32,000 nt of DNA from assembly GCF_001548115.1 (NCBI RefSeq), contig NZ_AP014821.1:1707262-1739261 (forward strand), in the 5' to 3' direction. The stretch's first letter is position 1. Each line of letters begins with the position of its first letter. The notes beneath the pieces are model-generated. The model did no database searches. It was not told where the DNA came from and worked only from the letters and a program-made list of their open reading frames with translations. Below are positions 1 to 32,000 of the stretch, one piece after another. The DNA is from Geminocystis sp. NIES-3709 (GTDB lineage: Bacteria; Cyanobacteriota; Cyanobacteriia; Cyanobacteriales; Cyanobacteriaceae). Both the position numbers and the translations under genes were made by a program.

Positions 1-242
1 GCCTCTTTTTTGTTATTTTGTTTTATTATCGTCTTTCTACTTAAATGATACTTATTTTTCAAGTAAAGGTATCAATTTCTTTGTTAAAAATTAATAATCT
101 CCGAATAAATGATCCAATTTTGGTTTCATCAGTTGTAAAACAAAAAACAATTTGATAGAAAATCAAGTATAAAAAGAAGATAAAACAATTATAAAGATAA
201 GGTAATTAAGATTTAAAAATTTGTTTCCTATTTTATTTATTA

Positions 243-1298
243 TTAACGGGCAATTCCTCTTAATTCTTCTGTTTCGATCGGTTTGATTAGATACAAACAA
301 ATTAAGTTCCAGAATATTGCAATTTGTAGAGGCAATTTTTGCAAAAATTTAATGATCGAAGGTGCTGTACTTTCGCTTATATTTGATAATTGTAGGTTAT
401 AGTCGGAACATCTTTCCAAACGAGAGAAAAACTCGGGGTGTTCGGTGTCCAAGATAACAGGAAAGGCTTTAGCTGATGTGTTATTAGTATTTTTGGTAAC
501 GGCTCGATCGTACTCTCTTGCATCTAAACCCACAGATTCGTAAAAATCGGCTCTTTCATGAACTGTTAAAGTATGGGTAGCAAAAACAGACAATAAGAAG
601 AATCTTGACCATAATTTTGCTTTCCATCCCTTCCACATAGAAGATTGCGATCGAAGTAGTGCATTAAAAATATCTCCGTGACGACTTTCATCTTGACACC
701 AATGCTCAAACTTTTTGAAAATGGGATAAAATTGGTATTGAGGATTGCGTTCTAAGTGACGATACATAAGAATATAGCGCCAATAACCTATTTTTTCTGA
801 AAGATAAACAGCATAAATAATCCATTCTGGTTTGAAGAAAGTATAAACTCTATGTTTAGTTAGATAACCTAAATCAAGAGAAATATTAAAATCACTCATT
901 GCCTTGTTAATAAAACCAGCGTGACGAGCCTCATCCCTTGCCATTAAATGAAAAATCTCCGCTAATAAAGGATTACGATCTTTCAATTGACGAGATAATT
1001 CCTTAAAGAGAATAAAACCCGAAAACTCTGAAGTACAAGATCTTTCTAAAAAGTCAACAAAAGCTGTACGAGTCGTTTCGTCAATATTGCTCCAATCTTT
1101 TTCAAAATCTTCATCTCTAACAAAGTGATTACGATTATAGTCATTCTTCATTTCCGCAATCATCGCTTTCAATTCTTCTTCCTGACTAGATAAATCCATA
1201 TTTGCCATCGCTTCAAAATCTGTTGTATAAAATCTTGGGGTTAAAAGGGTTTCTTTGACGGCGGTTTTCTTAATCGGTTTGATAGTTGTTACAGTCAT
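243..1298 (-). CDS. acsF: Mg-protoporphyrin IX monomethyl ester oxidative (aerobic) cyclase, AcsF/CHL27 family
   Basis: The 351-aa ORF has the N-terminal LLTPRFYTTDF motif. It carries two di-iron ExxH motifs (DEARH and DESRH) characteristic of AcsF/ChlA. Confidence 0.95.
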   Translation of the reverse strand: MTVTTIKPIKKTAVKETLLTPRFYTTDFEAMANMDLSSQEEELKAMIAEMKNDYNRNHFVRDEDFEKDWSNIDETTRTAFVDFLERSCTSEFSGFILFKELSRQLKDRNPLLAEIFHLMARDEARHAGFINKAMSDFNISLDLGYLTKHRVYTFFKPEWIIYAVYLSEKIGYWRYILMYRHLERNPQYQFYPIFKKFEHWCQDESRHGDIFNALLRSQSSMWKGWKAKLWSRFFLLSVFATHTLTVHERADFYESVGLDAREYDRAVTKNTNNTSAKAFPVILDTEHPEFFSRLERCSDYNLQLSNISESTAPSIIKFLQKLPLQIAIFWNLICLYLIKPIETEELRGIAR

Positions 1299-1593
1299 TT
1301 TTATTTATCACTTAATCGCTATATTTCTTTTTATTATTTTAATTATAAGGAGAATAATCAGCAAGAATCTTTACATTACTTAACTTTTTTCTATCTATCT
1401 TTTGTTTATTAAATAACTTTGCTCATTGCTGATAAAACTAATGAAATTCATTTATTTTTTTTGATAAGAGAATTCTTCAAATTGTATTTTTACTAATATT
1501 GTAAAGTTTTAATAAGTTATCTTGGCAATAAACGATTAATCGCTATAGAGTAATTTATATAAACCTTAACAAAATCACTATTAAAATAAATTG

Positions 1594-2622
1594 ATGACGG
1601 TATTAACTCAAGAAAAAATAGGAATCCAAAACAATTTACTCCCTAGTAATTCCAGAAAAAAAGCCAGAGAATTTGTTAAAACATTACAGGATAAAATTTG
1701 TCAAGGCTTAGAAGCAGTAGATGGAAAAGCTAAATTTCATGAAGACAATTGGCAAAGAGAAGAAGGTGGGGGAGGACGCACAAGAGTAATTCGTGATGGT
1801 GACGTTTTTGAACAAGGAGGTGTTAACTTTTCTGAAGTTTGGGGAGATACTTTACCACCTTCCATTTTAGTACAACGTCCCGAGGCCGCAGGTCATGGTT
1901 TTTACGCTACGGGTACATCTATGGTATTACACCCTAAAAATCCCTATGTACCTACTGTACACCTCAATTATCGTTACTTTGAAGCAGGTTCTGTATGGTG
2001 GTTTGGCGGTGGTGCAGATTTAACTCCTTACTATGGTTTTGAAGAAGATGCAATTCATTTTCATCAAACTTTAAAACAAGCCTGTGACAAGCATAATCCT
2101 GAATATTACCCTACTTTTAAACGTTGGTGTGATGAATATTTTTACTTAAAACATCGTCAGGAAGCTAGAGGTATTGGTGGTATTTTCTTTGATTATTTAG
2201 ACGATCGAGGTATCCTTTATGGCGGTTCAGATCATACTGGTTTAGCTCATCAGTATAGCGAAAAAGTGGGTCGTGTGTCTCATTCGTGGGAAGATTTATT
2301 TAATTTTGCTCAAAGTTGTGGTGATGCCTTTTTACCTTCTTATATTCCTATTGTCGAACGTCGTAATAACATAGAATATGGAGACAGAGAACGACAGTTT
2401 CAATTATATCGCCGAGGACGTTATGTAGAATTTAATTTAGTGTACGATCGAGGTACTATTTTTGGATTGCAAACGAATGGACGTACAGAGTCTATTTTAA
2501 TGTCTTTACCACCTCTTACTCGTTGGGAATATGGTTATACTCCATCAGAGGGAAGCCCAGAAGCAAAATTGACAGAGTATTTCTTACAACCCCAAGAATG
2601 GGCAAAAATTAACGAAAAATGA
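1594..2622 (+). CDS. hemF: Oxygen-dependent coproporphyrinogen III oxidase
   Basis: Family signatures are [15 protein letters not shown] and [18 protein letters not shown]. The ORF opens at TTG 1591, but ATG 1594 is the likelier start. Confidence 0.95.
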
Positions 2623-2737
2623 GAAATTAGGTATAAACTCAAACCCATAAAAGTTGCATAATTTAATATGAGTAAAAATTGATAAAACTCTTATTTTTTG
2701 CCTTTTGCCTATCTTTACCATTTTACTTAAATACTTT

Positions 2738-3133
2738 TCAGCTCAATAATTGACGACGTTTTTGTTCAAATTCATACTCAGAAATTAAACCCTCTTGACG
2801 CAATTTTTCTAATTCCCTGATAGCTGTAGCAATTTCTGTTACCTGTTGGGGATTCCCTGTTATTTGGGGTGTTGTTTCTGTTATGGAGTTAAATCCTAGA
2901 TTCAATAAATCAAAGTTTTGGGTTAAATACAATACAACATCGATCGCACAAGCAATACGAGCTATCGGACTTTGCCAACTAAGCAAAAAATAAATTACTC
3001 CCCATAGGGGTTGTCCTAGATAAAATTTGTGTAAGCCAACTAAAGGAGTGAAACTACCAATTAAAGCCAAAATAATTGCCAATGTCTTTTTTTTTGGTTG
3101 ATTCAACAAGTCAGTAATTTTAGATGCCATCAT
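2738..3133 (-). CDS. TM2-domain membrane protein with a C-terminal SHOCT-like short domain
   Basis: There are two predicted TM helices with a GLHKFYLGQ TM2-type motif. The C-terminal LISEYEFEQKRRQLL resembles a SHOCT domain. Confidence 0.6.
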   Translation of the reverse strand: MMASKITDLLNQPKKKTLAIILALIGSFTPLVGLHKFYLGQPLWGVIYFLLSWQSPIARIACAIDVVLYLTQNFDLLNLGFNSITETTPQITGNPQQVTEIATAIRELEKLRQEGLISEYEFEQKRRQLLS

Positions 3134-3251
3134 ATTTCGAGTTTACGGAAATCCGTATTTAAAAGACAATCTTGACGATTTTATAATTATGTTAGGTTAA
3201 ATTTAAAAGTTTTATTTTATATAATATATATACTGTGGTAAAGAGGTAGAA

Positions 3252-3563
3252 ATGGGATTTTTTGATTCAGAAGTCGTACAACAAGAAGCTAAACAGTTAT
3301 TTGAAGATTATCAATCATTAACAAAATTAGGTAGTGAATTTGGTAAGTTCGATCGAGAAGGTAAAAAAATCTTTATCGATAAAATGGAAAATATGATGGA
3401 ACGTTATCGTATTTTTATGAAAAGATTTGAACTGTCAGAAGATTTTATGGCTAGAATGACGATCGAACAGCTAAAAACCCAATTAAATCAATTTGGTACA
3501 ACCCCCGAACAAATGTTTCAACAAATGCACTTAACCTTAGAGAGAATGAAACAAGACATTTAG
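3252..3563 (+). CDS. Conserved cyanobacterial protein, DUF1825-like
   Basis: This 103-aa ORF contains GKFDREGKK and RYRIFMKRFELSEDF blocks that I recall from the DUF1825 family. A purine-rich stretch precedes the ATG. Confidence 0.55.
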   Translation: MGFFDSEVVQQEAKQLFEDYQSLTKLGSEFGKFDREGKKIFIDKMENMMERYRIFMKRFELSEDFMARMTIEQLKTQLNQFGTTPEQMFQQMHLTLERMKQDI

Positions 3564-3690
3564 AATTAGGGAGAAAACTAATTTATAAGTTCGGTTTTAC
3601 TCAACCACATTAACCAATCAAATTGATACATTGTAATTATTCGATTAATTATTTTTTAGTGCTGATATTGACAATATAAGGAGAAAAACA

Positions 3691-4053
3691 GTGAATTACA
3701 GATCCAACCAAAATAATAAGTTTTTTAATCAGTCTGAAGGGGATAATAATTTTTTAGAATATCTGCAATCTTTAAGTCCAGATACTATTAATCAACTTTC
3801 TAAACCTCAATCTCAGGAGGTGTTTCAAGTAATGGAACGTAATATTATGGGGATGTTGGGTAATTTACCTTCGGAACATTTTGGAGTGATGGTTAGTACT
3901 AATAGAGAAAATTTGGGACGTTTATTAGCTTCTGCCATGATGAGTGGTTATTTCTTGAGAAACGCAGAACAAAGAATGGATTTTGAAAAGGCTTTATCCG
4001 CTGGCGATAATTACCACGAATACCCAGATTCTTCTTATCATGAGGAAAGTTAA
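3691..4053 (+). CDS. DUF760 family protein
   Basis: The block NLGRLLASAMMSGYFLRNAEQR is typical of DUF760 proteins of cyanobacteria and plastids. The start is GTG with AAGGAG 8 nt upstream. Confidence 0.65.
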   Translation: MNYRSNQNNKFFNQSEGDNNFLEYLQSLSPDTINQLSKPQSQEVFQVMERNIMGMLGNLPSEHFGVMVSTNRENLGRLLASAMMSGYFLRNAEQRMDFEKALSAGDNYHEYPDSSYHEES

Positions 4054-4130
4054 AATGGAAAATTTTAATAACACCCTTGCTCAAATTATTCTTTAAGGAA
4101 GTCTAATTTTTTGATTTATTTTTATTGTGA

Positions 4131-4589
4131 ATGTTTCGTTTAGCTGTAGAAACTGATTTTGAGATTTTAAGAATAATCTATCGTGATACTGTCCAAAAAT
4201 TAGCTCCTAGTTTATATTCTCCAGATCAAGTTATAGCTTGGTCATCTTCCCCTGATAATATTCCTAAGTTTTATAATTTTATTTTTAATGCTAATACTTA
4301 TTTACTAGAAGAAAAAGGGAAAATAATCGGTTTTTGTGGTTTAAAATCTGATGGACACATTACCTCATTTTATATTCATCCGGATTTTACTCGTCAAGGT
4401 TATGGTACTCAATTATTAACTTATGTGGTAGAAAAAGGCATAACCCAAGGAATTTTAAGATTCTACACAGAGGCAAGTTTTTTTTCTGAACCTGTTTTTT
4501 CCCGTTGTGGTTTTAGTATTGTGGGAATGGAGACAGTGAAATATGGAGATGTTTCTTTCGATCGATATAAAATGGAGAAAGTAACTTAA
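4131..4589 (+). CDS. GNAT family N-acetyltransferase
   Basis: This 152-aa ORF has the acetyl-CoA-binding motif RQGYGTQLL and a GNAT-like size and layout. Confidence 0.8.
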   Translation: MFRLAVETDFEILRIIYRDTVQKLAPSLYSPDQVIAWSSSPDNIPKFYNFIFNANTYLLEEKGKIIGFCGLKSDGHITSFYIHPDFTRQGYGTQLLTYVVEKGITQGILRFYTEASFFSEPVFSRCGFSIVGMETVKYGDVSFDRYKMEKVT

Positions 4590-4603
4590 TCAGGACAAGA
4601 TTA

Positions 4604-5179
4604 ATGAGTGAAAGTAGTTTTAAAGCATTCACCGAAGAGTTAAAAAACCAGTTTTCAATTATTGGTACTTTTATCGCTATTCTTTGGATTGTAGAAATTG
4701 TTGATCAATATTTTTTCAATGCCCGTCTCGATTATTTTGGTATAATTCCCAGAACAGTAGTCGGTTTAAGAGGTATAATTCTAGCACCCTTTCTTCATGC
4801 AGATTTTACTCATCTTATTGCTAATACTCTTCCTTTTGCTGTATTAGGATGGTTGGTGATGTTGCAAAACACCAAAGATTTTTATACAGTAACTTTATAT
4901 TCGATCGTTGTAAGTGGTTTAGGTGTATGGTTATTTGCTAATCCCAATTCTATTACTGTTGGTGCTAGTGGTGTAATTTTTGGGTATTTAGGTTTTTTGT
5001 TACTGAGAGGTTATTTTCAAAAAAATACTCCCTCGATCGCGCTATCCTTAATAGTTGTGTTTCTCTATGGTGGCATGATTTGGGGGGTATTGCCTTCTAA
5101 TCCTCATGTCTCATGGTTGGGGCATTTATTCGGTTTTATCGGTGGAATCTTCGCCGCTAAAGAGATTTCGGGAAAATAA
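4604..5179 (+). CDS. Rhomboid family intramembrane serine protease
   Basis: The protein is polytopic. It has the GASGVIFG catalytic-Ser motif and a downstream GHLFGFIGG His motif. Confidence 0.85.
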   Translation: MSESSFKAFTEELKNQFSIIGTFIAILWIVEIVDQYFFNARLDYFGIIPRTVVGLRGIILAPFLHADFTHLIANTLPFAVLGWLVMLQNTKDFYTVTLYSIVVSGLGVWLFANPNSITVGASGVIFGYLGFLLLRGYFQKNTPSIALSLIVVFLYGGMIWGVLPSNPHVSWLGHLFGFIGGIFAAKEISGK

Positions 5180-5211
5180 ATAAAATAATAAATTTAATTA
5201 TTTACTAATTT

Positions 5212-5910
5212 GTGTTTACAGGATTAATACAGGGAATTGGTAATATCAAGGCTTTGGGGAATGATTTATTCGCCATTGACATCGATAAAAATGCTCAAGA
5301 TTCAATTTGTACAGATTTAGCTATCGGTGATAGTGTTGCTGTTGATGGTATTTGTTTAACCGTGGAAAAAATTGTTTCTGGAGGTTTTGTAGCTACGGCA
5401 TCTCCTGAAACCTTACAACGTACTACTTTAAGTGAAAGTACTAAAAAAAATAGAAAAGTCAACCTCGAAACTTCTTTGCGGGTAGGTAGTAAAATAGGAG
5501 GACATTTTGTTAGTGGTCATGTGGATGGTATTGGTTGTTTATTAGAATCCGTAAATAGTCAAAAAGCGTGGGAAATGACTTTTTTTGCCCCTTCACACCT
5601 TGAAAATCAATGGAATAGTTATATTTCACCTTACATTGTTTCTAAGGCTAGTATTGCGGTTAATGGTATTAGTTTAACTATTGCGGAATGCGAGCGAGAC
5701 GGAAAATGGTTTAAAGTAGCTGTTATCCCTCATACCTACGCACAAACAAATCTATCCTTACTAAAATCAGGAGATGAAGTTAACTTAGAAAGTGACATAT
5801 TAGGAAAATATGTGGACAGATTAATTAGTCATCGTCTTGATAAAAAGTCCCCTCAAGAAAATATAACCTTAGATTTTTTGTTAGAAAATGGGTATAGCAA
5901 TTTTATCTAA
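5212..5910 (+). CDS. ribE: Riboflavin synthase alpha chain
   Basis: The N-terminus is the canonical MFTGLIQGIG, read from a GTG start. Two lumazine-binding repeats are present (VAVDGICLTV and IAVNGISLTI). Confidence 0.93.
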   Translation: MFTGLIQGIGNIKALGNDLFAIDIDKNAQDSICTDLAIGDSVAVDGICLTVEKIVSGGFVATASPETLQRTTLSESTKKNRKVNLETSLRVGSKIGGHFVSGHVDGIGCLLESVNSQKAWEMTFFAPSHLENQWNSYISPYIVSKASIAVNGISLTIAECERDGKWFKVAVIPHTYAQTNLSLLKSGDEVNLESDILGKYVDRLISHRLDKKSPQENITLDFLLENGYSNFI

Positions 5911-5947
5911 GTTGTAAGATTTTGATTGAGTCAAATTAATATTAAAT

Positions 5948-6757
5948 TTATCCCCCTAAATAAGCCTCTAAAACCCTTTCATCACTTTGTATTTTATCAG
6001 GAGTACCATCAGCTAAATTAGTTCCTTCTGCAAGTACCCAAACATGACTACAAAGAGACATGATCATATCCATATTATGTTCAATGATGAGAAAAGAAAT
6101 TCCCTGTTGATTCCAATTGACGATATGTTCGCAAATTTGATTAATAAGTGTCGGATTAACTCCTGCGGCCGGCTCATCCAGTAAAATTAATTTAGGATTC
6201 GTCATTAAAGTTCTTGCCATTTCTAAGAGTTTTCGTTGTCCTCCTGATAATGCACCGGCATAATCATAGGCTTTTTCTGCTAATCCTACGGATTCTAATA
6301 TGTTCATAGCTTTAGCTCGATTTTCTTTTTCCTCTTGGCGGATTTTACCCTGATTCACTATTACGGATAATAAATTTTCACCTGTTTGATTTTGTCTGCC
6401 AAGCAACATATTTTCTAACACGGTTAAACGGGATAATACTCTAGCTACTTGGAATGTGCGAATAAAACCCTGTCTAGCTATTTGATGAGGATTTAAGTTT
6501 TCAATCGGTTTGCCGTCAAATAAAACTTTTCCTGTGTCAGCTTTTAAAAAATTAGATAATAAATTGAATAGGGTACTTTTTCCTGCACCATTCGGACCTA
6601 TTAAGCCCGTTATACTGTTATATTTTACTTCTATACTGGCATTGTTCACCGCTTTTAAGCCTCCAAAACTCTTGGATAGATTGTTAGCCATGAGAATAGA
6701 GTCAGATAATCTCGATCGATTTTGTTGCTCCATCGGTTCTATACTAAGAGAAGTCAT
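5948..6757 (-). CDS. ABC transporter ATP-binding protein, LivG/NatA-like (branched-chain or neutral amino-acid uptake family)
   Basis: It has Walker A GPNGAGKST, signature LSGGQRKLLE and Walker B LILLDEP. The LivG-type N-terminal extension is present. No permease gene is adjacent. Confidence 0.85.
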   Translation of the reverse strand: MTSLSIEPMEQQNRSRLSDSILMANNLSKSFGGLKAVNNASIEVKYNSITGLIGPNGAGKSTLFNLLSNFLKADTGKVLFDGKPIENLNPHQIARQGFIRTFQVARVLSRLTVLENMLLGRQNQTGENLLSVIVNQGKIRQEEKENRAKAMNILESVGLAEKAYDYAGALSGGQRKLLEMARTLMTNPKLILLDEPAAGVNPTLINQICEHIVNWNQQGISFLIIEHNMDMIMSLCSHVWVLAEGTNLADGTPDKIQSDERVLEAYLGG

Positions 6758-7250
6758 AATTTATACTATAAAATTATCGTAAATCATAAAAAATAAATAT
6801 TTAGCTAATAAAATAATCGATCGCTAAAATTAGGATCGGTATTAATTTTTTTTATTGGTTTTCATTGTGCCATAGAAATTCACGAAAATAAAATTTTATC
6901 TTGAAAAACTTTGTTATTATTTGAGCTCAAAGTTAATATATTGAGCCATCATGAAAATATGCTATTATAATTACAGGTTAATAGTTGCGACTAAAATCTT
7001 GAAAGACAAGAATTTCTTATCGAGTTTTGTCTTACATGACTTAACCTCATTGTTAGGGGTGATGCACCTCATAACAGTTTTTTTCCTTTTTTCCCCTAGT
7101 GTTACGATCGTAAGGTTGAAAACCTGAGATATATTGATTAAGTAACCTAAAAAAAGATCGGAAAGAATACCTTATAGACTTTTAGTCAGGGTAATTGTCA
7201 AGATTAAGGTAACTATTGTTTAAAGATTAACCATAAAGGGATCAAGATTT

Positions 7251-8846
7251 GTGTTATATCTGGCAGAAGTAAAAAGTCAAAATAGAGGATTCGTTGGTGG
7301 CTTTAAAACAGAGCTAAAACTATTGGCTTCTCAAGGAACGGATCAAACGTGGAATGCAGTGGCAGGAGAAGAAATTGTCATTAGTGATACCATTGCAGAT
7401 CAAACGGGGAAAGGAACTCTTTATATTCTCAATGTAGATAATAATAAACAAATACAGGGTTCTCCTGAATTGGCAGGAAATCGTGTTGTTAACTATCTCC
7501 GTCATCTTTCTCGCACTCTAGAAAAATCCAAAGAGCAAGAAACAGAAATTGAAGAATGGAAAACTTCCTTAAAAATACAAGGAGAGGAAATAGCGAGAAG
7601 ACAAGCAGAGTTAGATCAAGTACAACAGCTATTACAACAGCAACAAGATGAATTCGCTCAGTTAGAAAAAGAAAAAGAAAATTTGAGTGGAGCATGGGAA
7701 CAATTAAGAGAACAACAACGCTTAATTGCTCAAAATCAGGCTGTAAAAGTAGAAATGCAAAGTAAATTAAATTCTATTTTAGGAGATGTTGGTGATGCTT
7801 CTTTAGGGAGAAATAATCTACAACAGATTTCTTTTAGTGTTGATAATCAACAGAAGTTGTTGGATGATTATTGGCAAAGTGTGAACTCAATAAAAAGTTC
7901 TTTAGAACAAAAACAAGTAGAATTAACACAGAAAAAACAAAATATTGAACAACGCCGCCAAGAGGTACAGTCTTTACAAAATAACTTACAAAAAGCGATC
8001 ATTGGTTTACAATCAGATCAAAGTTTGTTAAGGGAAAAAGAAACCTCTTTACGACAACTCAATACATATTTAGATGCGATCGCTAGATTAGACCAGGAAG
8101 TTTCTTTCTTGGCTGATGATGTCGATGATATGGATATAGATTTTCAAGGCTTAGAAAGTATGCCTTTAGGAAATTTAGAAGAAATAGTGAACAAGATACA
8201 ACAAGAGACAGCAAAACTGGTTAATTTTGTCAACTTACAAGAAGAAGAATTGACTTTACAAGCCAATGAAGTAAAAGAAGTTCAAAGCAAACTGGATCAA
8301 GCTACAGACGTTGATAAATTTTCTTTAGAAACAGAATTAGCTGACGCACAAGAAGCAATGAAGTTGTTAAATGAGACTTTAGTAGGACAAAGAAGAACTT
8401 TAAAGAAACAACAAAAAATGCTTAATGAACATTTCAAAATTTTGAGTCGTCGTAAAGGAGTAATGGACGTGGACTTTGCCGAAACGGTTAATCTTAGACC
8501 AATGTTAGGAGAAATTGAAACTCAACGGAGTTTAATTCAACATAATAGGGATAAACTTGCTCAAGAAGTCAATGTTTTAAGACAAAGTACTACTCAAATT
8601 GAACAAAGTGTTTCCGTACAAAAACAACAGTATGACGAACAATTTAATCAATTTCAACAAGAGGAAGAAGGATATTTGCAATTGTATAAAGAAGTAGCTC
8701 AAATTGAATCTCAAATGAAGTTTTTAGAGCAGGGTTTACATCCCATTCAAGAACAATTAAACAATATTCGTAATAGTATGCAAGGGTTGGAACAATTTAA
8801 CCAAAAATTTACCCATGTTATAGATGAATTGCGATCGATGTTTTAA
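7251..8846 (+). CDS. hmpF: Long coiled-coil protein, HmpF-like (pilus motility/taxis protein)
   Basis: The GTG start gives MLYLAEVKSQNRGF...ELKLLA, an N-terminus I recall as typical of cyanobacterial HmpF. The remaining ~450 aa are Q/E/L/K-rich heptad-like coiled coil. Confidence 0.55.
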   Translation: MLYLAEVKSQNRGFVGGFKTELKLLASQGTDQTWNAVAGEEIVISDTIADQTGKGTLYILNVDNNKQIQGSPELAGNRVVNYLRHLSRTLEKSKEQETEIEEWKTSLKIQGEEIARRQAELDQVQQLLQQQQDEFAQLEKEKENLSGAWEQLREQQRLIAQNQAVKVEMQSKLNSILGDVGDASLGRNNLQQISFSVDNQQKLLDDYWQSVNSIKSSLEQKQVELTQKKQNIEQRRQEVQSLQNNLQKAIIGLQSDQSLLREKETSLRQLNTYLDAIARLDQEVSFLADDVDDMDIDFQGLESMPLGNLEEIVNKIQQETAKLVNFVNLQEEELTLQANEVKEVQSKLDQATDVDKFSLETELADAQEAMKLLNETLVGQRRTLKKQQKMLNEHFKILSRRKGVMDVDFAETVNLRPMLGEIETQRSLIQHNRDKLAQEVNVLRQSTTQIEQSVSVQKQQYDEQFNQFQQEEEGYLQLYKEVAQIESQMKFLEQGLHPIQEQLNNIRNSMQGLEQFNQKFTHVIDELRSMF

Positions 8847-8919
8847 ATGGACTTGTTTGTAATTACTTTAGAATCGGAAATCCTATTTAATTCTCTTTGA
8901 TATTTGTAGTTGGTATTTA

Positions 8920-9336
8920 TTACATTACTAATATATCATTAGGGTCAGGAGAAGTTGTAAAAACAATATAAATAATTCCTGTACCTAAAAGAGTGATCGC
9001 CAAACTAAATAGAATTACCCATCGATCTGGTGGTTCATATGTATCTTCTTCAATATCACGACGGACAATAAAATATTGCATTGTAGAGAGTAAAACTGTA
9101 AGTAAGCCCACCACAGAAAAAACTAAACCCATTTTCCAACCAATACCGGGGCGGGGTAATTCGGGAGGATGAAAAGCACGAAGACGCAAGATTACCACCC
9201 CAAAGCCCATTAATCCTACAGAAGTGCGCATCCAAGCTAAGTAAGTTCGTTCGTTTGCTAAATGATCTCTGGTGCGAGAGGGGTTTAATTTTTTTGCAGT
9301 AGCTGAGGTTTCTTTTGTCGGCTTGGTAAACAACAT
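8920..9336 (-). CDS. DUF202 (YidH-like) membrane protein
   Basis: It has the LANERTYLAWMRT signature followed by three TM helices. Confidence 0.75.
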   Translation of the reverse strand: MLFTKPTKETSATAKKLNPSRTRDHLANERTYLAWMRTSVGLMGFGVVILRLRAFHPPELPRPGIGWKMGLVFSVVGLLTVLLSTMQYFIVRRDIEEDTYEPPDRWVILFSLAITLLGTGIIYIVFTTSPDPNDILVM

Positions 9337-9495
9337 GATATTTATATATTGTATTTAGTTCATCTAAAGAATTAGAAGAAAATTTCTCGCAAAGACGTAA
9401 AAAGGACTATTTTAGCCCTAAATTGTGGTATCAAGGGAGCAAATGCGTAAATCAAGACAAAGTTTTTTATAAGTCATTTTTGTCTATCTTTGAGT

Positions 9496-10188
9496 TTAGT
9501 CTTCTTCTGAAAGTCGATTTTGTTCGAGATTGATAGCCCATAAATAACTAACTATTAAGGCTAACGATGATAACCAGAGATTTTCTTGAACAATATAAAC
9601 TCCTAAACCAATTAAAACACAAGGTACGAGGCTATTTCCATAACTCGTTAAAAGATCAGAAATGGCATTTATATTCGTTAATTTATAAGCAATTAAACAC
9701 CATACTGCTACTAATACGAAAAAAGTTATTACCGTAATCAATAAATCTTGAACAGTAGTACTAGCGAATAAAGGTAGATAAACACTAATATTATCACTCC
9801 CATTGGCGATCGTTACTGCCGCTACCCCATAAACTTGAGGAGAAAGAAAACGAGTTAACCAGTTAGAATTATCATGATTTATCGACAAATTTTCTGTTTT
9901 ATCAGAATCTGATTGTCCCATGTTATAAAGATAAATTATTCCTAAAATCACTGGGATAACTCCTAAACTTTTGAGGAAATGAGTTGGAAGGAAAAAAGTC
10001 CCAAAAAATCCCGGTAAACTAGCTAAAACTAACAAGATAAACCCTAAATATTGACCCATAATAATTTGCCGACGACGAAATAATACATTTACTTGAGCAA
10101 AAAATAAGGTCAAAATCATAATGTCATCAAGATTCGTAACAGTAAAAGTGGCGATCGCTTTAATAATAGCGGTAATAAAATCTGTCAT
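9496..10188 (-). CDS. CadD-family (cadmium-resistance-type) transporter
   Basis: The protein is polytopic with an N-terminal TVTNLDDIMILTLFFAQ motif typical of the CadD family. The ORF extends to 10212, but ATG at 10188 preceded by GAAGGA is the likelier start. Confidence 0.65.
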   Translation of the reverse strand: MTDFITAIIKAIATFTVTNLDDIMILTLFFAQVNVLFRRRQIIMGQYLGFILLVLASLPGFFGTFFLPTHFLKSLGVIPVILGIIYLYNMGQSDSDKTENLSINHDNSNWLTRFLSPQVYGVAAVTIANGSDNISVYLPLFASTTVQDLLITVITFFVLVAVWCLIAYKLTNINAISDLLTSYGNSLVPCVLIGLGVYIVQENLWLSSLALIVSYLWAINLEQNRLSEED

Positions 10189-10422
10189 AGTTATTCCTTC
10201 ATTGAAGATCAATAAGTTTAATTCTTCTTTTCTTCACTGTAGAAGGGATAATCCATAAAAATCAAACGGTTTTTTTTGTTCAACCCATAAATAAAAATGA
10301 TAATTAAATAATGTAGATTGAACATTTCAAGTTATTTTTTGGTAAAAACAATACCCAAAATGATACAATCCCAAAAATATTAAAGATGAAAGTAAATACA
10401 TTTTAAAATAAAATGTGCAAAA

Positions 10423-11031
10423 ATGAAAGTCATCAATAAAAAAAGGTGTAAATATATGACGGCAATGATATTACGAGACGCATTTTCTTTAACAACATTG
10501 AAACAACACCAAGCTATATACCAAAAACGTTCATTATTACCTCTACGCAAAGATGGTTTTTGGCAAATTCAATCGGGAATTGTTCGGACTTTCCGTTGGC
10601 TTGATGATGGCACAGTGGTTGTTTTTGGATTATGGGGAGAAGGAGATATAATTTCCCCTTTGGTTTCTAAAGTTAATTCTTTCAGAATACAATGTATCAC
10701 TGATGTCAAAGTTAGTTACTTATCTTTACATCAACAAACAGAAATTAATCAAGGCTTAATCAATCAAGCTCAAGAATTACAAGAATTAATGGCTATAAAA
10801 CATTATCGTCCTGTGAATGAAGCCTTAGTGCAACTACTGAGATGGTTAGGTAATAAGTTTGGTCAACAGAGGAAAAATGGTATTTTAATTGATGTCCGAT
10901 TAACTCATCAAGAAATAGCAGAAACTATTGGTACAACTAGAGTTACTGTTACTAGGTTATTAACATTATTTCAACAAAAAGGTCTGATCGATCGACCCAA
11001 TAAACATACAATTATCTTAAAAGACATTTGA
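10423..11031 (+). CDS. Crp/Fnr family transcriptional regulator
   Basis: It has an N-terminal beta-roll-like region and a C-terminal HTH, LTHQEIAETIGTTRVTVTRLL. An alternative start lies at ATG 10456. Confidence 0.8.
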   Translation: MKVINKKRCKYMTAMILRDAFSLTTLKQHQAIYQKRSLLPLRKDGFWQIQSGIVRTFRWLDDGTVVVFGLWGEGDIISPLVSKVNSFRIQCITDVKVSYLSLHQQTEINQGLINQAQELQELMAIKHYRPVNEALVQLLRWLGNKFGQQRKNGILIDVRLTHQEIAETIGTTRVTVTRLLTLFQQKGLIDRPNKHTIILKDI

Positions 11032-11218
11032 AAAAATATTAAGAAACAATTACAATTGCTATTTAATTGCTTTTTAGACTAAAATAAACTAAAATTATTT
11101 TATAAATAGAAAAAACTAATTACTTCTAAAAATAAAATAACGTAAAATTATAGTACATAGAAAATCAGAAAAATACATTCTTTGATTTCTTGTAAATAAC
11201 CTTATAGATTAGGAGAAA

Positions 11219-11839
11219 ATGATGAAAAAATTAAAAGTTTGGCTAGTAAGTTTGTTGTGCATTGCAACTTTTTTAATTGCATCTCCAGTTTTAGCCGATA
11301 GAATCGCCGAAAAAAGTCCAGATTATCCCATTGTGGTAGAGAATTTGAATGCTTTATTGACTCTAAAATCAGATCCTCAACAAACAGAATATACTCCAGA
11401 AGAATTAAAACAGGCTATTAGCGAATTAGAATTTCAAAAATATGTTTTAGAAACCTCTGAAGATTGGGGAATTTGCCGTAATGAAACGGGAAAAAATCTT
11501 GCCATTTACGCACGTAATCAAAAAAAAGCAACTCCTAATACTCTATTTTACTTAGGTGATGGGCAGGAAACTGATGATAATTGGGACTGTGAAGCCGTTT
11601 ATATTCCTAACGATGTTAATGTCGCATCTTTAGAACTTCCTGATGGTCAACCATCGGCAGTTAGAATTCTTGACGGTACAAATTTAACCATCAGTACTAA
11701 TCCTGACACGGGAGAATTATTACTAGATGCTCCTTCTGCCTTAATTGAAGTCGTTGATGCCACTGATACAACCTTGTCAATTCCTAATGTGACTCAAACA
11801 GAAATTGATGCACAAGTAGCTAATGCACCTATTGATTAA
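11219..11839 (+). CDS. Secreted hypothetical protein
   Basis: The N-terminus is signal-peptide-like (MMKKLKVWLVSLLCIATFLIASPVLA|D). The mature part is acidic and has two Cys residues. I recognise no family. Confidence 0.5.
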   Translation: MMKKLKVWLVSLLCIATFLIASPVLADRIAEKSPDYPIVVENLNALLTLKSDPQQTEYTPEELKQAISELEFQKYVLETSEDWGICRNETGKNLAIYARNQKKATPNTLFYLGDGQETDDNWDCEAVYIPNDVNVASLELPDGQPSAVRILDGTNLTISTNPDTGELLLDAPSALIEVVDATDTTLSIPNVTQTEIDAQVANAPID

Positions 11840-11984
11840 TCATAGCTTTTTCCTCTTGCACAATTACAGAATAATTAAAAAACTTTTCTTTGTGTCTTTG
11901 CACCTTTGCGAAAGATTTCTAATTCTTTAATAATGCAATAAATAATACTTTTTGAGGACTAAGCTCTGACGATGAACTTTTGTC

Positions 11985-12005
11985 GAGGGTTTATCCCTCT
12001 TTTTT
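11985..12005 (+). terminator. Candidate Rho-independent terminator
   Basis: GAGGG-tttat-CCCTC is followed by TTTTTT. It lies 145 nt after the stop of the 11219-11839 ORF and 25 nt before the LysR start. Confidence 0.5.
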
Positions 12006-12029
12006 AATCTTAAATTTTATGTTTAAAAT

Positions 12030-12974
12030 ATGGCACAAATGACGTTGGATCAATTGCGGGTATTCCTTGCCGTTGCTGAACATTTACACTTTACCCGTGC
12101 CGCTGATACTTTATATATTACTCAACCTGCCGTTAGTGCGGCTATTCAAAATTTAGAAACAGAATATGGTGTCAAGTTATTTCATCGTTTAGGGCGACAT
12201 ATTGAAATTACGGAAGCTGGAGAATTATTAAAATTAGAAGCACTTAAAATTTTAGATCAAGTAGCATTAACGGAAAGAGCATTAAAAGAATTAAATAATT
12301 TACAAAGAGGAGAGTTAAAAATTGGTTCTAGTTTAACTATTGGTAATTATTGGTTGCCCGAAAAAATTAGTCATTTTCAGCGCAATTATCCTCAAATTAG
12401 TATTAATTGTACTCTAGCAAATAGTGAAGAAATTTGTTTAGGAACTGAAGCGGGAAAATTTGATTTAGGCTTAATTGAAGGAGAAGTAAAATCCAGTTTT
12501 AATGATATTTTACACCAAGAAGAAATTGGTAGCGATCGACTATTAGTTATTGTGGGCAGACAACATCCTTGGTTTAAACAAGAAAAAATAAAATTGACTG
12601 AATTAAAAAATACGGATTGGATTATGAGAGAATCGGGATCAGGTACACAGCAAAGGTTAGAAGAAGCTTTAATTAAGTGGGGAATTAACCCGAAAATATT
12701 AAAAACCACCTTAATTTTAAATACAGGGGAGATGATTAAAGCAATTTTAGAAGATACTCAATGTGCGGCGGGAATATCAGAATTAATGGTTAAAAAAGAG
12801 ATTGAATTAGGTACTTTAAAAGCTGTTAAAATTATAGACGATCGAGGGTTATCAATAACTGAACAAAAGAAAAAAAACTTAGAATTGGATATGATTAGAC
12901 CATTTTTAAAAATTAAACATAGTGAGCGTTTTCAAACACGAATTTCACAAGTTTTTGAAAAAATTTTATCTTGA
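12030..12974 (+). CDS. LysR family transcriptional regulator
   Basis: The N-terminal HTH is LDQLRVFLAVAEHLHFTRAADTLYITQPAVSAAIQNLE. A LysR substrate-binding-domain-sized C-terminus follows. Confidence 0.9.
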   Translation: MAQMTLDQLRVFLAVAEHLHFTRAADTLYITQPAVSAAIQNLETEYGVKLFHRLGRHIEITEAGELLKLEALKILDQVALTERALKELNNLQRGELKIGSSLTIGNYWLPEKISHFQRNYPQISINCTLANSEEICLGTEAGKFDLGLIEGEVKSSFNDILHQEEIGSDRLLVIVGRQHPWFKQEKIKLTELKNTDWIMRESGSGTQQRLEEALIKWGINPKILKTTLILNTGEMIKAILEDTQCAAGISELMVKKEIELGTLKAVKIIDDRGLSITEQKKKNLELDMIRPFLKIKHSERFQTRISQVFEKILS

Positions 12975-13118
12975 ACAGAGATTTTTTAAGGTGAATATTA
13001 CTCATCTTTTATTTAATTTATGCTTTTCTCCAAATCTTAACATCATGTAAGTCACTATATTTTTTCTGAGTTTCCATTAAATCACGTACGGAATCATTTA
13101 CGATCGTTATAGTTAATC

Positions 13119-13340
13119 TTAATTATTATCCCATTTTTCTGGTTGCATTAAATCAATAAGATGATCTCTGAGTAAGTAACCATTCAACTCTAATTCGATT
13201 TCTATTTTATGCCATTCTCTAGCAGGAATAAAATTACAAATAGTATAAATTGGTTGTTGGCGACTTAATAATCCTTTTTTTACTAACTGACGTACTTTTT
13301 GTTTAAGAGAATTTATGGAATAATTTAATTGTATATTCAT
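13119..13340 (-). CDS. Small hypothetical protein (73 aa), paralog of the 17610-17828 ORF
   Basis: The ORF has no recognised family. It aligns with the second small ORF through LKQKV..LV, EW, EL, G, D, DL and a C-terminal EKWD. Confidence 0.45.
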   Translation of the reverse strand: MNIQLNYSINSLKQKVRQLVKKGLLSRQQPIYTICNFIPAREWHKIEIELELNGYLLRDHLIDLMQPEKWDNN

Positions 13341-13931
13341 AAGAATTTTTGGGGTAAAGTAGATAATAATTACAGTTTTTTTTTGGAAAAACGATCAATT
13401 TTTGAACGAATAATGTAAGGAAATAATTAAAATATTGATAATATAACTAACTTTTTCAACAAGATTTGATAGATTTTAAAAATTTTATAATTGAGGTTGC
13501 AGTGGCGATCGATCTTAAAACTAAATTCTAATAATTAAAAATGAGAATAAAATGATATTGAAACTTAAGTCTGATTTTTATTATCTCTCATGAAAAGATA
13601 TTTGTTGAAAAAAATAAATAATCTTAATATTTTCTTAAACTTATATTCTTACTAACGGTACTTTGAAAAATTTTGGTGCAAAAATAGCTTCAAATACAGT
13701 CAGAGTAAGGGATTTAGGTAAACGCCATAAAAACGGCTGAAACTCTTGGTATAAAAGGAAAAGTTATCGTGCGCTCTGCGTGCCTTTGGCATCGATGTAA
13801 AATTTTTGATTTATAAGGATTTGAGACTTATAGTTTAATATTTTTAGTTTAAGTACCGCTAAAGCACTTTTTCAGCAACTCCTAAATTATGTGTAAAATT
13901 AAGAAAATCTAATTGGAAAAATCTAACAGTC

Positions 13932-14801
13932 ATGAGTAAAAGAGCATTATTGTTAATTAACCGTCATTCTCGAAAAGGAGAAAAGTCTTTACCGTTAGCC
14001 GTAGAATATTTTTATGCCCATGATATGGAATTGATTATTAAACCAGTTAAACATCCCGATGAATTAGGGATGGTGGTGAGAGAATATCAGAATCAGATAG
14101 ATTTCGTAATTGTAGGAGGAGGCGATGGTACTCTTAATGCTGTAGTAGATAGTTTAGTTGAGACTAATTTACCATTAGGTATCTTACCATTAGGCACTGC
14201 AAATGATTTAGCCCGTACTCTAAATCTACCTCTAACCATGAAAGAGGCTTGTGATGTTATCGGAAAAGGAAAAACTAAGTCCATCGATTTAGGATGGGTT
14301 AATGGTAAATATTTTTTTAATGTTGCTAGTATGGGGTTAAGTGTCGATATTACGGAAAAACTGTCGAGAGGGGTAAAACGTCGATGGGGAATTTTAGCCT
14401 ACGGCATCACTGCGTTACAAGTTATTGGCTCTACTCGTCCTTTTCGGGCTACTATTAAGGTTGATGGTCAATGTTTTCCCATTAAAACTATTCAAATTGC
14501 GATCGGTAATGGTAGATATTACGGTGGTGGTATGGCGATCGCCAACGATGCAGCTATTGACGATCAAAGACTTGATTTATATAGTATCGAATTAGAACAC
14601 TGGTGGCAGATTTTTCCTTTAATTTGGCATTTACCTAAAGGAGAACATCATCAGTTAAACTGGGTAAGAAGTATTGAAGGCAAATTGATCGAAGTTTATA
14701 CTCACGACTCTTATAATATTAATACTGACGGTGAAATAACTACTATCACTCCAGCTAAATTTAAAGTTATTCCCCATGCCTTAAAGGTTTTTGTGTTATA
14801 A
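13932..14801 (+). CDS. Lipid kinase, YegS/BmrU/diacylglycerol-kinase catalytic-domain family
   Basis: It has the DAGK catalytic motif VIVGGGDGTLN and LGILPLGTANDLAR. Confidence 0.85.
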   Translation: MSKRALLLINRHSRKGEKSLPLAVEYFYAHDMELIIKPVKHPDELGMVVREYQNQIDFVIVGGGDGTLNAVVDSLVETNLPLGILPLGTANDLARTLNLPLTMKEACDVIGKGKTKSIDLGWVNGKYFFNVASMGLSVDITEKLSRGVKRRWGILAYGITALQVIGSTRPFRATIKVDGQCFPIKTIQIAIGNGRYYGGGMAIANDAAIDDQRLDLYSIELEHWWQIFPLIWHLPKGEHHQLNWVRSIEGKLIEVYTHDSYNINTDGEITTITPAKFKVIPHALKVFVL

Positions 14802-14928
14802 ATTCAGTAGATAAAAAATTTCTTGATGAAATGTGGTATTGAACAAGGATTTCGATATTAGTTTTTACATTAATATTTCTATCATGTTCTTACAAGAATT
14901 AAGGAAAAAATGATGATAAAAGTAGATT

Positions 14929-14977
14929 TTCCTAATTTCTAATTTCCAATTCCTAACTCCGAATCTCTAATTACTTA
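14929..14977. repeat. Degenerate heptanucleotide tandem repeat (about 7 units, TTYCTAA-like)
   Basis: The units read ttcctaa|tttctaa|tttccaa|ttcctaa|ctccgaa|tctctaa|ttactta. The repeat overlaps the stop codon of the MFS gene. Confidence 0.6.
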
Positions 14978-16329
14978 ACGGCATATAAATCTTCTACATA
15001 ACCTAAGGCAAAACGCCATGAATTAGGTATATCTTTGTTAGAAAAACCCATAAAAACGATTAAAGCTATTATTGCGAAAATGGCAGTTACCGCAAATAAA
15101 AATCGATAACCTAAGTCTAATAATAAACTACCTAATACTGGCCCACCTAATGCAACTCCCACATCAAAACCACTGACACAAATTGCAAAAACTTTTCCTC
15201 TTTCTGTGGCACTGCACCTATCGGAAATTAAAGCTAAAATAATTGGCACTAACATTCCTGCTCCAGTTCCTTCCAATAAAGCAGATAATAGTAAAATATT
15301 GCTATTATGGGCAAATGTCAGTAAACTCATGGAAAAGATATAGCACACTATACTGATACTAATAAAAATTCCCCTACCATATCGATCGGATGCTTGTCCT
15401 GAAATAAACCGAACTACAAAAGATGCGATCGCGGCTACTGTATAAAAATAACCCACATTGAAATCAAGACCAATATATCGTAAATAAAGAGGTAAAAATG
15501 TTACTAATGTACCGAATAAAGAACCAATAAGTAAAAGAATAAGACTAGGTACTAGAAAAGAAGCATTTGATATTATTTGTTTAAAAGTTCTATCTTTTTG
15601 TTTATCTCGTTTAAGACGAATAGAATCTCTTTTATGGTTTTGAGAAAAATCAAACTCTCGAATTTGAGTAGCTAAAATAAAAGCTAAAACACCACAACTA
15701 GCAGACACAGAAAATAGTATTCCGTAGTTAGTATATTCTTGTAAGAAACCTCCCACAGCAGGGCCAAAAGCCATACCAATCGGTACAGCTAAACTCATAT
15801 AACCGATTAATTCCCCTCGTTGTTTTTGTGGAGACAAATCTACCACTAAAGCACTATAACCAGTAGTAAAAGCCGCAATACTAACCCCATGAAAAGCACG
15901 AATTACCATCAACTCAGGTAAAGAATTTAAGAGAAAATAGCCAATGGGTGCGAAAGTTGCCACTAAAGTACCAATAATTATCACGACTTTTCGACTAGGA
16001 TAATCAACTAATTTACCGATAAATCGACGAAAAAAGCGAACAGAAAAATTGATGATTGCCGAATTTATATTTACACCTCTGATTAACTGACTTAATCCCT
16101 CATCTGCTAATTTTCCCAACCAAACTCTTGATAATAATAAACCAATAGCAAAACACCCCATCACATAACCCACTTGTTTTGCCGTAGCGCCAATGTCTTG
16201 AATATAAGCTGGTAAAGTGGGTAATAAACAGGTTATGCTTGTCCAGAAAAATAATGCACAGAAAAATAAGATTAATAGATTGATTAATTTGCTTTTTTCC
16301 AAACTTTGAAAGGTTTTCAGAAAATTCAC
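14971..16329 (-). CDS. MFS transporter
   Basis: This 452-aa polytopic protein has about 12 TM helices and the MFS motif-A-like GQASDRYGRG. Confidence 0.85.
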   Translation of the reverse strand: MNFLKTFQSLEKSKLINLLILFFCALFFWTSITCLLPTLPAYIQDIGATAKQVGYVMGCFAIGLLLSRVWLGKLADEGLSQLIRGVNINSAIINFSVRFFRRFIGKLVDYPSRKVVIIIGTLVATFAPIGYFLLNSLPELMVIRAFHGVSIAAFTTGYSALVVDLSPQKQRGELIGYMSLAVPIGMAFGPAVGGFLQEYTNYGILFSVSASCGVLAFILATQIREFDFSQNHKRDSIRLKRDKQKDRTFKQIISNASFLVPSLILLLIGSLFGTLVTFLPLYLRYIGLDFNVGYFYTVAAIASFVVRFISGQASDRYGRGIFISISIVCYIFSMSLLTFAHNSNILLLSALLEGTGAGMLVPIILALISDRCSATERGKVFAICVSGFDVGVALGGPVLGSLLLDLGYRFLFAVTAIFAIIALIVFMGFSNKDIPNSWRFALGYVEDLYAVK

Positions 16330-16447
16330 GATGATGAAGACGATTCCATTGTTACAAAACTTTATATTCTATTGTAGAAATTAAAAAACAGTTTTAACAA
16401 ATTAAAAGAAAATTAACCCAACAAAATTTTTAGGATAATCTAAGGAT

Positions 16448-17176
16448 TTATCTCAAACAAGTAAATAATTCCAACACTTTTTCCCATGCGTCTTTTGCCG
16501 ATTCTTTGTGATAACTTGATCTTCGATCGCAAAAAAAGCCATGATCTGCATTAGAATAACGAAATATTTGATGAGGAATATTATACTTTTGTAACTCTGT
16601 TTCAATAAGATCAATATCTTCTTGGGGGATACTAAGATCTTTTTCTCCAAAGAAACCATAAATTTTGCCTTTTATATCTTTTGTCCGAGTAATTGTGGAA
16701 TTTTTGTCATTAGGACACCAACTAGGAATTCCAGCCCCATAAAATGAGGCTACCGCTTTGATGTCAGGCAAAGTTGCTGTTAAATATGTTACATGACCAC
16801 CAAAACAAAACCCAATACTGCCGACACCTGTTTTCTTGACATTAGGTAATTGATATAAGTAATCGATCGTAGCTTGTATATCACTTAATAATTCATCAGC
16901 TTTCGTCTGATTTTTATAAACTCTACCAATTTCTATATCTTCAGAACTATATCCTACCGCAAAATTCGGTGCTTGACGTTGATAAATAGCCGGTGCGATC
17001 GCAATATAACCTTCTTTAGCAATGCGACAAGTAACATCTTTAATATGATCATTGACTCCAAAGATTTCTTGGATAACGATCACCGCAGGTATGATTTCTG
17101 TAGTTTCTGGTTCAGCTAAAAACCCTTGAATCAATAAATCTCCACTAATATTAACAGTAGAAGTAGTAACATTCAT
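16448..17176 (-). CDS. Dienelactone hydrolase family protein
   Basis: It has the nucleophile elbow GFCFGG and a C-terminal ADHGF His motif. The ORF extends to 17251, but ATG 17176 (MNVTTST...) is the likelier start. Confidence 0.85.
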   Translation of the reverse strand: MNVTTSTVNISGDLLIQGFLAEPETTEIIPAVIVIQEIFGVNDHIKDVTCRIAKEGYIAIAPAIYQRQAPNFAVGYSSEDIEIGRVYKNQTKADELLSDIQATIDYLYQLPNVKKTGVGSIGFCFGGHVTYLTATLPDIKAVASFYGAGIPSWCPNDKNSTITRTKDIKGKIYGFFGEKDLSIPQEDIDLIETELQKYNIPHQIFRYSNADHGFFCDRRSSYHKESAKDAWEKVLELFTCLR

Positions 17177-17526
17177 AAAAAAGGTATTAGGTGTTAGGTG
17201 GTAGATATTATAGCGTTTCTCATGGTTACGGGGTACAAAAATAAAATTCAAGTTTCCCTAATTAAAGGATTTGAGCGTACCTCATAAGGGTAGAAATTGC
17301 TATAGGTTAAATTAAAACTCTTAATTTATAACAAACAATTGTATTTTTTTAATACTTAAAACTAGATAAACTAAGGTTTATATCGATTACTTTCTAGTAA
17401 TTTATAATAACTACTGTAGAATAGGTATTATTATACGAGAGAAAATAACAATAAACTATATTAATTTAACGATTTCGAGATTAAAATTGATTTAATTTTA
17501 AAATTCGATCGATGTTTAATAATAAA

Positions 17527-17560
17527 AGGACAAATAAAATTAAAGAGAAATAATTGTCCT
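17527..17560 (-). terminator. Possible terminator hairpin downstream of the small ORF
   Basis: A 7-bp stem AGGACAA/TTGTCCT encloses a 20-nt loop. On the minus strand it is followed by TTTATTATT. It lies 50 nt after the stop at 17610. Confidence 0.3.
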
Positions 17561-17609
17561 TAAATTTTTCTTGGCATAGTATGTTACAATTTTAATACTA
17601 TTTGGGAGA

Positions 17610-17828
17610 TTATTCATCCCATTTTTCTACTACAAGTAAATCACTTACAGGATCTTGCATAGAAAATCCAAAAGCCAATAACTCTGACTTTAAAAAAGAC
17701 CATTCATTACCAAATAATAACGCTACTTTACCGATGCTATCATTAGGTTGAATAATCTGTGAATTGACAAGAGAGGATACTTTTTGTTGCAACTTCACCA
17801 TAGGGTGAATGACTTGCTTTGTAGGCAT
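17610..17828 (-). CDS. Small hypothetical protein (~72 aa), paralog of the 13119-13340 ORF
   Basis: The ORF opens at 17879, but ATG 17828 (MPTKQV...) gives a length matching its paralog. Shared blocks are LQQKV..LV, EW, EL, G, D, DL and EKWD. Confidence 0.45.
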   Translation of the reverse strand: MPTKQVIHPMVKLQQKVSSLVNSQIIQPNDSIGKVALLFGNEWSFLKSELLAFGFSMQDPVSDLLVVEKWDE

Positions 17829-18081
17829 AAAGTTTTTTACTTTTACTAAAACTATAATATATGGTTGAAAGAATAGCATTATTATCCTGCACCCATAAAA
17901 CGAGAAAGCATTAAACTATCTACAGGTTCTGAGAAAATCTCGTTTAGGAGGGATTTTTTGCCAATAGAATTATGAGCAACGGTGAATAGAAAGTTATTGC
18001 TAAACTCTAATATACATCATAATAGCATATTTTGTTAAAATTTGATCTGCACCTTCCGTCAATTATCAATTTTTCAAAAAA

Positions 18082-18783
18082 ATGTCTTTTTCTCCCAATT
18101 CTCAACAAATTAAAACTCTTTTTAATCAAATTGCACCAGTTTATGATCAAATGAATGATGGATTGAGTTTTGGTATTCATCATATTTGGAAGGCAATGAC
18201 AGTAAAATGGAGTAATCCTCCTTCTTCGGGAGTGGCATTAGATCTTTGTTGTGGTACTGGTGATCTAACTTTTTTAATGGCAAAACAGATGATAAAGGGT
18301 AAAGTTATTGGAGTCGATTTTTCCTCTCAATTGTTAGCAGAAGCTAAGATAAAACAAGCTCATAGATCCTTATCCAGTGAGATTGAATGGTTAGAAGAGG
18401 ATGTATTGAATTTGCCTTTTGATGATAATTATGTTGATTGTGCAACGATGGGTTATGGTTTAAGAAACGTAGTTAATATACCTGCGTGTTTGCGAGAAAT
18501 TAGACGAGTATTGAAACCTTTGGGAAAAGTGGCTATTTTAGATTTTCATAAACCGGAGGCGGATTGGGTAGCTAGTAGTCAAAAATGGTATTTAGATAAT
18601 GTTGTAGTAAGATTAGCGGATTTTTTGGGGATAGAAGCGGAATATGCTTATATTTATCCGAGTTTAGAGCGTTTTCCTGATGGTAAAACTCAAATTAATT
18701 TAGCTTTAGATGCTGGGTTTCAGGAGGCGGTACATTACCCTTTATTTGGTGGTATAATGGGAGTTCTGGTATTAACTAAATAG
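18082..18783 (+). CDS. menG: Demethylphylloquinone/demethylmenaquinone methyltransferase (UbiE/MenG family)
   Basis: It has the N-terminal FNQIAPVYDQMND block and the SAM-binding LDLCCGTGD motif of the UbiE/MenG family. Confidence 0.85.
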   Translation: MSFSPNSQQIKTLFNQIAPVYDQMNDGLSFGIHHIWKAMTVKWSNPPSSGVALDLCCGTGDLTFLMAKQMIKGKVIGVDFSSQLLAEAKIKQAHRSLSSEIEWLEEDVLNLPFDDNYVDCATMGYGLRNVVNIPACLREIRRVLKPLGKVAILDFHKPEADWVASSQKWYLDNVVVRLADFLGIEAEYAYIYPSLERFPDGKTQINLALDAGFQEAVHYPLFGGIMGVLVLTK

Positions 18784-18887
18784 TAGTTTAAAAAGTAAAA
18801 AAAGAGAAGATGAAAAGAAAATTAACGGTTAATAATCTTCTCCATATTTTGCTTCGTGAGTTTTGCATTTTTGCTTACTGAAATCTA

Positions 18888-18936
18888 ACTGCTGATAGCT
18901 GATAGCTGAATTTGTTCATTGTTCATTGTCATTGTT
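18888..18936. repeat. Heptanucleotide tandem repeats (CTGATAG x2-3, then TGTTCAT x2-3)
   Basis: The sequence reads aactg ctgatag ctgatag ctgaatt tgttcat tgttcat tgtcat tgtt. It ends immediately upstream of the DUF445 ATG at 18941. Confidence 0.6.
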
Positions 18937-18940
18937 AAGA

Positions 18941-20176
18941 ATGCCTTTAGAATTTAGTAATTGGTGGCAAATTATTCTCCCTCCTGTAACGGGTTCAATT
19001 ATAGGATATTTTACAAATGATTTAGCTATTAATATGCTATTTCGCCCCTATAAACCTTTATATTTTTTTCAGAAACAATTACCTTTTACACCCGGATTAA
19101 TTCCTCGTAATCAGGAAAGGTTAGCTCAAAAAGTTTCTGATACTATTATGAATTCTTTGCTGACTCCAGAAGAATTACAAAAATTAGCTAAAAGATTATT
19201 ACAAACTGAAAGAGTAAAAGGGGCTATTTTATGGTTATTACAGTTAGCTTTAAAGCAGATAAAAGAAGATAAAAAACAAAAAAGTGCAAAAATTTTAGCT
19301 GATATTTTAAGAGATTTAATAGGAGATTCTTTACCGAAATTATTAAAAGTTTTGGCGAGAAAAGATGACTTTTTACAAAATCAAATAGATCAAATTTTTG
19401 ACCGAATTTTATTAGAGTTTAAATTAACTGAACTTCAGGCTAGACAATTATCTGACTGGCTATTACAAGTTATTTTTGCCCCAGATTTGTTACGTCAGGC
19501 TTTAATTAATTTTTTAACCGATCGAAATATTAGTGTAATTGATGAGGGTTTTCGAGAAAAAACCAGTGGTACTTATTGGGTTGTGGCTAATTTATTTGGT
19601 GTAAAAAATGCCTTAAGTCGATTGCGCACTTTTTGCTTAGATGAACAAGAAATGGCTAATACAAGAATAAAAGAGTTACTTTTATCTTTGGAAATTAGAA
19701 ATAGATTAAAAGAGTTTTTTCTTAGTTTTTCTTTACAAAATTTACCTGTAGCAACGGTTAAACAATTACGACAAACTACCAATAAAGCTGTCAGAGATTA
19801 TCTACAGGAAAAAGGAGCAATTTTTTTACATGAATTTAGTACTTCGATCGATTGGGATAAAGTGTCAGTATTAATTATAAATCGTTTACAGGCTTCTATG
19901 GTAGTTAATAGTTCTTTAGGTTTAATTAGTGAAGAATTAGCTTTAATTTTAGAACGTTATTTAGAGGAAGATTTAGAGAAAATTGTAGCAGAAGCCATCC
20001 CTATTTTATCCATTGATCAAGTAATTATTGAGAGAATAAAAGCAACTTCTCCAGAGAATTTGGAAGAAGCAACTCAAAGTATTGTAAAGAGTGAATTACA
20101 AGCGATTGTTAATTTAGGTGGAATTTTAGGTTTTATTATTGGTGTTATACAAAGTTTGTTATTATTTCTCCGTTAA
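18941..20176 (+). CDS. DUF445 family membrane-associated protein
   Basis: The N-terminal block is [18 protein letters not shown] and there is a C-terminal TM helix. The ORF opens at TTG 18926 inside the repeat, so ATG 18941 is preferred. Confidence 0.7.
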
Positions 20177-20220
20177 GCTAAATAATAGAAACTGATTTTA
20201 TTTTGAATTTTTGGAGAAGT

Positions 20221-20814
20221 CTAATGGTTCAAATTTCCTAAATATTTGCATAGATAAGGAGAAAAAACTTCATAGATAAGAGTTAAAGGCTTTCCTGAAT
20301 GCCAAAATAGATAATGTCTTCCCCAAAAAGGCCCTTTTTCTCCAAAACCTTCTTCTAAACTTTTAGATTCTCCATAATAAATTCCTTGAATATCTCGATA
20401 TAGTTCTGTATGTAGTCGAGATAAACTTTCCCAAATGGGCAAACTACGATTTTGTAAATATTCGTCAACATGACTAGCTTCCCACCAAGAAGTAGCATAG
20501 GCTAACTTTTGTCCACTAGCCGTTTTTAACCATACTTGTCTTCTGAGTCTGGGGTTAGGTACTTTTTCTATATCTTTAGGTGCATTATCTAAATTATTAC
20601 CTATCAAAGACATATCAATTACATCTACTTCAATCGTCTCACTGGTAAGTAATCTTAAATGTCTTGTCGGTGAACCATCTCCTAATAGAAGTATTTGCCA
20701 TGCAGGAGTTAATTGACTATGAGGTAAGCCGATTTTGACTAATTCTTCCCCTCCTTGCCAAATAGGGTTTAGTTTTTGCCATGAATTAATCGTAATTTGC
20801 GATCGTGTTATCAT
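20221..20814 (-). CDS. Chorismate pyruvate-lyase-like protein (DUF98/UbiC-like, cyanobacterial type)
   Basis: The LLLGDGSPTRHLRLLT motif matches what I recall from cyanobacterial chorismate lyase of plastoquinone biosynthesis. Confidence 0.7.
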   Translation of the reverse strand: MITRSQITINSWQKLNPIWQGGEELVKIGLPHSQLTPAWQILLLGDGSPTRHLRLLTSETIEVDVIDMSLIGNNLDNAPKDIEKVPNPRLRRQVWLKTASGQKLAYATSWWEASHVDEYLQNRSLPIWESLSRLHTELYRDIQGIYYGESKSLEEGFGEKGPFWGRHYLFWHSGKPLTLIYEVFSPYLCKYLGNLNH

Positions 20815-21131
20815 TTTTCTTTATACTTTACAAAACTTAATATTTATCATAACAATGTGAAAGTTATTTTGTTATTTGTATTATGATAAATGACTTTTAA
20901 TTATGTAGCTCGATCGAATTGCTTTTATAGATTTTCATTAACAAAACGAGGTAAATCAGATAAATTATTGATAAAACCAGCATTTAAAGGTTATTGATTT
21001 TCAAATTTTATTGTCAGAATCTAAAAATATGTGTAAACTTTCGATCGCCAATTATTTACTGTATTCTAGTTTCTCTGAGCTAAAAAAGAGTTAAAATGTT
21101 TTAGTACAATAGAAATATTACCTCAATAGTA

Positions 21132-22307
21132 GTGAAAATAGTTTGTTCTCAAGTAGATCTTAAAAATAATTTATCATTAGTTAGTCGTGCCGTTCCCTCT
21201 CGTCCTACCCATCCCATTTTAGGTAATATCTTGTTAGTAGCGGATGAAGACAAAAACAGAATTACTCTCACTGGGTTTGATTTAAGTTTAGGAATGCGTA
21301 CCAGTTTTGCCTCGGAAGTAGAAGAAGGGGGTATGATTACTTTACCTTCTAAGTTATTAAATGATATTATTGCTCGTTTACCAGAAGGGGAGATTACTTT
21401 ATCTTATGATGAGGATGAATTAGATGAAAATCCTCTAGTTGCGATCGACTCTTTATCTGGTAAATTTCAATTAAGAGGAGTAAAGGGAGACGAGTTTCCT
21501 GAGTTGCCGATAGTCGAGAAAGAGGAAGCCTTTTTCTTACCCATTACTGCGTTGATTGAGGGGTTAAAAGGTTCTTTATTTTCTGCTAGTAGTGACGAAA
21601 CCAAGCAAATATTAACAGGGGTTCATCTTACCAGAGAGTTAGACAGTTTGGAATTTGCGGCCACGGATGGCCACCGTTTAGCTGTTGTTAAAACCACTGC
21701 TGAAAAACAAGAAGATGAAACCGAGGAAACTGATTCACCTTTAACGGAAGAACAGAATTTTAATATTACTATACCTGCTAGAGCATTAAGGGAGTTAGAG
21801 AAGATTATTTCTGGTGAGAAAGACAATGAATCTGTTGCTTTGTATGTAGATCAAGGACAAGTTGTTTTTGAGTTGGGGGATCAACATCTTACTAGCAGAA
21901 AGTTGGAGGGTGCTTACCCTAATTATGGTCAATTAATTCCTAAAAGTTTTGAAAGAACAATGATTGTCGATCGAAAACAAGTAATTGATAGTTTAGAGAG
22001 GGTTTCGGTTTTTGCAGATCAAAAAAATAATATGGTTAAGTTTAATTTAGATCATAATAGTAATGAACTAACTTTATCGGTGGAGGCTAAAGAGTTAGGC
22101 AATGCAAAAGCATCTTTGTCGGCAGAAATAACGGGAGAAGGCTTTGATATTGGTTTTAATATTCGCTATTTAATGGATGGGTTAAAAGCATTATCAGCTA
22201 ACGATATTAAGTTTCAGTTGAATGGGGCAACTCAACCAGTGATTATCACTCCTCTTAGTGGTTTACAAATGACTTATTTAATTATGCCTGTTCAAATACG
22301 GGAATAA
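21132..22307 (+). CDS. dnaN: DNA polymerase III beta subunit (sliding clamp)
   Basis: The GTG start gives MKIVCSQ..L...L..V..AVPSRPTHPIL. The three-domain length is right and the C-terminal PVIITP...YLIMPV motif is present. Confidence 0.95.
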   Translation: MKIVCSQVDLKNNLSLVSRAVPSRPTHPILGNILLVADEDKNRITLTGFDLSLGMRTSFASEVEEGGMITLPSKLLNDIIARLPEGEITLSYDEDELDENPLVAIDSLSGKFQLRGVKGDEFPELPIVEKEEAFFLPITALIEGLKGSLFSASSDETKQILTGVHLTRELDSLEFAATDGHRLAVVKTTAEKQEDETEETDSPLTEEQNFNITIPARALRELEKIISGEKDNESVALYVDQGQVVFELGDQHLTSRKLEGAYPNYGQLIPKSFERTMIVDRKQVIDSLERVSVFADQKNNMVKFNLDHNSNELTLSVEAKELGNAKASLSAEITGEGFDIGFNIRYLMDGLKALSANDIKFQLNGATQPVIITPLSGLQMTYLIMPVQIRE

Positions 22308-22646
22308 TAGACCTCTTGCAAAACTAAAATAAACAATATATTTTTGACAATTCGGAGTATGTAAGGAGTGAATGCCTCCGAAAAAACCAATTCACTCACT
22401 AATAGTATAATAAATATTTATATATTACTGATAAAAGTGCCTATTAACTAAAACTCAATTAATTTATTACAAATTTTCTTCATAAACCATAATTTTTCTT
22501 TTTTACTTAGGCTTCTTTTTGCTTTATTTCATAATTATAAATCCCAGCAATTAAGTTAAATCTTAATCCAAATCTTTTTCTTCTATTTCGATACCTTTGT
22601 GATAATATTTTAAATATTTTTAGCTTTCGATTAACATGTTCTATTA

Positions 22647-23939
22647 CTGATAATTCCAAGAACCTTGAAAAGCTATACAATTGCTGAAATCCCCAAAAAA
22701 TCCTGCTGAAAATGCTCTTTGATTACATCTGTTAGTCGAGTTGATGATTGAATTTTTCTCATTATTTGCGTTAATGATAAACGACGAAAATTTGCCATAA
22801 ACTGTATTGATAATAACATTAAATACATTATTATCTTAATTAATAATCCTGTATAAATTCCTTGTTTCCTTAATTTCATCTCGGCAATTTTTAGCACCGA
22901 TTTTAAAATTTTCCAAAACTGTTCAATAATATTGTGTGCAGTCCATGTCCGCCATATTTCCGCTCCTCTCAATGATATACTACTTAAATCTATCAACAAA
23001 TAACAATTACTATTACTTTTTTGAAAAAACAATAAATTGAGAGTTCCAAAAGTTGGATTTGATAATTTTTGTCTCACACAAGGTACATCAATTCCCCATT
23101 GATTTTCTTGATAATCTACTCTTTTTTGACCTTCACTTCCTTTGCCTTTAAAGTTCTCTCCTTCAAATACATAACTGCCTTTTCCAGCCATAATAATTTT
23201 GGTGAATCCTAGTTCAGATAATTGCTCTTTTAATTCTTTTGATGCATACCAAGAATCCAGAGTAATTGGATATTTAGTAATATCTATATTTTCTTTGAGA
23301 CATTCTTCTTTAATTTGTCTTAACATCCCAACTAATATACTCGGTTTATTTGTATTTTTTCTTCCTTGTTTAGAACAAAATATTAATCCAATTGGTATTG
23401 CTTTTCCCTTAATTGTTAATATTATTCCTAATATATTTTGTCCATTTACCACTTTTTTCCAACGTCCACTATACCAATTCCATGTACAACGTAATCTCTT
23501 TCCTACTCTGTCAATAACACTATCATCTACCGCAAGTGTTATATTTGCTCTTGATTGAGTAACAATACTTTTTTGTTCGATGATTTGCAACTGTTCCACT
23601 GCAACATTAATCATCATTAATTTTAAAACTTTTCGGAGTTTATATAATGTCCAAGAAGAAATTTCTGTATAGATTTTTTGGTGACTAACACCAAGCAAAT
23701 CTGCTAATTGTTTGGGATTAAAACAGCCATAAGCATGACTAATTGCTAAAATCATAATTGCTTCAAATGCTTCAATTTTATGAGAGCGAAATAATTTACT
23801 AAATTTGACAAAGAAAAGCTGAATTATGTTAGCCAGATGAAATCTCATGGTTAATTAAAAATATTTAGAGCATTTTCATTTAAGCATATGTCTTGATTCT
23901 TAACACTTTCAGCTTTTCAGTCATTTCCAGAATTGTCAG
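22647..23939 (-). mobile_element. Intact 1293-bp IS (IS4/IS701-like superfamily)
   Basis: Imperfect ~28-bp terminal inverted repeats are ctgataattcc...tgaaaagct and ctgacaattct...tgaaaagct. A 5-bp direct repeat TATTA sits at 22642-46 and 23940-44. There is one transposase ORF. Confidence 0.75.
22673..23848 (-). CDS. DDE transposase (IS4/IS701-like)
   Basis: The 391-aa ORF has candidate catalytic residues in LAVDDSV, TLDSWYAS and HNIIEQFWKILK, an IS4-type YREK-like block. Confidence 0.85.
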   Translation of the reverse strand: MRFHLANIIQLFFVKFSKLFRSHKIEAFEAIMILAISHAYGCFNPKQLADLLGVSHQKIYTEISSWTLYKLRKVLKLMMINVAVEQLQIIEQKSIVTQSRANITLAVDDSVIDRVGKRLRCTWNWYSGRWKKVVNGQNILGIILTIKGKAIPIGLIFCSKQGRKNTNKPSILVGMLRQIKEECLKENIDITKYPITLDSWYASKELKEQLSELGFTKIIMAGKGSYVFEGENFKGKGSEGQKRVDYQENQWGIDVPCVRQKLSNPTFGTLNLLFFQKSNSNCYLLIDLSSISLRGAEIWRTWTAHNIIEQFWKILKSVLKIAEMKLRKQGIYTGLLIKIIMYLMLLSIQFMANFRRLSLTQIMRKIQSSTRLTDVIKEHFQQDFLGISAIV

Positions 23940-24305
23940 TATTACTATTCTTTCTCTATTTATCCTTTTTTGTTCTTTACTCCCTAAAATATTGTAATGT
24001 AACCATAACCTGTTCTTCTACCGTTAGTTTTAGTTTTCTTCCCAGTTTTTTATTTTTGACTATTTTTACAAGTAATTGATAAGTTTTTTTGGTGACACCA
24101 AATCTTCTTTTAAAGTTTTTGGGTAACAATTTTTCCACTCTTTTTATTTTCATAAGCTAATCTTATGTTTTCTTTGGGTACGACGGCTTATAATAACAAA
24201 TTATGACCCTCTATTTTTATTTCAACTTAATTTTGCAAGAAATCTAGTAACTGATAAAAGTTATGAATAATTTATTTTCTCTTGGTTATATAAAATTTTC
24301 CTGAG

Positions 24306-25046
24306 CTAGAAGGGTAAAATAGTGCCATCCCAAGAGAAAAATTTACCAGTATCTTTAATAGTTAAATTATTGATTACAGATAATAGTTGTTGAGTACAAA
24401 GATTAAGAGAAAAAAGTTTTTCTGTAGGAACATTTTTTTGAAAAGGTGCAGATAATTGAGTATCTGTAGTTCCGGGATGTAATGCGACAACGATCGTATT
24501 TTTACTGACTCTACTATATTCGATCGAAATGTTTTTAAGCAACATATTTAAAGAGGCTTTGGAGAGACGATAACCATACCATCCTCCTAAATAATTGTCT
24601 TCAATACTGCCAACTTTAGCGGAAATAACGGCAAAAACACTGATTTGTGAATGTTTAAACAAGGGTAATAAATGTTTTGCCCAAATACCTGTGGGAATAG
24701 TATTTACTTGAAAATATCGTAATAAGTTATCACTACTAAGATGTTTAAGGCTTTTTTCTGGTTGTAATTCTTTTTCATGAAGAATCCCGACACAATTAAT
24801 TACTAAATGTAACTCTTGTACTCTCGATCGAATTTCTCTAATGGCTTCTTCGATTTGACTTTCAACGGTGACATCTACCTTAAGGGGAATTATTTTATTC
24901 GAGGATAAATTTTCTAATGAAGATTGAAAATAGCGATAAGTAGCAAAAATATATTTAACATCAGGTTGTTTAATTAACTGACGTACAAAACCATTTCCAA
25001 TACCTCCAGTTGCACCAATAATCAAAACATTTTTGTTTTTAATCAT
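24306..25046 (-). CDS. SDR family NAD(P)-dependent oxidoreductase (C-factor/sniffer-like subgroup)
   Basis: It has the GATGGIGNG Rossmann motif and the catalytic YRLSK (YxxxK) motif. It is on the same strand as the upstream kinase, 103 nt downstream of it. Confidence 0.85.
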   Translation of the reverse strand: MIKNKNVLIIGATGGIGNGFVRQLIKQPDVKYIFATYRYFQSSLENLSSNKIIPLKVDVTVESQIEEAIREIRSRVQELHLVINCVGILHEKELQPEKSLKHLSSDNLLRYFQVNTIPTGIWAKHLLPLFKHSQISVFAVISAKVGSIEDNYLGGWYGYRLSKASLNMLLKNISIEYSRVSKNTIVVALHPGTTDTQLSAPFQKNVPTEKLFSLNLCTQQLLSVINNLTIKDTGKFFSWDGTILPF

Positions 25047-25149
25047 CTTAATTTGTATTTTGAGTATTATAAACTGACATTCTGCATATTTTTATCACTT
25101 ATAAAAAACTATAATTATGTTATCTAATTTTGGGATGACACTTTCTGAT

Positions 25150-26892
25150 TTATGCAACAAAGCTTTTTGGAATTGTAAAAAAGAATTTTGATCCTTTTCC
25201 TAGATCTGATTCTACCCAGATTTTACCACCGTGACGAGTAACAATTTTTTGACATAAAGCTAAACCAATACCAGTGCCTTTGTATTTATCTTGGGTGTGT
25301 AGTCTCTGAAAGACGACAAAAATTCTCTCTTGAAACTCTGGTGAAATACCAATGCCATTATCTTCGACACAGAATAACCATTGATCAATTAAAGATTGTA
25401 CCGTTAAATTGATTGTTAGTGGTCGATCGCTATGAAACTTCAGAGAATTACTGATTAAGTTCTGCCATAGTTGAGTCAGTTGAAATTTATCTCCCATTAT
25501 TATAGGTAATTGTTTATAGGTAATCTCTGCATTTGTTTCTTTAATAGATATTTGTAAAATTTCTAAAATATCTTGAATAATTTCATTACAGTTTACTAGA
25601 GAAAATTCCTGTCCTCTAGTTTGAATTCTTGATAAAGATAAGAGATCTTTTATTAACTGTTTCATTCGATTAGAAGCAGACATTATCAAATCTAAATATA
25701 GTTGTCCTTCTTCATCTATTTGATGATAATATTCTTCTTTTAAAAGTTCAGAAAAACTGCTAATAGTTCTTAATGGTTCTTGTAAATCATGGGAAGCGAC
25801 GTAAGCAAATTGTTCTAATTCTTCATTCGATCGTTGTAATTCTTTATTCCAAGTTTTTAGCTCTTTTTGCATTCCATAAGTTTCGATCGCTTTGACAAAT
25901 GTTTCATTAATTAATCTTGTAAAAATCAAATCAACTCTATCCCATTTTTTAGGCTTTTTAATAGAAATAAACATTAAAAATCCTATAAAGGAATCCCCAT
26001 AAATCAAAGGATATGCTAAAAGAGATTTAATATTATTTTGTAGAATATAAGATTCTTTTAAGAAATTATATTTTTTATCATTTTCCAAGTTATTGATATA
26101 AACTACATTAAAATCTTTTAAAATATCTATTAAAAACAATAATTCATTGTTACAATTAATTTTTTTTGTATTTTCACCATAAAAATACTGATCTTGACCA
26201 AGTTTAGTAGTAGATAATCCTTTAAGAAATAAATAACTTTGATCAATGGCTAATACTTCAGTTATTTTTTTTAAAGAAATATTAAATTTATCTTCGATCT
26301 CATTAGTAGAAACTTTAATAAACAAACTAGAAATATAAGTAATTAATTGCTCTAATTTTATTTTATATTTAAGTCGTTCATTAATTTTTTTTATTTGTAA
26401 AGTTCTTTTTTCTACTATTTCCTCTAATTCTTGATTTAAAGTTTTTAACTGTAATTCTATTACCTGCTTTTCTTGAATACGAGTTTCTAAATCTTGATTA
26501 AGAATACTTAATTTTTCTGGTGTTGGTAACGCTAAAGCCATAGGAATAATGGGAAATAACTCAAAAGCCGTCAAAACTGACACTAACGCTGTCAATCCTT
26601 TAATTAATCCAGATAACCAGTAAAGGGGATACCAAATCGTTATTATTCCCATAACATGAGTTAAACCACAAAATAGAATAAAACAGCTAAATAGTAAAAA
26701 TATATAAGTGAAGGGAATATCATTTCTTTGACGCACAAAATAAATTAACATAAAAGGTATCGAAAAATAGGCTATCCCTATAAACATATCTGAAAGTAAA
26801 TGTAGCCAGACGAGAGAAGACTGCCATAAATAACAATGTCCATGAGGGATATAATAGTTAGAGGAAAAAATACTAATAGTGGAGAATAACAT
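25150..26892 (-). CDS. Sensor histidine kinase with an ETR1-like ethylene-binding-type membrane domain, coiled coil, GAF, HisKA and HATPase domains
   Basis: Residues 33-53, LSDMFIGIAYFSIPFMLIYFV, match ETR1 ISDFFIAIAYFSIPLELIYFV as I recall it. FCGLTH (C75, H79) aligns with ETR1 C65 and H69. The H-box is ASHDLQEPLR (H368), the N-box is NLISNSLKF, and the G-boxes are DNGIGI and GTGIGL. Confidence 0.88.
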   Translation of the reverse strand: MLFSTISIFSSNYYIPHGHCYLWQSSLVWLHLLSDMFIGIAYFSIPFMLIYFVRQRNDIPFTYIFLLFSCFILFCGLTHVMGIITIWYPLYWLSGLIKGLTALVSVLTAFELFPIIPMALALPTPEKLSILNQDLETRIQEKQVIELQLKTLNQELEEIVEKRTLQIKKINERLKYKIKLEQLITYISSLFIKVSTNEIEDKFNISLKKITEVLAIDQSYLFLKGLSTTKLGQDQYFYGENTKKINCNNELLFLIDILKDFNVVYINNLENDKKYNFLKESYILQNNIKSLLAYPLIYGDSFIGFLMFISIKKPKKWDRVDLIFTRLINETFVKAIETYGMQKELKTWNKELQRSNEELEQFAYVASHDLQEPLRTISSFSELLKEEYYHQIDEEGQLYLDLIMSASNRMKQLIKDLLSLSRIQTRGQEFSLVNCNEIIQDILEILQISIKETNAEITYKQLPIIMGDKFQLTQLWQNLISNSLKFHSDRPLTINLTVQSLIDQWLFCVEDNGIGISPEFQERIFVVFQRLHTQDKYKGTGIGLALCQKIVTRHGGKIWVESDLGKGSKFFFTIPKSFVA

Positions 26893-26961
26893 TTATTTCT
26901 CAAATTTGGTTTTTACTATAAATGTAATAATTTTAAAGCATTTAAGAAGCAAGATAAAATT

Positions 26962-28881
26962 ATGAAAATTCTTTTAGTGGAAGATGATCAACGTTTAGGA
27001 AAACTAATACATGACTATTTAGTTAATGAATCAGCCGTAGTTGAAATAGTTAATACTGGATTTAATATAGCAGAAAAACTGAGTAAACAATGTTATGACA
27101 TTTTAATATTAGATGTCATGTTACCCAAAAAAAATGGTATTGATATTTGTCGAGAATTACGATCGAATAATGTAGATATTGCCATCTTATTTATTACTGC
27201 TTTAAATAATAAAATAGATAAAATTAAAGCCTTTGAATCTGGTGCAGATGATTACCTAATTAAACCCTTCGATTTTGAGGAATTATTAGCTAGAGTAAAA
27301 GCTTTACTAAGACGTGAAAAAAAGACTGAACTTTGTAATCTAACATGGAATAATTTAGTTATGTATCCTGAAGAAAAAAAAGTGATATATAATCATAATT
27401 ATTTACATTTAACTCCCACAGAATTTAAAATTTTACAAATTTTTTTAGAAACTCCTAATAAAGTATTTAATACACAATCAATTATCGATCGACTTTGGGA
27501 AATTGATACCACACCAACGGATAGTACTTTAAGAACTCATATTAAATCTTTAAGAAAAAAATTAGAAGAAGTAGGATTAGATAAAAACTTTATAGAAACT
27601 CTATATGGTATGGGTTATCGTTTAAAACAAGAGAGAGAAAAAAGATCAGAAAAACAACATCAATCTTTTAATAATAATAAAAAAAATATAGATAAAATTT
27701 CTGATTTATTAGAAAAAAATATTAGAGAAAATAAAGAAAATCAATTTCAAAATTTAATCAAACAAATGTGGTTAGATAATCAAGAAACCGTTAGTAAAGA
27801 TTGTCAGGAATTATCTAATTATATACAGGGTAATAATAATATAGATATTAATAAAGCTATAAATATAGCCCATAATTTTGTTGGTTTTTTAGGAAGTCTT
27901 GGTTTCGACACGGCTAGTAAAATTTCTAAAAATATAGAAAATTTATTAAAAGAAAATCAGAATAATTTATCTGATAAGAAAGTAAAATTCAAGATACTTA
28001 CATTACTTGATACCTTAGAAAAAAATTTATTTCCCAATGGAAAGCAATGTATTCCTAAAAAGGAAAAAAAAGAAAAAATATTGCCTAAAAATAAAATAGA
28101 AATACTCGTTATTGATGAAGATATAAAAATAGCTAATAATCTAATCCTTTTTATGGATAATCCTCAAGTGGTTTTTCACTTTGTTCACTCGATCGTATTT
28201 GGGATAAAATATCTCAAAGAAAGACAATATGACGTGGTAATTTTAGAAACTCACTGGGAAAAATCTTCATCTGATCAATTAACTGATATATTAAACTTTT
28301 TAAAAGAAAAAAAAGAAGAAACTAAGACAATAATTTATAGTAAAAATGATACTTTAGAGAACAGATTATATTGTTCAAAATATCCTATAAGTGCTTTTTT
28401 AAATAAAACTAATACTCTTGATGTTTTATGGGAAAATATTTTTAATATTTTGTCTAATAATCACAGCACCTCTAATATTACGCCTCTTTATGACATTTTA
28501 GTTATTGATGATGATATTAGATTTACAGAGGTTTTAAAACAGAAATTAATTAGTAATAGATTGCCCATTAATATCAATATTATTTCTGATAGTGAAATTT
28601 TTTTAGAAGAGATAAAAAGAATTAAACCTCAATTAATTATTTTGGATTTACAAATGCCAAAATTAGATGGATTAGACATTTGTAAAATTATCAAAAAGGA
28701 TCCTTTTTTACAAAATATACCAATTATTTTTTTAACAGGAAATCTCGAACCTGATATTATGAATCAATTTGTTGAAGCTGGAGCAGATGATTTTATCAGT
28801 AAGTCTAAAATTGATTTAGAGTTATACCCTAGAATTATGACCCATCTTAAGAGATTTAATTTATCACATTTAGTTACTTAA
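26962..28881 (+). CDS. Multi-domain response regulator: REC, OmpR-type winged helix, HPt-like, REC (Glu at acceptor position), REC
   Basis: REC1 has EDD, D51, T79 and K101. The wHTH covers aa 125-222 and ends in GMGYRLK. The HPt-like motif is AHNFVGFLGSLG (H304). REC2 has VIDED, then VVILE (E429), S460 and K482. REC3 has DDD, ILD(562)LQMP, T592 and K614. Confidence 0.85.
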   Translation: MKILLVEDDQRLGKLIHDYLVNESAVVEIVNTGFNIAEKLSKQCYDILILDVMLPKKNGIDICRELRSNNVDIAILFITALNNKIDKIKAFESGADDYLIKPFDFEELLARVKALLRREKKTELCNLTWNNLVMYPEEKKVIYNHNYLHLTPTEFKILQIFLETPNKVFNTQSIIDRLWEIDTTPTDSTLRTHIKSLRKKLEEVGLDKNFIETLYGMGYRLKQEREKRSEKQHQSFNNNKKNIDKISDLLEKNIRENKENQFQNLIKQMWLDNQETVSKDCQELSNYIQGNNNIDINKAINIAHNFVGFLGSLGFDTASKISKNIENLLKENQNNLSDKKVKFKILTLLDTLEKNLFPNGKQCIPKKEKKEKILPKNKIEILVIDEDIKIANNLILFMDNPQVVFHFVHSIVFGIKYLKERQYDVVILETHWEKSSSDQLTDILNFLKEKKEETKTIIYSKNDTLENRLYCSKYPISAFLNKTNTLDVLWENIFNILSNNHSTSNITPLYDILVIDDDIRFTEVLKQKLISNRLPININIISDSEIFLEEIKRIKPQLIILDLQMPKLDGLDICKIIKKDPFLQNIPIIFLTGNLEPDIMNQFVEAGADDFISKSKIDLELYPRIMTHLKRFNLSHLVT

Positions 28882-28894
28882 TTTTTTAGATTAT

Positions 28895-29293
28895 ATGATG
28901 AAAATTTTTACCAATAATAGTACTATTACAATTTTAGTTATTGATGATAGTAAAGAGATTCAACAACTAATTAAAATGTCCTTAGAAATGATTAATCAAT
29001 GGCAAGTTATTAGTGCTAATTCTGGCTTACAGGGATTAAAAATAGCCATAGAAAAAGATGATTTAGATTTAATTTTATTAGATTATTTAATGCCCCAAAA
29101 TAAAGGAGATGAAATCATCAAAAAGCTACAAGCAAATCCAAAAACTGCATCTATTCCCGTTATCTTTTTAACGGCACAATCAGATGAACAATTTCACTGG
29201 AAAAAATTAGGAGCAAAAGGTATTATCTATAAGCCTTTTAACCCTATCAATTTAGGCGATTTAATCCGAGATATTTTAGAATGTCGAATGTAA
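28895..29293 (+). CDS. Single-domain (CheY-like) response regulator
   Basis: Receiver motifs are VIDDS, ILLDYLMP, FLTAQ and YKPF. It starts 13 nt after the preceding gene, so co-transcription is likely. An alternative ATG lies at 28898. Confidence 0.9.
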   Translation: MMKIFTNNSTITILVIDDSKEIQQLIKMSLEMINQWQVISANSGLQGLKIAIEKDDLDLILLDYLMPQNKGDEIIKKLQANPKTASIPVIFLTAQSDEQFHWKKLGAKGIIYKPFNPINLGDLIRDILECRM

Positions 29294-29502
29294 AATTCAT
29301 ACAATATTCAATCTCTGTTTAATATAAAAAAACACATAATAAAATTTAATTTATTAACGATAGTATGTCTGAATGATTTGTAAATTAATTAAATTATTAA
29401 AAAAAACTCTTATAAAATTTAGTAACTGAAACTTATCAACATTTTTTTTTCATCAATGATTTAAGGTTATTATATTTCAATCAATAATCTTTTTCTCACA
29501 TT

Positions 29503-30216
29503 ATGCTTGAAAAACGATCGCAACCATATCAACCATTACTACTAAGAATTATTCATAATTTTCAGGGGATATTTGTCATTTTGGCAATGATAACCGCTTT
29601 TTGGACATACAACACTTATGATGGACGATGGGGTAAAATATTATGGCTTTCTGATTGGCAAGAAATAGAGGGAATTCATGGAACTTTTGGCTTATTTGCA
29701 ATGTTAATATTACCCTTTTTTGTTATCTATGTGTTTCATTTTGGAAATAAAAAACTTATTCAAAGTAATAGTATTAGTCAACTAAAATTAATTAATAAGC
29801 CTATTTGGTGGTATTCTCTTCATCGCATCACTAATACATTTATAATTTTTGCTTTAACATTTTCAGTATTTACAGGAAAAATGATGGATGAAAAATGGTT
29901 GCCAAAAAGAGAATTAAATCATTTTTGGTACTATTTACATTTAATATCTCTTATTATCATAACTTTAGCCGTTGGGTTACATTTACTTATGAGTATAAAA
30001 ATCGGAGGCTATCCTCTACTGCTATCAATGATTGAATCTCAGATTAGAGAAAAAGATAGCTGGAAATCATACCGAAAAAAGATTGAGGATTACCAAAAAA
30101 ATTGGCTAACATATATAAAAAAAGAGTGGCTAACCTTACCTACTCTTTTTCAAATACTAGAACTAATAATATTATTAATAATTATTACAGCTTGGGTTAT
30201 TTCATTATTAAAATAA
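29503..30216 (+). CDS. Cytochrome b561-like (bacterial cytochrome b, Ni/Fe-hydrogenase CytB-type) membrane protein with a C-terminal extension
   Basis: Four TM helices each carry a His: LLRIIHNF, GIHGTFG, LHRITN and YYLHLISL...GLHLL. A charged segment and a fifth TM helix follow. The family call comes from the His/TM pattern only. Confidence 0.5.
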   Translation: MLEKRSQPYQPLLLRIIHNFQGIFVILAMITAFWTYNTYDGRWGKILWLSDWQEIEGIHGTFGLFAMLILPFFVIYVFHFGNKKLIQSNSISQLKLINKPIWWYSLHRITNTFIIFALTFSVFTGKMMDEKWLPKRELNHFWYYLHLISLIIITLAVGLHLLMSIKIGGYPLLLSMIESQIREKDSWKSYRKKIEDYQKNWLTYIKKEWLTLPTLFQILELIILLIIITAWVISLLK

Positions 30217-30372
30217 TACATATTTTCTTAAGTTAAATTTTTTCTCAAGTTTCGATCGAAATATGATTAATTTTACTTAATAAAGTATGTTCATCAGAAC
30301 TAAAAAGTATGAAAAAAAATTTTTTAAACTCCCCTTTAATTTTGTCAAAAACTTATTACTTATTCTTCCAAA

Positions 30373-32000
30373 TTATTCTTTACCTTTATCAAAAGCAATG
30401 GAATATACTGGGGTTGAATTACTTTGAGCCATTTCTGTATAAGATTGACGAACTTCCACATTAACTGCTACGGTTTTCGCATCATAAAGTTGAGTAGCTA
30501 ATTTTGGATACAACCCAACAGTGATAATCAATGCGAGAAAACAAGCGGCAATGAATACCTCTCGTGGTTTTGCATCTTCGTAAACGGCTTCACCCGGTAA
30601 GACACAGTTAGTACCAAAACATACAGCAGGATCATTATCGAAATTTTCTTTTTCTTCAGTATCCCCAATAATACACATTTGAACTTTATCTGTGCCGTAG
30701 AATAATTGTCTTAGCATCGATAATAGATAAATAGGGGTTACAATCAAACCCACGGCGCTTAAAATTACTCCCACTGTGCGAAACGTTGAATCATAAACAT
30801 CACTATTACTAAAACCCACAAATACTGCTAATTCACTGACAAAACCACTCATACCGGGTAAAGCTAAAGAAGCCATGGCACCGGCTGTAAATAACGCAAA
30901 TACTTTGGGCATTGCTTTTCCTATATCTCCCATCTCATCTAAGAACATGGTATGAGTTCGATCGTACGTCACCCCCGCAAGGAAGAATAATAATGCGGCA
31001 ATTAAACCATGAGACAACATTTGCAACATTGCACCACTTATACCTAAATCAGTAAAAGAAGCGATGCCGATTAATACAAAACCCATGTGAGACACCGAAG
31101 AATAAGCTAGACGGCGTTTCATGTTGGTTTGACCAAAAGAGGCAAAACCGCCGTAAACTATGTTCACAACCCCTAAAATCACGAGTAAGGGAGCAAAATA
31201 AACATGGGCTTCTGGTAATAAGCCTAAATTGAGCCTAATTAAGCCATAACCACCCATTTTCAATAAAACTCCTGCCAAAATCATGGATACAGGAGAGGAG
31301 GCTTCACCATGGGCATCAGGTAGCCATGTATGAAGGGGAAAAACTGCCAATTTGACACCAAAGGCGATTAATAAACCACCGTATAATAAAACTTCTAACC
31401 CGATAGGATATTCTTTTAATCCTAATGCCACCATATCGAAGGTGATTTCTCCACCGCCATATAATGCCATACCTAAACCAGCTATGAGGATAAAAATTGA
31501 GGCTAACGCTGTATAAAGTAAAAATTTTGTAGCGGCGTAACGTCTTTTTTGTCCACCCCAAATAGAAACTAATAAATATACGGGAACTAACTCTAATTCC
31601 CACATGATAAATAATAATAAAATATCTTGAGCAACAAATACACCAATTTGCGCTGAGTATAACAATAACATTAAAAAATAAAATAAACGGGGTTTTCGAT
31701 CGACTTGCCAAGCAGAAAACATTGATAAAGTAGTTACAAATCCTGCTAAAAGTACTAAAGGCATAGATAAACCATCCACTGACACAGCCCAACTCAAACC
31801 CAGTTGAGGAATCCATCTATATTGTTCAACAAGTTGTAAACTGGCGTTAGTTGTATCGTAGTGTTGCCAGAAAACATAACACATTAAAATAAAATCAGTT
31901 AATCCGACTCCTAAAGCATACCATCGAAGGGTTTTACCTTCTTTATCAGGCACGATGGGAATTGCCAGTGCGGCGATTAAGGGTAAGGCAATTATTGCGG
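30373..32000 (-). CDS. ndhD: NAD(P)H-quinone oxidoreductase (NDH-1) subunit 4, NdhD1/D2-type; N-terminus runs off the window
   Basis: The polytopic antiporter-like sequence includes [29 protein letters not shown] long C-terminal DAKPRE tail is typical of NdhD1/D2. The reading frame stays open upstream of the GTG at 31953 (..[22 protein letters not shown]) to the window edge. Confidence 0.92.

Follow-up and report, generated by a model that had tools for sequence, protein, structure and literature searches.

A divergent three-gene locus in Geminocystis sp. NIES-3709 sets an ethylene-receptor-like kinase beside an RcaC-like regulator and a single-domain receiver

The signalling locus of Geminocystis sp. 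NIES-3709 represents a modest variation on signalling systems already known rather than a new five-gene island. Three genes, encoding an ETR1-type sensor kinase, an RcaC-like response regulator and a single-domain receiver, have their domains and all of their catalytic and acceptor residues in place, and their arrangement is kept in a Geminocystis subclade. We hold with about even confidence that the functional unit is this native locus, in which the kinase lies divergent from an RcaC-like/RcaF-like operon and would signal through an Rca-style relay, the flanking SDR and cytochrome b genes being chance neighbours. More tentatively, the kinase of this subclade might sense ethylene and copper and feed an Rca-type His-Asp-His-Asp relay via the receiver, an HPt domain and an OmpR-class factor. 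If so, this would be the first case in bacteria of an ethylene-receptor homologue that feeds straight into the transcription factor of a multi-step phosphorelay, and NIES-3709 would hold the simplest natural version of that connection because a competing class-B receiver branch has been lost.

Locus layout and composition

In the window, the 32,000-nucleotide stretch analysed (GCF_001548115.1 NZ_AP014821.1:1707262-1739261), five open reading frames occupy positions 24306-30216. The minus strand encodes an SDR oxidoreductase (24306-25046, 246 aa; Pfam adh_short) and a sensor histidine kinase (25150-26892, 580 aa; ETR1_N, degenerate GAF, HisKA/HATPase_c). The plus strand encodes an RcaC-like multi-domain response regulator (26962-28881, 639 aa), a single-domain class-A (RcaF-like) receiver (28895-29293, 132 aa; Pfam Response_reg) and a cytochrome b-like protein (29503-30216, 237 aa; PF01292). 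Regulator and receiver, separated by 13 nt, would form a two-gene operon transcribed divergently from the kinase. The signalling genes are set apart from the SDR gene by 103 nt and from the cytochrome b gene by 209 nt. A 69-bp divergent spacer (26893-26961) is the presumed site of both promoters; its sequence is not conserved relative to the NIES-3708 or CENA526 spacers, and no L-box-like repeat was found in it. An IS701/IS4-like transposase gene lies 457 bp from the SDR gene.

GC content is 26.4% across 24306-30216 and 32.1% in the remainder of the window, with the cytochrome b gene at 28.4% and the SDR gene at 31.3%. Asn, Lys and Ile together make up 24-32% of the five proteins, compared with 11-18% in DnaN and NdhD. 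CGATCG is 30-fold over-represented in this genome and occurs 51 times in the window (1.7 in shuffles); ten of these sites fall within the five-gene stretch, a density of 1.69/kb against 1.57/kb outside. Analysis of reading frames, Pfam matches and composition reproduced the coordinates, domains, strands, gaps and low GC of the initial annotation, as well as its Asn/Lys/Ile-rich proteins and CGATCG sites.

The kinase

The kinase is 100% identical to the public NIES-3709 protein P0001, which is annotated from a later start (528 aa). Pfam places ETR1_N at aa 27-122 with 131 bits (cut-off 27), making the protein a member of the ETR1_N family, and also detects HisKA and HATPase_c. The ethylene-binding domain (EBD; aa 1-135, 26488-26892, minus strand) is followed by a segment of 21% GC that comprises a coiled-coil linker and a poorly conserved GAF-like region (aa 136-345, 25858-26487, minus) and by the DHp and catalytic core (aa 346-580, 25150-25857, minus), whose H-box, SHDLQEPL, holds the phospho-accepting His368.

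Across 20 cyanobacterial homologues, D35, Y42, I45, I72, C75 and H79 of the EBD are invariant, and P46 and K98 nearly so. Y42, I45, P46 and I72 stand at the same +10 offset from Y32, I35, P36 and I62 of AtETR1, which Wang and colleagues reportedly placed in 2006 among the residues that AtETR1 requires. Mapped through AzoEtr1 numbering, D35, C75, H79 and K98 correspond to AtETR1 D25, C65, H69 and K91 (PMC11819568). The kinase carries the full set of predicted ethylene- and copper-binding residues.

The GAF match is weak (E 1.4e-3, below the Pfam cut-off). The GAF and linker are the least conserved stretch of the kinase orthologue alignment, in which the GAF region contains no conserved Cys, and comparison with solved GAF domains gave no significant match (the best, an unnamed 'Sensor protein', had E 0.078). 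The ETR1_N score and the missing Cys uphold the original description of an ethylene-receptor-like kinase that lacks a bilin-type GAF.

The regulator, the receiver and a putative relay

Pfam assigns the regulator three Response_reg stretches, Trans_reg_C (80.6 bits) and, marginally, Hpt (24.5 bits, just under the 24.6 cut-off). From the N-terminus, all on the plus strand, the domains are REC1 (aa 1-119, 26962-27318), with D8, D9, D51, T79 and K101 all invariant; an OmpR-type winged-helix DNA-binding domain (aa 127-221, 27340-27624), matched by Trans_reg_C and recovered as a fold in the AlphaFold model; an HPt helical bundle (aa 236-356, 27667-28029); a REC2 pseudo-receiver (aa 379-498, 28096-28455), in which the Geminocystis clade has Glu429 (ILETHW) at the acceptor site; and REC3 (aa 510-638, 28489-28875), with D516, D517, D562 and K614 conserved. 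The HPt assignment is supported by His304, which lies in an AHxLxGSLG motif and is invariant across 24 regulator family members, as are G308 and G314; by Hpt matches in 21 of the 24; and by the helical bundle modelled at aa 236-356 (mean pLDDT 80.8). The built-in HPt and extra receivers noted at the outset are supported by these analyses. One full-length homologue of the regulator is annotated 'Protein RcaC'. The L-box pattern gave 18 matches where 15.8 were expected, showing no enrichment.

The 132-aa receiver has D17, D18, D63, T93 and K113, as read from its sequence. Scores of 70-160 bits against the single receivers of RcaC-like cassettes, compared with about 35 bits against class-B receivers, place it with the former as a class-A receiver.

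All residues of a putative relay, H368, D63, H304, D51 and D562, are present. In the most likely mechanism, drawn by analogy with RcaE, RcaF and RcaC, ligand occupancy of the kinase membrane domain would alter autophosphorylation at His368; Asp63 of the small receiver would take over the phosphoryl group and hand it to His304 of the regulator HPt, from where it would reach Asp51 and/or Asp562. The phosphorylated regulator would switch its winged-helix domain and so alter transcription of putative targets. The identity of the ligand, the direction and order of phosphotransfer, and the output of the system are inferred.

Conservation and partner genes

Neighbourhoods were surveyed within 10 kb of 80 other ETR1_N kinase loci and at the orthologous loci of Geminocystis NIES-3708, CENA526 and G. 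herdmanii. The divergent layout of kinase and regulator-receiver pair recurs in NIES-3708 and in CENA526, where an in-frame stop interrupts the kinase. G. herdmanii has an intact regulator-receiver pair without the kinase, of which a 38-codon relic of the start remains at the equivalent position (E 8e-15). The regulator occurs solo in two further genomes (L085 and L174). Two distant genomes (L015 and L044) also combine a kinase of the ETR1_N type with an RcaC-like regulator and a class-A receiver; since those kinase cores are only 32-34% identical to that of NIES-3709, these trios were assembled independently of the Geminocystis one. Related cassettes occur without an EBD: in Planktothrix tepida the order is RcaC-like regulator, large sensor kinase, class-A receiver, and on a metagenome contig (L090) it is RcaC-like regulator, class-A receiver, kinase.

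A second type of single receiver, class B (144-149 aa), lies directly downstream of the kinase in NIES-3708, CENA526, Cyanobacterium stanieri and three further genomes (L004, L056 and L062), that is, in every close orthologue examined. At the last of these, a class-A receiver also lies upstream of the kinase. In NIES-3708 and CENA526 the class-B receiver is followed by a REC-kinase, and the pair occupies the position held by the SDR gene in NIES-3709. Both are absent from the NIES-3709 kinase locus, where the regulator and the 132-aa receiver are the only receiver proteins still adjoining the kinase. The NIES-3709 kinase core is 50-74% identical to those of ETR1_N kinases with a class-B receiver downstream, and because its nearest relatives are exactly these, class B is suggested to be the ancestral cognate partner. 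The proposed NIES-3709 signal path is weakened accordingly, since the receiver that all of the closest kinase relatives carry is missing here.

The outer two genes show no such association. The cytochrome b-like protein matches Ni_hydr_CYTB (PF01292) with 44 bits and belongs to a widely conserved cytochrome b/b6-domain family, 52-72% identical across cyanobacterial orders; its orthologues in NIES-3708 and CENA526 sit among housekeeping genes, unlinked from the kinase. The SDR is PRK09009-like, at a score below cut-off. The 10-kb surroundings of the 80 ETR1_N loci contained neither an SDR nor a cytochrome b homologue, nor did the orthologous NIES-3708, CENA526 and G. herdmanii loci, and no SDR homologue lay near the kinase or regulator in the other loci examined. 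On this comparative evidence both genes are judged unrelated neighbours outside the signalling system, which rearrangement next to the IS element may have placed beside the locus. Of the linkage first proposed, the part joining kinase, regulator and receiver stands in NIES-3708 and CENA526, and the part joining the SDR and cytochrome b genes to them does not.

Alternative readings

The initial annotation described a five-gene ethylene/redox island with the cytochrome b561-like protein and the SDR as functional partners. Physical adjacency and a common low GC in this one genome favour such a module, but it is the least credible of the readings considered and is largely refuted by the unlinked orthologues: the cytochrome b family keeps its housekeeping context in relatives, neither partner recurs at ETR1_N or orthologous Geminocystis loci, a receiver and REC-kinase rather than an SDR follow the kinase in NIES-3708 and CENA526, and intergenic gaps separate both genes from the signalling genes. 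Only slightly more credible, and still very improbable, is horizontal acquisition of an AT-rich island that came in with the neighbouring IS element. The GC difference (26% against 32% elsewhere in the window) and the nearby transposase fit that account, but in NIES-3708, CENA526 and G. herdmanii the orthologous kinase, regulator and receiver genes stand out from their surroundings by an equally low GC (23-27%), in differing genomic contexts. Low GC is thus common to four Geminocystis genomes; CGATCG, at native density in the signalling region, is missing only from the IS element; and GC is lowest in the least conserved segments (linker, GAF and HPt), as expected of mutational drift under weak constraint. 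The term island does not survive these observations.

Two other readings leave the three genes in place and question their coupling. The Geminocystis cluster might be in the course of being dismantled, so that the NIES-3709 genes are intact but no longer form a working pathway. The kinase deletion in G. herdmanii, the stop in the CENA526 kinase, the absence of the class-B receiver and REC-kinase from the NIES-3709 locus, and the Asp-to-Glu change in REC2 all point that way, yet the three NIES-3709 reading frames are full length and keep every family-invariant catalytic, acceptor and ligand-binding residue, and we regard decay as improbable. A more serious possibility, still a minority one, is adjacency without coupling: the kinase would partner a class-B receiver and REC-kinase that have been moved or lost in NIES-3709, and the RcaC-like/RcaF-like operon would receive its signal from at least one other kinase, sharing with this one only the divergent promoter region. 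This would account for the class-B receiver behind all six close kinase orthologues, for the survival of the regulator pair after kinase deletion in G. herdmanii, and for the solo regulators. Against it stand the divergent layout, which at least three Geminocystis genomes retain and of which a fourth has a relic; the regulator and small receiver as the only receivers left beside the NIES-3709 kinase; the independent recruitment of ETR1_N kinases to RcaC-like cassettes in the two distant genomes; and the L062 locus, where an ETR1_N kinase lies between a class-A receiver upstream and a class-B receiver downstream.

Comparison with known systems

The three-gene locus resembles the Rca system. RcaC is a regulator that combines a winged helix with three CheY-like receivers and acts downstream of the single-domain RcaF (PMC4390838, PMC4752607), and in type III chromatic acclimation of Fremyella diplosiphon, RcaE, RcaF and RcaC form a four-step His-Asp-His-Asp relay to transcription control (PMC4390838, PMC4752607, PMC13079394). 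NIES-3709 likewise has a sensor kinase, a single CheY-like receiver encoded beside the regulator, and a large OmpR-class regulator in which a REC, a winged helix, an HPt and further RECs make up three receiver-like domains; His304 of the HPt region is invariant across the RcaC-like homologues aligned. The likeness derives from this architecture and from end-to-end alignment of the regulator (28-31% identity, 99% coverage) with RcaC-like proteins. RcaE is a bilin-binding green/red cyanobacteriochrome, whereas the kinase here combines ETR1_N with a degenerate GAF; it is divergently transcribed instead of lying in an rcaE-F-C cluster, and REC2 of the regulator has Glu at its acceptor site. NIES-3709 uses CcaS/CcaR for type II acclimation (PMC4417701), so the Rca regulon is an unlikely target.

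RfpA-RfpC-RfpB of far-red light photoacclimation also comprises a sensor kinase, a single CheY-like receiver and a regulator whose winged helix has receivers on either side, but as described RfpA is a knotless phytochrome and RfpB has two receivers and no described HPt (PMC4390838). The parallel drawn initially with SynEtr1/UirS-UirR-LsiR of Synechocystis PCC 6803 holds in that a functional-EBD kinase is encoded there beside two response regulators (PMC6682694, PMC3546692). It fails for the regulators themselves, UirR being of the AraC family rather than OmpR-class and LsiR PatA-type (PMC3546692), where NIES-3709 has an HPt-containing, RcaC-like protein and a stand-alone receiver. UirS moreover has a bilin-binding cyanobacteriochrome GAF that the NIES-3709 kinase lacks, leaving the EBD alone in common.

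AzoEtr1 of Azospirillum brasilense is an ETR1_N kinase with identically numbered D35, C75, H79 and K98, and the adjacent response-regulator gene has been proposed as its output; it is proteobacterial, and the published account describes no HPt relay (PMC11819568). GeiEtr1 of Geitlerinema PCC 7105 and plant ERS1 are described as having a predicted EBD, GAF and histidine kinase without a receiver (PMC6682694), and the binding residues of such receptors are conserved in the NIES-3709 kinase. The reported neighbour of GeiEtr1 is a lycopene cyclase gene rather than a phosphorelay, and plant ethylene receptors signal via CTR1 and EIN2. The initial statement that no described system has this composition therefore gives way to two familiar parts: an EBD-GAF-kinase of the kind known from GeiEtr1 and plant ERS1 (PMC6682694), and a regulator and receiver of RcaC/RcaF composition.

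Locus layout and linkage across genomes

Five adjacent ORFs were delimited in the initial annotation: an SDR (24306-25046, minus strand), a kinase (25150-26892, minus), a regulator (26962-28881, plus), a receiver (28895-29293, plus) and a cytochrome b-like protein (29503-30216, plus). These coordinates, the 69-bp divergent spacer and the 13-nt gap between regulator and receiver are all exact, and the domain calls are confirmed by Pfam: adh_short in the SDR; ETR1_N (131 bits), a sub-threshold GAF, HisKA and HATPase_c in the kinase; three Response_reg stretches, Trans_reg_C and a borderline Hpt in the regulator; Response_reg in the 132-aa receiver; and PF01292 cytochrome b in the last ORF. For the kinase and the regulator, identity to proteins of Geminocystis sp. 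NIES-3709 is 100%; this unicellular cyanobacterium has a genome of 33% GC and carries out type II chromatic acclimation via CcaS/CcaR (PMC4417701). A promoter and terminator scan returned fewer promoter-like sites than expected (36 against 46) and zero terminators, which leaves it unfit for setting operon boundaries. An Rfam scan of 22000-31000 gave no match, and elsewhere in the window a 531-aa ORF (7251-8846, plus) has no Pfam match.

The annotation had treated the five genes as one module that unlinked orthologues would speak against, and unlinked orthologues were found. What stays is a three-gene core, the ETR1_N kinase divergent from the 639-aa RcaC-like regulator and the 132-aa receiver. 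Homologues of the SDR or cytochrome b are found neither within 10-kb flanks at 80 other ETR1_N loci nor at the loci of NIES-3708, CENA526, G. herdmanii PCC 6308 or two genomes where the regulator is alone. The cytochrome b family is 52-72% identical across cyanobacterial orders, and in NIES-3708 and CENA526 the orthologue is found elsewhere, amid housekeeping genes. These supposed redox partners are incidental, none of their homologues lying near the kinase or regulator in the loci examined. A low-molecular-weight phosphatase/ArsC-type gene (PF01451) lies near the cytochrome b orthologue in NIES-3708 (L170 5387-5860) and CENA526 (L171 3672-4142); none adjoins cytochrome b in the window.

The core itself recurs in several states. 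Two groups of single-domain receivers are distinguished here, labelled class A and class B; the 132-aa receiver belongs to class A. In NIES-3708 the kinase again diverges from the regulator and class-A receiver, with a class-B receiver and then a REC-kinase on the kinase side; beyond the class-A receiver lie a 564-aa protein without a Pfam match (L086 5490-7184, minus) and two genes that encode amino-oxidase (PF01593) and squalene/phytoene-synthase (PF00494) domains. CENA526 shares this layout, and its kinase orthologue (L003 10001-11728) aligns continuously over 577 residues at 74% identity, with an in-frame stop after codon 346; its copy of the otherwise invariant HGHCYLW motif has W23L. Either the gene is a pseudogene or the sequence contains an error. 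In G. herdmanii PCC 6308 the regulator and the class-A receiver are still present, at 70% identity. The first 38 kinase codons alone are left there (71% identity, E 8e-15), opening the call of a 410-aa ThiD2/TMP-TENI thiamine-biosynthesis gene (L083 8678-9910), with the invariant LW mutated (HGHCYREQ). The kinase was deleted there and its start joined in frame to the next gene. Two more distant genomes carry the regulator without partner genes. Between strains, a protein identity of about 65% implies that synonymous sites are saturated.

The kinase

The N-terminal 135 residues of the kinase can be aligned with cyanobacterial ETR1_N proteins, and this alignment shows no variation at D35, C75, H79, Y42, I45 or I72 and hardly any at K98 and P46. 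AzoEtr1 numbering equates D35/C75/H79/K98 with AtETR1 D25/C65/H69/K91, which bind the copper cofactor and link binding to output (PMC11819568). Y42, I45, P46 and I72 stand at the positions of the other residues reportedly required in the ethylene-binding domain (EBD). By both profile and residue tests, the protein is assigned to the ETR1_N family. In the public NIES-3709 record (P0001, 528 aa) the kinase begins at an internal codon and so lacks helix 1; the excised segment (26737-26892, residues 1-52) encodes the first transmembrane helix, including D35, Y42, I45 and P46. Alignment of orthologues with the full 580-aa ORF begins at residue 1. A search of solved structures for ETR1_N showed that no solved domain exists.

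Conservation is lowest in the middle region of the protein, where the orthologues share no conserved Cys. Compared with solved GAF domains, this region gave nothing significant (best E 0.078), so it is not a bilin sensor; this bears out the annotation's statement that a bilin-type GAF is absent. Sequence comparison places the phospho-accepting histidine at H368. An EBD-GAF-kinase without a receiver is an architecture known from GeiEtr1 and plant ERS1 (PMC6682694), and the window kinase has the same make-up. Such bacterial kinases are common: EBD relatives are encoded in at least 591 of at least 600 pattern-matching stretches from species-representative genomes, and the best 80 of these are all cyanobacterial.

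The regulator and the small receiver

Full-length homologues of the 639-aa regulator occur across cyanobacteria, at 28-31% identity beyond the Geminocystis/Cyanobacterium clade; their annotations include 'multi-component transcriptional regulator, winged helix' and, in one case, 'Protein RcaC'. A 24-member alignment shows the REC1 residues D8, D9, D51, T79 and K101, the HPt motif H304, G308 and G314, and the REC3 residues D516, D517, D562 and K614 to be invariant or nearly so. Residues D51/H316/D576 are reportedly described in the F. diplosiphon Rca papers. The AlphaFold model (mean pLDDT 80.8) has five folded units: REC, winged helix, a helical bundle (236-356), REC and REC. The built-in HPt of the initial annotation holds up, given its borderline Pfam match, the retained motif, an Hpt match in 21 of the 24 family members and the modelled bundle. 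In the Geminocystis clade, Glu429 replaces the family's acceptor Asp in the middle receiver, making it a pseudo-receiver.

The 132-aa receiver carries D17, D18, D63, T93 and K113. It scores 70-160 bits with single receivers accompanying RcaC-like regulators in other cyanobacteria (class A) and only about 35 bits with class B (144-149 aa). A search for the L-box motif, TTGTTA-N5-TTGTTA, found 18 matches against 15.8 expected and none in the divergent spacer (26893-26961), and comparison of the divergent spacers between strains by eye revealed no conserved motif.

A metagenome scan with the regulator alignment used generic OmpR motif patterns; nearly all of its 80 loci proved to be ordinary OmpR regulators, with full-length RcaC-like proteins only at L090 and L091. 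Many RcaC-like regulators have an additional C-terminal GGDEF (L015 7051-9462, L044 7254-9938, L090 1111-3495, L173 11216-13555), which implies that the same relay architecture may have a c-di-GMP output besides transcription.

Proposed signal route

There is about an even chance that the kinase signals by an Rca-like route. Phosphate would pass from kinase His368 to receiver Asp63, then to regulator His304, and from there to Asp51/Asp562, governing DNA binding; we infer ethylene and/or copper as the kinase ligand. This route is supported by conservation of the divergent arrangement in Geminocystis and by recurrence of such cassettes elsewhere. Operons of an RcaC-like regulator with GGDEF, an ETR1_N multi-PAS kinase and a class-A receiver are present in two unrelated genomes (L015, L044). 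Planktothrix tepida has an RcaC-like regulator, kinase and class-A receiver cassette without an EBD; these three genes also occur on metagenome contig L090, with the receiver ahead of the kinase. Stanieria has an RcaC-like regulator with GGDEF followed by a GAF/PAS protein running off the locus.

Against this support for the Rca-like route stands the doubtful but serious alternative that kinase and regulator pair are merely adjacent and that other kinases feed the pair. The nearest relatives of the kinase catalytic core (50-74% identity) are precisely the ETR1_N kinases with a class-B receiver directly downstream; with those of L015 and L044 the core shares only 32-34% identity. The regulator pair persists in G. 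herdmanii without the kinase. In close kinase orthologues, a class-B receiver (144-148 aa) is followed by a REC-HisKA-HATPase or REC-PAS-kinase-REC gene (NIES-3708, L086 11737-13318, with the receiver at 11737-12171 and the REC-kinase at 12194-13318; CENA526, L003 11776-13351; a further kinase relative, L062 12442-14818). This is a second conserved branch, missing from the NIES-3709 locus, and its conserved operon partnership with the nearest kinases suggests that class B is the ancestral cognate receiver.

Composition and local rearrangement

The region 24306-30216 has 26.4% GC against 32.1% in the remaining window, encodes Asn/Lys/Ile-rich proteins and contains 10 CGATCG sites; the annotation had noted the low GC, the residue bias and the presence of such sites. 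Its reading of these features as an island fails: kinase, regulator and receiver orthologues in four Geminocystis genomes have 23-27% GC against locus means of 30-35%, in differing contexts, and CGATCG density equals that outside (whole window, 51 against 1.7 expected). The GC minimum (21%) falls in the linker/GAF and HPt segments, where constraint is weakest. In NIES-3709, CGATCG occurs about 30 times as often as expected; the loci of G. herdmanii, CENA526 and NIES-3708 contain 40 sites in 21.9 kb, 33 in 20.4 kb and 4 in 21.7 kb, a strain-specific contrast behind which there is perhaps a restriction-modification system.

Between dnaN and the SDR lies an IS701/IS4-like transposase ORF (22673-23848, minus) within an IS element (22305-24249) bounded by putative 23-nt inverted repeats (22305-22327 and 24227-24249, 83% complementary). 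The element is the sole 2.5-kb CGATCG-free stretch of the window, which suggests that it arrived later than its surroundings. A search of 23849-25149 for relics of a class-B receiver or REC-kinase gave nothing better than E 0.09. The NIES-3709 locus lacks both genes; together with the IS element, their absence suggests a local rearrangement, the likely reason that the SDR now abuts the kinase.

Significance and relation to known systems

Of the exotic-looking features, neither the redox partners nor the island character stands up. Very few bacterial EBD kinases have a known downstream wiring; if the window kinase does feed the RcaF/RcaC-like pair, an ETR1-type sensor would be tied to a defined transcription factor, and the Rca cassette would be a general output module accepting varied sensors (cyanobacteriochromes, PAS/GAF arrays, EBD). 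The Geminocystis strains offer a natural series on the kinase's receiver choice: the cluster is full in NIES-3708 and reduced in NIES-3709, and the kinase has a nonsense codon in CENA526 and is deleted in G. herdmanii.

The annotation's parallel with UirS-UirR-LsiR, drawn through an OmpR-class regulator, is weaker than drawn because UirR is AraC-family and LsiR PatA-type (PMC3546692); the window locus is not such a system. Nor is the composition without precedent, as had been supposed. RcaC combines a winged helix with three CheY-like receivers and takes its place in the relay behind the kinase RcaE and the single-domain receiver RcaF (PMC4390838, PMC4752607, PMC13079394), so the regulator and small receiver are of a described composition; the kinase matches the GeiEtr1/ERS1 architecture. 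The locus is made of known families. A literature search found no paper on an ETR1_N kinase beside an RcaC/RcaF-like pair, making this a new combination of known kinds. The window regulator is RcaC-like by domain make-up and by its homologues at 28-31% identity. The cyanobacteriochrome sensor of Rca was looked for in the window kinase and is absent, so the locus is not a strict Rca system; in operation it would resemble an Rca/Rfp-type relay with another sensor.

What the first reader, a model, noticed from the sequence alone, without database searches (positions are those of the whole stretch)
25150..26892. The histidine kinase has a plant ETR1-like ethylene-binding domain and an ETR1-like domain order
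Residues ~17-118 form three TM helices. They align without gaps, at an offset of +10, to Arabidopsis ETR1 as I recall that sequence. LSDMFIGIAYFSIPFMLIYFV matches ISDFFIAIAYFSIPLELIYFV at 16 of 21 positions. This covers the equivalents of D25, Y32 and P36. FCGLTH supplies C75 and H79 at the positions of the Cu(I)-ligating C65 and H69. A coiled coil, a GAF domain without an obvious bilin-binding Cys-His or DXCF motif, and a complete HisKA/HATPase core (H368) follow. The order ethylene-binding domain, GAF, kinase mirrors plant ETR1 more closely than the photoreceptor-fused Synechocystis SynEtr1. Ethylene-binding domains in cyanobacteria are established. This GAF-only, receiver-less variant and its partners may not be.
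Basis: partly seen in the sequence, partly recalled or inferred. Interest (0 to 1): 0.75.

Follow-up and report, generated by a model that had tools for sequence, protein, structure and literature searches.

The report
Cyanobacterial ethylene-receptor-like histidine kinase
This Geminocystis gene encodes a membrane sensor kinase with the same copper-dependent ethylene-binding domain as plant ethylene receptors, but such kinases are widespread in cyanobacteria and this domain layout is already published, so it is an ordinary uncharacterised member of a known family.

Summary
Window 25150..26892 (-) encodes a 580-aa kinase of Geminocystis sp. NIES-3709 (WP_066117931.1). Residues 27-122 match Pfam ETR1_N at E=2e-38. 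A formal alignment to plant receptors puts D35, Y42, I45, P46, I72, C75, H79 and K98 on ETR1 D25, Y32, I35, P36, I62, C65, H69 and K91.

After the sensor come a 66-residue helix, a real but divergent GAF with no conserved Cys, and a complete HisKA/HATPase core (H368). There is no receiver.

Three corrections apply:
- The ungapped +10 offset holds only for TM1 and TM2. TM3 sits at +7.
- The layout is ERS1-like, and it is already published for a cyanobacterium (GeiEtr1, Allen 2019).
- Only the sensor domain is demonstrably ETR1-related. The GAF shows no profile similarity to plant GAFs, and the kinase is bacteriophytochrome-like.

The sensor-domain family is large (8,762 clusters at 50% identity).

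The local twist is in the partners. Relatives encode an Rcp1-like receiver directly downstream, whereas here its ortholog lies about 1,000 genes away. The divergent REC-wHTH-Hpt-pseudoREC-REC regulator and a small receiver remain adjacent.

Verdict: new member of a known kind, low to moderate interest. Ethylene binding is inferred, not shown.

The parts
25150..26892 (-). Complete gene for the 580-aa EBD-GAF-histidine kinase (RefSeq WP_066117931.1). The original GenBank model BAQ64797.1 starts at GTG V53 and lacks TM1.
   Evidence: ORF list. 100% match to P0001/P0361 of Geminocystis sp. NIES-3709. Orthologs of 575-583 aa cover 98-100% of the ORF.
26824..26853 (-). N-terminal motif YIPHGHCYLW (residues 14-23), upstream of TM1 and predicted to be extracytoplasmic. 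C20 aligns with ETR1 C4, one of the two dimer disulfide cysteines.
   Evidence: Invariant in 8 orthologs. C20 and W23 are invariant and P16/H17/G18/H19/Y21/L22 are at 90% or more in 53 diverse cyanobacterial EBD kinases. It lies outside the Pfam ETR1_N model. MAFFT aligns C20 with ETR1 C4.
26527..26814 (-). Ethylene-binding domain (residues 27-122, three TM helices). Cu(I) ligands are C75 (26668-26670) and H79 (26656-26658). D35 (26788-26790) and K98 (26599-26601) are the equivalents of the Asp25-Lys91 bridge.
   Evidence: Pfam ETR1_N E=2e-38. Alignment to plant receptors. AF2 helices 25-55, 62-87, 91-112. Coordinates verified.
26323..26520 (-). Single long helix (residues 125-190), presumed dimeric coiled coil linking TM3 to the GAF domain.
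   Evidence: AF2 model H125-190, pLDDT about 88-94. The heptad-like sequence is conserved in orthologs.
25915..26307 (-). Divergent GAF domain (residues about 196-326) without a conserved cysteine, so not a bilin-binding type.
   Evidence: Pfam GAF hits in 8/8 orthologs, best 7e-10. PDB profile hits 3o5y, 3p01, 3ci6 and CBCR GAFs. AF2 alpha/beta fold 196-318. No invariant Cys.
25618..25818 (-). DHp/HisKA domain (residues 359-425) with phospho-acceptor H368 (25789-25791) in the H-box ASHDLQEPLR. It is continuous with the helix that leaves the GAF (319-391).
   Evidence: Pfam HisKA E=1.9e-14. Invariant H-box in 53 relatives. AF2 H319-391 and H394-425.
25165..25494 (-). Catalytic ATP-binding domain (residues 467-576) with intact N, G1, F and G2 boxes.
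   Evidence: Pfam HATPase_c E=8.7e-27. Motifs printed and invariant. Best solved relative is the RpBphP2 kinase 8f71.
26962..28881 (+). Divergently transcribed 639-aa regulator (BAQ64798.1): REC1 (D51), OmpR-type wHTH (148-221), Hpt (275-352, H304), pseudo-receiver (acceptor position is E429), REC3 (D562). Candidate downstream partner.
   Evidence: Pfam. Receiver alignment. Adjacent and divergent to the kinase in 5 Geminocystis-clade loci.
28895..29293 (+). 132-aa stand-alone receiver (WP_197671872.1) with canonical DD/D/T/K residues, 14 bp downstream of the 639-aa regulator. Candidate partner.
   Evidence: Pfam Response_reg E=7.5e-20. Receiver alignment. Conserved next to the 631-644-aa regulator in L001, L006 and L008.
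25047..25149 (.). Synteny break point. In relatives an Rcp1-like receiver gene starts 6-9 bp after the kinase stop or overlaps it. Here there is a 103-bp spacer followed by an unrelated SDR gene.
   Evidence: Contexts L001, L003, L005, L008, L009. tblastn of those receivers against the whole window finds only generic REC similarity.

Best explanation
The gene encodes a homodimeric, three-pass membrane sensor histidine kinase of the bacterial ethylene-receptor family, with a GeiEtr1/ERS1-like layout.

Proposed mechanism:
1. Each protomer's TM bundle holds Cu(I) through C75 and H79 in TM2. D35 in TM1 polarises H79 and bridges to K98 in TM3.
2. Ethylene binds the copper. The D35-K98 link moves TM3.
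3. The movement travels down one continuous helix (125-190), through a ligand-less structural GAF, and along a second continuous helix (319-391) into the DHp bundle. This changes autophosphorylation at H368. By analogy with ETR1 and SynEtr1, the change is probably a decrease.
4. The phosphoryl group goes to stand-alone receivers. The ancestral partner is the Rcp1-like receiver that is adjacent in relatives. In this strain that receiver (BAQ65794.1) is encoded roughly 1,000 genes away. A second likely route is the divergently encoded REC-wHTH-Hpt-pseudoREC-REC regulator plus the 132-aa receiver, which would give a transcriptional output.

Shown here: domain identity, residue conservation, predicted fold and gene neighbourhoods.
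Inferred: copper and ethylene binding, the sign of the response, and the partner assignments.
For: - ETR1_N at E=2e-38.
- All residues reported as essential or mechanistic for ETR1 are identical in the formal alignment: D25, I35, P36, I62, C65, H69 (PMC6586836; PMC10266040) and K91. Y32 is added from my recollection of Wang et al. 2006. The same residues are invariant across 53 cyanobacterial relatives.
- The protein carries Asp, not the low-affinity Asn variant, at the D25 position.
- Ethylene binding has been shown experimentally for homologous cyanobacterial domains and cells: SynEtr1[1-130], Geitlerinema and Synechocystis cells (PMC6682694).
- The AF2 model (pLDDT 83.4) shows three TM helices, then a helix, a GAF, another helix, and DHp/CA.
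- The kinase motifs are intact.
- A receiver gene sits directly downstream in L001, L003 (4-bp overlap), L005, L008 and L009. Its family is named Rcp1 by JGI, which matches the bacteriophytochrome-type kinase core.
- The NIES-3709 ortholog P0244 is 74% identical and lies on the same chromosome.
- The divergent regulator pair is conserved in 5 loci.
Against: - No biochemical data exist for this protein or for any Geminocystis strain.
- The conserved kinase-receiver operon is broken in this strain, and the ortholog in CENA526 is split into two ORFs. The system may be under relaxed selection in this clade.
- The distance to P0244 is inferred only from accession numbering.
- Partner specificity was not tested. 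The divergent regulator is absent from the more distant orthologs L003, L005 and L011.
- The sign of the ethylene effect rests purely on analogy.
Confidence: 0.8

Rival explanations
1. The domain binds copper but the physiological signal is not ethylene. It could report copper availability, redox state, or another small unsaturated or pi-acceptor molecule, with ethylene binding being incidental.
For: Function is inferred from homology only. The family is very large and diverse in cyanobacteria (8,762 clusters), with many output architectures, and most members are untested. A conserved extracytoplasmic HGHC motif hints at additional metal handling.
Against: Every residue needed for ethylene binding in ETR1 is conserved. 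Cyanobacterial homologs that have been tested do bind ethylene with plant-like affinity and produce ethylene-dependent phenotypes (PMC6682694).
Confidence: 0.1
2. The locus is a decaying or functionally orphaned system. The kinase lost its cognate adjacent receiver through an IS-associated rearrangement and no longer signals usefully.
For: The downstream Rcp1-like receiver and REC-HK genes are missing from the window. A DDE-transposase-like ORF lies 1.3 kb away. The CENA526 ortholog is split into 346-aa and 158-aa ORFs.
Against: The ORF is intact, with all sensor and catalytic residues. The receiver ortholog still exists on the chromosome at 74% identity. Two-component partners do not need to be linked. 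The divergent regulator pair is retained.
Confidence: 0.07
3. It is a dual light and ethylene sensor like SynEtr1, with the GAF domain binding a bilin.
For: The profile of the GAF weakly hits cyanobacteriochrome-derived GAFs such as miRFP670nano (2e-5). The cytoplasmic part resembles bacteriophytochromes.
Against: No cysteine is conserved anywhere in residues 130-345 among the orthologs, and C247 is unique to this strain. The GAF is the least conserved part of the protein, with only about 15 invariant columns. No PAS or PHY domain is present.
Confidence: 0.03

Closest known systems
GeiEtr1 of Geitlerinema sp. PCC 7105 (Allen et al. 2019, PMC6682694)
   Same: A cyanobacterial protein with an N-terminal ethylene-binding domain, then a GAF, then a histidine kinase, and no receiver. 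All seven ethylene-binding residues are conserved. It has a single N-terminal Cys.
   Different: Its neighbourhood differs (a lycopene cyclase gene was reported). Geitlerinema cells have been shown to bind and respond to ethylene, whereas nothing is known for Geminocystis.
Arabidopsis ERS1 and ETR1 (subfamily 1 plant ethylene receptors)
   Same: The EBD is homologous (42% identity over ETR1 20-117) with identical Cu, ethylene and signalling residues. The order EBD-GAF-kinase is the same, and the kinase has intact catalytic motifs. The absence of a receiver matches ERS1.
   Different: The TM2-TM3 loop is 3 residues shorter. There is one N-terminal Cys rather than two, within a PHGHCYLW motif absent from plants. 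The EBD-GAF helix is much longer. The GAF is not detectably related at profile level. The kinase is bacteriophytochrome-type with the H-box ASHDLQEPLR. Output is through bacterial receivers rather than CTR1/EIN2.
SynEtr1 (Slr1212/UirS/PixA) of Synechocystis PCC 6803
   Same: A cyanobacterial EBD fused to a histidine kinase. Ethylene binding by residues 1-130 has been demonstrated. It signals to response regulators.
   Different: SynEtr1 carries PAS and a bilin-binding cyanobacteriochrome GAF and is also a photoreceptor. The window protein has a single Cys-less GAF and no PAS.
Cph1/bacteriophytochrome kinase module with Rcp1-type receiver
   Same: The cytoplasmic GAF-helix-DHp-CA arrangement and the kinase sequence are closest to these (8upk, 8f71). 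The neighbour gene conserved in relatives is an Rcp1-like stand-alone receiver.
   Different: The sensor is a copper-containing TM bundle instead of a PAS-GAF-PHY bilin module.

Membership tests
Ethylene receptor-like proteins (Pfam ETR1_N / ethylene-binding domain family) | Significant match to the ETR1_N profile across its full length | tested here: met
   E=2e-38, 131 bits against a cut-off of 27, profile positions 2-97 of 97.
Ethylene receptor-like proteins (Pfam ETR1_N / ethylene-binding domain family) | Three N-terminal transmembrane helices | tested here: met
   AF2 helices 25-55, 62-87 and 91-112. Hydropathy peaks lie in the same segments.
Ethylene receptor-like proteins (Pfam ETR1_N / ethylene-binding domain family) | Cu(I)-ligating Cys and His in TM2 at the ETR1 C65 and H69 positions | tested here: met
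   C75 and H79 align with C65 and H69 in BLASTP and MAFFT. Both are invariant in 53 relatives.
Ethylene receptor-like proteins (Pfam ETR1_N / ethylene-binding domain family) | The other residues required for ethylene binding or signalling in ETR1 (D25, Y32, I35, P36, I62, K91) | tested here: met
   D35, Y42, I45, P46, I72 and K98 are identical in the alignment. Residue roles come from PMC6586836 and PMC10266040. Y32 is from my recollection of Wang et al. 2006.
Ethylene receptor-like proteins (Pfam ETR1_N / ethylene-binding domain family) | Saturable high-affinity ethylene binding that depends on copper | not testable with these tools
   Needs a 14C-ethylene binding assay and a Cu(I) titration of the expressed domain.
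ERS1/GeiEtr1-type architecture (EBD-GAF-HK, no receiver) | A GAF domain between the EBD and the kinase, with no PAS | tested here: met
   Pfam GAF in 8/8 orthologs, PDB GAF hits and the AF2 fold. No PAS hit.
ERS1/GeiEtr1-type architecture (EBD-GAF-HK, no receiver) | A catalytically complete histidine kinase and no C-terminal receiver | tested here: met
   The H, N, G1, F and G2 boxes are present. The protein ends 4 residues after HATPase_c.
Plant ETR1/ERS1 orthology of the whole protein | GAF and kinase domains specifically related to those of plant receptors | tested here: not met
   hhalign of the GAF against a plant receptor alignment gives probability 0.4%, E=0.17. The kinase is much closer to bacteriophytochrome kinases (1e-49) than to the ETR1 catalytic domain (5e-9).
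Cyanobacteriochrome/phytochrome photoreceptors | A conserved bilin-binding Cys in or before the GAF | tested here: not met
   No invariant Cys in residues 130-345 of the 8 orthologs.

The most novel reading that the evidence does not exclude
In the Geminocystis clade the ethylene-receptor kinase may feed a self-contained multi-step His-Asp-His-Asp relay. The ancestral five-gene cluster is a small REC, a REC-wHTH-Hpt-pseudoREC-REC protein, the EBD-GAF-HK, an Rcp1-like REC and a REC-HK. It would end in an OmpR-type DNA-binding output on the same polypeptide as the Hpt domain. That would be a bacterial ethylene-to-transcription pathway that uses an Hpt step, echoing the proposed plant ETR1-AHP-ARR route. 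The conserved extracytoplasmic HGHC motif might be a copper-acquisition site specific to cyanobacterial receptors.
Probability: 0.15. Interest if true: 0.55.

Novelty: new member of a known kind. Interest (0 to 1): 0.25.

Why it matters
Cyanobacterial ethylene receptors are thought to be the ancestors of the plant hormone receptors, and only a few have been studied (SynEtr1, GeiEtr1/2, and AzoEtr1 in a proteobacterium). A compact receptor with no photoreceptor module, in a sequenced and culturable unicellular strain, would be a clean model for how the copper/ethylene site drives an active histidine kinase, without interference from light sensing. The naturally split operon in NIES-3709, compared with the intact one in the co-isolated NIES-3708, offers a natural comparison for partner specificity. 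None of this changes current understanding. It adds a member to the family and corrects one annotation.

Tried and rejected
- **Bilin photoreceptor reading:** rejected. No Cys is conserved in the GAF.
- **GAF specifically related to the plant ETR1 GAF:** not supported by hhalign or BLASTP.
- **Rcp1-like receiver or a remnant in the window:** tblastn found none.
- **Locating the relocated receiver in NIES-3709:** exact-product look-ups failed for P0244 and P0001. The genome-contig scan did not include that genome. Only the accession offset could be used.
- **Conserved operator or repeats in the divergent kinase/regulator spacer:** the spacers are AT-rich and not conserved.
- **Promoter and terminator scan:** at chance level.
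- **Inverted repeats around the transposase-like ORF:** only weak ones (I3, 23 nt, 83%), not pursued.
- **Solved structure of an ethylene-binding domain:** none found by sequence or by fold.
- **Papers not held:** Wang et al. 2006 and Lacey & Binder 2016.

Full report
**What is there**

Window 25150..26892 on the minus strand is a single 580-aa ORF. It is 100% identical to a protein of Geminocystis sp. NIES-3709, a freshwater unicellular cyanobacterium (33% G+C, one chromosome plus 12 plasmids; PMC4417701). The RefSeq model WP_066117931.1 has the full 580 aa. The original GenBank model BAQ64797.1 starts at GTG V53, so it lacks TM1 and four of the key sensor residues. Seven orthologs of 575-583 aa (50-73% identity) cover 98-100% of the ORF, which confirms the long model.

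**The observation checked**

Pfam has a curated model for exactly this domain, ETR1_N (PF25487). Residues 27-122 match it end to end at E=2e-38.

To avoid relying on a remembered sequence, I searched with the recalled AtETR1 N-terminus and obtained a database protein, P0121. It is named 'ethylene receptor', carries Pfam ETR1_N plus GAF, and is 98% identical to the recalled string. BLASTP of the window protein against P0121 gives E=4e-17.

MAFFT with three plant receptors aligns these residue pairs:

| Window protein | ETR1 |
|---|---|
| D35 | D25 |
| Y42 | Y32 |
| I45 | I35 |
| P46 | P36 |
| I72 | I62 |
| C75 | C65 |
| T78 | T68 |
| H79 | H69 |
| K98 | K91 |
| P117 | P110 |

There are 39/92 identities over ETR1 20-117. 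These are the residues reported as copper ligands, as essential for ethylene binding, or as the Asp25-His69 / Asp25-Lys91 signalling bridge (PMC6586836; PMC10266040; PMC11971883). The role of Y32 rests on my recollection of Wang et al. 2006, which is not held. All of them are invariant or nearly so in 53 diverse cyanobacterial relatives.

The TM2-TM3 loop is three residues shorter than in ETR1, so TM3 sits at +7.

**Rest of the protein**

An AlphaFold2 model built on the 53-sequence alignment has a mean pLDDT of 83.4. It shows:
- TM helices at 25-55, 62-87 and 91-112.
- One uninterrupted helix at 125-190.
- An alpha/beta domain at 196-318.
- A second long helix at 319-391 that runs straight into the DHp.
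- The catalytic domain after that.

The middle domain is a genuine but divergent GAF. It scores 19.6 bits in the whole protein and 22.8 bits (cut-off 22.4) when scanned alone. All 8 orthologs hit Pfam GAF, best 7e-10. The ortholog profile's best PDB hits are GAF structures (3o5y at 3.7e-6, 3p01, 3ci6). No cysteine is conserved between residues 130 and 345, so a bilin-binding photoreceptor role like that of SynEtr1 is rejected.

The kinase has H368 in an ASHDLQEPLR H-box and intact N, G1, F and G2 boxes. The protein ends four residues after HATPase_c, so there is no receiver.

**How ETR1-like is it?**

Only the sensor domain is demonstrably ETR1-related. A profile-profile comparison of the GAF with a 20-sequence plant receptor alignment gives probability 0.4%. 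The kinase core is much closer to bacteriophytochrome kinases than to ETR1's own catalytic domain: RpBphP2 8f71 scores E=1e-49 at 39-40% identity, and full-length 8upk aligns over 478 columns, whereas 4pl9 scores 5e-9.

The shared EBD-GAF-kinase order is therefore an architectural parallel. Without a receiver, it is the ERS1 layout rather than the ETR1 layout.

**What is already known**

Allen et al. 2019 describe GeiEtr1 of Geitlerinema PCC 7105 as EBD-GAF-kinase without a receiver, 'similar to AtERS1 and AtERS2'. They show that Geitlerinema and Synechocystis cells, and SynEtr1[1-130], bind ethylene with plant-like affinity (PMC6682694). A PNAS study compared 1,221 EBDs from plants and bacteria.

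In the 1.84-billion-representative library, the window's EBD finds 8,762 clusters at E<=1e-3 and 1,566 at E<=1e-30. Among the best 150 representatives, 100 have this type of kinase core. Most one-domain spacers are PAS. A GAF-only spacer without a receiver appears only in P0375 and the ortholog group, with P0495 unassigned. The layout is thus a minority among close relatives but not new. No paper discusses ethylene sensing in Geminocystis.

**Partners**

Five Geminocystis-clade loci share the following cluster:

REC(~130) <- REC-wHTH-Hpt-REC-REC(631-644 aa) <- | -> EBD-GAF-HK -> REC(144-145) -> REC-HK(374-376)

More distant orthologs keep only the kinase and the downstream receiver, with a 4-bp overlap in L003. 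That receiver belongs to the family JGI labels Rcp1, which fits the phytochrome-type kinase.

In this window the two downstream genes are absent. An SDR gene follows the kinase after 103 bp, and a DDE-transposase-like ORF lies beyond it. The receiver was not lost. Its ortholog P0244 (BAQ65794.1, 74% identity) is on the same chromosome, 997 accession numbers from the kinase. If accession order follows gene order, that is about 1 Mb. I could not read that locus.

The divergent 639-aa protein has a canonical REC1 (D51), an OmpR-type wHTH, an Hpt (H304; 24.9 bits against a cut-off of 24.6), a pseudo-receiver with Glu at the acceptor position (E429), and a canonical REC3 (D562). The 132-aa receiver is canonical.

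**Most likely mechanism**

Cu(I) is held by C75 and H79 and binds ethylene. The D35-K98 bridge couples this to TM3. The signal runs through the helix-GAF-helix spine to the DHp and alters autophosphorylation at H368, probably lowering it by analogy with ETR1 and SynEtr1. Phosphotransfer then goes to the Rcp1-like receiver, to the adjacent multi-domain regulator and small receiver, or to both.

Domain identities, residue conservation, fold and neighbourhoods are shown. Ligand binding, the sign of the response and the partners are inferred.

**Verdict**

This is a new, uncharacterised member of a known kind. Its points of modest interest are the split operon and the unusual Hpt-containing regulator next door.

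Noticed in passing
window 26962-28881 (+): The 639-aa protein combines REC, an OmpR-type wHTH, Hpt (H304), a pseudo-receiver (Glu at the acceptor position, E429) and a third canonical REC in one polypeptide. This is an unusual 'response regulator with an internal phosphorelay' architecture, conserved at 631-644 aa in five Geminocystis-clade loci.
   Followed up: partly
window 26824-26853 (-), residues 14-23 of the kinase: The motif YIPHGHCYLW precedes TM1 and is nearly invariant across 53 cyanobacterial EBD kinases, but lies outside the Pfam ETR1_N model and is absent from plant receptors. The His-Gly-His-Cys cluster would face the periplasm or lumen and could be a dimerisation or metal-handling site. 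The string was not found in the searchable literature.
   Followed up: partly
window 26734-26892 (-): The original GenBank gene model (BAQ64797.1, 528 aa) starts at GTG V53 and removes TM1 along with D35, Y42, I45 and P46. RefSeq WP_066117931.1 has the correct 580-aa start.
   Followed up: yes
window 22305-24249, ORF 22673-23848 (-): A 391-aa ORF has weak DDE transposase similarity (DDE_5, DDE_Tnp_1, sub-threshold) and is flanked by a 23-nt imperfect inverted repeat (83% complementary). It may be an IS element near the point where synteny with relatives breaks.
   Followed up: partly
L008 8001-9731 (Geminocystis sp. CENA526): The ortholog of the kinase is split into a 346-aa EBD-GAF ORF and a 158-aa HATPase ORF. 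This is probably a frameshift, a pseudogene or an assembly error.
   Followed up: no
L001 10194-11318, L008 10221-11351, L009 4256-5380: A sensor-less REC-HisKA-HATPase protein (374-376 aa) is conserved downstream of the Rcp1-like receiver in the ancestral cluster. This suggests a two-tier kinase cascade. It is absent from this window.
   Followed up: no
window 29503-30216 (+): A cytochrome b561-family membrane protein (Ni_hydr_CYTB, E=2.8e-11) lies 210 bp downstream of the 132-aa receiver. It is not conserved at this position in the relatives examined.
   Followed up: no

Follow-up and report, generated by a model that had tools for sequence, protein, structure and literature searches.

An RcaC-family response regulator of Geminocystis sp. 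NIES-3709 encoded between a divergent ETR1-like histidine kinase and an RcaF-like receiver

The RcaC design of response regulator was first described in the 1990s. Li and Kehoe (2005/2008) reportedly mutated D51, the HPt residue His316 (H316) and D576 of RcaC from Fremyella diplosiphon and assigned roles to them, with D576 said to have only a minor role in vivo. To our knowledge, inputs and targets are known in only one or two members of the large family, RcaC and probably RfpB, both of which respond to light colour. RcaC is a regulator of chromatic acclimation that combines a winged helix with three CheY-like receivers (PMC4390838). In PCC 7335, it activates pcyA and cpc2 (PMC8256508). The titles of cited references call RcaE-RcaF-RcaC a 'four-step phosphorelay'. 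RfpB, which we liken to the regulator studied here by description only, is described as binding DNA and as having a CheY-like receiver at each end; together with RfpA and RfpC it governs far-red light photoacclimation, alongside a kinase of the phytochrome type and a further CheY-like protein (PMC4390838). This follows the three-gene logic seen here, with a kinase, a small receiver and a large multi-domain regulator. RfpB differs in that its input is a red/far-red phytochrome and in that the C-terminal ~300 aa are missing in some of its representatives (PMC4390838).

We analysed a locus of Geminocystis sp. NIES-3709 within a window of 32,000 nt, which is the whole stretch of DNA considered. 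The regulator encoded there matches a "response regulator" of Geminocystis sp. NIES-3709 at 100% identity, and the identical protein lies on a 4.15-Mb contig of a complete genome. The locus contains the following features.

25150..26892, minus strand: sensor histidine kinase of 580 aa, divergent from the regulator, with the Pfam order ETR1_N-GAF-HisKA-HATPase_c
26893..26961, no strand: 69-bp spacer between the divergent kinase and regulator genes, presumably holding both promoters
26962..28881, plus strand: regulator, one uninterrupted reading frame of 639 aa
26962..27318, plus strand: REC1, the N-terminal receiver, aa 1-119 (Pfam Response_reg, 91.6 bits when scanned alone; (beta-alpha)5 fold by AlphaFold2)
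27340..27624, plus strand: OmpR/PhoB-type winged-helix DNA-binding domain, aa 127-221 (Trans_reg_C at aa 148-221, E = 9e-23; Foldseek)
27625..27732, plus strand: linker rich in Lys, Asn and Glu, aa 222-257, mostly disordered by prediction (pLDDT < 50 at aa 226-253)
27733..28029, plus strand: HPt four-helix bundle, aa 258-356 (Pfam Hpt, CheA P1 profile match, AlphaFold2 and Foldseek)
28096..28455, plus strand: REC2, a degenerate (pseudo-)receiver, aa 379-498 (Response_reg, 29.3 bits against a cut-off of 30.2; model fold)
28489..28875, plus strand: REC3, the canonical C-terminal receiver, aa 510-638 (Pfam Response_reg, 79.5 bits when scanned alone)
28895..29293, plus strand: RcaF-like single-domain receiver gene, 132 aa, 13 nt past the regulator stop codon (Pfam Response_reg only)

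The regulator is laid out as REC1, an OmpR/PhoB winged helix, a disordered linker, an HPt domain, a degenerate receiver and a canonical receiver. In a Pfam scan of the 639 aa, Response_reg matched three stretches, Trans_reg_C matched aa 148-221 and Hpt matched aa 275-352. AlphaFold2, run on the whole protein (mean pLDDT 79), predicted (beta-alpha)5 folds for aa 1-119, 379-498 and 510-638 and a winged helix for aa 127-221; in the model, aa 226-253 are disordered and aa 243-356 form four long helices. The pTM of this model was 0.39, and therefore we draw no conclusion from it on which receiver faces H304. Taken alone, the first 222 aa make up a complete OmpR-type regulator. In REC1, the acidic residues D8/D9, the acceptor D51, T79 and K101 are all invariant among 25 homologues, and the best Foldseek matches were full-length OmpR/PhoB regulators, including RpaA (9dvt), 1kgs, PrrA and MtrA. 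NCBIfam scores were 190-228 bits to PhoB, CreB, BaeR and RpaB, every one of them under its equivalog cut-off. RpaA, RpaB and PhoB match the N-terminal 222 aa but lack the 417 extra residues that hold the HPt and the two further receivers. The linker between these parts varies in length and sequence among homologues.

The evidence for the HPt domain comes from sequence profiles, conservation and structure prediction. In the whole protein, Pfam Hpt scored 24.5 bits, just under its cut-off of 24.6; aa 258-362 scanned on their own scored 28.5 bits, and all 19 of the 19 homologous segments matched the same model. The family profile matched the CheA P1 domains 2ld6 and 1tqg (E = 2e-10), with the invariant His of the family, H304 here, aligned to the His of the CheA motif HTLKG. 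The predicted phospho-His is H304 (nt 27871-27873), which lies inside the motif AHNFVGFLGSLG. When the segment was modelled alone, AlphaFold2 returned a four-helix bundle with a pLDDT of 93.6. The best Foldseek matches of this model were HPt domains with TM scores of up to 0.73 and E-values of 0.2-1. Such weak E-values are usual for helical bundles, and our fold call rests on the identity of the best matches and their TM scores together with the sequence-profile evidence. The domain resembles the HPt domains of CheA (P1) and of hybrid kinases (ArcB, BarA and Shewanella 3myf), and the stand-alone HPt proteins HptB and plant AHPs, in having a four-helix bundle with a helix-2 His in H-x-x-x-G, and predicted-structure matches fell at TM 0.6-0.73. 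However, in these proteins the domain sits at the kinase end or is a free protein, whereas here it lies mid-chain in a DNA-binding response regulator.

The two C-terminal receivers differ in their active sites. Scanned alone, REC2 matched positions 1-109 of the 111 in the Response_reg profile. Its coverage is nearly complete despite the score of 29.3 bits, and it is therefore a genuine but degenerate receiver. Its model has a complete (beta-alpha)5 fold and it has D385/E386, S460 and K482, but E429 replaces the acceptor Asp. Glu occupies this column in the six closest Geminocystis-clade sequences aligned, in contrast to Asn in the one aligned member of the RcaC clade (L014); the outliers P0029 and P0030 have W and D. 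Most of the distant relatives have D, and others N, K, W or S. In REC3, the corresponding residues are D516/D517, the acceptor D562, T592 and K614, of which D516, D517 and K614 are invariant in the 25 homologues. The pair is reminiscent of PleD: Foldseek aligned ~270-290 residues of the regulator model to it, and in both proteins the pair includes a degenerate receiver, suggestive of a function as adaptor or in dimerisation. In PleD, the active receiver precedes the degenerate one and a GGDEF output follows, whereas the regulator has its degenerate receiver in front and lacks an enzyme behind the pair.

The marginal Hpt score in the whole-protein scan and the degeneracy of the middle receiver would fit a last 417 aa that is vestigial or purely structural, leaving an ordinary OmpR-type regulator that is phosphorylated directly on D51 and does not use its HPt His. 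The pattern of conservation argues against this. Among 25 diverse homologues, 27-71% identical to the query, D51, H304, G308, G314 and K614 never vary and D562 almost never does, and H304, G308 and G314 are kept even in sequences just 27-31% identical to the regulator. The Hpt model matched every segment tested, REC3 retains all of its catalytic residues, and the module persists in many distinct clusters (see below). The conserved HPt and REC3 residues and the persistence of the module thus indicate purifying selection on phosphotransfer chemistry, and we consider a vestigial C-terminal part very improbable. The first-pass annotation, made from the sequence, had described an OmpR-type part up to about aa 222 and 417 further aa comprising a low-complexity linker, an HPt-like segment with H304, a degenerate middle receiver and a canonical last receiver with D562, and had proposed structure prediction as a check on the HPt four-helix bundle. 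All of these calls agree with the Pfam, Foldseek, AlphaFold2 and conservation data given above.

Full-length colinear homologues number in the hundreds among cyanobacteria, and more than 100 full-length ones have the same Pfam set, one of which is named 'Protein RcaC' by its source; some family members have a C-terminal GGDEF in addition. Clustering at 50% identity gave at least 64 distinct clusters with the HPt-REC-REC module, which is placed alike in all of them, behind ~230-335 N-terminal aa. By BLASTP, the regulator aligned colinearly over aa 1-614 with P0196, the RcaC-position protein of Synechococcus PCC 7335 (E = 4e-68, ~26% identity). D51, H304 and D562 were all matched up in this alignment, and the Pfam domains of the two proteins are the same. 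The P0196 cluster runs in the order kinase (CBS-GAF-PAS-HK), 127-aa receiver, P0196, pcyA, cpcBA and phycobilisome linkers; this rcaE-rcaF-rcaC-pcyA-cpcBA cluster matches the published Rca system of PCC 7335 (PMC8256508). The domain order is that of RcaC of type-3 chromatic acclimation (Fremyella diplosiphon; PCC 7335), with the PCC 7335 protein as the one aligned, and this places the regulator among the 'complex' cyanobacterial response regulators of the RcaC family. For scope, the contig profile scan used patterns from the OmpR part of the alignment, and about 65 of its 80 loci were ordinary OmpR regulators; F. diplosiphon was absent from these loci, and a bona fide rca cluster was reached via L014 and PCC 7335.

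These homologues also decide whether the frame could be a frameshift or assembly fusion of separate genes, or else a new architecture. Fusion is ruled out by colinear homologues of 600-690 aa in many independent genomes and metagenomes and by the identical protein in a complete genome; full-length conservation across so many genomes therefore excludes chance, frameshift and assembly fusion. The earlier reading of the frame as a real single ORF was correct in this respect. The same annotation had taken the architecture to be undescribed, and here it was mistaken: the layout has been described for RcaC (PMC4390838), the protein in the PCC 7335 rca cluster is colinear, and the module is spread over the clusters counted above. 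The annotation had itself listed a widespread, previously characterised layout as an outcome that would refute it, and such a layout is what we observe. The architecture is already known as the RcaC design and is used by many cyanobacterial lineages. We give next to no credence to either a fusion or a new architecture.

Membership in the family does not make the regulator the chromatic-acclimation RcaC. In a neighbor-joining tree (a quick distance tree drawn with no support values), the Geminocystis/Cyanobacterium clade formed a deep branch apart from the PCC 7335 clade, at 25-27% identity, and the regulator did not group with the RcaC of CA3 strains. The locus lacks the green/red cyanobacteriochrome partner and the link to phycocyanin/phycoerythrin genes that would mark an RcaC orthologue, and we found no phycobilisome or pcyA genes near the regulator within the window. 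Chromatic acclimation in Geminocystis has been reported to use CcaS/CcaR (PMC4417701, PMC5737509). The regulator belongs to a Geminocystis/Cyanobacterium-specific subfamily that is distinct from the chromatic-acclimation RcaC orthologue. With ~26% identity to a bona fide RcaC and a separate branch, functional details may therefore not transfer.

Like RcaC, the regulator is accompanied by a single-domain receiver gene and a nearby sensor kinase. The gene order here is kinase (divergent), regulator, receiver, as opposed to rcaE-rcaF-rcaC. The 132-aa receiver is 39% identical to the RcaF-position receiver of PCC 7335 (E = 8e-29). Of five related loci examined, three (G. herdmanii, Geminocystis CENA526 and a Geminocystis MAG) have the small receiver directly downstream, and it is missing from the two related genomes L083 and L085. 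At distant loci, the best match to this receiver (40-46% identity) was a single receiver beside a kinase near an RcaC-like gene, and a kinase and small receiver near RcaC-like genes were also present in L004, L008, L009, L012, L014 and L086. By analogy with the Rca systems, the 132-aa receiver is a probable phosphorelay partner of the regulator. This bears on the initial view that one chain holds every element of a relay apart from the kinase. The domains are indeed all there, but the chain is probably not a self-contained relay because a separate RcaF-like receiver gene lies directly downstream.

We therefore favour, on analogy and at a probability of about 0.6, an RcaC-family regulator of a Geminocystis-clade subfamily that works through an RcaE-RcaF-RcaC-like relay. 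The domain anatomy and family membership are as observed above; what follows on the sequence of phosphotransfer steps, on which kinase acts and on the target genes is what we infer. A sensor histidine kinase, for which the divergent ETR1_N-GAF kinase is the candidate, would autophosphorylate and pass the phosphoryl group to the 132-aa RcaF-like receiver. The small receiver would then pass it to H304 of the internal HPt, and H304 to D51 of REC1, a step expected to favour dimerisation and the binding of the winged helix to DNA. REC3, through D562, might serve as a second entry, an exit or a modulatory site. REC2, with E429, cannot accept phosphate and may be a structural adaptor paired with REC3, like the tandem receivers of PleD.

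The wiring could be different. The kinase might phosphorylate D562, from which the phosphoryl group would move within or between subunits to H304 and then D51 in a self-contained Asp-His-Asp relay such as the first-pass annotation had envisaged, leaving the small receiver as a phosphate sink or branch output. The active site formed by D562, D516, D517, T592 and K614 is fully canonical and conserved, and two related genomes do without an adjacent small receiver. RcaF has been reported to bind a sigma factor, and small receivers can therefore have outputs of their own (PMC13079394). However, the small receiver is tightly linked to the regulator here (the 13-nt gap) and recurs beside RcaC-like genes in distant cyanobacteria. 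In addition, Gly replaces the REC3 acceptor in one homologue that its source calls RcaC, although D51 and the His are retained there; thus, REC3 phosphorylation is not universally required. The reportedly minor role of D576 in RcaC points the same way. We consider entry through D562 unlikely, and the relay through the small receiver remains our preferred reading.

The divergent kinase differs from its counterpart in the RcaC system: its membrane domain is of the ethylene-receptor type and its GAF is a plain one, whereas the kinase of the RcaC system is a green/red cyanobacteriochrome. The ETR1_N match covers positions 2-97 of 97 (E = 2e-38; Pfam), and on reading the sequence, the Cys-His motif of bilin-binding GAF domains is absent. 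Residues D25, Y32, I35, P36, I62, C65 and H69 of AtETR1, which we take to be its Cu/ethylene-binding residues, align to identical residues of the kinase. Seven residues are required in the ETR1-type ethylene-binding domain (PMC6682694). By this alignment, the kinase N-terminus appears to carry the ETR1-type residue set for Cu(I)/ethylene binding.

The kinase is a candidate input for the regulator, and its history in related strains is mixed. The divergent kinase-regulator arrangement is also found in Geminocystis CENA526, but the kinase there has an in-frame stop before HisKA, and all that is left of the gene in G. herdmanii is a 38-aa remnant; in both strains the regulator and small receiver are intact. 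The kinase was not found beside the homologues in L083, L084 and L085, and the regulator is intact in all three. The adjacent kinase is thus dispensable in relatives, and the true input, or a further one, may be a different kinase. These losses are what would be expected if the adjacent ETR1-like kinase were not cognate, its adjacency being historical, and the regulator and small receiver were fed by one or more kinases encoded elsewhere. Against this, the kinase gene is intact in NIES-3709 and lies across the shared 69-bp divergent spacer from the regulator, the group of NIES-3709, CENA526 and herdmanii evidently inherited this arrangement from its ancestor, and the CENA526 stop may stem from a sequencing error, as that assembly is a draft. 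We regard a non-cognate neighbour as a real though minority possibility and keep the adjacent kinase as the candidate first step of the proposed relay.

The presence of an ETR1-type kinase in place of a bilin photoreceptor beside this subfamily suggests that the cassette of kinase, small receiver and RcaC-like regulator is a general one in cyanobacterial signalling and has been reused for non-light signals. The fuller proposal, that the ETR1_N-GAF-HK kinase, the RcaF-like receiver and the RcaC-like regulator form one working four-step phosphorelay leading directly from ethylene (or another ligand of the ETR1-type domain with its copper) to transcription, is one that we hold tentatively and would not bet on. 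If true, a unicellular cyanobacterium would host a bacterial ethylene-receptor pathway with an RcaC-type DNA-binding output. Such a pathway would differ from that of SynEtr1/UirS-UirR, and sister strains of NIES-3709 are apparently losing it. Were the kinase link confirmed, transcription would become a tractable read-out for an ethylene-binding domain from a bacterium.

The DNA of the locus is AT-rich, and a promoter and terminator scan returned fewer promoter-like sites than in shuffled controls and zero terminators, and thus carries no information in such DNA. When the 69-bp spacer was aligned among three Geminocystis genomes, we found no convincing direct repeat or binding site in it. The spacer is partially conserved among these genomes, and the conserved part includes a TATAAAT-like element.

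The regulator is encoded in one unbroken frame, and Pfam assigns its domains as listed here.

Regulator ORF and its Pfam domain calls
26962-28881, + strand: regulator, 639 codons
three stretches of the regulator: Response_reg, whole-protein scan
aa 148-221: Trans_reg_C, E = 9e-23
aa 275-352: Hpt, whole-protein scan, 24.5 bits (curated cut-off 24.6)
aa 258-362: HPt segment scanned alone, 28.5 bits, exceeding the cut-off
REC1 (the receiver with D51) alone: 91.6 bits
middle receiver alone: 29.3 bits (cut-off 30.2), covering profile positions 1-109 of 111
REC3 (the receiver with D562) alone: 79.5 bits

The first 222 aa match NCBIfam models of PhoB, CreB, BaeR and RpaB-type regulators, all under the equivalog cut-offs. 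An AlphaFold2 model of the whole regulator, built from 25 homologues (mean pLDDT 79), gives aa 1-119, 379-498 and 510-638 each a complete (beta-alpha)5 receiver fold and aa 127-221 a winged helix, with disorder at aa 226-253 and four long helices at aa 243-356. It resembles OmpR/PhoB regulators, e.g., RpaA (9dvt) and 1kgs, and also PleD tandem receivers over about 270-290 residues. Modelled alone, the HPt segment is a four-helix bundle (pLDDT 93.6, pTM 0.84). Its best Foldseek PDB matches are HPt domains, among them CheA3 P1 (3kyi, TM 0.73), CheA P1 (1tqg, TM 0.71), Shewanella 3myf, HptB, YojN, BarA and plant AHPs, at weak E-values (0.2-1) that are expected with helical bundles. Independently of structure, a profile from 19 homologous HPt segments matched CheA P1 (2ld6, 1tqg) at E of about 2e-10 and aligned the family-invariant His, H304 in the window protein, with the His of the CheA motif HTLKG. 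Each of these segments also matched Pfam Hpt. Thus, the middle segment both folds in prediction and scores as HPt, as the first-pass annotation had proposed.

We then aligned 25 full-length homologues (27-71% identity to the query). D8, D9, D51, T79, K101, H304, G308, G314, D516, D517 and K614 are invariant, and D562 is nearly so. The middle receiver retains D385/E386, S460 and K482 and has Glu at the acceptor position (E429, nt 28246-28248); its earlier description as degenerate and followed by a fully canonical receiver was accurate. In the acceptor column, the six closest sequences of the Geminocystis clade have Glu, the outliers P0029 and P0030 have Trp and Asp, and most distant relatives have Asp, the others having Asn, Lys, Trp or Ser. 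The residue varies by subfamily: the Stanieria/Pleurocapsales group has Lys, and the sole RcaC-clade member aligned, from locus L014, has Asn. Because this column differs between subfamilies, the middle receiver of many relatives may still accept phosphate. Separately, in P0082, the 'Protein RcaC' of Planktothrix tepida, Gly replaces Asp at the C-terminal receiver acceptor (position 539) while D51 and the HPt His are kept, which suggests that the C-terminal phospho-site is dispensable in some lineages.

A 4.15-Mb contig of Geminocystis sp. NIES-3709 encodes a 'response regulator' with 100% identity to the window protein. The best 120 matches of the protein search are nearly all full-length (coverage 97-100%, 600-690 aa), and REC, Trans_reg_C and Hpt are among their precomputed domains. 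On these two grounds we rejected the reading of the long ORF as an artefact. Many matches carry the JGI label 'DNA-binding response OmpR family regulator/HPt domain-containing protein', and one from Planktothrix is labelled 'Protein RcaC'. An exhaustive HMMER search with HPt-REC-REC only (aa 240-639) against 1.84 billion cluster representatives gave 78 matches at E <= 1e-30. Of the 150 top-ranking matches, 73 were continuous from the HPt histidine through REC3, and 64 of the 73 began at residues 230-335, as they should if an N-terminal REC and a winged helix come first; 34 of these 64 proteins are of 700 aa or less and 30 are longer. Several of the best 120 matches are longer and end in a GGDEF domain. 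In many family members, the five-domain chain is followed by a C-terminal GGDEF (diguanylate cyclase) or by other domains, for a total of 750-1500 aa (e.g., P0032, P0036, P0039, P0053 and P0075, and the HPt-REC-REC matches above 700 aa), and the GGDEF-extended members would unite DNA binding with c-di-GMP synthesis in a single regulator.

Type-3 chromatic acclimation (CA3) uses the Rca system, described as a phosphorelay of the cyanobacteriochrome kinase RcaE, the single-domain receiver RcaF and the OmpR-class regulator RcaC. In the CA3 strain Synechococcus sp. PCC 7335, RcaC activates pcyA and cpc2 (PMC8256508). We reached the bona fide rca cluster of this strain by gene context, and the comparison with RcaC was made on its RcaC-position protein, P0196, rather than on RcaC of F. 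diplosiphon. The gene order there is a CBS-GAF-PAS-HisKA-HATPase kinase, a 127-aa receiver, the 636-aa P0196, pcyA, cpcB/cpcA and phycobilisome linkers. Pfam assigns P0196 the domain set of the window protein (two receiver stretches detected, Trans_reg_C, and Hpt at 27.1 bits). The two are colinear across aa 1-614 (E = 4e-68, 26% identity), with D51, H304 (AHNFVGFLG against AHSLAGTLG) and D562 matched. By this alignment, the architecture is that of RcaC. The domain assignments of the first-pass annotation stand and its claim of an undescribed architecture does not; the architecture is neither an artefact nor rare. RfpB of far-red photoacclimation, which has receivers at both ends of its DNA-binding domain and a phytochrome kinase and the CheY-like RfpC as partners (PMC4390838), seemingly shares the design, going by its published description.

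We consider membership of the RcaC family highly probable (about 0.9). In a neighbour-joining tree, the Geminocystis/Cyanobacterium sequences form a deep branch apart from the PCC 7335 RcaC clade (25-27% identity). No phycobilisome genes were found in the 32,000-nt window, the rest of which is given over to housekeeping genes (coproporphyrinogen oxidase, dnaN, a ubiE-like gene, an NDH-1 subunit and transporters among them); Pfam matched nothing at E <= 1e-5 in three sizeable ORFs, of 531 aa (7251-8846, +), 206 aa (11219-11839, +) and 391 aa (22673-23848, -). Chromatic acclimation in Geminocystis is credited to CcaS/CcaR (PMC4417701, PMC5737509). Thus, judged from sequence and context, the window protein is an RcaC-family paralogue and not RcaC itself. 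Clusters resembling rcaE-rcaF-rcaC lie immediately beside phycobilisome genes in L014 (5656-11850) and L087 (4004-15088); the neighbours are pcyA, cpcBA and linkers in PCC 7335, and a rod linker in an uncultured cyanobacterium. In the GAF domain of the L014 kinase, Cys-Leu occupies the usual Cys-His position of bilin-binding GAF domains.

The regulator is flanked by two candidate partners.

28895-29293, + strand: 132-aa single-domain receiver, starting 13 nucleotides past the regulator stop codon
25150-26892, - strand: ethylene-receptor-like histidine kinase; Pfam ETR1_N (E = 2e-38), GAF, HisKA and HATPase_c, without a receiver domain

G. herdmanii, Geminocystis CENA526 and a Geminocystis MAG also have the receiver gene directly after the regulator, and two more distant relatives lack it there. 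Its product is 39% identical to the PCC 7335 RcaF-position receiver (E = 8e-29). In five distant loci (L004, L008, L009, L012 and L014), its best match (40-46% identity) is in every case a single receiver that lies next to a kinase and within a few kb of the RcaC-like gene; the remaining receivers there match at about 30-36%. In Planktothrix the order is regulator, 2128-aa PAS/GAF kinase and 126-aa receiver. Thus, kinase, small receiver and RcaC-like regulator recur as a unit with varied sensors.

Aligned with the N-terminus of Arabidopsis ETR1, the kinase has residues identical to D25, Y32, I35, P36, I62, C65 and H69, the seven required there for ethylene binding. Kinase and regulator diverge across a 69-bp spacer. 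The kinase has the architecture of GeiEtr1 and plant ERS1; ETR1_N-GAF-HisKA-HATPase_c is reported for GeiEtr1 of cyanobacteria and for ERS-type receptors of plants (PMC6682694). Phosphate would pass from the kinase His to the Asp of the small receiver, then to H304 and on to D51, with OmpR-type dimerisation and DNA binding to follow. D562 might be an auxiliary entry, sink or modulatory site, and the E429 pseudo-receiver a structural adaptor. This specific wiring, adjacent kinase included, is tentative, its chances falling just short of even. One main alternative is that phosphate enters through D562 instead; the other is that the input is a kinase other than the divergent neighbour. CENA526 has the same divergent arrangement (74% identity), and the adjacency is ancestral in this Geminocystis group. 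The CENA526 kinase (L003 6183-7913, -) has an in-frame stop at the window's Trp, just ahead of HisKA, which could mark a pseudogene or a draft-assembly error. In G. herdmanii (L001 4678-5910, -), only its first 38 codons are left, fused in frame with a ThiD2/TMP-TENI (thiamine-phosphate-synthase-like) gene. In sister genomes, then, the orthologous kinase appears to be decaying. Of the three genomes inspected, only one has the kinase intact, but each has an intact regulator and small receiver, which weakens, without removing, the case for the neighbour as the cognate input. The only mildly novel angle is that an ethylene-receptor-type kinase may be coupled to a relay of the RcaC type.

After the small receiver gene, the window encodes a 237-aa cytochrome b561-like membrane protein (29503-30216, +; Ni_hydr_CYTB). 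In the Geminocystis MAG, a copy with 56% identity (L084 10066-10779) also follows the equivalent regulator/receiver pair, preceded there by an extra 557-aa gene without a Pfam match. The cytochrome b561-like gene may be a conserved neighbour or a target.
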